DNA of 63,997 bases, the filler included, from Reticulomyxa filosa (taxonomy: Eukaryota; Protista; Foraminifera): NCBI GenBank assembly GCA_000512085.1. It is 19 parts of 19 records of this genome, joined end to end, with 100 filler letters (N's around TTAATTAATTAA, not from the genome) between each part and the next. Parts side by side here need not be neighbours in the genome. Positions count along the whole stretch, not along the records: positions 46,906 to 53,813 come from ASPP01009730.1; 18 more parts are not named here. The stretch is one strand, 5' to 3'. How positions within the stretch are numbered: position 1 is the first letter of the stretch; each line of letters starts with the position of its first letter. The notes beneath the pieces were generated by a model. The model worked only from the letters and a program-made list of their open reading frames with translations. It searched no databases and was not told where the DNA came from. Positions 1 through 63,997 of the stretch are shown one piece after another. Position numbers and translations under genes: made by a program.

Positions 1-832
1 CTATTATTTCATTTATGATTCTACATTTGATTCTAAAAACAAATAATTGAACATTAAAAATTTTTTTTTGGAATAGATCATTACTTTTTTTTGAGTAACG
101 ACTTTTCTCTTTCAGAGAAAAAGTTTTCCCTTTTTAGAAAAAGTTCTCTTGAATATTACAAATGTGGTTTGGCTCTTCTCTCTTCAAACAGCCCAACAAG
201 CCAAAAATATACAACATGAAGCTCGCTTTCAAGGATTCCTTCTCCAATGCACTCCTCTGCAAAACTGCAACAGTTGCCGAAAAAGAAAGAAGTTCCTCTT
301 TTTCAGAATTATCATCAATGATAGAAATACTTGATATCAAACACAAGAAAATAGATGAAAAACCACAGGTAGGTGTACAACACGATCAATCCGATGATTC
401 ATTATCAAAACATGTAAATCTTCAACTTACTACTATTGGAACAAACATCATAATTTCTGAACATTGCATGAGTGGGGGGAATCGGATTAGCAAATATAAT
501 TTATTTATTTATTAAAAACTCTGATCTCTTATTAAAAAATAAAAATAAAAAAGGATTTTCTCATAGAATCCCTAATAGTGAAGAGAGGTCAACTTAATGA
601 ACTCCGATAAAATTTGCAGTTGTTTTTTAAATCACTTTGAGCTCAGTCATCCACATCGTCGAAAATGGACGATGTGTCCAGACGCGCGGTCGGTTTGCAT
701 TTTTAAATTGTATTGTGCAAAACTTTTAGTTTAAAAAAAATGCATCGATGAGTACTTTCGATAACGTCACGACGTGTTTGTTGACAGTGGAAAACCTCAA
801 AGGGCACTTGTCCTTTTTTTTTTTGTGATCAT

Positions 833-2300
833 ATGGCATTTGAAATCCGAGTCGCCCACGGACAATATATATATTGGGTGGGAAAGTGGAAGTTTTGGAG
901 TGATTCATGAAGTCAAGCTGTCTTGGCAAGGACTTAAAGTGTGTTTATTGTACCATTTATATTTTGTTTGTTTGTTTGAGTAAATAAGCTGATCAATCTT
1001 TTTTTTTTTTAATAACAATTTTTTAAAAAATGTATTGTACTTAGGCGAAAAACAAACAAGAAAAATATTCTCAAATTGCGACGATGAAACAAAAAACATC
1101 GGTTCAAGAGTTGTGTGAGGACTTGCCACAAGAATGATCTCAGTACCTAAAGTACTGTCGGGAGTTGGGATTTGAACATAGACCAGATTATCAATACTTA
1201 CGCGGTCTGTTCCGAGGGCTGTTTCAAAAAAACCAATATATTCATAACGGACAATATGATTGGACCTTGAAAACTTTGAAAGCGGTTAGTTAATTGTTTA
1301 CGTTTATGTACACATATACATATATGTACATATATGTGTATACGTATTTATTTATATCGGTTTATATTTATATTTATTTGTTTATGATGAAGCAAAAAAT
1401 AAAAACATTTAAAATAAAATTAAAACACTTTATCATTTTTTTTTTTTTTTTTTTTAAAAAAAGGATCAAGTTTGGTGTTTCGGCGGACAATGTGTCGTTG
1501 CCAATCCATTGGGAGCAACATACAGAGAATGAGCAAACTCCAACACAAGCACAAGTGAAGAAATCCCACGATCCATTTGAATGAGCAGGATCACAATGGC
1601 AGCAATGGTAATGCGATTTACTCGACAGTAATTCAGCCAGTGCATCATCCACAGTACTATCCGCAAACAATAAACGGAATCGGGTCCACATACCGCAAAC
1701 CTATACCACGGGCATGGCGGGGGAATGAATGTGAACATGGGAATGGATATACGTGGATATATCCTGGTAACAGTGGTAGTTACTCAAGTGACATCCCCCC
1801 CCCAAAGACGTGGGTCGGTCGGAGTGATCGGCAAATGCCATCCAAGACGTCCAACCGCGAGCAATGCAGATACCGAGTGCGACAACCCTGGGCCAAAATC
1901 GGCGCGGGGAAACCAAATGAGGATTGAACGCAGGAATTATAATTGGCATGCAAGGAATGACCATTTCCAAGAAAGACAGCAACTCGATGTGGCTGACAAT
2001 AATAAGTACAATCACTAACAACACAAATGCAAATATTAATGTTAGTAATATTAAATACGAATACCAATAATAGCAATAGCCCTGCAAATGATGACAATAA
2101 AGACTACATGAACAATAACAACAACCACAGCCACACAATCATAGTAATAACAACAATGACAATGACGAAAATCACGACAAACGGCTAAAAAAAACTCACC
2201 GCAAAAAAAATCATCGGGTTCAAAAAAACTGATTTCAATGACAAAAAGAATCCCAACAAACATTTTGCAGAAAGAAAGTACACTCCGATTCTGAAGATAA
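833..2300 (+). pseudogene. Casein kinase I pseudogene with the catalytic core deleted
   Basis: MAFEIRV, a frameshift, then ESGSFGVIHE joined directly to LSWQGLK. Intron 939-1044, then exon AKNKQEKYSQIATMKQKTSVQELCEDLPQE*SQYLKYCRELGFEHRPDYQYLRGLF..YDW, matching CK1 subdomains X-XI. TGA at 1135. Frameshifted low-complexity tail follows; 3' end approximate. Confidence 0.85.
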
Positions 2301-2859
2301 ACAACATGAACATGGGTTTTTGGCTTAAAACAAGCAAACAAACCAACAAATAAATAAGTGAGATTTCGTTGAATTTGGTCTACCGTTTTTGCTATTACTT
2401 TGTTTTGTGTTTGTGTCATTTGAAACAGAATGGAGCTGGTTTAATTTGTGGAAACTTAAAAAAAAAAATTTGTCGTGATGCTTTCTGCATGTGAGTAACA
2501 CCGACATCCAAGCATCTTAAGTTTTTAGTTTACCAAAGGATTAACAGAATGATTTTATCAAACATTACTGTAAATCCCTCAAACGTTTCCTGGATTTGTC
2601 CGTTTTTGTTCTTTACGAAAAGCTTGGCCAGGTTTGCCCTTGGGCTGTAGTAACACGTTTTTCAATTCACCTAAAATTCCAAAAATGTAGCAAAACGAAT
2701 GATCTCTTCCTTATGTCGTATCTTCTATTCTCTAAACAAGAACTTGATTTGTGATCACACAAGTACTTCTTAAGAAACCCTTTTTCAATAAAAAACTACA
2801 ATTCTATATCAACAAACATGATACACTTGTTCGCTCGCCGAGTGATTTTTCTTCCATAA

Positions 2860-3383
2860 ATAAAATATCTTCAGCCTATGTGGTAGGCAACTTCGTTAGA
2901 TCGACTATTATCACTGGAGTAGAGCCACACATGACTTACTACAAAGTTACACTATCTAACAAGCAATGCAAATCGCTATTTATTGATTATGCTTGGGAAG
3001 AAGAGAGTTGAACAAAATTGTTGTTTGGTTTCATATGAAGAAATATTTAGTCCTGTGTTGCTAGTCAAAAGTATGTCAACTTTGGATGGGCTTACTGATG
3101 TTGATGCCTATGATAATGACACTACCATTTTCACTATCAGTTGAGTTGTCGTAAGATTGTACAAACGTAAAATTGAAGCGGATAAGTCGAAATTAATCTT
3201 CCTATTCCTGCTCCATTGCCGTTCTTTTCTTCACCGCCACAAAAACACCTTACGTGGCGCTATGAACTTTTAGGAAAAAATGGAGTATGCTTCCACATCA
3301 AAATCAAAACAGTTAGTGCAAACTGGAAATTTGATTTAAAATCCAACTGGAGCTCATTGTCTCCAAAAGATGGTTCTAAGTAA
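2860..3383 (+). pseudogene. Methylmalonate-semialdehyde dehydrogenase (ALDH6-like) pseudogene, C-terminal part
   Basis: GNFVRSTIITGVEPHMTYYK / EEIFSPVL / TTIFT / INLPIPAPLPFFS / GKNGVCFHIKIKTVSANWK parallel MMSDH GNFVGPTII..CYKEEIFGPVL..GTAIFT..VNVPIPVPLPMFS..GKQGIQFYTQLKT; stops and frameshifts present. Confidence 0.8.
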
Positions 3384-3819
3384 GCCGTCTTTTGTAGGCG
3401 AACCTTTTTTTAATATAAGGCTCCAAAAAAAAACACTTCGACAAAATAGCCTTTTAAAACAAAAAAGTACTTTCTTCATAATTGCATCAAACTTAAAAAA
3501 AAGCTAATGATGTTAGTTCGAACTTTCAAACTTGCTTAAAAATTATACATTTGTTTTGAAAAAAATGCAAAATTTATTTTATTCATCTGATCCTCTTAAC
3601 TGTTTGTACGACTTATCATTAAACATGATAACGCAAATTGTCACTAACTTTACACAATAGAAGATAGCAATTAATTCCAGTTATATTAAAGTTCATAAAT
3701 TTTTTACGATGAGTATAATTGATAAAAAATGTCAAGTGAGCTGGAAGATTGAAATTATTATTAAAAAAAAATCAAAAGAAATACAATTCACAACAAAAAA
3801 TTTTTCAATCAAAATTTGA

Positions 3820-6800
3820 GTCAAGTATCAAATACTTGCAATCGAATACGCCACCAATTTAGCATTGTTTCAATCACTTTACCCTTTCTTGCTGGCAACG
3901 CAACCCCCTTTCCAATTGCTCAATAGACATTTATTGTACTCTTTGAATATCTATATTATATACGTATGTATTGATTATACATGTTTCAATCACACTATAA
4001 GAAAATATTATAACTTGGAATATAGATTGCATATATGACATGATAATAAATCAGCTAATCACTTTCAAATTGTTCAATTTCCTTTCAATATATATCATGC
4101 ACCACATTTCATAATATGGACCTTCAATTTTTTTTTTTTTTCAAATTATACGCCATTCAAAGCGCAATACAATGATCCATATCCAATTCATGACGTCACT
4201 GAAATCAATATTTGTTCAACGACAGACACATGTGTTGTAGTATGGCTCCATGATTCATTATATTGAATTTCCATCTGCAACAATTTGACAATGAGTTGCC
4301 ACTTTGTATACTTTCATGTCTACAACAATCGATATTTGCTACAATTGTTGCTGTTGCCATTATTGCTGGTAACTCACTACAGCATCAATGGCAATATAAA
4401 CAGCGACAATTGTTCATTTTCATTTGTACACTTTTAAATATCTATTCAAAATTTCAAACAACACATACAAAAACATACCAATATACGTATAAAGATGTTA
4501 TGTAGAATAGGTATATAAAAAAAAAAATACTTTTTCGATTTCAACGACAATACCACTATCAAGCATTCAGTTATTTGAAATCATTGAAAGGATCGTCCCT
4601 TAGAACTACCATTTTTTGATTGGCAGTCTTGTCAACAGAAGATCATTCCACTTCTTGCATCCGAGCGATTCGGTTTTTTTGTTAACCGAACAATTCGTTT
4701 ATATCCACAGTGACAAGGTCTTTGAGAGGAACACTGACAATACATTGAAGTAATTCATTGCTTTGTTTTGTCAAATGGTGGAGCGAGTTTTGAATTGTCG
4801 ATCCAATTATCGACTGACACGACGTTGTTGCTTTTCCTTACAAATGATATTATCACACTCGTTCAACAGCTTCCATTGAATTCAATCATATCTTTGTAAT
4901 ATCGGATGAATGGTGACTGGAGGAATTAGCAGTTTTCTGTTGAATTGGTGCTTTGAACATTTCTTGGCATGTTTTAATATTCCATCATCGTCTTGATCCA
5001 AAGAAATGAAACACACGTTCTTGAGCTGTAAATCAAAGTTGGAGTTTGTCTTTTCATTGGCATTTGTCTTTGCATTTTGATCTTTTTGAGACAGTTTGAA
5101 TATTGCATTGTCAATATCGATTTCCTCAAAGATTCATTATCCGTTCACCTAACGATACCGAGCTCGAAGATTGTGGATATCCTTTTCGCGGTTAGAATCG
5201 ACAAAATGTAATTGCAGCAATACAATCCAAACACAAATTGACTTGATCACATTTTGAGCATTGGGAAAACCATTCTCCTTTGGTGGATTTGCTCCCATGA
5301 CGATAGCAGTGTCAATCACCATGCCGACGCTTTTGTAAGCTTCAGTAGGATTTTATAACTTCACATTATGGACATCGTCCTTTCAAATATTGGAGACTTT
5401 GATCATCGTTACAGCAACATTTTTGTTCCTTTCACAAATAATACTCGCTTTGGTAGACATGTAAAGTAATGTATTCCTTTGTACATGCCATCCTTCACAC
5501 TTATCTTCTTCTTCTTCTTCTTCTGTTGCGAAGTGCATGGTGTCACATGCCATTAGTAAATTCCAGTCTCACCCCAATCAAGAGACTTATCGTCGCTTTT
5601 TTCGACTATGTCCACTCGTTCGAGTTGCAGTTGTTGTCTTGGTCGAACTTGTTCAATGCTGAAGGGTGAGCGAGTTATATTATGTCAATGATTCACACTG
5701 AAGTGCCTTGTTCGTTCGACCTCGGAGTTTATTGGTTCTCCGATCCACACGTCGATCTCGATCACATAAATTTCTCATTCGTCCGTGTTTTCAGCATTTT
5801 TTTTAATGTATCCATGACGTCCACTGTTCAATTTCAATGCTGTATTTTGGAATGTCGTTTTCGTCGATTACCGTTTTTAATTGCATTTTTTCGCACAAAT
5901 ATACAGCTCAATGCCGTATACGTCCTCTACATTCGTATCTTTTCCAATTTATTGTATTTTCTATTTTTTCAAATTTCAAAATCCAGCATTGCATATCGTT
6001 TAAAAAAAAAACAAAAAAAAAATCAGATTAACTACTTTTTTTTCTCGTGTCAATCTGCACTGTATTTGCTTTCTTCCTTTTCGTCGTCGCTGTGGGCTAT
6101 CGCTCTGGTTTCATTTCCGGAATCAATTGAATGGTATCAATTGAGAGTAATTTGATTTGAGTGTAAAGTGTAGTGTCCCAAAGGAAGAGATATTTTCGTC
6201 AAACAAAGTTCAATTGCCACATGTCCTTTAACTTCAAACAAATATTGCACAACAAAAACAAGACTAAAAAAAACACCTGAAAGCATCAGCATTGGTTGTA
6301 CGTGCAATCATGAGCACCAGGAACCAATAGATCTATAAAGAAAAGACAAAATATTATTACATATAAAAAAAATTGTTTCTAAAAAAGACAAATCTAGTTT
6401 AATGCCCATAACTTTGCCCTTGAAAAAATGGAGGACAACCAATGTGTTTGATCAACAACTATTATCTCCATTGATGAAGATTATGCGATCGTTGGGCTTG
6501 AATGATTTCAATTGGAGGGTCGTATGTGATGTTTTCTGACTACAATATGGCAATTGCAGAGATCGTCATCGTTGTTGTCATCAGTTTGCTTTCCTACATC
6601 AAAATAAAATCCAACAATAATCAAGTACTTATTATTTTTTTTAAAACAAATAAATAAATCATACAACTGTTCCTAGATTCTCCACAATAAAGTTCTATCA
6701 GGAGCGCACTAGAATACAATAAGATGAAATTAAAATAAAACAAGAATAAACACACAAATACATTGAAACTAACTTTGAAATAAGTCTTTTCTTCGTCATT

Positions 6801-9150
6801 CACTTCTGCTTTCTCGTTCTTTATCTTCAATTGCTTTTTTGATGTCGTCCAAAAATATTTTGTCATTGCTTCCGTTTACTGGCCGAATGTCTTGCAAAGT
6901 TGGAGGATGGGATGTTTCCAAATGGTGCAACTCTTATTTGAATCGGTCTCGATCTGATCTTTATGCGATGATTGTTTGTTGCCAAGCTTTTTTCATATTT
7001 TCCTATCACTCTTCGATTGTTCCAATGCAGTCATACACAATGAATACTTTCTAAATATCAAATTCATTCACTATCGTCACACTTGTAATGAGATATACAA
7101 TTTGACCTTGGATAATTATCATTGTTGGAAATTCTTGCATCAATCACCAATGTCTTCATTCAACAATTTTTGGATTAACAATCCAATGATTGAATGTATC
7201 ATTTGTATTTCCTGCTTGCTTTCTTGATTGTCGTTCAACACGTTGCCCGTAGTCAATAGTCGATCTCAGATACAGTTCACCAAAGATTACATGCGCTCTT
7301 TTGACAAACGCAAGGCACACAGCTCTTGCAGTAATGGAGCCAGACAATTCAATAATCTATTTCTATTCACAAATTATCAATGCTCAATGTTGTCTGCTAT
7401 CTTACAATTCCTCCCACCAGCACGAGCATGATCCAAGATTCAAGTTTGCACATATGCGCACGCACACAACCAGTTTCCATACAATTGCCCAATGCCTGTG
7501 TTTCAATTATGGTGATCCGTTTATAAAATTAGTACTATTTACATACCAATTGAATCTACCTTGCTCATTGGAGTCTGCAGATTGTGGTTTGACACAATCT
7601 TTGCGGATAATTTTGGCATGGCAAAGCATCAGAAACTTGTGTCCACCTACGTTGCTAACAAATAAGTTCTTTGCAATACTTCGGGTACTGCTGCTAGACA
7701 TTAACATTTTCCATTGGGACACACGATATGAGGTTAGTATACGTCCGCGAGTGGCGACTTTGCGTGTTTCCAAACGCAAAAAAAGCGATTACATAACCAA
7801 AGTCAATAAAACCGGCCGACTAGTTGTTATTTTTTTTCCTTTTAAACAAATAATCGTCACCATCCTCCTCCTCTTTCTCTTTCTTGCTTGCCAGTGTCCT
7901 GTGAGTTTTGAACTATATTGAACCACTACTGAACCATAATGTCCACATCTTTTTTTACTTTGCACGATATACGGTTTTCTTTTTTTCTTCTTGACGAACT
8001 TGATTTCATATTTGGCGGCACCAATGTCTAGGTATTGTCTGCAATTGATCGGAGAGAATTTTGCCAACTGTTCCAACTACAAATTTATCTTCTCTTGTCG
8101 CCGTTTTGATGAAAAACATACTTTGGCCTAATCGAATGAACGTGAGTATTTGCAATCATATTCCTTTTTCTATTAGATGTATTCGTTTTATCTTTTTTCT
8201 TGCTTTTGATTGCCGCCCAACGCGTCATCTGTAGTTTCCGGATGCAGTTCGGCAAAGATAATATGCTCTTGCTCGACAAATGCAAGGCACACAACTCTTG
8301 CAACGACTGACTAGGAAAATGCAACAAGCTATATTTATCTTTTTTCACCGATAAACGTGCTAAATATTCACGAGTTTAAAATTTCCTCCCATCAATATAT
8401 GCACGATTTAAAATTCAAAGTTGTGAATGCATGAACATATACGACCAATTTCGACACTGGTGCCCAATCTTTGCATTCCGATTATCGTCTTGAGTTTATA
8501 AAATTGCCATTTCCATAACGACCGGTCTTCTCTTACTCGTTGCGTCGGTATATCACAGTTGAGGATAATTCTTGGAATGGCATAGCACACTAGACTTGTG
8601 TCTGCACATGTTGACGGTAAACAAGTTTTTTCAAATACTTTGGGCAGCACTCGCCATATTCGTTCAACACTTTCGCGAGTGGTGGTTTTGCGTGTTTCCA
8701 GGCCTGCTGGTTTTATTTTATTTTTTCAACAAATTTAACGCAATATAATTCGAAACGCTCTTTCTTTTCGTCTTCCTCCTCTGCCTCTTTTTGCTTGATG
8801 GTGTCTTATGAGTGTCGCAGGCTAAATTGAGCCACTCTTACGTGTGATGATTCTCCCGATGCAATGGTTTGCTTGATGTCCATGTATGTTTTTTTTTGAT
8901 GATATCCTTGCTTTTTTCTTACTCGTCTTCCACTTCTTCGGCGCGTCGTCGCTACACCGTAGTATCCATATCATTTTCACTTTGAGTGCCATCACCATTC
9001 TTTTTTTTCTTTCTAGCGAGCTTGCTTTGCCAAGCCAATAGTTATCCGCTACTTTTTTTCACCTGAGTCGCAGTTGCCAGCCATTCTAAGTTTCCATTGT
9101 GGCGCGATTTGTAAATTTTATCCACGCCTGCAAGTGACGAATTTGCGTGT
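3820..9150 (-). mobile_element. Heavily decayed, probably non-LTR (LINE-like) retrotransposon mosaic with an internal ~960-bp duplication
   Basis: No long ORF. Weak remnants: endonuclease-start-like IANTHVHSIRPK (~8130-8160), post-RT QNTALKL (~5830-5855), RNase H-like FLWIK (~5000). 7210-8180 is repeated at 8190-9030, and homologous sequence lies at 11871-13039. Confidence 0.5.
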
Positions 9151-10017
9151 TTCCGATATGACGATGATATCAACAAATTCAACCAAGACAGCATACTTTT
9201 TTTTATCTTTCAAACAAACTCAATACAATAATTACTTGTTTTTTTTCTTTTCTCTTTCTTTTTTTTCTTTTTTTTTCTCTTTTTTTCGCTTTTTGCATTT
9301 TTTTTTAATATCTTTTTTTAAAATTTTTCTAATTGTCTTTTTTTTTTATTTTATTTTTCTTTAAATTTTTCGACACATTTTTTTTTTTATTTTCAACATT
9401 TTTTGCACTCATTTTTTTATTTTCTTCAATTTTCTTAAAAAAAATTTTTCAAAACTAATTTTCCCGTACATTTTTTCCCAATTTGTTCCCCCATTTATAT
9501 CCCCCTTTTTCTATTTATTTTCTTGCCCCCCCCCCCCCCAAATACTCACTACAATCAAACAGAACTAAAAAATATAAAAAATAAAACTAAAAACTTTCAA
9601 ATACTTTTTGCTGCTCCTTGAACAATGTAAACAAATTACCAACTTGAAATATTTTTCATTTTAAAAAAAAACGAACAAAAACATACGTTGGCGATCTATA
9701 TTTTTTTTCGTTTGTACGGTGATGGGGAAAAAAATTTTTTTGCTGATGGGGGCATGCCTATTGACAACACACAAACATTTGATAAAAAAATAAAAATAAA
9801 AAATAAAAGATACAAACTCTTTCGGTTTTTTTTCAACGCGAGGTGGCTTCAACCCCGAAATTTTTGTTGGAAGTTTGGAGCGTGACTTATATAATTTTTT
9901 TTGAACAGACGGGTTTCNNNNNNNNNNNNNNNNNNNNNNNNNNNNNNNNNNNNNNNNNNNNTTAATTAATTAANNNNNNNNNNNNNNNNNNNNNNNNNNN
10001 NNNNNNNNNNNNNNNNN

Positions 10018-10315
10018 TCTAAAATTACGGCTCTACTAATTTGCTTGTCAAAGGCTCGCAATAATTTGATCAAAAGTTTTTGGTGTTGAGAAGGTGTGCT
10101 ATGATTGATGGTTATTATGAGTACCATTAGACAAAGATAAGTAATATTATACCTATGTTCAGTGCTTATGAAGCTACTTAACTTGTTCTCTTTGACGAAA
10201 CACAGGACTGTAGTTGCTTCGTCGAAATTTCCATCACAGCATTTCCATATTTGAGAAACAATCTTTTTTTTAATAGTAATGAAATTTTCTTGGAGTTGTT
10301 GCAGTTGATTAGCCA
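10018..10315 (-). CDS. 5' exons of an uncharacterised lineage-specific protein, truncated by the contig end
   Basis: ORF MANQLQQLQENFITIKKKIVSQIWKCCDGNFDEA..; no recognised domain. Confidence 0.4.
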
Positions 10316-11083
10316 TTGGCTGAGACTTGTTGAACAAAAAAACTCTTAACTTTCAGAGTTCAGTTTATTTGTCTGTTTTCCCAAAAAATCAGTTTTATGT
10401 TATTCACGAATGTAGGGCAAAAAAGTTTATTTTTGTAAAATATAGCAGCTTTTACTCTTCAAAGAAACTTAAAAATGGGATTTTTTTATGACATATTTTC
10501 ACAAGTACTACATTTCCATTACCTTTAACGAAATTTTACCAAAATATCATTGAATGACAGTAGTCGTTTCATTTTTGATAGTTTTCATGATATCGATTGC
10601 ATAAACATTTCCAAAGTACGAGTGAAATAACCGCGTATCCGTCAATTTCAATAATTAGTTATTGTTTCATTTTCAGTTTTCTTTTTTTTAAAATAGTTTT
10701 CAAATGAAGAATGATGCTCTTTTACTTATTTAAAATCACAAAACAGAAAAAGCTTTGATTTTGTTCATTCAAATCTAACAAAACCTTTAGGGATTGGTTT
10801 TTTGTTTTTAGAGAAGTAATGTCTACTAAATCCTTGAAAGGATCCTTCAAAAGTCTAAAAATACTTCATTTTAACTCTAATCAAGTTGGTTATTTCAGTT
10901 CTAGCTCAAGCGAATCGTTCTTGCTTAAAAATAGCATCTAAGCGTCTCCAAATTACACACGTTGAAATCTTGTTGGATGCACTGTCTCAGATCCCTTTTT
11001 GCTTTGAGAAATGAAAATAAAATGAATAATGAAAAACGTTCACCTTTTTCTTTTGCAAATTTTGTTTTTAATCAAATTATCTT

Positions 11084-11770
11084 TCAGTAAATGGCAAACC
11101 ATTGTTTACTATTTAGTGCTGTATGTTCAAAAGCCGTTCGATTTTTGTATTTTTCAGAAAGAAATATACAGAATAAGTTGACATTGTGATTATAGCAGCG
11201 TTTTTCCAAAAACTCATTCATTCTTTTTTTGTAATTTTGTTCATTGTTATCTCGAAATTTCCACTTTTCAAATTTAAACAATAATTCAATTGCTTTATTG
11301 ACATCTCCACAATTATAATCAAGTGCAAATTTGACAAAATTAACGAATTTTTACAAGAGCAAGATTTGTATAATTTGTATATACAAATGGCAACGAGTTA
11401 ATAAAAGAACAGCCAGCGTAAAGCCAAATTTTAAGTTACAAGCTTTAAGCTTTATTTTTTTAGGCAAATTGAATTTTTTAATTTTGTTTTTTGTTGTTTG
11501 GCCAAATTGATTGATAATTACTTAGTTTTGTAAGAGTAATCAGGTAACAACTTGTTTATAAAATTTTTTTTTTTCAATAAAAGCACGTTTAAGAAAGTAA
11601 TTTACAAATTTTATTTATTGTTATCTATTTATCTTTTATCTTTTCCAACGAAAGGTAAACCATCATTAACGGTTTCTGATGTTGCAATTTCAATAACTGT
11701 GTTTTTTTCAAATATTTTTGCTTCGCAAATAAATATGCAAAATAAATTAATATTATGATTGCAACAACGT
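11084..11770 (-). pseudogene. Two paralogous C-terminal fragments of a lineage-specific family (RCxNHNxNLFCIF motif)
   Basis: RCYNHNVNLFCIFLSE at ~11155-11200 and RCCNHNINLFCIFICE..DGLPFVGKDKR* at 11628-11770. Confidence 0.5.
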
Positions 11771-11870
11771 NNNNNNNNNNNNNNNNNNNNNNNNNNNNNN
11801 NNNNNNNNNNNNNNTTAATTAATTAANNNNNNNNNNNNNNNNNNNNNNNNNNNNNNNNNNNNNNNNNNNN

Positions 11871-13039
11871 AACACAAATCTTGCAGTGATCTATATATTC
11901 AACAATTATCAATGCTCAATGTCGCATGCAAGCTTACAATTCCTCCAATCAGCACGCACATCATTCAAAATACAAATTTGGGCATGTACGCACACAACCA
12001 GTTTCGATTATTGTCTTGAATTTACAAAATTAGCACTATTTCCATAACGACCGAGTTTCCCTTGCTCATTGGCTCCCGGTATATCGCAGGTGGACACAAT
12101 ATTTGCGGATAATTCTTGGCATGACAAAGCGTCAGAGACTTGTGTCTGCATATGTCAATGGCAAACAAGTTTTTTCCAAATACTTCGGGTTAATACTTTT
12201 AGACATTGCCATATTCGTTCAATACTTTCGCGATTGACGACTTTGCGCGTTTCCAAACGTAAAGAGCCATTTCATAATTAAAGCAAGTAAGCCGGCCGCT
12301 GATTGTCTTTGTTTTTGATTTTTTCCTTTTTAAACAAATTATCCTCTTCATCCTATTTATCTTCTTGCTTGTCAGGTGTCTTGTGCTCGATCGCAATACT
12401 GATTATTTTCTAACAACATTCATGTCATTTTCTTCGCAGTCCAGTCACTGCCTCCGTTGCTACACCATAATGTCCACATTGTTTTCACTTTCTTTTTTTT
12501 TCTTCTTGGTGAGCTTGCTTTAATATTTGGCGGCATCAAGGTCTAGATTGTCTGTGATTGATCTGGAAGAATCTTGCCAATTGTCCCAACTCGATATGGC
12601 GATATTTTCCAACTACGAGTCCATCTGCTCTAGTCGCTGTTGTGATGATGAGCACAATTTGGTCTGATCGAATTGACATGAGCATTTGCAATGATAGAGT
12701 GCACCATTTGTAGACTTATTCGTTGTCTCTCTTTTTTCTTGCTTTCTTGATCGCTACTCAATACGTCGTCCCTCCCCCCCCTCCCCCCCCTTGGAAGCAA
12801 TTAATTTGAGGCAAGTATCAAATACTTGTAATCGAATATGTCACCAATTTGGCATTGTTTCAACCACTTTATCTTTGCTTGCTGACACCACAACCTTCTT
12901 TCCAATTGCTCGATAGACATGGTTGTATTTTTTAAGACTTATACTATATGCGTGTGTTAATCGTACATGTTCCAACTATTTTCCAATGACATTATAAGAA
13001 ACGATAATCAGCTCACCACTTTCAATCCATCAAGAGCCA
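11871..13039 (-). mobile_element. Second copy of the contig-1 retroelement-like repeat
   Basis: 11871-12770 aligns by eye with ~7330-8230, and 12805-13039 aligns with ~3820-4070; the two parts are joined by a C-rich tract at 12770-12790. Confidence 0.75.
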
Positions 13040-13139
13040 NNNNNNNNNNNNNNNNNNNNNNNNNNNNNNNNNNNNNNNNNNNNTTAATTAATTAANNNNN
13101 NNNNNNNNNNNNNNNNNNNNNNNNNNNNNNNNNNNNNNN

Positions 13140-13712
13140 CCTGTTCAAAGAATTTCTGTCCCTTTGACGAGCTCAACGACTCTGTGCTGTAATCGATGGG
13201 TACATAATGGTGACGAAATATCAATGCCTCGTGATACATTTGCAGTATCTCACAATTGTCCCGTTTTTTTTTTTTTTTTTTAAGTGTGCATACATATATT
13301 TATTCTAATATGCTCTTTTTTGTTGTTATTCCTCCCCTTTGGCTCAAAAAAAAAATTTTTTAAATATTTCACAAAACGCTTGTATCAGTCCGATTCCTTT
13401 CAAATGTGAAAATTGTCCGATTACTTTTTTTTTTGAAATCCATAAGTTCACTATCTTGCCCGTTACAAGGGATACTGTATCTTCTGCTACGTTAAACACT
13501 ATCCACTCGCCACCCAGGCGCAACACTGTCAACAAACCCACCAACAGTGCCACAAACGGTACCAAATACACGACGCTCGAGTAAAAGTCGTAAATCGTAT
13601 ACACTATTCCGGGAATAAATATCAGAAACCCGAGATAACTCCAAAAGTCAACATTCCATTCTGTATAGGCCAAAATTTTCTCATCTTCGGCTGCTTTATA
13701 CCCCAACGGCAT
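13140..13712 (-). CDS. Small protein with two transmembrane helices and a beta-rich C-terminal region, 3' partial
   Basis: MPLGYK..FWSYLGFLIFIPGIVYTIY..VVYLVPFVALLVGLLTVL..EWIVFNVAEDTVSLVTGK; probable second exon EILQMYHEALIFRHHYVP at 13140-13250. Confidence 0.65.
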
Positions 13713-14471
13713 TTTTTTTTTAATTTTGAATATTGGTTCTTTTTCTAGGGGAGTACTTTTGAGGGAGCATGCAAGACTACGTCGCATGCATTTTTGTTTG
13801 CGGGGATAGCTCTTGTACGAAACATTGTACATGCACAACTTTTACACAAGACAACAGACGCTGCAACTAATAGAACTACAAAAGATAAAACTTTCGCACA
13901 TAATTTCTAACAGTTCATTTATTTCTTCATGTCCATTTAGTAACCAAACGGAACATCGAAAAGCTTAGGCTGCATTTACTCTGCTTTGAAAATATACTTT
14001 CTCTGGCTTCGTACAAGAGAAATAGAACAACGTATAACATTAACATTATTTTGGCTCAAACTCCCCTTTTGACATTTTTTTTTATTATTGTGATTTACAT
14101 GCTGAAATAATTCAATATTAACACACAAAAGAATTCGTCGAATTGCAATGCATACTATGTTTACTGTCATTGTAAAAAAATCAACACTTATAAAAATTTT
14201 TTCGAAGAAAAAGAAAATACACAACGAAAAAATTGTCAACGTAATATTAAGTAAAGTAGTTGTTTTATTTTAAAAAANNNNNNNNNNNNNNNNNNNNNNN
14301 NNNNNNNNNNNNNNNNNNNNNTTAATTAATTAANNNNNNNNNNNNNNNNNNNNNNNNNNNNNNNNNNNNNNNNNNNNTGCGAGAGTTTGTTGCGTCTATC
14401 TATCTATCTCTTTATCATTGACAAGTAAGAAGGGAGAATAAATCATTGACTAATGAATGTCCTCTTTAACA

Positions 14472-14934
14472 GTGTTTTGTCTAAAGTGGCTCAACGTGAG
14501 GCTAGAGAAGTGGATAATGTCGATGGGCATTGTGTCGTTAGTCGTTGGACTACTGACGCTGACTGCAATTCTGCATCATCCAAAAGTGGACTCTCCACAG
14601 TTGTACGAGATGACTACAGAAGGGCTGCTGGCCAGTGTCCCCCCTCAAGACGAATTGTGTGAATGAGTTATACGACACGAGACGTCTGTTCAACGCAAGT
14701 GCAAAGGAGTGGTCATATCAAATCAACACATTCTTTTTGAGCCGTGAGGACATGCCATATCTGTACGACGATCCAAGTCCACAAAACGCCGAAGGCGACC
14801 AGGCAGCTACAGTACAATTGGATCATGCCCCCGCTGAGTCAATTCAAAGCCTCATTTCGCGAATATGCATTCCCTGTCATCGACTACCCTATCCTTCCAT
14901 TTTTTTTAAAAGTCCAAAAAAAATCAAGTTTTGA
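14472..14934 (+). CDS. Probable coding fragment of a membrane protein, with a possible homopolymer frameshift near 14640
   Basis: GC-richer island with a TM-like segment MGIVSLVVGLLTLTAIL; overlapping ORFs 14457-14666 and 14635-14934. Confidence 0.35.
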
Positions 14935-15355
14935 TCCAACAAAAAAAAAAATACGTATACTACTTTCAAAAAAAAAAAGTGCAAGAATTTGTCCCAAAGA
15001 TGGAAAGGAGGGGGGAGGGAGGATGGAAAGGAAAAAGTATACGTATATATATGTATATATGTGTGTATTGACTTTTGGAATGTAAGTTCCATTGAAAGCT
15101 TTGATTGATTGAAAGACATATTACAAAGGTATCTCACAACGTTACTGAAATGTTTTGAACAAAACACTTAACAAAAAACGAAAGAGTAGGTTGAGTTATA
15201 CAAACTCAAAGAAATATACTATCCCAAATTTCTAGACATTCCTTCTCGTCAGTACACAAGAATGTTAACTATCGTTACAAAATGAAAGCCTTACAAACCA
15301 AAATTGAAACTTTTCTCGCTTTGTGAAATAACTGTTAATCAAATGTAATATTGTA

Positions 15356-15643
15356 TTACATAAATACTTTAGTAATACAAGATATATTGGCACGATAAAT
15401 TGAACATATTGTTACAAGTTTTGAACAATTTTCACACATACATAAATATCCACAAGGAATTATGATATGTGTTTTTGGTTCTGACCAGCATAAGTTGCAG
15501 AAACTTTCGTATTCTTTTTCGCTAGAATCGAATTCAACTTTTCGAACTTCTCTTTTTGCGCTTGTCTTTGTGTTGGTTTGTACACATTTTTTTTCATTTA
15601 TTTTGGTAATTGTATATTTTTTTTTCCCGATTTTATAAATCAT
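15356..15643 (-). pseudogene. Degenerate C-terminal C3HC4 RING finger (IAP/MGRN-type)
   Basis: CNLC..THIIIPCGYLCMCENC..TICSIYR; the His ligand and the final Cys are replaced (CGH>CGY, CPICR>CSIYR). Confidence 0.65.
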
Positions 15644-16011
15644 TGATTTATGTATTTTTAATTCATCAATAATTTTGCATGTATGGATCGGGAAAGCTTG
15701 CCACTTTTTTTTTTTTAAAAAAATTCCTATTTGATATCATTTACATCTATTATTAAAAAAAATAAAAAAGATTAAAATAAATATTATAATTTCTGTAAAT
15801 CTTTTAATGTCCTTAATTTCACTGGTTATTGTGTTTAATTGGAAGCGATTTTTTTGTAATTCAGTATATCCTCGAATATATCTTTATTTCGATCTATAAA
15901 TATATATATGCNNNNNNNNNNNNNNNNNNNNNNNNNNNNNNNNNNNNNNNNNNNNTTAATTAATTAANNNNNNNNNNNNNNNNNNNNNNNNNNNNNNNNN
16001 NNNNNNNNNNN

Positions 16012-16096
16012 TCTTGTTACAGGAACAGATATTTCATCTGATGGTAATACAATAGTATCATCATCTAATGATTTTACAATTCGAATTTGGGAATAA
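16012..16096 (+). CDS. 3' end of a WD40-repeat gene
   Basis: LVTGTDISSDGNTIVSSSNDFTIRIWE*. Confidence 0.8.
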
Positions 16097-16812
16097 ATAA
16101 ATACATTTTTTTAAAAAAATAAAATGAAATTGAAGTTGTTGTATATCATTTCGTAATATTTGAAAGATTTTTTTGTTACTTTTAAAATAGCCTTGGCATT
16201 ATATATTTGATTTCTAATATTGTCATAATTATAGTTTTATTCTATTTTATCTATTGCATGCAAAAGGGAGGGTTATAATTTACATTAAAATTGTTATAAT
16301 CAAAACAAAAGATAACAACGAATAAAATAATATTTGTAACAAATGAGATTATTCAAGGTGACTTTTAAAAAAATATTTTCATCAAAAGCACAATTACACT
16401 ATTGCTTAATTCGATCAGATCTCATCAATTGATAGCACTTTGCGAATTTTTACTTATATTTTAACATAACAAATTTTTTTTGATAAAAAAAGAAAATCAA
16501 ACGAATAAAAGCAATAATAGAAAAATATAACACTGTTGATGTTAGAATAACTTTTGTTCTTTTGCTTATGACAACTTTAGGTTGATACTTAGAAAGAATT
16601 AAATAAAAAATAGTTCCAGATGAGCTGTCAAAATCTTTTTCTTATAAACAATACGTTAAAAAACAAATTGTATTAGCAAAAATTACACAAAGAAAGAGTC
16701 AACAGGGAGAAAAGTTTACATCGGAGATTCCCCAAAATTTCAAAGCACAAACTCCAATAATATAATCTCTAATCAAAAGACTCATAGCAAAGACAAAGAA
16801 GTATTTGAAGCA

Positions 16813-19800
16813 ATGAATGAATCAAAGGAAGAAGAAAAGAAAGAAATCGATCAAACCGGAATGGCTCCAATTCCTTTCAACATTCAGTCCTGCTTTGACA
16901 AGAACTGGGTTATGCACCTAAACCAATCAGAACATATTAATCATTTTATTTGCGTAATCTGCAAGCGAGTTGCCAATAGCCCAGTTGAAATTAACTGTCC
17001 TCAACACGAAGATATGGACGAAACATTGATAGCAGGTGAGAATTGCTTGAAGCAATTTATTACCAACAATAGCACGTGTCCGATCCAACCCCATGATGAT
17101 TGTCAGTACTCTGTAATCAAGCCAATGCGACGACTAATTAATGATTTGACAGTTATTTGTCCAAGACAATTTCAACAAGAATTACAAACTTCTGGAAGAA
17201 ATGAAGAGGGACAAACATTTGGATCAATGGCAGTAATTTGTGATTTCAAAGGCAAAATAAAAGATATAAGCGATCATTTGAATAAATCATGTGTTTTAAA
17301 ATTAGTAGATTGCTGGTTTAAAGAATTTAACTGCAGTTATTCGTGTCAAGAGCAAGAATTAGAAAAACATTTGAATTCAAACATGAAACAACATTTCGAT
17401 TTAGTTATGACGAAATTTGCATCGATGCAGCGGACTATACAACAACAACAAGTTATATCTACTTTTGGTATTTTCTTTTACTTTAGTGGCTTAAAATTAT
17501 ACAAAAGAAACATATTTCTAGGAAGAGATAGAGAAGCTACAGCTGAAAAATGAAAAACTAAAATCATATATTGAAGTGGTCGAAGAAGAGTATAAAAAAG
17601 ACGATCCATATGATGCCGAAGATATAGATGAAGAAGAACAAGGAGATGATAATGGTGATGATGGTGATGACAGTGATGAAGAGAATGGTAATTTTAATGA
17701 TGGGGTTGATGATAATAATTACAGTGATGGAGATGATGATAATCACAGTGATGGAAATGATGACAATCACAGTGATGGAAATAATGATAATCACAGTGAT
17801 GGAAATAATGATAATCACAGTGATGGAAATGATGGTAATTCTGATGGTGGGGTTGACAGTAATGCGAATGACAGTGATGGAAATGATGGTAATTCTGATG
17901 GTAGGGTTGACAGTAATGCGAATGACAGTGATGATATTGACGACAGTGACAATAATCAAGAAGGAGAAAAAGAAAAAGATGATAATGAAAACTATGAACA
18001 TATGAATCGAGCAACTGTGTTTGAAACTTTAGCCCCTTTGCCTACCCGCTCAAAGATACCCAATGCATAGCATATAAAAACGAAATAATCATGTGTGGGG
18101 GTAGAAATAATCGAAATTGCTATTCTTATCACACAATCAAAGATAAATATAAGCTTATATGTGAGTATCCATTTAAAGAAAGTGGACATTGTGTGGTGAA
18201 GCTTGTTAATAATGACAACTGCAAAAACGCAAATGAAATGACTTTGTTGTCTTTTGGTGGATATCCTAAACATACATTGGTGATGAAATATATAAGTGTT
18301 TGGGAAAATGAAAATGAGCAGAAGCAATTATCAATAGATTACAATATATGGGAACCTTTAATGGATAGCCATGATAATGAAATTTCCATTGGAAATGAAG
18401 AAGATGATTATTACAAGGTACGTGCAGTGATTGGTGGACGCAATCATAATTTGTTATTTATTACTCGTTACAGCAGTTACATTGATGTGTTTGATTTAAA
18501 CACATTTCAATTTATTAAACGCGATACTTTACCAGGTGGTTATGTACACTCTCAATGCTTTGTATCCAAATCAGAAAATATAATGTTGCTATTTTGTTGG
18601 AATCTGGGATTATCTATTGAATATGATGAAATTAATAATACATTTCAGTATCAAGAATTACAAGTAAACGAAAATATTGAAGTAATTTGTGCATATGTAT
18701 ACATTTGTGCCAGCGATCTTATTTTATTTTTTGGTGGTAAATATGAAGGATTTGCAAATGAAATTTACCAATATTCAATTATTGACAACCAATGGTCAAA
18801 ATTTAAAAAAAACTTTCCTCTTACATTAAAACATTGTGTTGGAATATTGAATGATGACAACAAATTTATACATGTTGTCGGAATATATAAGGACACAGAC
18901 ACGTATATCGGCCATCTTTTAAATCAAGCTATCCCAAAACATATAAAAATAAACACAAGTGAGTTATTGGAAAATAAAAAACAATGGATTATGGAAAAAG
19001 AGTTGCTACAAATTGAACAAATATATCATGAATTTGAAGATATGGACAAAATTGATATTTCATTTAAAGTTATAGGTTTATTTTGTGCATTCCAAAAAAA
19101 AAAAAAAAAAAAAACAAAAAAAAAAATTATTACATATGCAATATAATACGTTACATATGAAAATAAAAGAAAAAAGAAATTGAAATGATAATTAAATATT
19201 GGATGAAGTCACTATTAATCAATAACATTGAATGGATTGACTATTTTAACGTAATCATTTTACGATATATTTTGGTATGATATGTACAAATATGCATTTT
19301 AGAATATTTTTTTTTATTTTTTTATTTTTACATTCAACACACATAAAACATATAGCATAAATATTTCAAGCAATGCGGACTATTCAACGTACGCACCGAT
19401 CAAATAAACAGTGTAAGATTTTCTCCTGACGGCACAAAAATCGTATTATCTTTAAAAGATAGTACTATTCAACTATGGAGCACCAACCCAAACATTTCTG
19501 ACAGTAGAGAAATAAAAGGACATTCAGGTTGCGTAAATGACGCACAATTCTCACATGACGGGACTATGATTGTGTCGTGCTCAAAAGACAAAACAATTCG
19601 ATTATGGGATGTAAGTTCATGCAATGAAATAAAAAGATTTGAAGATTATTCACGTAATAGCATAAGAAGTGTACAGTTTTCATCAGATAAAAAGATAATA
19701 GTAGCATCTAGTATTATAACGGCAAGAATTTGGGATATACAATCTGAAAAATTGATTAAAGTACTGCGTGATGGTGATTGTATTTTGGATGCAAGAATTT

Positions 19801-20240
19801 TACCGAATAATCACAAAATCTTTGTGGCAACAGCATATTTTAGAACAATTACCTTTGACATGATATCCAATAAAGCAACAGGCATAACATGGAAAAATTT
19901 TTTTGCACAGACTGCACAATTTTCTCCTGACGGTTTATCTATTATATCTTGTTTAGAAAATAATACAATTGCGCTATGGGATGTAATGTCTGGAGCTAAA
20001 GTGAAACAATGGGAAAGATATTTTCGTCCAATAAAAGAGAAATATTTTCCGTCTGGACAAATGATACTAATATGCTGTGAAGATAATACTATGCGCTTGT
20101 GGGACATAGAATTTGGAGTGGAAATACAAAAGCTGGAAGGACATTCCGAAGAAATAAAAGTATTTGATATTTCACCCGATGAAAATACTATTGTGTCATT
20201 ATCTAATGATGACACAATTCGATTATGGAAAGTGGTATAA
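16813..20240 (+). CDS. Multidomain protein: RING-like + TRAF-type Zn finger, coiled coil, acidic repeat, Kelch-like propeller, linker, WD40 propeller (4 exons, one 1-bp frameshift near 18046)
   Basis: Exons 16813-17451, 17522-19068, 19170-19274 and 19356-20240 with in-phase GT-AG introns. Motifs FICVICKRVAN..CPQH..GENCL..CPIQPH; CDFKG..DHLNKSC..CWFKEFNC; LPTP(fs)LKDTQCIAYKNEIIMCGG..LLSFGG; about 7 WD40 repeats. Confidence 0.8.
17700..17945 (+). repeat. Coding tandem repeats: 21-nt unit (DNHSDGN-like) about 5 times, then a 48-nt unit twice
   Basis: gataatcacagtgatggaaat units; SDGNDGNSDG(G/R)VDSNAND duplicated. Confidence 0.85.
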
Positions 20241-20499
20241 ACCTCTTTTACTATTGCACTAAAAAAGATTTGAAATTTTTTAAACAATTGTTCAAAGAGG
20301 TGCTTCTTTTTAAAAAACAATTACAAAAATTTGAATTAAAAATAAAGATGGAAGATAGTGTTCGATAAAGTTTGTAAAGAATACTGTATTCTTAAGAAAG
20401 AATCTGAATAAACTAAACAAAAACTCTAAAGCCACTGAATAAAATTTTGAATTTTTTGTACTTTTCTAAAAGGGAAACTCTTTTTCATATCTCAATTTT

Positions 20500-20990
20500 A
20501 AAAAAATCTAGTTGCGTCAACTCAATATGCGCTATATACTCAATAAAACAAGCTTACTGTGAGTGTCCAAGCTGTTGTATAAAGCTAGTAAATAACTACA
20601 ATGGAACCACTTTATTGTCTTTTGGTAGAGATCATTCAAATATACTGGTGCAACTGCTTATTCTTCGATATCCCAAAAACGAATGGTTTTGTCATGTAAT
20701 GATATTGTGAAAATTTACACAATTCATGTTATTAAATGCCTATTGGATGATTGGATTAATTCATTATTTTCTACATTCTATAAATGGACTGTTTCACCGT
20801 CTAATTCAAAACAAATGAATTGATCACCATCGAATGTGATGCAATCAATACTATTCACAAGTGTTGTGTCCAGTGAAAGTTTTGAGCAATTTAGATAATG
20901 ACTGAAATATCTCCAATATGAAAAAATTGGCTGCCGTTTAAATTGCAAACACAATAAAAATAACAAAAAAAATTTGTTATCTAATAAAAT
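20500..20990. pseudogene. Decayed Kelch-like fragment (+) and decayed WD40 fragment (-)
   Basis: CECPSCCIKLVNNYNGTTLLSFG (+) resembles 18160-18260; LVNSIDCITFDGDQFICFELDGETVHL* (-). Confidence 0.55.
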
Positions 20991-21721
20991 AAAAACTTAA
21001 CGTATTTAACAGTTTGTTCCATTCAAATTTAATGGTAATTGTTTGAACATAAATTATAAGTTTAATGGGTTTGTATGCTGCTTTTTCAAAGTACTTTATT
21101 GTAAAGATCTTTGATGCACAAAGCGTGGATTGCTGTTTCTTTAGATTGTAGTAATTATGTCATACTCTTGCAGAGACCATGATTTATCATCTAAACAGGG
21201 CAAATTTTTACTTGCTCTAGATTAGAATGAAATTTTTGTAACATTAATTCATCCTTCTGTTTTTGATTTGAAGACAGAAAGAAAAAAAGGAAGGAACTTT
21301 TGCAATTATTGAATATTCATGATAATAAAATCTCATCTCTTTTTCAGGATCTACTGCAAATTAAAAATTTCGTCATTACTAAAAACTTTGGAGTGACATT
21401 CCTTAAAAGAGAAATGACTAATGTCGCGACCAAATATTTTTTTACTTTAAAAAGTAATCATTTGAGCAAAAGAAATAATATTGTTTCACTTGTTTTTTTT
21501 TTTTTTTTTTTGGTTTAAGAGATTGTCCTTTTTACAGAATATTCAAAGTACTATGATTTTAATCATAGTACTTTTTTTTTTTGAAATTGTATTTAAAGTG
21601 ATTTTAAGAAAAAGAAAAAAANNNNNNNNNNNNNNNNNNNNNNNNNNNNNNNNNNNNNNNNNNNNTTAATTAATTAANNNNNNNNNNNNNNNNNNNNNNN
21701 NNNNNNNNNNNNNNNNNNNNN

Positions 21722-23030
21722 TCATTATCATCGGGTGACAATTCGTCGCCTTCTTTCAAAGTCTTGGTTTTGGCGCTTGATTTGGCTTTAACCTTGGCTT
21801 GATGTTTGTGTTTCACCACATCGTTTGCACTGCCGTCTTTTTTATCAATGTGCAATGTGGGCACTCCTGGATTTACCACGTCATTTGTATTGGCATCATC
21901 TGACGCTTCACTTTTTTTGACCGGTTTTTCCGACCCTGTCTTTCCAGTTTTTTCCTTTCCTTTCTCTTTTTTTTTTATTTTTAATTTCTGGATTTCTTCA
22001 AGCTGTTCCATGGTATACTTGAAAGTACTTTTCAATGTATTGAGGTCTTCCTTGTCATCGTCTGATGCTTCACTCTCTTCCTCCTCATCTTCGTGTGAAT
22101 CTACTTTTGCTGTATTTTGATCCGATGGTACTTGTGATGTGTTTTCTGCTATTTTTTGTTCGCTCTGTGTTTCTGTGGTCACATCTCCAGGACCTGCTTC
22201 GATAACATGTACATTTGCTCCTGTATTGCTTTGTCCTGCTGTTTGTTCTCCTATTCCTCCTACTATCTCTTCTTTATTCTTGTTAGGTTGTTTCTTTGGT
22301 TGGGCCTCACTAGCTTCATCTGACGAACTCAATGTTTCTTTGCCACTTCCCACGTCGCTTGTCTCACCGTCGCTTTGCACGGGAGGATTTTTTGCTGTCT
22401 TGTGCGCTCTCGATTTTTTCGTTGGCTTTTTTGATTTGTTCTTCTTGTCCATACCTGCCCACTGCAAAAACGCTTCATGCTCTTCAATCGTCAATGTTTT
22501 TGAAAACCACGCCATTTTTATCAATTCTTCTGCATTAGCACGATGTTGGGCTTCTTTCACGAAACAACGGTTTAAAAATCCTTCAAACAACTATTTCATT
22601 ATTGTTATTATTATATATTTTTTTATTTTTTAAATCAATAAATTATATTTTAATGTTTAATTAATTTATATATCATACAAATCAATTTGCAATACAAATG
22701 TACAGATTGAGCAAATATGCGAATACAAGTACAATTGCTTCCACTCATTTGTTTGTATCAAATAGTACATCACAAAAAAAAAAAAACACATAAACATAAC
22801 TTGAGAGATTTGAGGAGGATAAGGTGGATGTCTATCTTGGACAATTCGAAACAAGGCAGTAAGTGGCTGCATGTTGAAATAAGGAGGATGTCCTGTGAAC
22901 AGTTCGATCGCCGTTGCACCGATTCCCCATATGTCGCATGCCGTGGTCAACTGTCCACTCATCTCAATGACTTCAGGGGCCATCCAATATGGACTTCCTG
23001 CCACGTTATCGTCTTCTTCAATGTCTATTG
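21722..23030 (-). CDS. STE-group Ser/Thr kinase, Cdc15/Cdc7/MAP3K-epsilon-like (internal fragment)
   Basis: [56 protein letters not shown]; intron 22591-22800; [20 protein letters not shown] then a charged tail. Confidence 0.88.
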
Positions 23031-23045
23031 TTTTAAAAGTTGGGT

Positions 23046-23084
<39 letters not shown>

Positions 23085-23186
23085 AANNNNNNNNNNNNNN
23101 NNNNNNNNNNNNNNNNNNNNNNNNNNNNNNTTAATTAATTAANNNNNNNNNNNNNNNNNNNNNNNNNNNNNNNNNNNNNNNNNNNN

Positions 23187-24641
23187 ATACCGCAAAGGTT
23201 TCTGCGAATTTCAGTGATGATCTCTTGATTGATATATTGTTCAGTGCATCCTAAGACACCGCATTTCACTTCATTGTAATGATGAGCCCAGCCCGCCAAT
23301 GCCATCCAAATGAACTCTTGAAAGTGTTCAAACTGGTTAACAGAAACATTTCCTTCTACCTCTACAATCAAATAATGACCACCTCCTTTTTTTTTTTTTT
23401 TTTCCATCCCCCCCCCCCCCCCCAAAAAAAAACAAACAAACAAAAGAACTGGAAAGATGTTGTTGACGACAAGTAAAAAATCGTTGGGTGTTGGAATACA
23501 GCCAAAGGATATCTGCAGCAGCAGCAAGGTATTGGCGTGTTGGAATATGTTGGAGCGCGGCTAACATTTGTGCAGCTTGAGCGAGTTTGTTTCGAATGAT
23601 TTGTAGACTCTCATTGGGATTTTTGTCAACGCTAGTGCTTTGATACATCTTCAAAAATGGCTCGTAACACTCTTCACTCAGTTTTGATTTTAGACAGTTC
23701 AACGTTCGTTTCATCAAAGACTCCTTTTTTTTTTTTTTTTGGAGTAGGTCATTAAAGAAGGAGAACGAATACTCGAATATTTTTATTTTTGTGTCGGACA
23801 AACCTCGTCACTCCATAAACGGGCGATGATTTCATGGGTGTCTAAAAATCGCAACGGCGGGAGAAAATCCAATTGACTTGTGTGATCGGACTCGAAGTGA
23901 TACAATTGCGATTTTCTGTGGCTTTCAGTGCACGCCTTGGCTAACGACGCTTGCCCACAAGAAGCCATGAGTTGCTTATCTTGTTCAATGACCTCATCGT
24001 CCACTTGCATTTGTCCCTTAATTAGCTCGTCCATTGTGCTCACTTGATGGCGTTCATTCAATGACATCGACTTGCACATCCCACGACACGAGTGTCCAAT
24101 TGCGCTTTGTCCCAAATCCTTGTAGTTTTCATCCAAACTTTTTGCACGCTTCCAATAGCATTTCAAGCGATCCAGTGTTACTGCTATTGCACGTTGTCGA
24201 CGACGTCTATATTTATTTTTTGTTATTTGTGAAAAGAATACGTATACACACATATATGTATATATATATATATATATATATAAATATATAATATGATATA
24301 TGAATATAAAGAATGGAGAAACACAAAAAGGACTTGATTCGTTTTACATCACGATAAGCATCGCCAAGCTCATAGACAACATTTTTCTAAGAAACAAATA
24401 CATTGCACACGGCAGCGGCTGAACAACGAAAAGGGACGAAACAAAGGTTACCGTCAACTCGTTGTGATGCATCAAGTGATGCAGCTGGAAGGGGAACTCG
24501 TTGTACTCACTTTTGATGAACGCCGCAATATTGCTGAGGTAGACTTTGAGCCACTCTGGGCAATGATCTATTACTTGTCTTTTTTTTTGTCCAGCCATCA
24601 TAAACCGTACACGTATATATACATACATATACATATATACG

Positions 24642-24673
<32 letters not shown>

Positions 24674-26370
24674 CATAGAATACAAAAAAAAAATAAATTT
24701 AGTTTATCCTTTTCATTTTGTGGTGTGTATAATGAACAAAAAAGACGAGTTGGCACGGAAGGGGAAAAAAAGAAAAAAGTCAATTCACCTCGACAGTGCT
24801 AATTCTCGAAGCGGCTTTTCGTCTTGCCAAGTAAATTGGCGAACGGATGCATTCAATAACATCGTCACTCGTTGCAAGAATCCATGATGTCTTCACTCAA
24901 ATCGCGCATACACACACGTACATAATATATTGTGTATGTGCATATGTTTATGTCACACTGCAAAAGTTAACTCTTGCAAATAGCTGTCTTCCATGTTGCT
25001 GTCTTTGAAGTGAATATAAGTACCTTCACATAACGACGTGCCACTTTTTTTTTTTTTTAAAAAAAAAAAAAGAAAGGGGGAATATACGTATACCAAACAA
25101 ACAATCAAAGCAAGCAAAAAAAAAAAAAAAAAAATGGACAGCATCCAAAACGTATACAAAAGATACAACAAACCAAATTGGCAAAAAGGGAAAAAAGATA
25201 CAATAATGATCCAACAAAACGCACATACCACAAGCAAACAGCCTCTGCACACAATTGAGGATTGTCAGAAAACCATTCGTAATGGACAGTAATTTCGTCG
25301 CCTTTGGCAATTGGTTCAATGGAAAACAAGCCTAATGCATAGCGATATTGATGTTGCGTCTCATTTACTGCGGTAATAAAAGGCCGAATCTTTTTTTTTT
25401 TGTGTGTGTGTTGTTATTTGTTTTGTATGAGTTGTAACAATTTTGTATGTGTGTGTGTGTGGATATGTGTGTAAAAATGTGGTTGCAAAACGTAACAGCG
25501 CAATTGGGTTTGCAACTGTTGTTGATTCGCTGGGTCCAATGGACATCACAAACATCTGGTGAATTACTGAAAAAGCCCAACAAATCAAACTCTGATTCAT
25601 CAAAAGTGCCAAACTCTTTTTCAATGCAAAACACTCGATTTTGCAACAATGGTTCTATTTGCGAGGTCTTGCAATTTTTTTTGCGTATACGTATATAATG
25701 TTACATATTATTGCAAATAAAGGTATATGTGTATACAAAAAGGGGTGAAATGATCAATCTAACTTACACAGTGCAAACGTTGTCGAGCGCAGTTTGTTTC
25801 ACACCATCGCCATGGTGTCATCAATTCACCATGCAACTCCGTCTTTCAAACAAAAAAAAAAAGGCAAGAAAACGAACAAGCCATTGAAAACACACAAAAC
25901 AAAACAAAACAAAACAAAGATCATTCTTCTTACCAGAAATGAAAAAGGTTCGAGTGGCGCCTCAGATGCCCATACTACACCAAATCCCTTTGAACTTACC
26001 ACGTAATCGGAACCTAGTCCATTATATACATACATACGCATATATATTTTTTTAAATTTCGTGTACGTAATCACAGTATACAGAATAAAGTGCAAGGAAG
26101 GTCGATCCTCCTTATGTATACGTATATGCATATATATGTATACATATATATATATATTTTTTTTTTTTGTTAACTATTTCTGCACACAATATCGAACAAT
26201 TGCTTCAATGGTGATAAGATCCTTTTCAACGAAATGGACATTTCTTCTTCATCTTCTTCATTTTTTACGGCGTACATGAAGCCAACAGCGCCAATGCCAT
26301 TTTTCAAACCACTTTCCACTGCTCCAATGCCCTCTCTGATTGCCTCCAACATCGCACAATCTACACTTGT
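23187..26370 (-). CDS. ATXR3/SDG2-like SET-domain histone lysine methyltransferase (multi-exon fragment)
   Basis: YVVSSKGFGVV; RINNSCKPNC; GLFSIEPIAKGDEITVHY; post-SET VCLC|GTSLCEGTY; ATXR3-type C-terminal motifs CPEWLKVY..FIKSE, QRAIAVTLDRLK, PPLRFL..LWSDE, AAADILWLYSNTQRFF. Confidence 0.85.
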
Positions 26371-26575
26371 TCATAGACGATATATATGCAGATACATATA
26401 TATGTGTACGTACACGTATTATATTTGAATTGATTTTGTGTATAAAAAAAAAAAAAAAAAAAAAGTGGACCCCCCNNNNNNNNNNNNNNNNNNNNNNNNN
26501 NNNNNNNNNNNNNNNNNNNTTAATTAATTAANNNNNNNNNNNNNNNNNNNNNNNNNNNNNNNNNNNNNNNNNNNN

Positions 26576-26703
26576 TTTAAAAACTACAAGATTTGTAGAT
26601 ATTTTTTAAAAAAATTAAGTCTAAATGTTGATTTTTCACGGAGAAAATCAACTATCATCATAAGATATGTTTTATGGTTCAGTTTTCTTTGCAACATACT
26701 GTA
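26576..26703 (-). mobile_element. Terminus of a Tc1/mariner-like TIR element (copy 1)
   Basis: Minus strand TA|CAGTATGTTGCAAAGAAAACTGAAC..TAAAACATATCTTATGATGATA; highly similar to the copies at 46580 and 55958. Confidence 0.75.
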
Positions 26704-27545
26704 TTAAGCATTTCAAAGAAATTAGTTTAAAATTAACTATATAACATAAATTGGAAATAATCTTGTGCCCTTTTTTGTAACATTTTCACATTAGAATTTG
26801 TTGGTTAGTCTACACTGTTACTTCTGTACTCTCCTAGCATAACGTGATTCTATATTTCTTATAATTGATGTTTTTTCTGGATTATTTCGTCTCCTTTTTC
26901 TGCTGCAATTTTTTTTAAAAGTACACATATATGTGGTAATGATGTGTTTAGTCCAAAAAACTTTGCTATACATTGTACATATTACAGTTGATTTCCGTTG
27001 TCTTTCAAGTTGAAGCGTTTGCTTATTTTTAACTTGCATGGTTGTCAAACATTAATTGACTCCTTCAACCATTACGTCTGTTTACTCGTAATTGTTGGAC
27101 GTTTTTTCATTTGTCTTTTTTATTTTTAATAATAAGAACAAAATGCAAAAACAAGGGTAAGTCAAAGAACTGAACGGTATACTCTTCGTATTTTTGCTGC
27201 TGGCGATTGCAGACACTTTGTGAAGTTATTCAGTTTATTCACGATATAATGTCGAAGTTTATTTTGAACTTTGCTTGATTTGTTACGAATAATTGCTGTG
27301 TTCAACAAATTCGATAATGTCGTACTTGAAAAAAAAAATTTGAAATGCTTACCAAATTTTATTTAAAGAAAATTTCTTTGCAAGCCCATTTTGTTTTAAC
27401 GACATTAAACTCCGATTTTGTACACTAGATCAGATGCGTAATAAATGTAAGAAAAAATGTTTGAAAATTTGTAAACAATAGTATGCAATCAACAAAAAGA
27501 TTCTATAAAACAGGCAAAAAATCAATTAGTACCAACCTTTTTGTT

Positions 27546-28410
27546 TCATTTGTAATTTGCAAGTTTTGTCTGAAATGGAAGCTTGTCATTCAGAATTTCA
27601 TCTTTTCTTTTGCAATCGGATGTAGCAAGATTTGGTGAAGAAGCATTTTTATTTGGAAGAATGGCTCTCATTCGTTTATATTTGCGCCGTGACACTGCAA
27701 TTTGTTGTTGATATTTTTGTGCAATGCACTCCTTGATGTCCTTCCTTGTTACATACTCAGAAACGTGTTGATATAATGTTTGATATATGTCATCACTAAT
27801 TTTCAAGGTCATCAACAAATTGGCTCCAAACTCGAGCAAAACATTGGCAATTTGAATATCAAACTCAGTAGTGCGAAAACATGGGAATGACAACATGTGA
27901 CGATCTTTGTTGTCCAACCGATTGATGACTGTCCCATTTAATCGGCACAATTTCCGGATTAAAGCAATTTTTTTTGCGGCTTTGTCAGGATTAGTAACAT
28001 CAATATTTTGCTCGACTAAGCAAAACAAGGGTGTACGTGAATTGTTGTCCGTCGTATCAACAGGAAGTCCGTGACCGAGTAAACAATCCACCAAGTGCGT
28101 GTCAACATTGGGAATAGCCTCTTCGAACATCCATTTCTGTAACACCTGCAGCCCTACTTTTTCAAACTGTTTTTCACGAGCAAACGCTAGCAGCTCGACT
28201 TTTGGATCTCCTTCAATTGTATGCTTTGATGGAATCACCTTTTTTTTTTGTTTGCTGATTCAGCAAAATATAGGAACATATAAATATAAATACGATATTT
28301 TTTTAAAAAAAAGTAGTAATTTTTCAAACATTATGTCGAAGGAGCAAATACACCGACGCAACATCCTGCATTCGCAATGCTACATCCAGTAACGACATTG
28401 CACCATCACT
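27546..28410 (-). CDS. Ankyrin-repeat-containing protein (5' partial)
   Basis: LVDCLLGHGLPVDTTDNNSRTPLFCLV, INRLDNKDRHML, IANVLLEFGANLL; upstream exon at about 28352-28410. Confidence 0.7.
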
Positions 28411-28597
28411 TGTTTGTTGTAGAAAAAATATATGTAAACAACTGCGTCAATTGTGAAAGTAGTGAACTCCTTATTCTCAAATTAAAAAAAAAAAAAANNN
28501 NNNNNNNNNNNNNNNNNNNNNNNNNNNNNNNNNNNNNNNNNTTAATTAATTAANNNNNNNNNNNNNNNNNNNNNNNNNNNNNNNNNNNNNNNNNNNN

Positions 28598-29590
28598 GAC
28601 TTGCTCAATGGCGATGCTCTGCTCTTCTTTAATCCTTTGTTGCTGCTCTCTTCGCCAATGAAACACCGAGTTTTCGGCCATTTGAGCGGACCACGCCACG
28701 GTCTCGCACCACATTTCATCCTTGACGTTTTGTGGGATCAACTCGTCCACGTAATACTCTTCCTTGAGTCGCTCTTTGGTGCGCGCTTCTTCCTCCAAAA
28801 AGCGCTTGAAAGTCTTGCGCTTCGCTAACAAATGCTTGCTCATTATTATATGCACCGACTCGTCGTGGATCAACGCGTTCTTCAGCACCTGATGTCCAAT
28901 GTTCAATTCGTTACAACAAAACACCAACTTTGGCGACGGCGGTGTCAGCCATTGCTGCGACTGCTCTTTGTTGTCTTCCATTGCATACATTTCCAAACGA
29001 CCATATTTTCGGACTAACAATATAAATACGTTGCCGTTGGCTTTCTCCTCCTTTTCTTCTTCTTTTCCTATTTCTTTTTCTTTTTCTTTTCCTATTTCTT
29101 TGTTTTCTTCGTCTCTCCTGTTTCCAGCCACGAGAATTTCTTTTCTGATCCTAATGCCGTCTCGTCATGATATATATCCGCATCTTTATATATATACATA
29201 TATATATATGTATATATGTATATGTATATATGTGTACATATGTGTGTGTTGATTTATTTGTTAATATTGTATTCAACTAACCTGGCCTGTCAGATCCAAA
29301 CAACATTTCCTTCAGTCGTGTAGCCTCTGGATCGACAAATGGATTGCGATTGTCCGACAGATTGGTAGGCAATGCTTGCTCGAATGCTCCAGTATGACCC
29401 CCGGTGGCAAGCAATGCGCTACTCACGTCCTTTTTCCCAGACAACACTTGCATTAAATTTTGCGGGGTTTGTTCTTTCCAGTTTTGCTTTCTTTCGTTCC
29501 ATTCCGCCAAGTATTCGTTCAGCGTCTTCACTCGCACTTCATGCGTGTTGTGATGCTGATATAACGACATTGCCACTACTCTGCCAAACT
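28598..29590 (-). CDS. CPSF1: Cleavage and polyadenylation specificity factor subunit 1 (CPSF160)-like internal fragment
   Basis: LLVRKYGRLEMYAM..LVFCCNELNIGHQVL parallels CPSF1 LLVRENGTMEIYQLP..LVFLVKNFPVGQRVL; AMSLYQ and EMLFGSD correspond to the LCLYRD and EMLYGD segments. Confidence 0.6.
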
Positions 29591-29934
29591 CCTTTTTTTT
29601 TTTTTTTTTTTNNNNNNNNNNNNNNNNNNNNNNNNNNNNNNNNNNNNNNNNNNNNTTAATTAATTAANNNNNNNNNNNNNNNNNNNNNNNNNNNNNNNNN
29701 NNNNNNNNNNNAAAAAAAAAAAAAAAATCTTTTGGATGCAATAGCGTTGGGTGCAAGCGCGAATGATTTGTTTCCTCCGATTCCGCAGTTTGATATTGGC
29801 TTGAACTCGCCACAGTATGCACAAATAATGTGCCAGCCAAGTTAATTTGAAGGATGGAGGAAGTGATCAACAACGACAACAACAAAAAAAAAAGTGCAAT
29901 AGCATTTGGAGAACGCAAGCTTAATTGTGAATAG

Positions 29935-30758
29935 CAATGTCTTTTGTGTGTTGTGCGTGCTGTTGGAAGGACAGACAAAAATGACAAAGAGTTGAAAACG
30001 ATGAGCGGAGAAATACCCAAGACAAGAGCAAATGAGGAAAGTGGTCGATTCGTAGGATTAGTAGGGACGAGTGAAAATACAAGTGAATACAAAGATAAGT
30101 ATGCCGCGAAATTGAACCACAGAAATGCACATGATGACGGGAACAGCGTTAAACGGCACACATGCGCGTATTGTCAAAAAGAACTGTTCAATTCCACTGG
30201 TTTGAAGCATCACATTTACACGCATACAAACGCATGGCCTTTTCGTTGCTGTTGGCCAGGTTGTGCCAAGGGAACGGCTACGAAACGCGATTTGATGAAA
30301 CACCAAAGAACACACACTGGTTTGTTTCCGTTGGTGGTCTTTACCATCTACGTAGAACTACATACGTACATAAACTTATGGCTAATGCGCGAATATGCAA
30401 AAAAGCTCTTTTGTTATTTTTTTAAATTCTTCTCCCCCCCCCCCTTATGTGGATACGTTTTGTAAACGAAAATAAACATAAATAAAAAAAATCTTTGAGG
30501 TATTGAAGTGTGAGTGCCTTTCCAATAGGTGAAAGACCTTTCGTATGCGATATTTGCAACAAAAAGTTTACTCAATCCGGGGTCATGCATCGACACAAAA
30601 AAGCGTGTGCCAAAAAAAAAATGGCCAAATGTTTAGAGACAACCGTGTTTTATAAGCAAAACAGTGAAGACAGCAAGAGGGAAATGGAGGGGAGTTGGCT
30701 GGTCAAACCCTTCAATAACAACGATGGTTTGCCAGACACTTTTAGCTCAACCAAATAG
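29935..30758 (+). CDS. C2H2 zinc-finger protein with three fingers (start uncertain)
   Basis: CAYC..HIYTH, CCWPGC..HQRTH, TGERPF linker across intron 30320-30528, CDIC..HKKAC. Confidence 0.88.
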
Positions 30759-31659
30759 CGCAACGTAGTTGTGCTATACTACCGTTTCAATGTACAGTTT
30801 AAACGTTTGTAACAATTAACATTTTCAGAGCAAAGTTGTGGAAAACGGATAACTTTTTCTCCATGTCCATTAACCATGGAATGTATTTGGTGTTAATTTT
30901 TTGTGTTTTTAATTTTATTTATCCCAATTTGATTTATTTCTCAATACTATTTGGATTTGTTTGTCTGTTGTATGTGTGGTTATGTTTGTTATTTTTTCAT
31001 TTGTTATCATATAATACATCCATTGCTATTCTGATCTAAAAATTAATGGATTGTTTTGGTTTTGGTTTGTGTTTTGTTGAATAAGTGGGGTTCTTTTTTC
31101 TTTTGGATAATGTGTTTTAGTTTCTGAATGAACAGGCTATATTTGGATTTGGAATTAAGAGTATTTTAAGTAAATAGTTGGATGCATATTCTTTGTCTCT
31201 GTTTTCCAACCATAAAATAAGCATCGGTAACGTGCATAACTTGTTAATTCCGCCTAGTGTTCCACAACGCACTTGCACAACTGGTTGTATATGAGCCACC
31301 AGTGAGTATGCTGGACAAATTTAAGTCTATTAAAATTTAGAAACGGCTCAACAACATTTCATCATTTTAAAGTAACGTCCTCGATTTTTTTAGAAAATAG
31401 TTTCTAAAAAAGCATTTTTATCGTTTTTGTGAATGCAATATACGGTAATATTAAAAACGTTGAGGAAAGGTCTTTTGTTTAATTGAACCGCAACACAATT
31501 CCTTTTGCCCGAAGAAATCTGAAGGTTTTTATGTTAACGTCATTCCGTCCAAAAGCAAATGAATTACAAATTATCGTTTAAAAAATCAACCAAAAACAAA
31601 ACAAAAAATAATTCACATTTATTTTTGTTGTCACAATTTTACAAAGTCTATTTTGGCGA

Positions 31660-33074
31660 TTATGACAAGTGCTTAGAAAAAACGAGACGAACAGCGTCAT
31701 CCACGTTTTGGCATTTGAAGGTGGGATTGCCGTCAAAAGTGTGAGTATCATTGTAAACTCCCGTTTTGACAAGAATTGTATTCCATCCAATATTGTTTCC
31801 ACCAGCAATGTCAGTATACGGATTATCTCCGATCATATAACAACTCTTCGCGTCCACGCCATCATATCCTAATTTTCGTGCTTCTTCATTCAGCGTGTTC
31901 TGTGCATACTGTATTTTTCAGGTTTCGTACAACAAACAACAAACGTTGGAATTGTTTTGTGCTTGATGTTCATTTGCATTAAAAAATATCAAAACACACA
32001 AACTTGCATCGTGGGCAGAGTAGGTTTTCCAAATTGGACAAACTGAAGCTGATTTCCAGTTAATTTTTCATAAATTGATCGAATGCAATGAGTATAAATA
32101 CCTTGGCCAAATCTTGGATACGAATATACGGTTGTCCAAAGTAAATCCTTTTTTGTTAAGTGAACAAGCAACTTGTCAACAACGCATTTCTTGTTTTGCT
32201 TTCTCAGCCTTTTCTCACAAACTTAACTGGACTGGAAAAAAATATTGGTGGATGACTTGCATTGTCTGGCTTTTTGCCATGAATTCTCTTTTTTTTTTTT
32301 TTTTTTGCGTATATGTATATTGCGTGTAACCATTTTTGCAAACAAAGCAAAATTATCAAACATCAAACAAACATTACGAAACAAGCAATCAATAATAAGT
32401 TGGATTTCACTTCCCCAGCATTCTCCATCATCCAAAACGCAAATCGCCTCAATATCAGAAGGGTGATAGGACGTAATTTCTTTCAAACTGCGATGTTGCG
32501 GAGACAGTTTGTGTTGGCTGCTAAATGGATAAATGCTCGGGTGCGCACCTATTACTTCGGATGCGTTTATCACTCGTTTCAATCCGTAGCTATTTATTTT
32601 ATTTCATTTTATTTTCGACAATGCAAAAAAAAAAAAATAAAAGGAAATTTTTCAATCTCGCTTTTTTTTGTTATCAAAACTGATGCGCCACATGATGAAC
32701 GTCCTTGTTTCCGGCTACTAAAACCAGCCGATCTTTTAACTGTTCCACACGTTGTCTCAGAGGTGTATGTGCTAATATCACTTGACTTTCTCTCAGCTAT
32801 ACTATTTTTTATTCATTTGTCTACCATAAGGGACACTAACTGCAAAATAATTAGCTTAATTCCGTCCACAAACCTGAGCGTCGAAAATTTGTCCTAGCTT
32901 TTTCGCTTTTTCTCCTTCTGTCGCTCCGCCTCCATTTGTCAACAAGACAAAGGGAACACCCTTCTCTTTAACACGTTCGAAAACAGATTTTGTAAAGGAA
33001 AATACATTAGGAGAACGCCAAAATACTCCATCTATATCAAATGCTATCGCACAGCGAGCTAAACCTCGAGACAT
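31660..33074 (-). CDS. HAD-IIA hydrolase, CECR5/HDHD5 family (multi-exon)
   Basis: AFDIDGV, PFVLLTNGGG, WGSEIQLIID, DLLW..YSYPRFGQG, FGKP, YMIGDNPYTDIAG, ILVKTGVY. Confidence 0.9.
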
Positions 33075-33464
33075 TATCTTTTTTCTGTTGTTTGAGTCCC
33101 CCTTCTCGTTAAAACAGGTACTCATTAACTCCAACTATTCAAAGGACACTCAAGATCTGTAATTTGCATGAGATTTTCACCATATCATTATCATCATTAA
33201 AATGTCATTTGTTCTTCAACTGCAAAACAATTCGTTTTGGATTTTGATTTATGTTTACATTTATGTTTAACCAAAATAAATAAATAATACTAAATTTAAA
33301 AGATAAAATGTAATTTATTATTAATTGTTAGGTTATAAAATTTGTATGGATCGGTGAATTTGCACTTGTTGTCAAATGTGTTATGATGCTTTGTTTTTTG
33401 TTTTCATTTAATGACAATTATTACTTGTTTATTATTATTGATTATCACTTTAACACAGGCCACC

Positions 33465-33625
33465 TTCTTTATGCTCTACATATTTTGTTCGTCATCTAAA
33501 TTATTGAAAACTTTTGCTGGGCACACTAATCGGGTGAATATTCAACATTCGATTGCAGTAAATTACTCCGTCTGGATTGGATGATAATACAGTCCGTGTG
33601 TGGAGTATAGATAGCAAACATATTC
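33465..33625 (+). pseudogene. WD40 gene remnant
   Basis: SSKLLKTFAGHTNRV..STFDCS..GLDDNTVRVW with a frameshift. Confidence 0.55.
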
Positions 33626-33919
33626 AATTCAAATAATTCTTTGTGTTACATACAATTTGAACATACTTTTCCAAATTTCCGTATTGAACGACTAAACATC
33701 TGTTTGAGAGCTTAAATTTATCACTAAAAATTTCAAGTCGGTGTAAGAAACACCATCAAAGTAATCATAAGTCTTATTGAATTTTTGAGATGTTTCCAAT
33801 TAACAGTAGATTTTGAAAGAGCAATTAGTTTAGTTTAACCAAAAGTGTTTTGTTGGAGGCTCCAAGAGCAGCTAAACTTTGGTGAACTTTTTTCTTTTAA
33901 GTATTTTTCAAGATTGGAA

Positions 33920-34799
33920 ATGTTTGCAAAAAATCATCTTCCAGTAAAGGAAAATAGTCTTGACTCTGCAATAAAAAATTTAGGCCAAAGTGTGCAAGCT
34001 TTGAACAAGCGACAAAATTCTTTAGAAGCAAAAATTTCAGAATCTAATTTTCGTGCTTTACAAAAATATAGAAACAAGGATAAAGAGGGTATTTTGTATT
34101 TTGTTTTGAGGCCTATTTTTTGGAGTTCGTTGATAGCGACTTCATGCACTTATGTTTTCAATCCACTAGGTGCAATTATGGAAGTAAAAGAAAAGCGTAG
34201 ACTTATTAATAATTTAGCTACAATAAAAGAGCAAATATTAACCTTGAAAGCAAAGATCAGAGAATTGGAAGAAGCCAGGAATCACACAATTGGTATAGTA
34301 GTTGAGATTAACTAATGGTTTTTTGTTAGCACTGCTCGCTTTAAATGTGTATTTACTTTTAATATCAGACAAATGATAAAAGTTCAGTCAAGACTGAAGA
34401 CGATGAGATAGATATAGACAACGCACATATGAAGCCATTTGCCTTAATGGATGAAGTTACTCGATAAAGTGCATTATCAGCTAGAGTTTTTGAGGGGGAC
34501 ATCTTAAAAATTAGTGCTAGTACTGCTTGTGACTCTGACACTATAAATAATGTGATCGAAAACTCTTTGCGCGACAATAGGATGAATTGAAACTTCAAGC
34601 AGAAATTGAAGAACTAGAAAGAGGTTACGCAGAGAAGTCGTCGACAACTTCAGAGATGGTCACCAGCATAAGCAATACCAATGCTGCTGAGGATGTTGAA
34701 AAAAAAACAATTGATGGCAAGACGGCTTCTACATTAGAAGAAGAGGAAGAACTTGCAGCATTGGAAAAATGCTACAATCCTAATATTGCTTACGTATAA
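33920..34799 (+). CDS. Uncharacterised coiled-coil protein with one hydrophobic segment (about 3 exons)
   Basis: ORF 33920-34315 plus plausible exons at ~34369-34455 and 34581-34799. Confidence 0.55.
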
Positions 34800-35225
34800 A
34801 CTCCTTTTTGTTTTGCACGAAGAATATGAAATCACAAATGAAAAATGAGGAAAAGGCGTATTAATGGGACTATATAAGTAATTAGTGATACTTTGAGTAT
34901 TCTTTTTGAAAAACAAAAAAGGACAAAAAGATCCTTTTTGATTGAATTGAACGTACACAATAAAAATTGTTTCCAAATAACTTTTTCCTTGCCTCCAACA
35001 CACTCTTTAAGAGCACTCTTAACAAATGCAATCCACACAGTCCAATTTGACCCGCCGCCATACAAAATCTCGGCCGGCGTTAGTTGACAAAAAAGTAGAA
35101 AAGCCAATATATCCAACAAAACAGCAATTTTGTGTTGTTTTGAAATGATGTTGACTTTGGTGTTGGCATTGAAAGAAAATAAAGTTGGTTCGGAGCAATT
35201 CTTTTTGAAAAAAACGAATGTCATT

Positions 35226-36862
35226 TTATGAACTATCACTAATCCCACCATCTGTAATAACAAATTCAGCTTCACTTTCGGGTAGGTTCGGTGAATCATA
35301 AATCTTTGCAACTCTCGCATTGTCCTTGCCTTTTCGTAAGAAAACACGTGTTGTTGATGCGTGAGCAATGATATTGCCTCCGATTGGTTTGACACCACCT
35401 CCAAAGCTCATACCTTAAAAAAGCAAAATCAAAAATCAAAATTAACAAATAAAGAAACAAAGTAAAATATCTGCAAAAAAAAAAGTAAAAGCAGCAAAAG
35501 TACCATCTGGATTCGCAACCACCTGATTGGTGATAACGACAGCAACACCGAAAATATCACACAGCTGTAGCAAGGTGCGCATGAATTTACCTAGCATCTG
35601 TTGTCGAACTGACAGCTCCCCTCGGCCAACGTACTCACTGCGGAACAAGGCCGTCGCACTGTCCACCACAACCAGTGCAAACCTTTCTTGGCTCATCATT
35701 TCACCCGCTTCCGTTAGCAGTCGCAATTGATGGTCACTGTTGTATGCGCGTGCAAAGTGAACATTTTCGAGAATGTCATTACCATCCATCCCAAACCGAT
35801 GGGCTATTTGCAATATTCTCTCAGGTCGAAAAGTGCCTTCTGTGTCAACGTATAAGGAGCAACCCTAGCAAAGCAAACACAACACGCTTGCTTTCACTGT
35901 GTTTGCAAAACATTATGCTTTATCATTATTTATTTGTTTATTTTTTTTCTTTCGTCTACCTGTCCACCCCCGTGCTCTACTGGAAACTATACACATCAAC
36001 AAGGGCACACACACACACAAAATGAAATAGTCTGACGTGTTGCCGAAACCAATCAAAACACACTCTTGCAACCAATCAAAAAAAAAAACACGACAACATC
36101 TCATCACATTTGCACAACTCCAAACTGTAAAACGCAAAAAAAAAAAACAACAAAGTGTTAAACAACAATATTAACTTGTGCCGTCACACATAGCGTGTGA
36201 CAAAGTTGTGATTTCCCCGTTCTAAACTCTCCAAACAACTCTGTGATGCTCCCCGTTTCTATTCCTCCTCCGAACAGTTCGTCCAGTTTGGTCGAACCTG
36301 TCGAGATTCGGACAATATCTTGTCTTTCTTTGTGATACACAGCTGCAGTAATAAATGAGTGCGGCAATGCAATTTTGAATGCTATGGCGTGGGAGGAAAA
36401 AAAAAACACAAAGTGGCAACCAATTATATAGTATATAAATGCTCGTGTTGCAAACGCGAAATAAATCCAAGTGTTCAGCTTTTGTCGCCCAATCACAACA
36501 CAACCAATCAAAAATGTGGACAAATACCTGCACTTTGCAATTTGTCGACTTTTACTTCTGAAATGCCTTTGACATCGAGCAGATTTTTTCGTGGTGCAAA
36601 GGCCACGCTTTCCACTGTGTAAAAGCCTTGAACTCTGAGTTTCTTGATATCTTGAGGTGTGATACCTTCACTCTAAAAAAAACAGCCACCACATGTTCGT
36701 TAATGCACATTACAGATTGATAAAAGGAAAAAAAAAAGAAACTTGTAAATCTTCAATTTTGTGAAAGCTTTTCTCTTGATCTTTTAGTTTATCATCAATA
36801 CCACTTTCTTGAGACTCGATTTTTTGAGTTTCCTCAGCTTCATTTTCTTCGATTTCTGCCAT
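35226..36862 (-). CDS. RAD51: DNA recombinase RAD51 (6 exons, including a 27-nt micro-exon at 35960-35986)
   Basis: [16 protein letters not shown], Walker [18 protein letters not shown], Walker [47 protein letters not shown]; diagnostic residues look like Rad51 rather than Dmc1. Confidence 0.93.
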
Positions 36863-37292
36863 ATTCACTAAAAGTGTGACTCTTGAGATTAAGAAATATT
36901 ACACAAATTGCAAAAGTTAAACAAATAAAACAGTCAAAACGCTTTTGTTAACGACAAAAGGGGAACATACGCACCAAGAAAATAACTTTTCATTTTTATT
37001 TTAAGTATGTTTTTTTGTTCTTCTTTAAAATGTTCACGTGTTAGCAAATACTAAAAAATATTACAATTGAAATCAAATTCAAAAGACACTATTAATTACA
37101 CAATTTTTTCCCTAATTTTTGAAATCATTCTATTTTTTTGCGCTCATTATGAAACGCACACAAAATACACAAAAAGTATTTGATGTAACAGCATGTTTGC
37201 TTATCTTCAATAACCTGGAATAGATAATGACACACACAAAATTGTCTGACGGTTAAAAGAGTGGACCCTAGTTGAGTTATTAGCTATATGAA

Positions 37293-37980
37293 ATGTTTCG
37301 CTCTAACAGTGGTACTTCTAATGACAAAACACATATCCAACTGGAGACTTTGACAAATGTTGAAGCTGTCATGTCCGAAAGTAATTCCGAGAACGACAAG
37401 CATGTGACAGGAAGGAAAAAAGAGCACAGAGGACACAATAACCAAATTAAAGAGTGGCAAAAGCGCTCACAAACACTCGAAAGTAGTGATCACAGCGAGC
37501 ATGATCAATTTCCACCATTCAAATATTCAGCAGAAGAAGTAAGTAGAAAAAAAGTCTTTGGAGCACCCAATCGAACTTTCTACAATAACGCCAATGATAA
37601 TGATGATAGTCAAAACGAAAAAAATGTGAAATCCAACATAAAGCCTTTTGATACAAGTGACTTGAATTCAGAGGAACAGCTAAGCGTTCAAGTATGTATT
37701 GAGACATTTTCTTTTTTGTTATGTATGTAATGCCGTTGATACATGGTCATAATATTTTTTTTTAAAAAAATTATATGAACGGCTCCCCTCCCCCTTTTTT
37801 TTTTTTTTTTTTTTTTAGTCAGAACAACAGCCTTTGATGAACTGGCAACAACTGCATGACCCTGACTCAGATCATCAAATGTTGGCAGACCGAAAGAGGC
37901 AAAACTCTTACGAACGGTTAAACTGCAATCAGCCAGAAACAGAATATATCCATAGAAAATCGTTTGAAAAGAGAAAGGTG
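37293..37980 (+). CDS. Uncharacterised protein, 5' exons, head-to-head with RAD51
   Basis: ORF from 37293 with probable donor near 37693 and a second exon at ~37819-37977. Confidence 0.5.
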
Positions 37981-38233
37981 ATTTATTCGAAACAACAAAA
38001 AACTATTTACCAAAAAAAAAAAAAAATGTATGATTGATCGAATTATTAATTTGAGCCTGTTTATATATATGCATATATATATATATGTATATAAACATAA
38101 ATATATTTTTTACATAAAATATATATATATATANNNNNNNNNNNNNNNNNNNNNNNNNNNNNNNNNNNNNNNNNNNNTTAATTAATTAANNNNNNNNNNN
38201 NNNNNNNNNNNNNNNNNNNNNNNNNNNNNNNNN

Positions 38234-38691
38234 ATTTTACTTGAAAAAAAGCATAAAACATCAAAAAGACTTTAAGTTGCTTGAGGTTAAAAAAACCCCT
38301 TGCATCATCGAGCCTATCATAAAAAGACAGGATGTCACCATTCAGATCATGTGTTACGCTAGAAGAAATGGAAGATGAATCTATTTACAAGGAGAAAGAA
38401 AAAGAAGAGACTAAAGAGACAAGTACAGAATTATCTCATAACTTGAAGGAAGAAAAAAACATTGAGAACAAGCATTGGGTGAAACAAACAAATCAAAACG
38501 TAATGAAGCAAATGTGGAAAGAAAAGAGACGATGCTATGGCGATCATAACCTTTTCCATGGAGATGTGACAATGTCGATTGCTTCGAGGCGTTACTACAG
38601 TGGTGATCACATCTTACTCGACTTGTTGTTTTGGTCACTATCTTATGCAAGCGATCTGGGCCGAGATAATAATTATCAAAGTGGATTTTAG
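38234..38691 (+). CDS. Uncharacterised coding fragment
   Basis: ORF 38332-38691 in a GC-richer island; no domain recognised. Confidence 0.35.
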
Positions 38692-39692
38692 TCACAACAA
38701 AACAATTGTGACAATGGAGTGAAAGGAAAGATGAGTATTTATCATTATGATAATATTATCATCAATGCCAACGTAACGACAGCAAACTGGAGAGAGCAAA
38801 TGTATCGCCAACACTGGCTCATTGCCATCGGCAGAGTGTGAAGCAGCTGACAACAAATCAAAACGCCAATGTTTTGTTGTATATACATGTTCGATCACAA
38901 TAGAAAAAAACTTTGGAATTTGATATGATTTTTGATTTGAATGAAACCACATAGGCAAAAGTGAAGACATGGATGAAGGAGTGATCACGTCGGTCAGACT
39001 TTGCTTTCTCATATTTCACTTTTATTTTACAAATTGTAATAACTGTATCTGTAAATACTCAATCGTATCTATCTATGTTTTAAAATATATTGAAATAAAA
39101 AATTAAATATTAACGATATCCTATCATTTAAAACATTTGTCCAAAGTAATTTTGAATGTTGTATTCCTTCAAATTTTTTTCAGCACATTTGTTTTTGAAA
39201 TTTTGCTACTATTTTTATGATTTTTGTTTCAATAACACTGTCTGTCGATTAATACATATCATAGCCTTGTATAATCGAGTGAAAAAAATAAAAAAATAAT
39301 CAGCTCTCTTTTTACTGACTTGATGCTAACAAGTTAAAATAAATTCATTCAAACACTTTTATCAATGTGTCATCCCCAAACACAAATTAAACCTCTATCT
39401 GAGCTATAACATAAATTAATACAAATATCTCTATTTGCTTTTTTTTCATTGTCATTTACTTTCTTTTTAAATTCTATAAATTTAAGACAAAATATTCCAC
39501 AATCTTCTTTATTACTCCCTTTAATTAAATACAATTCTTTCTTATTTAATCGAATATCCCAAAAACGAATTGTATTATCAGCTGATCCAGAANNNNNNNN
39601 NNNNNNNNNNNNNNNNNNNNNNNNNNNNNNNNNNNNTTAATTAATTAANNNNNNNNNNNNNNNNNNNNNNNNNNNNNNNNNNNNNNNNNNNN

Positions 39693-41195
39693 GAAATCAC
39701 ATGACACGATCACAAACAGTCATTTCAACCGCTGAAAGAAGCCCTGAAGAAACAACAAGAAGAACAGCACAAGACAACCCCAAACAAACCTGGCACGCCT
39801 GATGCAACCACTGAAGATCAAGTTCAATGACTTTAAAAAAAAATAAACAAACATAATTGTTTGGTTTCACTTTTGTCATATTTGTTATATTTGTTATATT
39901 TGTCATATGCATAAATATAAATATATACATATGTATATATATTTATGTATGTGTATGCGTCTTCTGTGAGAAAGACAACGCCGGTAGACGATAACAAAGG
40001 AAGTAGATCCCCTTCGCCGGATAGAACTCCAACGGTAGTGGAAGACAACTCGAACGAGAATGAAAATGAACATGAAAATGAGAATAAGAATGAGAATGAG
40101 AATGGGACTGGAAATGAGAATGAAGATGGAGATGAAAATAAATCGGAACATGAATATGAGACGAGGGAGTTTACTCCGCCGGAGGAGTTTCAAATTAGCG
40201 ATTCTCGGTTCGATATAGAAATGTCCGAGCATATGTTCGACAAAGACTCCGCGACAGCGTTGCCCGACGACTCGACGGTCGCCAGTGGCCGAAGTCGACA
40301 TCATCGACGAGTGGGCACTTTGATTGGCATTTCCAACGAAATGCCCTTCTTTGGACCTTTGAACGCTATCAATGAAGATGACGACAACGATATCGATCAC
40401 GATTACGATCACAATAATGAAAATGAAAATGAAAATGAAAATAGTAATCCAAATGAACATGATAATAACGATAACGATAATGACAATGACAATAACAATA
40501 ACGATAATGACAATAACAATGACAATGACAACGAACTTAACCAATCAAATAGGTTACTGCTCTTTACATTTCAATCTACATACAAACAAACAAACAGAGA
40601 GACTAAACTCTTTATATACATATGTATGTATATATTGTGCACTTGACAACGACAAAAAAAAAAAAAAAAAAACGGAATGCAAAGGAATAAACAAGAGAAT
40701 ACAAAGGCCGCAGGAAATGCATTGTTTATGAAGGCAGTTGGAGGGATGCTGAAAAGCAATCTATCTGGTACTGGTGGCGGTTATATGGAACGCAACAAGT
40801 TGGACACGATTTGTGAAGAAAGTGTAAAAACTAATAAAAAAAAAGCCACTTCGAATCATAAGAAAATAATCCAAGAGGAGGAAGAAGAAGAAGAAGAAGA
40901 AAACAGGGAAGATGGCTATGACGAGGATAAAGAGGAGAACGAAAATGAAGAGAGAAACGAAGATGGCAACGATGACGACGATGACAATGATGATAACAAT
41001 AGCAACAATAGTGTCAATATAAACGGTGACGAAGACGATGAAGACGAGGACGAAGAAGGCTTCTTCTTGGAGGAGAGAATAGAACTGAAAGATCCCGATG
41101 ATGGATACGACAGTGCATCGTCGGTTCATGAAAAGGAAGAGATCAAACATGTCATTAAAAAAAATGCCAGAGGTGAGTTGATCGAAGTCGATTAA
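39693..41195 (+). CDS. C-terminal exons of a low-complexity N/D/E-rich protein
   Basis: ORFs 39945-40646 and 40677-41195 with (EN)n, (DN)n and poly-E runs, separated by intron-like AT-rich gaps. Confidence 0.6.
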
Positions 41196-42330
41196 CTTTG
41201 GTCAATCCAATCGTAAAACTATCCAATACATTACAATCCATTTTCATTGAAGGCTTTAAGAGTTCAAGAGCAAGGGGAAAAAAACAAACAAAATTAAACA
41301 TACAGAAATTTAAAAACATCACTTAAAAAAAAAATCAACAACAATAACAAAAAAAAAAAGAATAGAAAAGGCGTTGGGAGATCAATGTTTTTGTGTGTGT
41401 GTAGTAATTGTTTTTCCTTTTTTTTTCCCCCATTTTTTGTGATTGCCTTTTTTTTTTGTTTTGTTTTAATAATCATGTCTCCGCAATTGCCAGTTTGCTT
41501 TTAATTGATATTTCGGTTTGGGATTTGTTTTTGTTATTTTTTTTCCGTTGGTGTTTATGCCATAAAATGTGGTAATTCAACCTGTTGTTTTCTCCCCCTT
41601 CTTTTCTTGCCATTCTTTTCTTGTGTGAGGTTGGGTGTATCAGGACTGTCACCACTATCTGCCACACACAAAGACTATTCTGCCTTTATTAATTAGATAA
41701 ACCGTTTTTGTGATGATTAACTTGTGATGAAGAAAATTTTTGACTGTCAAAATACATTTGTGCTGAAATTAGTTTCACAACGATACAAAATGTTTTGAAA
41801 CTAATCAATAATAACATGTCGCATATATAAGTGATCAGAGTCATCTGATTTCAAGTAAGCATAAAAGTTAAAGGAGTATTTCGTTTTGATACAGAATTTT
41901 CTCTTTAAAAGAGTGCGCGTTAATGACATTTCAAGTGGTGAATCAAAATTAGTACAAAAAAGAATATTAATTTTCTGGAGAACTGGTGTGTAAATTGCAT
42001 GTTCGTCAACAGTTAAAAGATTCCCGAAAATGAATTCTATGAACATTTATGTGTTTCTTCATGAAAAATCAACATTTATTCAAATTTTTTTAAAAATAAT
42101 ATCTGCATCGTGGAGAATCCAAAAGTGTATTGGTTTTTACTGAAATATAGTTGAAGCTACATAAATTAGAAAAGTGCTTGTTTAAAATTTCTTTTTATGG
42201 GGAAACAATGAACAAAAGAATCAATTTGAGTTGTATTTCGATACCAGAAAAAAGGCCGTACAATAGAATTGGAATGAACATACAATATAAATTACTTATT
42301 CTCAATACTTCATACTTTTGAATAAAAAAA

Positions 42331-44243
42331 TTAAGAAATTTGTTTCAATTTAAACATAACATTCTGAGTTTTATGATGAGATTGACCAAAATGTTGAATA
42401 AAAATAACTAGTGCTTTCTCATAACATTTATTAGCTTCAATTCGATTTTCCATTTCAAAAAAAATATTTCCTAAAAGAAAATATGATTGACCAACATGTG
42501 GATGATTTGAACCCAATTTCTTCAATCTAAAATGTAAACATTTTTCTCCATATTCAATTGCATTATCCAATTGTTTTTTATGTTTTAAACAATTTGCCAA
42601 ATAATGATAACACCAACAAACATTAGGATGATCTTCATCCACTTTCTTCAATCTTATTTTCAAAGATTTTTCAAAATATTCCATTGCTTTTTCATATTCT
42701 CCTTTTTTTTTCAATACAAGTCCAACAATTTCATAACATTTTGCAATATGCAAATCAAAACCTTTGTTTTCATGTTTCATAAATATCTCCAAAGCTTTAT
42801 CACCATATTCTTTGGATTTATTTATTTCATCTTTCATATTCATATACACTAATCCTAATACATTGTATAATTCCGCAACAAATGGGTGATTTTCACCAAA
42901 TTTGTTTAATCGAATTTTCAAAGCTTTTTCATAATATTCTATTGACTTTTCATATTCTCCTTTTTCAAAGTATGCATTCCCGAAATTAATTAATGATAAT
43001 GCAACACATTCGTGATTTGATCCTAATTTATCCAAGAATATTTTCAATGCTTTTTCATGATATTCTATTGACCTTTCATACTCTCCTTTTTCAAAGTATG
43101 TCTCCCCGAAACTACTTAATGATACTGCAACATCAACGTGATTTGATCCTAATTTATCCAAGTAGATTTTCAATGCCTTTTCATGATATTCAATTGCTTT
43201 ATCATACTCTCCTTTGTTTTGGTAATTATCTCCTAAATTGTTGTGTAAATTACCAACATTAATGTGATCTGACCCTAATTTATCCAAGAAGATTTTCAAC
43301 GAGTTTTCACGATATTTAATTGCCCTGTCATACTCTCCTATTTTTCCATAAACACTTCCCATATTGTCATATGAAACAGCAACATCAATGTGATCTGATC
43401 CTAATTTATTCAATCTGATTCCTAATGCCTTTTCATGATATTCAATTGCTTTATCATATTCTCCTTTATTATTGTACGCAATTCCCAAAATTCTATACGA
43501 ATGAGCAACATCAATGTGATTTGATCCTAATTTGTCCAATATAATTTTCAATGCTTTTTCATAATGTTTGATTGCTTTATCATATTCTTCTTTCACAAGA
43601 TATGAATTACCTAACAATTGAAAAGACTCTGCTACATCAATATGAGAATCACCTAATGTTTGTAATGTGATACAAAGTGCAAAATGAAATAATGTTATTG
43701 ATTTATCATAGTTTGATTTATTATATGAATCAATTCCCAATTGTTTAAGGCTATTTGCATTAATAGGTCCAGGACCAATGGGAATAAGAGAAACAAATGG
43801 ATAATGAATAATAGATTTTTTAGTATGAATAAGATGCTGGGTAATACGGCAATTACCAATTCCATTGATAATACAATCAACAGCATAAACACATCCATCA
43901 ATTGTAATATCATCAAATATGATATTTTTGGAATGAAAAGAATAAATAAAATAAGGTGAAATAATAATTTTATTTTTCATAAATTGATTGGAATTGATCA
44001 TCATTGAAAAAGGAACATCTTCCCAAAATCTTTTATCATTTATTTTTGCCAATGTATCAATATTTGTTGAAACAACAACAATTCCTTTTTGTTTTTTATC
44101 CATCATTTCATTCACCATGTTATGAGCAATTATATTTGCTTTAGTCCATTCTTTATTTTCATCAAATTCTGTTATTTCATTTTTGGTTTCATCAGACTCT
44201 ATTATTTCTTTTTTGATTTCATCAGATTCTTTGATTATTTCAT
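42331..44243 (-). CDS. TPR-repeat protein with about 10 kinesin-light-chain-like 42-aa repeats (probably 5' partial)
   Basis: Repeated LGxxHxDVAxSxxxLGxxYxxKGEYDKAIEYHEKALxIxL with a 126-bp period. Confidence 0.93.
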
Positions 44244-44343
44244 NNNNNNNNNNNNNNNNNNNNNNNNNNNNNNNNNNNNNNNNNNNNTTAATTAATTAAN
44301 NNNNNNNNNNNNNNNNNNNNNNNNNNNNNNNNNNNNNNNNNNN

Positions 44344-44411
44344 TCATGGAGAAAATCGATTCTCTTCATAGTGCCATTTAGGTATGGTGGTTTTTTTTGC
44401 AATATACTGTA
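44344..44411 (-). mobile_element. Terminus of a related Tc1/mariner-like TIR subfamily
   Basis: Minus strand TA|CAGTATATTGCAAAAAAAACC..CCTAAA..CTATGAAGAGAATCGATTTTCTCCATGA. Confidence 0.55.
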
Positions 44412-44439
44412 TTTATTTTGTTAAAAAAAACAATGTATT

Positions 44440-45110
44440 CAACAAATTTTATTATGATCATTTGATCAGCCACGATTAGATTCTTATTTGATCGAAAATC
44501 TCAAAAACAGATTGTATTATCCCATGAGGTAGGACATATCACATTAGAAATGCAATTCACTTATATATAATCAACAATACTCAAATGAGTTTTATGTCCA
44601 TCAAAAGATTTGACTTGCTGACTAGATCAGATATCCGATAAACGGACACTATTATCACATGGTCCATGTAATATAGTATTTGCATTACCGCTATTTCCTG
44701 ATCCATTTGGTTCATATTTTACACTGATTACTGAATTATCATGATCTTTAAGCAAAATTAATTGACTAGTGGTTTCGATATCCAATATACGAATCGTTTT
44801 GTCATGTGATCCAGAACAAATGAATTGACCATCACCAAATTTTGAATAACCAATTTCGTTCACACAGTCTTTATGTTCAGCCAATGTCTTAAGCAATCTA
44901 GATGATTCAATGAATGGATCAAGCATGAAGATGATTGCTGCCTGTGTAAACAACGATAATGAATAATGATAGCAAATATGTACTTATTGTCAATTATGTT
45001 AAGTATTTATATTTTCCATTTAATAATAAGTTTGTCAAACCTATGAGCAATCTAAATTTAATATGTAATACGTGGATCCAATGTTTAATAATGACTGAAT
45101 CAACGCAGTA
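44440..45110 (-). pseudogene. WD40 pseudogene
   Basis: FICSGSHDKTIRILDIE, DNSVRLSDI*, SWDNTICF*DFR; degenerate linker module upstream. Confidence 0.8.
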
Positions 45111-46129
45111 AAAACATAATGACGTCAAAGACTGAAACGAAGATTACAAGTAAAAATTGAATCAAAATTTCATTTTCATTGCAAAGAGTAGTCGTCATTC
45201 TTTCAAGCCTTTTATTACTTGAGTTTTCTTAAATGATTTAAATTGAAAAATATAAACTGTTTTATATCAAATCGGCGAAGGAGACTGTCAATACTTTGAA
45301 ATTTTATTGTCTTTTTAAAAAGTGTCAAGAGGTATAATGGTAACATAACGTTTGTTTGGCGATTTAAAAAACGGAAAATTATGTTTTAAATTACTCACAA
45401 AGTGAATCTGAAACTGTTTTTTTTCCTTAAAAAAGACTATGCGTGACTGTCTTTTAGGTAAAGCATAAATATGACAAAGGAAACAAGATTAACGAGTTTG
45501 AGGTTGGCTTTATTTTTGTAGTTTATATTTACATTAATATTTTTTAGATAACAGAAAAAGGGAAGCCTTGTATTCTGTTTTCTTTTTTGACAGATTATGG
45601 CCAGTGATCACTCTTTGGCAATGTGGTTTATTGAAAACGTTGTCGATAACAAGAATGCAGTATTTCCTGTATACTCCCAAAATGCGAGTTATAAAGTCTA
45701 ACAAGCAGTAACATGACCATACAAAGCAAAAAAGATGTATAACTATTTTAAATAGACGATATGAAATGTAATGGAGGAATGTAAGATAACAACAGCAGCA
45801 ATAATAACCGAAAATATGTAAAAGAAATTAAAATGCTGGTTCAATTGTTTGGGGACTCAATTACTGAAGAAGAATTAAACAAAAGATAGAACATTATTAT
45901 GGAAATATTGAGTTAGTGATTAAAGATCTTGTTCAACACTCAATTGAAAAAAGAGGTATTCAAATGATAAAATAAAAACCTATTCTTTCAATAATGGAAT
46001 ATTTTATTATTTTACTTAAACATACAAAAAATAAAGAGCAAATTAGAAGAAGAAAGCAAGGCCAATGAATTGAAGAATACAGAACAGGTAACAAAAAAAA
46101 TTATTTTATTTTATTTTATATCTCTTAGA

Positions 46130-46581
46130 AGGACATTCAGATTAAGTTAAAGAAGTGCAATTTTCACCAGATGATTCCAAAGTTGTTTCATGTTCAAGGG
46201 ATAAACCCATTCGAATATGGGATGTATTTTCTGGAGCACAACTTTTACTATTAGAAGGATATTTACATATTGTATACGGAGCGCAATTCATACCCAATGG
46301 ATCAAAGATTATATCATACTCAAAGGATAGAACCATTCGAATATGGAACGCATTATCATGTCAACAAATTCAACTATTGGAAGGACATAGAGAGGATATA
46401 TATGGAATTCAATTATCACCAGATGGTTCAAAAATTTTATCATATTCAAGCGATAAAACGATTCGAATATGAGATTTATTGTCTGAAAAACAACTACAAG
46501 TTCTTGAAGAGCCAAGTTCTGTAAATACAGTAAGATTTTCACTTGATGGCTTCAGAATTTTATCAGGCTCATTTGATAGTA
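46130..46581 (+). pseudogene. WD40 pseudogene interrupted by a TIR element
   Basis: GHSD*VKEVQFSPDDSKVVSCSRDKPIRIWD..; stops at 46143 and 46470; the reading frame ends at LSGSFDS where the element begins. Confidence 0.82.
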
Positions 46582-46805
46582 CAGTAGGTTGCAAAGAAAC
46601 TGAACGCCTAAAACATATCTTATGATGATAATTGATTTTATCAATGAAAAATCAACATTTAGACCTAATTTTTTTAAAAAAAATATCTAAAAGTCTTGTA
46701 GTTTTTAAATATGATATTGATTTTTGAATAACTTTTTTTTTGTTGGATGAAATCAACATTATTTCAAATGATTTTTGAAAATTCTTCGAGAATGCGTATC
46801 ATTTG
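46580..46805 (+). mobile_element. Tc1/mariner-like TIR element terminus (copy 2)
   Basis: TA|CAGTAGGTTGCAAAGAAACTGAACGCCTAAAACATATCTTATGATGATA.. Confidence 0.78.
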
Positions 46806-47014
46806 NNNNNNNNNNNNNNNNNNNNNNNNNNNNNNNNNNNNNNNNNNNNTTAATTAATTAANNNNNNNNNNNNNNNNNNNNNNNNNNNNNNNNNNNNNNN
46901 NNNNNAATTAAAAAAATAAAAAAAAAAAAAAAAAAGAGGGAGGTCACTATCCTATACATATAAATATATACGTATATGTATATGTATACGTACATGTATA
47001 TGTACGTGTAACGA

Positions 47015-47473
47015 ATGCGCATAGTATATATGGATGCGGGTGCATATGTTCGCCGTCCATTGGATGAAATGTACGCATTTTTAAGTGCACCGGAGAATGC
47101 TGAACCATATAAGGGCGTGTTGTTTTTTGGAGTGGGCCTGCCTCAAAAAAGATGGTGCAAGAGGGACACGTTTATTTTGCAACAATGCGACGAAGAAAAA
47201 TGTTGGGAAAAAGGACAAATCAATGCATTTATGAGTATTTGGGTGAAATCTTCCTTCTCTCTTTATTTGAGTCGGCTATGGTTAAATGAATGTCTCGACG
47301 CACGAATCCTTACCGATATCCCCAGCACGCTTGGACCCGAGTTGAATGGATTTCGAGCCCATCGGCACGATCAAGCTGTCATCACCAACATTATGAATCG
47401 TGAAGGCTTCGCCTATGGTCCCAAAGGCTGGAATTTGCTTAATTACGTCGTCCACGATCGAAATACTGCATGA
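47015..47473 (+). CDS. Putative glycosyltransferase of the DAG..WxKRD..HRHDQ family (last exon)
   Basis: VYMDAG, RWCKRDTF, QINA, WLNECLDARILTD, FRAHRHDQAV. Confidence 0.7.
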   Translation: MRIVYMDAGAYVRRPLDEMYAFLSAPENAEPYKGVLFFGVGLPQKRWCKRDTFILQQCDEEKCWEKGQINAFMSIWVKSSFSLYLSRLWLNECLDARILTDIPSTLGPELNGFRAHRHDQAVITNIMNREGFAYGPKGWNLLNYVVHDRNTA

Positions 47474-48425
47474 TTATTAGTCTTTCGGAAATACTTATCC
47501 CTTACAATTATTTTAATTATTTTTTTTTTGTTGTTTTTGTTGTAAAAGAACAGAGGATTTATATGTTTCTTCAACCTTTTGGCCATATTCATTTCAGATA
47601 AATAACAGTCAAAAAAAAAAAAAAAAAAAGTTTTTTAATTTGTTAAATAAAAATACTCACAACATTGCTCTTTTTTTCAAGAAACCAATACTTTTCATTT
47701 CAATCGTTGCCGTACTTTTCTCATTAATAAAATAATTTTTTTTTTTGTGTCTCATTTTTAAAAGATATTGTAATTACTGTTACGTAAATAATCTACACAT
47801 TATCAACTGTTATTCAAGTTGAAATAAACATTCACTGGATATTATTTCGTTGACATTTATGATATTATTTGTACTGCCAAAATGACATAACCTTTATTTC
47901 TATTTGTCAATGTCCGATTGTATTAAATTTGTTTGATTTTTTTTTTAAGTTTTTCATCATATAATAATTACTGTTTTTAGCCCTTTCCTCAATGCAAAGT
48001 ACAAACAAGCACATGATCCAAAATAGGACATGTAACTAAATACAAACTAAAAAAAGTATAAATATATAATCAAACGATCAATTAAGCTTTTTTTTGAAAC
48101 AAATTTTATCAAAAATTTTAAAGTATTTCAATTTTCAAAAGATTGTTTAGAAATCATTTCAAATTTTACTTATTATTTAATAATGGTGAGCTTGCTTGGA
48201 TAATCGACTAATTGCTTCAATGCTACTTGTAATGGTACAGTTTCATTTTTCAATTCTCTTATTTCATCTTATTGATCTTTATTTTAACTATTATTTCTGT
48301 TTTCATTCTTCTTGTTCACTTGATCGTTTGTTCTGTTTTTATTTTTAATTGCATCACAACATCTTTGTGATTCGTGACTTTGGATTTTTCTTTTATATTA
48401 TGATAATTTTCAATTGTTCATTCTT

Positions 48426-48794
48426 CTAAATTATTTTCTTTTTTTTTTCGATAAATTCACTAATTGTATTTCTTGTTCTTTGAATAACACTACATAATAT
48501 TGAATTACTTGCCTGATTTACTTTGCATAATACACATTTCTGGAGCATTGGATTTCTTCTATGATGACAATTTTCTAATTTGCGATTTCTTTTTCCACAA
48601 TACCTGTATACTTTTGAATTATTGCAATCTTTTGCAAAATGATTTAGCGTGAAACATTTTTTGAATTGGATGAAATGTGATATTATACAACGTCCATACT
48701 TGTTAAAGATTTTCCATTTTGCTTCATTAAAATAAATATTGATAATCTTTTCATTTACTGATATTTGAACATAATTCATCTTTGTAACTATCAC
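48426..48794 (-). mobile_element. Degenerate gag-like ORF1 of a non-LTR retrotransposon with three Zn knuckles
   Basis: QFKKCFTLNHFAKDC, VYRYCGKRNRKLENC, KCVLCKVNQASNSILC form a decayed CCHC triplet. Confidence 0.7.
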
Positions 48795-49161
48795 TTTTTG
48801 TCATGTTAGAATTTATATTTTCACAATATTTTCGAATCTTTCAAAATGAACTTCAAATCTTGGTAGATGTCAAAGTAAAACTCTTGCTTGTGATTTTATC
48901 TACTTCAAAAAACAACTTTTTAAGTTGAAAACTATAAAGTTTCATATTTTTTAAAATTTGTTTTGAAAAATTATATTCACTTGACGAAAAGTTTATTATG
49001 CAAAACTGCAATATATTGTCAGATTTTATATCGAAATATCGATAGCTACAATCTAGAGATAAAAAAATTTCATTAAATGAGCATATATGAACATTTATGT
49101 ATTTATTCATGAAAATCAACATTTATTCAAAATTCTTTTTTTAGATTAATATCTACGCATT

Positions 49162-49326
49162 GTAGAAAATACAAAAATATATTTGATTTTTAATAAAAGT
49201 GTAAAAAAAACTGTAAAAAATCATTAATGTTTTTTTCATTTTTGTAATAATTTTCAAAAAATAAAAAAACATTAACAATTTTTAAATAACTTTTTATTAA
49301 ATCAAATATATGTTTGTATTTTCTAC
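49162..49326. repeat. Foldback inverted repeat (MITE-like)
   Basis: gtagaaaatacaaaaatatatttgatttttaataaaagt is inverted as actttttattaaatcaaatatatgtttgtattttctac; inner arms ttaatgtttttttcatttttg / caaaaaataaaaaaacattaa. Confidence 0.75.
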
Positions 49327-49987
49327 GAACAATAATAAACAAGAATATAATTATCACAATTCATAATAAATGCTGTTTTTGTGTATGTAATTTGTCTTTG
49401 TTCGTTGTTTCGTTCAAGAAAAGTTATTTTCATATTTATGCAAAATGTATCTGCTTATAAGAGCTTGACACTTGATAATAATTTATAAAAGATGAAAATA
49501 ATATTCGTAAATTTAATATTACTTCATATAAGTCTATTTTTGTTTGTATTTTTCATTTATGAAAAGAACATAATAATTTCAATTAGCTGGCATATGAAAA
49601 ATATTGTTATTTGTTCAAAATATACAAAAAACTATTATTGTTTTATTAGCTGAAAAATGCACTTGACATACACTTTTTTATTTTAATTTTTTTTAATAAA
49701 AATGTATTTTTCACGGTTTCTGTGGTAAGTAGTAGCCGGCATTGACAGAAAGTGCTTGTTTTGCAACTAAAAGATACTTTAATCTTCCACGAGTTGTCAG
49801 ACAAAAATGTAATTAAAAATGTATGTACTATTTTTGAAGTGTGATGAGATATTCAGCATGGGCATGCTCATAAAAAACATACAATGAAGTGTATTGGAAA
49901 AATTCTTCGCTTCATTGGTTGTTTCATCTTTTTATTTTTTAACGAAAAAGCGAAACTTTTTCGTTCGCAGCTAGCCCCCTTGAAAGA

Positions 49988-51016
49988 ATGAGTTATTTCT
50001 TTCGTCGTTCACTTCGTTCGATAAGTATAATGGCACAATCAGGTATTAAACTTTCCGAAGAGCGGTGGAAAGCACTGCAGCTTTCGGTGGCAGTGACAAG
50101 CGTTTCAGTTGACGAGTTAATTGACGCAATTTCAGCTCACAACAAAGGAGACGGGGATATCGGAAGTAACACAAGACAATTTCATCAGTGGTTGAGACCA
50201 TACTTGTCAAAAATCCAAACTAATATAATCAAATTGGAAGATAAAAAGCAAACATTGACAGAAACGAACAAAACACTATGTGACGAAGTCAGTAAATTGA
50301 ATAATGAATTATTGGCATTACAAAGCAAATTTCCTGGACAAAACAACAACAGTGATGTTCAACAACAGACGAAAGCTTCTACTAAAACTTCCACGAAAGT
50401 TTCAGAAGAAGTAAAGAAAGAGGAGAAATCTGAGCCGTCCAATTCGGCACAATCGGACGCGAGAGTTGCTGTTGACACTGGTTTGCATGTTATCAAAGGA
50501 GCCATTGTCAAAGTGTACAATATCCCCACTGGTGGCACAACACAAACGGTTCATTTTAGTGATGAGCCTTGGGTAGGTGCGATTACTGTTGCACATGACA
50601 GCGTCACCAAACCAGATGACAATACCAAAAAAAGTTACGTATAATTTTTTTTTTTGAAGCCAGAAATTTCTTAAACAAATTCTTTAAAAAAAATGTTAAA
50701 TAAAGAAATTGAAGATTATTGCAATGAATTGATCCGCAAAAACGTGGAGATCACAATTCATAAAGATTTGGATAGACAAGATGCTGAAAAAAAATTTGGA
50801 CCGGAGATTTATGATGCATATCCAGTCCCTGCAAAAGTTACTCGATTGAATGTTTTAGAAATTGCACAATGGAATGTCAATTGTTGTCCCAAAGTTCACT
50901 GCCAAAGAACTGGCGAACTCATTGGCTTGAAAATTGGAAAAATTAAATTTAATAATAAAAAAAACAGTGTGAATATCTATTTCAAGGTGGGACCTGAATT
51001 TTCTAATTACTCTTAA
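49988..51016 (+). CDS. AlaX-S-type trans-editing aminoacyl-tRNA deacylase with an N-terminal coiled coil (2 exons, 318 aa)
   Basis: Intron 50634-50705 (phase 1, GT-AG) joins DTGLHVIKGAIVKV.. to IEDYCNELIRKN..RQDAEKKFGPEIYDAYPVP..LNVLEIAQWNVNCCPKVHCQRTGEL..KIGKIKF..IYF. Confidence 0.85.
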
Positions 51017-52752
51017 AAGAAAAATGATTTAAACAAATAATGCACCTCTTTTTTGCTTATAATAAAGTTCATCTTTTAGATTCCTCAAAAGACTTTGATG
51101 TGTTTCACTCAACAAAAAAAAGCAATATCAACAAACAGTAATCTAATATCTATTTTACCATTCGCCAATTCTAAAGCATTGAAAATAGAAGGCCACAATC
51201 TATAAAAAATTATGGCACACGCACAATTTTTTTAAATTTTTTCACTATTTACAGTAGATTGAAGAAACTGAGCACTAAAATATTATACTATTAAGATGAT
51301 TTTCTCTAAAAAAATTTGTTTTTTGCAAACTTTTACTTGATTTTCATTGCTTTTTTCCATTATATTTGCTTTTAATGTATTACACTAAATTATTTTTTAT
51401 TGCTTTTTAAAGATCGGACTTTACATTGTAATTTTTAATGTAATTATGTTGATTTATCACTTAAGCCCACTTGATGTGAGTGTACATCTGCGTAATCAAA
51501 AAGAAAAAAACAAACAATTTCATATACTTTTTTGTGCAGTATTTTTGATTATACTTAAGATTTTATGGTACAAATACAAGTAATGTTTATAGTTAATATG
51601 ACACAAACATTAATTGTTAATTTAATACTTCTTGTTATTATTTGTGTTGTGATAGTTGATTGTTGTTTTGTAAATGCTGTACTATGTGTAACAAGAAAGG
51701 TTATATTTATGTATAAAACAATTAATGTTAATTCAATAGTTATTATATATAAAAAGTTAAATTTAATGTTCACTTAAATTTAATGACAATAAATATGTAA
51801 TCAAAATGTAGCAAATATTGCATTTGTAGCAATAATTACGACGTCATTGCATCAACAAAGTTAGTTAATGATTGGCTAAATCACTTTATAAGTGAATATT
51901 CTTTTGATGTAATGCTTACGGATTGCGTTTTTACTAAAAAATAACATGTTTTAGATATTTGTTCACAAATTATTGTTATTTTGTTAAAAGGTATCAAAAT
52001 TCTATACAAGTTAGATGCTATTTTTTTGTCTACATACTTGGAACTTCGTTTCGATATCGATATGTCTGCTTTCTTACTCGCAAATGTTTCTGTTAATTTA
52101 TCTTAACTATATTGTGGCTACTATTTCTTTTTATCATTATATTATGATGTTAAAATGAAATATTGACGCCAAGAATCTTAGTCAAAAAATTCATAATCAA
52201 CTTTGGTCGTATCATTTTGCAAATGTCATAAACTAAAAAAATTTCTGTTTTGGCAACATTTAACACAAAAAGTGAAAGCTAGCTAATATTCGTTCTCCAT
52301 TCAAAGTTAAGATGTGATAAAAAACTAACTACAGCCTCAAAAAAAGTTGAAAGGATAAAGTAAAAAAAGATAATTTGTGTTTCCATTTGTCCTGATACAT
52401 GATCATCGCTTCAAAATATAATAATGTTGACGAAAGGTTATGTAAATGAGATCCTAAAAAAGGCAAATGCTTGGCTATAACTTTGAGATATCACATACTA
52501 TATACGAAAAAGAAAAAGTAATCTCATTTTTGTCATCTTTACGGAGAATGACCGTAAACAATTTATTATTGAGTATGAAATTGACCATTATCAAGCTATA
52601 ATTTGCAATATGCTTGACTATTCGATACTGACAATAATTCAAAAAGATAAAGGTAATTTTTCATTTTCAGTACTGTTATATTTTTAATTGGTCAGAGTTG
52701 GAGCCAAAGTTTTTTTAAAAAGGGATTTTATCAATATAGGTTGTCATCAACA

Positions 52753-53260
52753 ATGAGCACTAATGAGCACTTGCCTCGCAAAGATTTCAAAGTTGGAGAT
52801 TATGTAGTAAGGAAAAATAAATTGGGAAAAATAATAGAAGTTCACTGGGACATGCACCCGCCTTCGTTTACAGTTAAAATGGAGGAATCGGACGATTTGG
52901 TGAACACGGAACAAAGCGCCATCCGACATGCAAACAAAGATGAAATACCGCGTCAAAACAAGCCAATTGTTTAGAAGAGGAAAAGAAGACCCATACAAAT
53001 ATATATAATGTGTGTAAAAAACAAAAGAGGATTTTGAAAAGCAGCGAGCAAGATTTGAATGTGTATTGGGGGGGGAACATTAGGCATGGGCGTGCACAGC
53101 CTGTACGTATCACAATACAAACATGGATAGCAAAGAATGTGAGCTGTGCACAGAAAAGCGTACTAGCTTTGAGATATTGATATACGAGAATGAAAGAGAA
53201 GAAGAACTAATGTTAATGGACATTGACGACCGACAAAAGACAAGTAGCAGTGAGAGTGAC

Positions 53261-53297
<37 letters not shown>

Positions 53298-53728
53298 GTA
53301 ATAACAATAATAATAACAATAATGGTAATAATAACAGTACCAACAATGATAACAGCAATAATAATAACAGTACCAACAATGATAACAGCAATAACAATAA
53401 CAACAATAATAACAATAATAATAACGATAATACAAATAACGACAACGATGAGAAGATGGCAATAGCATTATCGATGACAGAAAGCAAAGATGACAAAGAA
53501 GCAACGACAAAACAAGAAGTAAGGTTTATGACATACAATGTATGGTTCGATGAGGAGTGTTGTGTATTGGAGAGGATACAAAAGATTGGCGAAATGATAG
53601 ACTTGTACAAGCCGGACGCTGTTGCTTTGCAAGAGGTCACTCCATTAATTTTGGATATTATCCGTAGCAGCGACTGGTATATCAAAGATCGTTGGACCAA
53701 TACCGTTACTTCACTGCAGGAACATTCG
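52753..53728 (+). CDS. TDP2: TDP2-like EEP phosphodiesterase with an N-terminal SH3-like domain, RanBP2/NZF finger and UIM (3' partial)
   Basis: Intron 52969-53083; WACTACTYHN..CELC; DEKMAIALSMTES; RFMTYNVWF..ERIQKIG..PDAVALQEVTP. Confidence 0.75.
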
Positions 53729-53775
53729 GTACGAAGAAAACAAAAGGAATTGATTTGCATTAATATATACATATA

Positions 53776-53810
<35 letters not shown>

Positions 53811-54026
53811 ATANNNNNNNNNNNNNNNNNNNNNNNNNNNNNNNNNNNNNNNNNNNNTTAATTAATTAANNNNNNNNNNNNNNNNNNNNNNNNNNNNNNN
53901 NNNNNNNNNNNNNCAACAACAACAAAACCATTGCTGTTAATACAATTTAAACCTAATTTGTACTTGGTAACATGACAGTATTACCCAAATTCAAACAAGA
54001 ACTGGGGAATAAGAAATTCCGGCACA

Positions 54027-54462
54027 ATGTCTCATACAAACGGGAATTCACAAAATCGTAGTGAGAGAAACACATCGTCAATGACTCCAAATGGTAACCG
54101 TCCTTGCTACAATATTGTTGTGAGAAACTTGCCAGATCATTACAATGTAGACCATTTGATAAAGTTGTTCGCTACTTATGGCCCAATTCAGTCTGTCAAT
54201 ATTCAAAAAGCGCAACATGGCAATGGAGGCTCTGAGCAAGCTGGGCCTTCTTATGGAATTGTTCTTATTTCTTTGGGAGGATGCCAAAAATGTTAGAACT
54301 TTTTATTTCAACCATACAAAGGACTTTTTTCATGTTGTATTTTTGCACGCTAAAATTTGGAATATAATATAAATCTTATTTTGCTGGGGATGGGTACAGG
54401 CAGTGGAAAAGACACATCACAAACAAGTTGGAAACTGTGTATTGGAAGTCACATGGCAATAA
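54027..54462 (+). CDS. Single-RRM RNA-binding protein (one frameshift near 54260, intron ~54292-54399)
   Basis: RNP2 IVVRNLP, LFATYGPIQSV, RNP1-like SYGIV, WEDAKN|AVEKTHHKQVGNCVLEVTWQ*. Confidence 0.7.
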
Positions 54463-55299
54463 AAAATAAAAAACTTATCATTTTTCTCTTATTATGGCTT
54501 CGTCTCGTGTTACGCTTTATTGAGATGCTATCACCGTGAATTTTTTTAGGTTCCAAACAAAACATTCAAGAAAAAAACTCTTTTGATTTCTTTTTTTCAT
54601 TTGAGTCACAACAAAGAGGACAGAAAAATATTAATTAAAAAAACCACACAACATCATTGGGCAGTGAATCTGTTAGTTGCTGTCTTTTTTCTGAATTTGT
54701 GTTAATTTTTTTGTTGTTCGTTTGTTTGGTTTTTAAATTGACATTTATTTTGGCGAATTTTTGTGTTGAAAAAAAGTTTTTTTTGTTGTGTTTTAATCTT
54801 GAGTAGTTCATCTTATTCAAATTTGTCTCCCACACAATTATTCAAAAATTTTGGAAGTATCCCCCCCCCCAAAAAAAATTACAATAAGCTAAATTGTTAT
54901 TGTTTTATTTAAAATGTTTTTTTTTATGTGTAACATTATTTGCATTTTTGAATGCAAATATGACCAAAATATTTTTTTGCATTTTAATCATGTTGCAATG
55001 CTAGTTTTACATTATCCATCAAATAGTAGAAACATTGAAAAAATATCAACATACTTGACAACGCAAACAAAAATATTTGAAGAAATGCTGCTCACTTTCA
55101 AATTTTTTAGAAACTATTGTAGTATAAACGACCAGTAGAGTCACAATTGACTCTAAAGTTGCATCAACGTTTTTCTGGCAACATTGCGATCATTTTCTAT
55201 TTTAGCTTTTTGGTTTTCATAGCTTATGCTTTCTACGTTTGGCACCCACTGTTTATGCCAGCAAGTCATAAAAAAACAATTAGTTATGTTTTAATCCAA

Positions 55300-55950
55300 G
55301 CATGTTAGTGCTTCGAGCTGGTCTAAGAGTCATTTGAAGTTGCGACCAGACCTAGTATTAATGCAAGACTTGACAGCATAAATGGAAGCATTCAATGTAT
55401 ATCAAAAGGCCTACTGACAACAGCATTTCTAACGACGATCAACAGCAATCACCTGATTCAAGCGCAAAGTATAGAAGCGGACCTAGAAGCAGTATGGATA
55501 GACAATGCAGAAGTGTATAATTTTTTAGTGACAGCATCGAGTAAATAATGTATTGATATCTGGAAGCCAGTAAGCGGGAGTATAAATAACGCATTTTGGA
55601 GAAATACACTTTTCCAGGAGGTCACATGCCAAACGGGAGGATTTTGAATGTTGATCATTTGCTTGTGAGATTGGATACATTGAACGTAATAATTGGTCTG
55701 TTGTGTAAGTTGAACTCTCACAAAGTGGTCGTAGTGGAATTGACAAGCAAGCTGAACGAGTGATGTTTAGCAAATGACGTGATCTTGAAAGTAGCAAATT
55801 TACTAATGTTGATAGAATACAATAGTACGATTTAAATTATTATGCATTTATATTTGCACTGTTTGATATATTGGAGCGGAAATTTCCGCGACCAAGTCGT
55901 TGTTTATAAACTGACGATTATATAGTATTTGACAGCAACTCGACGTGATG
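55300..55950 (+). mobile_element. Decayed APE-type endonuclease of a non-LTR retrotransposon
   Basis: RPDLVLMQD, RSTAI, LEAVWID and a frameshifted GG..NVDH remnant of the GDFN motif, with stops. Confidence 0.55.
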
Positions 55951-55957
55951 ACTAAGC

Positions 55958-56107
55958 TACAGTAAGTTGTAAAGAAAACTAGATGCCTAAAACATATCTT
56001 ATAATGATAATTGATTTTATCAATAAAAAATCAACATTTAGACCTAATTTTTTTTTTTAAAATATCTACAAGTCTTGTAGTTTTTAAATATGATATTGAT
56101 TTTTTAA
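55958..56107 (+). mobile_element. Tc1/mariner-like TIR element terminus (copy 3)
   Basis: TA|CAGTAAGTTGTAAAGAAAACTAGATGCCTAAAACATATCTTATAATGATA.. Confidence 0.78.
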
Positions 56108-56241
56108 NNNNNNNNNNNNNNNNNNNNNNNNNNNNNNNNNNNNNNNNNNNNTTAATTAATTAANNNNNNNNNNNNNNNNNNNNNNNNNNNNNNNNNNNNN
56201 NNNNNNNTTAAAAAAAAAAAAAAAAAAAAAAAAATTCAAAC

Positions 56242-56751
56242 TTGTTTCAATTGTCGGGAAATTTGTGCTGCTAAATGACGATAGTGCAATGCCATTGCGT
56301 CTGTTTCCTCCAACAGTAATCCGATTGGGGCGAGACATTCTTCTCCGCAAGGACCGATAGTGTAAAAACCATAGCCTTCGAAAGAGGCAATTCGGGATTG
56401 AATGTGCAGACAGTGCGTAATCAACGCGCTATCAAATAGCAACAGGTAATCTTCTTTTGATACACCCGCGCTTGATAGGCTTGTGTATTCCCTTTGCGCT
56501 TCTGTCTTTAGTGTCAATGGTTGACATGCCTTGTTCTTCAGCTGAGACACCAGCTTTTCAAATTGCGTCACTTCGTTCATCTTTCGGTAGTCTTCGCTTT
56601 TATACAGGTGCGCGTACGGATCTGTTGACGCTGCCTTGTTTCCTGCAGTTGCTAACTTGCGCCATGACAGGGTCACAGTTTTATGGCGAGTACTCAACCA
56701 TTTGCAACGAGCATGTCTATATGGTCTTTGCAAAAATTTGACAAGCGACAT
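56242..56751 (-). CDS. First exon of a mitochondrial 2-oxoacid (probably branched-chain) dehydrogenase E1 of the bacterial fused alpha-beta type
   Basis: Arg/Lys-rich presequence; LFDSALITHCLHIQSRIASFEGYGFYTIGPCGEE..TDAMALHYRH. Confidence 0.72.
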
Positions 56752-57082
56752 TTGACCAATCTTGTCGTGTCTTTCGTTTGTCAAATATTTTTTTTTTTGA
56801 AAAGAACGTTTCAAAAAAAAAACGTTAATGTTTTAACATTGGTTATCCTTATTGTAAATTGTAGCACAAAATTAACTTTTTCATAAGAATTTGTTTTGGA
56901 AAATGCTTGGCTTTTTTCTTTAAAAGTAAAGATTTACATTACTTATCTAAAACTCTTTTGAATAAACCTACTTGGTGTTTAATTAATTTTTTTTACAGGC
57001 CATTTCTTCAAGAGCAAGGAATGTATATATTTTTTATTCTAAAAAAAAAATAAGCAAAAACAGATTAAAAAAAAATATTGCA

Positions 57083-58299
57083 TTATCCCCATAATCGAAC
57101 TGTCTGATCAGCAGAAGCTGACACAATACTGTTTCCATCAGGTGAAAAACTAATCCTTGCTATACTGTTAGTATGTCCTTCCAACCTCTGTATTTCCTGT
57201 CCTGTTTTTACGTCCCACCATCGGATTGTTTTATCTCGTGAGCACGAGATGACAGTTTGGCCATCCAATGAAAAGTGTCCATCCCTTGCCCAATTGGAAT
57301 GGCCTTGAAGAGTTTGGACTGTTTTACCAGTGAGTATATCCCATATTCGAATTGTATTATCATTTGAACAAGATACAACAAAAAGACCATTTGGAGAAAA
57401 TGTTGTTCGAATAACATAATCAGAATGTCCAACCAAACGATGAATCCTTTCTCCAGTTTTCATATCCCATATTCCAATTGTTCTGTCATAAGAGGAAGAT
57501 ACAACACGTTGTCCATCAGGTGAAAATTGCACATCATTTATGAAATCGGAATGTCCTTCTATTTTTTTCGTCTGTTGTCCCGATTGCACATCCCACAATC
57601 GAATTGTTTTATCCCATGAGCCAGACAAAATAGTTTGTCCATTGGGTGAAAATTGAGCTCTTGTCACAATGCGGGTATGTCCTTCCAACTTTTTAATTTC
57701 CTCTCCAGAATTGGCATTCCACAATCGAATTGTTTTATCATCTGAACATGATATAATTGTATTTCCATCTGGTGAAAATTCTGCATTAAACACCAATTTG
57801 GAATGTCCTCTTAATATCTTCACAATATGTAGTGACTCAATAATATCCCATATATAAACTGATGATCCCACTGAGGCCACAATTTTGCTTCCATCGGGTG
57901 AAAATCCCGTACTTATCACTCCATATCGACATTCTTTGTACACTTTCAATTGCTTAAAATACTTGGTCTGTGTGCAAATGTTATATTCCTACAATACACC
58001 ATACAAAAAAAAAAACAAAACAAAAAAAACAAAACACAAAATAAAAACAAAAAAACATTTGCAAACGAAACAAATCTTGCAATGATTTTGTTGAAATCAT
58101 AAATCCATCCGCGATTGATCGACAAAGATCGGACCCAATTGTCTACAATTAAATTGGTCTCTTCTTCGCTCTATTCATGTCAAACATAAACACTTTATCA
58201 AACATTTAGCATTCCTTTACTTCATCCAAACACCATTACCGAATATGAACATGCTACATCTTGCATGCCATTCTTTTCAATGACACTTTGAGAACTCAT
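57083..58299 (-). CDS. Intact WD40-repeat protein (7 blades, 3 exons) with the N-terminal linker module
   Basis: MSSQSV..|SEEETNLIVDNWVRSLSINRGWIYDFNKIIARF|TKYFKQLK..; repeated GHxxxVxxxxFSPDGxxIxSxSxDxTIRLWD. Confidence 0.92.
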
Positions 58300-59736
58300 C
58301 ACAACAGCCAAGTCCAATTTTACCTAACACAGTGACAATTGCGATAGACTCGTTCTGTAAGAGACCATGATCCAACAAAAGACTGTCAACTTTCTTTTGC
58401 TCTTCTTATGTCAAAAGGAACGAACAATAGTAATTCTTTTTATGACCGTTATCAAGTTTGTTACTAATTTAAGAGGAATGAAACACTTTTATAACGAATA
58501 CATAAACAAAATTAATTGCTCTTAATTTCGTTTCGCATACAAGATTATATTTTTGGTACCAATGAGCGGATTTTGTATGTTGCTAAAGAAAAACTCTTAC
58601 GTTCAATCACTACAGAAGGCCTCAATTTGAGTCGAGTTATATTAAAAGAGCAACGGTGTTTATTCAAATTTACACTAAAATAATTGTCGATTCTTGCAAA
58701 TCATTTTTTACTTTTTTTCCACTCAAATTTATCGCTATGTATTTATCCTTCTTTCTTCACCCTTGTCGCTGTTACCTGAATTTTGCTTCTGTCACTTTTG
58801 CGGTTTGTATTTTTTAATATTCAACAACATTAACATACTTGACACGCGAGTGAAACAACACTAGCAAGAGTTCTTAAAAAGGGGTTGGTTCCATTTTTTT
58901 TTTTTTTTCTTTCAATGTTGCTACTTTGCGACACGGTGCAAAGTCATATGCTCTTGTATTGAAGATGAAGAGATAAAAATCTAGCATTTTGTTCTTCTTA
59001 TGGTTTTTTGCGCTGCTTTCTTGTATATGAATAACTTTAAAAGAAAAAATGATTCAAAAAGTTAATTTTTGTTTGTTTGCAAACAAGCCTTGATTTATTA
59101 TTAAAATGTAACGTGTTTGTGCATTGTTTGAAACAATAGGACATTGAACCAGATTATTTAATCACGAAACTACGCACTTAGTGATAAAAAAAAGTTCATT
59201 AACATAAAGATTGTGTGATTTATCTTTAAACTTTTTTTTAATAAGTACTTTATTGTTCAATTTATAATTCAGAGAACATCCAAAAAATATTCTCTTTGAA
59301 TGTTTGTGTGCGACTTGGCGTAGTTATGTTCCAAAACCGCTGAGCTTTTTTCGCCTTTGTGTGCATTCACAGAATTCAAAAAAATCACCAATTGAAATTG
59401 TTTCTCTTTTTGCAGTATCCGTGAAATTACCCTTAAAATTATTGTGTTGCAACAACAGAACAATTTTTTGGTGGAAATTGTTGATGTTACATCTATTTTG
59501 ATAATAACAGCAACTGTAAAGTTTTGTCAATTTTTTGTGAGACGCTTCATTTTTGATATCATTGTCTCAACAATATGAATATTGCAATGTACATATTGAA
59601 TTACATTTCCACTGTTTTATTCGATGTATAGCGAAAGAATTTGTCACTCGTTGTTTGCCTAGGACACTCTAAAAAAAAACTACTACTACTAAAATTGATG
59701 GAAAGAAAGAGGAAATTGGTAGGTACTTTGAAGTAG

Positions 59737-61451
59737 ATGGACGAGAGACGTCATTGTGAGGAAGAGTTAAAATTTGAAGAGAAAGGAGAAGAGAAAAGAA
59801 ACCTAGCCAACGCAATTGGAGTAACAGAAGAAGAGACCAAACAAAAGTTGAAAGAGTGTTACAAATCCCAAGATGAACTGGCTCCATTAGTAGACGATGT
59901 GAGACAGCCAATTTGCACTTGCTATATTCGATTGTTGCTTTTACCTCAGCAAATATTTGAAGAAAGAAAAAAAGACTTAATAAAAAATAAAACGAGGAAT
60001 ATCAAAAAAGAGCAAGAAAAGAGAGAGCAAGATGAAGCACAAAAAGAAGAAGAAGAAGAAGAAGAGAGTGAAAAGTGGTCAAACGTATTGGATGATGTAT
60101 TGATGCATAATAACAATGGACAAGGAGCAATAGAAGTGCAAGACCTATGGAATATGAAAAAAACAGATAATTTGGAAGTACGTCATATTAGTATCCATGG
60201 CGAAGCAGGAATGGGCAAGAGTACATTAACTCAAAGGATTGTCTATTTATGGGCCAATGATCAACTGTGGAACAATCGATTTGAATGGCTGTTGCGAATT
60301 TCTTTGAAAAGTATTGTTGATATTTTCGACAACAAAACTGGAAGAAAAAAAAAAGACAGAAAAAGTCAATGGTCAAAAATAATGAAAGAAATGGGTGTGC
60401 TGAAATGGGATAAAAATGACACCAATGTATTGTATTCAAAGAATGGTTTGTTGTTGTTGGATGGATTTGATGAAATTGTGAATGAGTTGAACAAAAATCC
60501 AGAGTTGCAAACATGGTTGCAAGAATGCATGGACAGCAAACACAAAAACAGATGGGTGATCATGACAAGTCGTCGTAATTCGGAGTGTCCCTATTTGGAT
60601 TGCAATGCAGAGAAGTTCCACGTCGTTGGCTTTCAGACGCAAGATATTCAAAAGTATGTCCGCGCATATTTTCAAAATGTGGCAACTGTCGTCGATCATC
60701 ACTACGATCATCAAAGTGAGGCGGAATTATTGATTCAAACATTGCATACAAATCAGAGTCTGAGCATATTGAGTCATATTCCATATTACTTACGTTTTTT
60801 TTGTTATCTAACAAGACAAAAAAAAGGGGCAATGGAAAAGAAGAATGGAGAAACAAACGACCTGGACAACATATCCATATCAAAGCTATTTGAAGTGTTG
60901 GTACAGTGTTATATGCAATGGGACCAACATGGAGCCACTTCCATAATTCCGAGGAGCTCCAAGAACACATTTCTTAAGTTTAAAATGGAAATGGACTACC
61001 TGTCCAACTTGGCCTGGGAGGGATTGAAAGCCGATCAAGCGGTCATTTCTTGCGACATGCAGCAACGAGTGATAGACAAGCTCAGCAACAAATACCACTT
61101 TCCCCAAAATATCGTCACATCATCGCAATGGTCCCACATCCGAGCTTTTCTCGTCCTTCAAGGACAAGTGTCACGTGCTGCACATCCAAGTGGCTCCGTC
61201 TATTTTCCTCATCTTCTCTTCCAAGAGTGGTTCGCCGCGTATTATCTGGTCCATTGTTTGTACGAGCCTGAGGCATCGGAAGGCATCGTCAGGCATGTTC
61301 AATCCTGGTTCATGCGCAACTCGCTCCAAAGTATACGTTGGTGATCACATTCATGGCCGGTATACTCTACAACTATATTGAACAAAAAAAAGATAAAAAT
61401 GGCTCCGGATTATTGTACTTTTGGAAATTGTTAGAGCCCTCCTCCTCTTCC

Positions 61452-61492
<41 letters not shown>
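59737..61492 (+). CDS. NACHT (STAND) NTPase protein, 3' partial, with a 1-bp frameshift near 61280
   Basis: Walker A GEAGMGKST, Walker B LLLLDGFDE, sensor IMTSR, winged-helix YFPHLLFQEWFAAYYL; continues in the shifted frame as HRQACSILVHAQLAPKYTLVITFMAG. Confidence 0.9.
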
Positions 61493-61592
61493 NNNNNNNN
61501 NNNNNNNNNNNNNNNNNNNNNNNNNNNNNNNNNNNNTTAATTAATTAANNNNNNNNNNNNNNNNNNNNNNNNNNNNNNNNNNNNNNNNNNNN

Positions 61593-62186
61593 GTGCATGG
61601 GGGGGGGGGAAAAAGGATGAAGAGTTGGAAAGTTTGGAGTCCGATGAATTCGAAACGATCAGAGCATGCAATGCTTGCCATAAATGGCAGCGACGGAAGC
61701 TCAAGTATGGTGGTGTGTTGTGGAGGCGATAACAATGGAATGTTTTTAAAGTCAACAGAAATGATAACGATTAGCAGCGACAGTGACTCCTCTAAGCAGT
61801 CTTGGAAACGAATGCCGCAAATGAAAGAGGCCAGGATTAAAGCATCGCTGGTGTACGACTCCAATAAACAGTACTTGTATTTCATTGGAGGAAACAATGG
61901 ATTCGGAAGTGTGCGCGGAGTGCAAAGGTTGGACATGGAAAAATGCCAAAAATGGGAGTTGCTGCAAGAAACGTTGTACGATCATGATGACTATCCTTAT
62001 GTGTGGATTGACTCACCTCAGAGTGGGTTGATTGGTGTTTGCGGCCATGACAAACAGTTTGGCTGTGTTGAGTATTTCGACAGTCGGTCCAATGAGTGGC
62101 TGGAGTTTGTTCAATATCCGACACAACCTCACGACAAGACCACTTCACAATCACACATTGTCAAAATGTGTGATTGGTTTTTTTGA
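61593..62186 (+). CDS. Kelch-repeat protein, C-terminal part
   Basis: SPMNSKRSEHA..VVCCGG..STE; WKRMPQMKEAR..LYFIGG..VQRLD..WE. Confidence 0.8.
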   Translation: MHGGGGKRMKSWKVWSPMNSKRSEHAMLAINGSDGSSSMVVCCGGDNNGMFLKSTEMITISSDSDSSKQSWKRMPQMKEARIKASLVYDSNKQYLYFIGGNNGFGSVRGVQRLDMEKCQKWELLQETLYDHDDYPYVWIDSPQSGLIGVCGHDKQFGCVEYFDSRSNEWLEFVQYPTQPHDKTTSQSHIVKMCDWFF

Positions 62187-63997
62187 AAAAAAAAAACGTT
62201 AGCATATTGTTTCATACTTTAACATCATTAGGACAGCTAAAATCACAAGGACAGCAAAATTATTAAAAAACAAGCTAGATGAAGATAAAATGATAACATT
62301 CTGCACTTACAAATTCACACAGTTTCTTAAAATAAATACTACTTGTTAACTATGAAACATTACGACTTGTTCCGATATTCTGCAAAAACACTTTTTGTTT
62401 TGGGGAGTGGGTTTTTTTTAAAAAAAAACTTTGTGATTTTTAGAAATGATAAACATGCAAATAAAAGAATGATCAAAATGTATCCTCATTTCACAAAGAC
62501 GTGTTCATCTTGCTGAGGAAAGCAAATTAATGCCTTGTCCTTGTCAATTGATCGATGAAGTGTTGGTTCACGAGTTGTCAGTTCCCACTAGCTTGAACGA
62601 AAATAGATTATATTGTTCAATGTGACCTTGGTCTATTTGTACAAATTGTTGGAGGAAACGAAATTATTAGAATATTGTAAAGGTCCAGAACAAAAAAATA
62701 GTATTTTGGATCACGAAACCCAAAAGATTTTGTAAGCTTTTGGAGATCGCTTCTTGGATCTTTTTGTCTCATTTTGTTACTTTCGTGAAAAAGAACGTCA
62801 CTCCATTGTACTCCTTCCCTTGTTTGACCCATGACAACCGCGTCATGGATAGTTTTACCAACATAGCCTTCAATCGAATGCGATATTTCAAAGCTGCNNN
62901 NNNNNNNNNNNNNNNNNNNNNNNNNNNNNNNNNNNNNNNNNTTAATTAATTAANNNNNNNNNNNNNNNNNNNNNNNNNNNNNNNNNNNNNNNNNNNNCAG
63001 CGGCCAAGTTTGTTATCGATACCAAGAGAAAAATTTGAACATTTCCAATCTAAATCGATTAATTTTAATGTTTTTCTTCACAAACAATTTAAATCAGAAT
63101 TATTGCTGCAAAGTAAGCCAAAATGTTATTTGTTGATTACTTTTATGACACATTGTATTATTTAGTACTGTGTTCAAGTGTGAACGAATTGCTTGTATGA
63201 CATCCTTTCCATGCTAAAAAAAAATTTTTGTATTGCTTACTAGTAGATGTCGCAAATCATAATATTACGATCTAAATCTTTTTTATTGTTGTTATTGGTC
63301 ATTTAAGATTGCATTATTCATGTATTTTTCATTTTTTTTTATGTTCTATTTCTTAAAATAATGCTCTTTTAACTTGCTGATACAAATATTAACGCAAGTT
63401 AAACATGAAGAACTTTATCGCTGTCTATTTTTTATATGCTTCCTTTCAAATATATTTCTTGTTCTGCTTTTCGTTTATACGTTCTTGAATTTGTTTGATT
63501 CTAGATTGTTGTTCTTTAATTCGTTGATTTTTCTCTTTAAGTAAAATGTTTTAAATTTTTTCGAATTACTTCTTCCGCTAGTCCTTGAAAAGCACAACGA
63601 CTATACTGTGTACAAAAAAACAAGTATTGTGAAAACAATTTTGCGCAACTAAATTTTGCTTATTTTGTATTTACTAAAATTTATTTAATTTAATCATTTT
63701 TTTGCCATTTTCTTGGCTTTCCTTTAATCTAAAAATTTTGCTTTGTTTTATTTTTTCTGATTCATGTGATTAATGTGTTATCCTTAACGAAAAAAAATAA
63801 GGCAATATATTACAATACAAAGAGAAAATAGTTTGTTAAAAGTTAAATAGAATTAGTTAAATTGTTATCTAATCCAGCGCATGATCGCGAATGATGTGAA
63901 TGTTGTACAAGTTAAAAAAATGTTGATATTTAGTTGATTTATTGACAGTTCGTATGTTTGTCAACACACATAATACATTCTTTATATGTTGAATATT

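Follow-up and report, generated by a model that had tools for sequence, protein, structure and literature searches.

The locus at positions 49988–51016 of the window (the whole analysed stretch of DNA, 63,997 nucleotides long) is, as far as its sequence indicates, the nuclear two-exon gene RFI_13424 of Reticulomyxa filosa. It points to a sizeable eukaryotic AlaX-S-like clade, comprising Amoebozoa, Foraminifera and the appendage of apicomplexan TrpRS, in which the first zinc ligand is usually Asp. Judged by its phylogenetic placement, the Reticulomyxa gene is a member of this eukaryotic branch and not a recent archaeal transfer. The most likely function of its product is that of a Zn-dependent trans-deacylase of Ser-mischarged tRNA, to which we assign a probability of about 0.55.

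Structure of the RFI_13424 gene

The structure of the gene was established by homology (Table 1). Both exons together encode a 304-aa protein which, when compared exon by exon, was identical to GenBank ETO23756.1 (RFI_13424, Reticulomyxa filosa), labelled there as 'hypothetical protein' and composed of exon 1 read from Met 50030, a Lys and exon 2. The translation of exon 1 was identical to residues 1–201 of this protein and that of exon 2 was 100% identical to residues 203–304. Searches with window sequence accordingly used each exon separately, and analyses of the full-length protein used ETO23756.1.

Table 1. Features of the RFI_13424 locus, with positions counted along the window and residues along the 304-aa protein.
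Feature	Positions	Strand	Basis or remarks
Upstream in-frame ATG and 13 further codons, basic, Ser-rich	49988–50029	+	ORF list
Exon 1	50030–50633	+	Probable start codon (Met15 of the longer ORF of the sequence-only reading); residues 1–201 and first base of codon 202; its last base, 50633, is the first base of the split AAA codon
N-terminal helical arm, coiled-coil-like, residues 2–39 and 44–100	50033–50329	+	AF2 full-length model
Low-complexity disordered linker, residues 105–141, Lys/Ser/Thr/Glu/Gln-rich	50342–50452	+	AF2 pLDDT about 30
AlaX-S-like editing-domain fold, residues 143–300, split by the intron	50456–51001	+	AF2, Foldseek, phmmer
DTGLH motif	50474–50488	+	Asp149 at the His9 position of the AlaX-S HxxxH motif, His153 at that of His13; alignment to 1v4p
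Thr170-Thr171, in the 'IPTGGTT' loop	50537–50542	+	Equivalent to Thr30 of P. horikoshii AlaX-S
Phase-1 GT-AG intron, 72 nt, GC 0.18	50634–50705	+	In-frame stop at 50642–44
Exon 2	50706–51016	+	Last two bases of codon 202, residues 203–304, TAA stop (51014–16)
CCPKVH motif	50882–50899	+	Cys262 and His266 at the positions of Cys116 and His120 of the CxxxH zinc motif

The intron (GTTACG...AAATAAAG) was markedly poorer in GC than the exons (0.41 and 0.32), and without splicing the reading frame terminates at the stop codon within it. From homology we infer that these 72 nt are removed. Exon 2 alone matched P. horikoshii AlaX-S (1v4p/1wxo/1v7o/1wnu) with an E-value of 7e-20 over residues 58–150 of 157, and the end of exon 1 matched residues 6–30 of the same protein weakly, so the two exons appear to cover adjoining parts of one domain. 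The junction was ungapped in alignments to AlaX-S and to relatives, and a related TARA contig showed no break in its coding sequence at the point where the Reticulomyxa gene has its intron.

In the full-length relatives of foraminifer type (Elphidium, one MMETSP and one EukProt protein), an initial 'MA' falls at the position of Met15 of the longer ORF, which makes 50030 the likely start codon (304 aa) and 49988 an unlikely one (318 aa). The 14 upstream codons lie outside the GenBank model and had no counterpart in the alignment of relatives; they are probably a 5' UTR or an alternative start. A role of these codons in mitochondrial targeting was considered and set aside because the relatives start at the aligned Met15. 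Of the spliced 318-aa protein proposed in the sequence-only reading, the splicing was thus upheld by homology and the length was not. The same reading held that the gene was hidden by two ORFs of the annotation track, a view that found no support, since GenBank and UniRef already contain the spliced model under the label of a SAD-domain protein. Pfam and PDB searches of the neighbouring ORFs returned nothing solid, and tRNA and Rfam scans of the piece returned no hits.

Domain architecture and fold

The fold of the C-terminal 160-aa domain was established by modelling and structure comparison. The AF2 model of this part had a pLDDT of 94.8, and a Foldseek search of the PDB ranked AlaX-S (1v4p/1wnu) first, with TMt 0.91, an rmsd of 1.6–1.7 Å and 38% identity, the match to AlaX-M (2e1b) being far poorer (TMq 0.57). 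A structure search of the Atlas gave archaeal AlaX at TM 0.87/0.93. At the sequence level, phmmer aligned the whole domain to residues 6–150 of 157 of 1v4p with an E-value of 2e-26, and the AlaX-M and AlaRS editing domains matched the C-terminal 160 aa much less well than AlaX-S did. As modelled, the fold is a minimal one, lacking both the extra subdomain of AlaX-M and the C-Ala domain of AlaX-L. The claims that a domain of the AlaX-S type is encoded by an intron-containing eukaryotic gene, the quoted peptides being present in the sequence, and that its last ~160 aa follow Pyrococcus AlaX-S closely were therefore borne out.

The Pfam profile tRNA_SAD (PF07973) was less informative. It scored 14.1 bits on exon 2, below the gathering cut-off of 24 bits, and gave no match at E 0.01 or better in ETO23756.1; the model spans only 44 positions, and three relatives (P0008, P0009 and P0022) passed the cut-off. 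The profile check suggested earlier thus failed with Pfam, whereas AlaX-S homology was recovered by phmmer. No DHHA1 or tRNA-synt_2c domain was found by Pfam in ETO23756.1.

The N-terminal part of the protein consists of the predicted two-helix arm and the disordered linker, an arrangement common to the foraminiferal proteins. The arm gave only weak coiled-coil-type matches in Pfam and resembled the N-terminal regions of the Elphidium and TARA relatives collinearly but weakly (E-values of 3e-3 and 8e-4, respectively).

Phylogenetic placement

In the tree, the AlaX-S-like group was split from the editing domains of AlaRS and AlaX-M/L by a 100/100 branch with a length of 2.59. Together with the Foldseek ranking, this confirmed the assignment to the AlaX-S type rather than to AlaX-M, AlaX-L/AARSD1 or a synthetase editing domain. 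Within the AlaX-S-like group, the maximum-likelihood tree contained a eukaryotic clade of 58 rows without the HxxxH motif (support 91/82), with the foraminiferal sequences inside and the archaeal HxxxH AlaX-S outside, and the change from His to non-His at the first ligand happened once on the tree. The family placement of the Reticulomyxa domain is in this way established, and the phylogeny proposed in the sequence-only reading put it with AlaX-S, in a eukaryotic subclade and not among the archaeal rows. The accompanying suggestion of an archaeal-type factor acquired or domesticated in a protist found no support, given this clade and its derived non-His first ligand.

The relatives comprised other foraminifer-type sequences including Elphidium, many Amoebozoa and the N-terminal AlaX-like domain ('AXD') of apicomplexan TrpRS; the amoebozoan and foraminiferal members of the clade stand alone, and those of apicomplexans are joined to TrpRS. 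A sister relationship of the foraminiferal clade to the TrpRS AXDs was also considered; it was unsupported by the tree (86/5) and is kept only as a suggestion from a shared loop.

Residues of the putative metal site

The residue states at the ligand positions were established by tabulation over 92 domains. The Reticulomyxa protein has the CxxxH motif (Cys116, His120) intact and the HxxxH motif (His9, His13) altered, with Asp in place of the first His. In a 2025 paper, HxxxH was called universally conserved in the AlaRS/ThrRS editing superfamily (PMC12003907). In our set, H-H was present in all 34 rows of AlaRS, AlaX-M/L-type and HxxxH-type small AlaX-S having the position. The commonest site state of the non-HxxxH clade was D-H-C-H, with Asp in 34 of the 58 cluster representatives, and it has persisted both in Reticulomyxa and in the amoebozoan Ceratiomyxa, which are separated on the tree by path lengths of ~3 substitutions per site. 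When position 1 was N, A or E, the CxxxH motif was usually lost as well (counts 67/18/3/1), the pattern expected if Asp is a ligand. A phylogenetically independent test of this co-loss gave 4:0 pairs (p 0.125), a result which was not significant and came from an underpowered comparison. The Thr column was 98% conserved within the eukaryotic clade; Thr30 of AlaX-S is what we take to be the residue discriminating Ser in the AlaX-S–serine complex. The additional Cys261 was also conserved across the clade.

Other observations were less favourable to a conserved catalytic site. Among eight foraminifer-like sequences, six had lost two or three of the four ligand residues, their domains still being ~50–56% identical to that of Reticulomyxa; in these sequences (Elphidium, two other transcriptome-derived proteins and three metagenomic relatives) Cys116 and His120 were missing, and those with a complete N-terminus still carried the N-terminal arm. 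By contrast, all four residues have been retained in Reticulomyxa and the TARA relative despite their loss in sister lineages, which suggests selection on the site in the Reticulomyxa lineage. Within the eukaryotic clade, the ligand columns ranked 24th to 50th of 156 in conservation, below KGA, R..AE, YD and WN.NC, and this modest rank indicates that the clade-wide conserved function may not be catalysis.

Proposed function and alternative explanations

If the protein is a deacylase, the domain would bind one Zn2+ through Asp, His, Cys and His (Asp149-His153 ... Cys262-His266) and would then hydrolyse the ester bond of Ser-mischarged tRNA in trans. The presumed substrate is Ser-tRNA(Ala), perhaps with others, since archaeal AlaX-S has been reported to lack tRNA specificity. 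The coiled-coil arm could serve in oligomerisation or in anchoring the protein to a partner.

The strongest competitor, somewhat less probable than the deacylase though a serious one, is a non-catalytic tRNA-binding or synthetase-accessory factor, in which the fold would only hold tRNA, as proposed for the Plasmodium TrpRS AXD, and the retained ligands would be relics. The arm would then dock the protein in trans to a synthetase, possibly TrpRS, on the reasoning that parts fused in one lineage can be expected to interact as separate proteins in another. The apicomplexan TrpRS AXDs belong to the same non-HxxxH clade and share an 'IPT(G/A)(R/K/G)TT' loop with the foraminiferal proteins, and the Pf-WRS region with the AXD aids tRNA binding, editing having been judged unlikely (PMC3680381). 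The loss of Cys116 and His120 in six otherwise similar relatives and the rank of the ligand columns point the same way. Against this stands the retention of Asp, His, Thr, Cys and His in the Reticulomyxa protein, as well as the prevalence of D-H-C-H across Amoebozoa and its presence in the TARA relative. Four residues unchanged over ~0.5–0.9 substitutions per site would be unlikely without function (a rough estimate of 0.03–0.13 from branch lengths). The active trans-deacylase is the reading we prefer.

A direct transfer of an archaeal AlaX-S into the foraminiferal or Reticulomyxa lineage, followed by gain of the intron and the N-terminal extension and independent of the amoebozoan and apicomplexan genes, is very unlikely. 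It could draw on the archaeal identity of the best solved-structure and Atlas matches, on the HxxxH AlaX-S relatives in GTDB genomes, nearly all of which come from thermophilic archaea, and on the AU test, in which foraminifera and archaeal AlaX-S as one clade were not rejected (p 0.227, log-likelihood difference 9.4). However, the 91/82 clade and the single first-ligand change separate the foraminiferal sequences from the archaeal rows, and the foraminiferal proteins have in common with TrpRS AXDs of other SAR lineages a loop insertion which is absent from archaea. An independent archaeal origin is thus disfavoured by shared derived characters, the likelihood being compatible with it. Moreover, identity to archaeal AlaX-S was only 32–41%, no close prokaryotic relative of the Reticulomyxa domain was found among the GTDB representative genomes in a search reaching close relatives only, and Elphidium, as well as other foraminifer-type sequences from transcriptomes and metagenomes, also carries the gene. 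Still less credible is the view that the locus stems from contamination of the assembly or is a pseudogene in decay that yields no functional product, an idea to which the shortness of the contig (6.9 kb) lends some weight. The frame is intact through both exons, the AT-rich intron has canonical GT-AG ends, the flanks are eukaryote-like AT-rich DNA with a neighbouring ORF carrying a poly-Asn tract, the domain is modelled with confidence, and the closest relatives include foraminiferal transcriptome proteins (Elphidium, MMETSP) of the same architecture.

A more far-reaching scenario, which we consider speculative and rather doubtful, is that the foraminiferal and amoebozoan free-standing proteins are active D-H-C-H deacylases, an exception to HxxxH and ancestral to the fused alveolate domain, which was later inactivated. 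The foraminiferal arm would then provide a non-covalent connection to TrpRS or to a complex of several synthetases, forming a eukaryotic trans-editing layer distinct from AARSD1.

Significance

In reviews, AlaX-S is described from archaeal enzymes and the usual eukaryotic AlaX is of the large AARSD1 type. No description of the free-standing Asp-variant clade was found in the literature searched, and the fused AXD form is already published; the possibility raised earlier that this subtype had been documented across eukaryotes thus holds for the fused form and not for the free-standing one. As a single gene, the locus is a modest result, being in GenBank already, with its domain annotated automatically and without a recent archaeal transfer. 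The clade matters more. If its free-standing members are active, they would constitute a second eukaryotic trans-editing system, the metal site would tolerate Asp, and they would provide the probable active ancestor of the apicomplexan TrpRS appendage, whose role is debated. If they are inactive, the clade would exemplify recurrent reuse of the editing fold as a tRNA-binding module.

Comparison with known systems

The nearest characterised system is P. horikoshii AlaX-S (type I AlaX, AlaXp-S, PH0574; 1v4p, 1wxo, 1v7o, 1wnu), with which the Reticulomyxa domain shares the same collinear single-domain editing fold, His13, Thr30, Cys116 and His120, the KGA, R..AE, YD and WNVN motifs and the lack of fusion to a synthetase. 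The biochemistry of archaeal AlaX-S is described in the literature (PMC11260482, PMC11295145). Unlike the archaeal protein, that of Reticulomyxa has Asp for His9 and a 3-residue insertion in the 'IPTGGTT' loop, and is encoded by a eukaryotic, nuclear, intron-containing gene. With 304 aa in comparison with 157, it also departs from the ~150–160 aa typical of stand-alone AlaX-S, owing to an extra 140-aa N-terminal coiled-coil arm and linker.

The AXD is the N-terminal AlaX-like domain of the cytosolic TrpRS of Apicomplexa, Perkinsus and Ectocarpus (Khan et al. 2011, 2013; PMC3240968, PMC3680381), published as a type-I AlaX homologue (PMC3680381). The Plasmodium AXD has Asp at position 9 and was judged by the authors unlikely to edit, and the N-terminal region of Pf-WRS containing it is needed for tRNA binding and aminoacylation (PMC3680381). 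The AXD and the Reticulomyxa domain both come from SAR lineages and, within the AlaX-S family, fall in one and the same branch lacking HxxxH; several fused AXD rows of our set likewise have Asp at position 9, and the 'IPT(G/A)(R/K)TT' loop of the AXDs corresponds to IPTGGTT in Reticulomyxa. In contrast to Reticulomyxa, which keeps His153, Cys262 and His266, the AXD has lost Cys116 and His120, and in Plasmodium His13 as well (Pf: Ser13, Asn116, Val120). The AXD is covalently joined to the TrpRS catalytic domain, whereas the Reticulomyxa protein is free-standing with a coiled-coil arm; its ORF ends at 51016 and no TrpRS catalytic domain (tRNA-synt_1b) was found in it by Pfam.

The amoebozoan AlaX-S-like proteins (Dictyostelium, Polysphondylium, Heterostelium, Tieghemostelium, Ceratiomyxa, Gocevia, Copromyxa and Luapelamoeba), annotated as hypothetical, 'SAD domain-containing' or 'putative alanyl-tRNA synthetase', belong to the same non-HxxxH clade, are free-standing and have D-H-C-H in most members. 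They form a separate clade (98/85), without the N-terminal coiled coil and the IPTGRTT loop, and are distinguished by an insert before a conserved IYD and by a C-terminal extension, in which Pfam found nothing, ending in a conserved 'LKN.AY..GF' helix.

AlaX-M and AlaX-L/AARSD1, of which AlaX-M and AlaX-L recognise G3:U70 (PMC11295145), have an extra N-terminal subdomain and, in AlaX-L, also a C-Ala/DHHA1 domain, both absent from the Reticulomyxa protein, which has no C-terminal extension, unlike AlaX-L/AARSD1 with its C-Ala (DHHA1-like) domain. The homologous editing core and the CxxxH motif are shared with both and, by analogy, the common theme is presumably the trans-editing of mischarged tRNA(Ala).

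Gene structure

The piece of the window carrying the gene has a GC content of about 37% in coding stretches and 17–27% in spacers. Two of its reading frames proved to be halves of one gene, separated by a putative intron with a GC content of 0.18 vs. 0.41 and 0.32 in the exons. The sequence was searched exon by exon, without joining the exons, and P0001, a public protein of 304 aa, served as the full-length protein. It was returned at 100% identity when 1.84 billion representative proteins were searched exhaustively with exon 2 by phmmer. P0001 is GenBank ETO23756.1, 'hypothetical protein RFI_13424 [Reticulomyxa filosa]' (UniRef name 'Threonyl/alanyl tRNA synthetase SAD domain-containing protein'), encoded on a 6908-bp contig identical to this piece. 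An exon-by-exon check showed that it consists of the translation of 50030-50632, a Lys from the split codon A|AA and the translation of 50708-51013; the spliced model was therefore already public.

Features of the piece carrying the AlaX-S-like gene (window coordinates)
Feature	Position	Strand	Description	Basis
Piece	46906-53813		6908 bases, AT-rich, no N	
End repeats	46955-47010 and 53762-53813		simple repeats at both contig ends (TATATG-type and AATA)	
ORF	47015-47473	+	152 aa, where the piece is richest in GC (0.43)	
ORF	48426-48794	-	122 aa, in AT-rich spacer	
First half of gene (ORF)	49988..50644	+		
Upstream segment	49988-50029	+	14 additional codons from in-frame ATG	
Probable start	50030	+	gives 304 aa	
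Exon 1	ends 50633	+		sequence
Predicted intron	50634..50705	+	72 bases, starts GTTACG, ends AAATAAAG, in-frame stop inside	sequence
Second half of gene (ORF)	50693..51016	+		
Exon 2	50706 to TAA at 51014-16	+		sequence
Cys261 codon	50882-50884	+	first C of 'NCC'	
ORF	53123-53782	+	neighbour of the gene, long poly-Asn tract	
Repeat	53261-53432		AAT-type	

All peptide strings quoted in the sequence-only reading were present, and its proposal that the two frames are one intron-interrupted gene agreed with the identity of P0001. The 72-nt intron is predicted to be spliced out, as supported by the alignment, which crossed the exon junction without gaps against archaeal AlaX-S and all relatives. At this position, the gene of a relative on a TARA Oceans contig (L001) was uninterrupted. 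The protein length of 318 aa proposed from sequence gave way to a more likely 304 aa, because the 'MA' start of full-length foraminifer-type relatives aligned with Met15 of the longer frame and the true start is thus probably at 50030. The 14 upstream codons encode a basic, Ser-rich, presequence-like segment with no acidic residue. Since foraminifer-type relatives with complete N-termini begin at the Met15 position, this segment is probably 5' UTR or, less probably, the start of an alternative organelle-targeted isoform.

Among the neighbouring frames, the 152-aa ORF had no match in Pfam or PDB and probably represents an exon of a so far uncharacterised gene. The 122-aa ORF contained a Cys/His-rich stretch resembling a zinc knuckle, gave no hit in the Pfam search and may have arisen by chance or be a mobile-element relic. 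The downstream neighbour had, after its poly-Asn tract, a stretch weakly resembling the tyrosyl-DNA phosphodiesterase 2 N-terminus (E 0.017) and was broken off by the piece end or by an intron. The end repeats probably account for the assembly stopping there.

Homology and predicted fold

Exon 2 on its own hit Pyrococcus horikoshii AlaX-S in its four PDB entries, over residues 58-150 of 157 and at E 7e-20, and the end of exon 1 weakly matched residues 6-30, so the exons encode adjacent parts of one domain. The AF2 model of residues 135-304, based on a 92-sequence alignment, had a mean pLDDT of 94.8, and its top PDB matches, 1v4p and 1wnu, are both P. horikoshii AlaX-S (38% identity, rmsd 1.6-1.7 Å, TM by target 0.91), in line with the AlaX-S likeness noted from the sequence. 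Archaeal AlaRS editing domains came next (TMq ~0.76) and AlaX-M scored much lower (TMq 0.57); the Atlas structure search agreed with the AlaX-S ranking. In the full-length AF2 model, helices were predicted at 2-39 and 44-100, disorder at 105-141 and the domain at 143-300. The helical arm showed weak collinear similarity to the N-termini of the Elphidium (E 3e-3) and TARA (8e-4) relatives and was alignable over all full-length foraminifer-type proteins.

Relatives and phylogeny

Exon 2 had matches at E 1e-3 or better in only 117 clusters (50% identity). They included Elphidium margaritaceum and MMETSP and EukProt proteins of the same architecture in Foraminifera, as well as Dictyostelium species, Polysphondylium, Heterostelium, Tieghemostelium, Acytostelium, Ceratiomyxa, Gocevia, Copromyxa and Luapelamoeba in Amoebozoa. 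In three more matches, one being the Theileria equi TrpRS, the domain precedes a class I TrpRS catalytic domain. The surprise of an archaeal-type enzyme hidden in a single protist was much reduced.

The N-terminal coiled-coil segment of the E. margaritaceum protein (P0122, 369 aa) was tandemly duplicated in two ~70-aa copies, and its zinc site, E-H-T-L, was lost. The TARA gene (L001:3205-4281, on a 7386-bp contig) encodes a domain about 52% identical to that of Reticulomyxa, with the same architecture and the DTGLH and CC..H motifs. It was split in two by the gene caller, and its own intron (3654..3779, 126 nt, phase 2) precedes the domain. Amoebozoan-type homologues (P0008, P0009, P0034, P0136 and others) share a C-terminal extension of 90-110 aa ending in a conserved 'LKN.AY..GF' helix, which corresponded to no Pfam family and was absent from foraminiferal proteins and TrpRS-fused forms.

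In the ML tree of 92 domains, the Reticulomyxa sequence fell in an AlaX-S-like group; the branch between this group and the editing domains of the AlaRS and AlaX-M/L types had a length of 2.59 and 100/100 support. All non-HxxxH sequences of this group formed one clade (58 rows, 91/82), here called the eukaryotic clade, many members of which derive from metagenomes without taxon names. Small stand-alone HxxxH proteins fell outside it, and the GTDB relatives of one of them were almost all thermophilic archaea. The His to non-His change occurred once on the tree. The foraminifer-like clade was supported at 100/95, and at 100/94 in a second tree with eight foraminifer-like rows.

Zinc-site residues

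Compared with 1v4p, His9 is replaced by Asp149, whereas His13, Cys116 and His120 correspond to His153, Cys262 and His266, and Thr30 to Thr170/171. Reticulomyxa thus keeps three of the four residues that the literature gives as zinc ligands (PMC3680381, PMC12003907). Every one of the 34 rows of AlaRS, AlaX-M/L-type and HxxxH-type small AlaX-S in which the position is present reads H-H-C-H. D-H-C-H was the commonest state in the eukaryotic clade, in which Asp occurred in 34, His13 in 46, Cys116 in 41 and His120 in 43 of the 58 rows. Where the first position was Asn, Ala or Glu, the CxxxH motif was usually gone too (67 kept/kept, 18 lost/lost, 3 and 1 mixed). Counted in phylogenetically independent pairs, this co-loss scored 4:0, in the expected direction and short of significance (p 0.125).

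Within the foraminifer-like clade, D-H-C-H was kept only in Reticulomyxa and the TARA relative. Elphidium and its group had E-H-(S/T)-L, and one other foraminifer-like relative lost the site independently. At least two further amoebozoan-type sublineages also lost it independently, the states being A-H-V-Y and N-H-(S/T)-(L/V) in the groups P0024/P0029/P0040 and P0041/P0129/P0130/P0141; inactivation therefore recurs in the eukaryotic clade. In conservation there, the ligand columns came no higher than 24th to 50th out of 156; the KGA, Thr, R..AE, YD and WN.NC columns, retained even in site-less members, ranked above them. Cys261, just before the ligand Cys, was conserved at 86% in the eukaryotic clade vs. 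71% for the ligand; its position is retained in members without the site and is Ala in P. horikoshii.

Origin and function

The sequence-only reading considered horizontal acquisition or patchy retention of an archaeal-type factor. No prokaryotic genome with a close relative of the Reticulomyxa domain was found among GTDB representatives. A clade of foraminifera plus archaea was not rejected in the AU test (p 0.227), so the argument against an independent archaeal transfer is based on the best tree and two shared derived characters rather than on likelihood rejection, and on these grounds direct transfer is considered improbable. The loop 'IPT(G/A)(R/K/G)TT' is common to foraminifer-like proteins and TrpRS AlaX-like domains; it has three residues fewer in Amoebozoa and differs in archaea. 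The grouping of these two sets as one clade was unsupported by the tree (86/5).

The protein is preferably read, with a probability of about 55%, as a Zn-dependent trans-deacylase, in which Asp-His-Cys-His would form the metal site and the coiled-coil arm would be used to oligomerise or tether the protein. This is favoured by the retention of all four positions plus Thr30 in Reticulomyxa against their loss in sister lineages, by the persistence of D-H-C-H over very deep divergences and by the tendency of Asp loss to accompany loss of the other ligands. The main rival is a less favoured possibility, in which the protein binds tRNA or assists a synthetase without catalysis of its own, as has been put forward for the Plasmodium domain; it would fit a site dead in most foraminifer-like relatives that are otherwise well conserved, and best-conserved residues of the eukaryotic clade that are not zinc ligands. 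Under this rival, the fusion of the domain to TrpRS in other SAR lineages may point to a functional link with TrpRS. An artefact or pseudogene is very unlikely.

Comparison with known systems

The domain fused to apicomplexan TrpRS has been published as the 'AlaX-like domain' (AXD); its authors reported it from alveolates and Ectocarpus and likened it to P. horikoshii type I AlaX (PMC3680381, PMC3240968). In Plasmodium the ligand positions hold Asp9, Ser13, Asn116 and Val120. Editing was judged unlikely by these authors, and the N-terminal region aids tRNA binding and aminoacylation (PMC3680381, PMC3240968). Literature searches for AlaX with Reticulomyxa, Dictyostelium, Entamoeba or AlaX-like domain returned TrpRS papers only; the free-standing eukaryotic form, present in databases under generic names, appears undescribed in the literature searched. 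The remaining interest lies in the eukaryotic clade as a whole and in the Asp variant of a motif called universal. Judged by predicted fold and sequence, the Reticulomyxa protein descends from AlaX-S and would work like it. However, it lacks both the intact HxxxH and the minimal ~155-aa size of characterised AlaX-S, two defining features, and is therefore best classed, by sequence, as a putative variant within the AlaX-S family, on the same branch as AXD.
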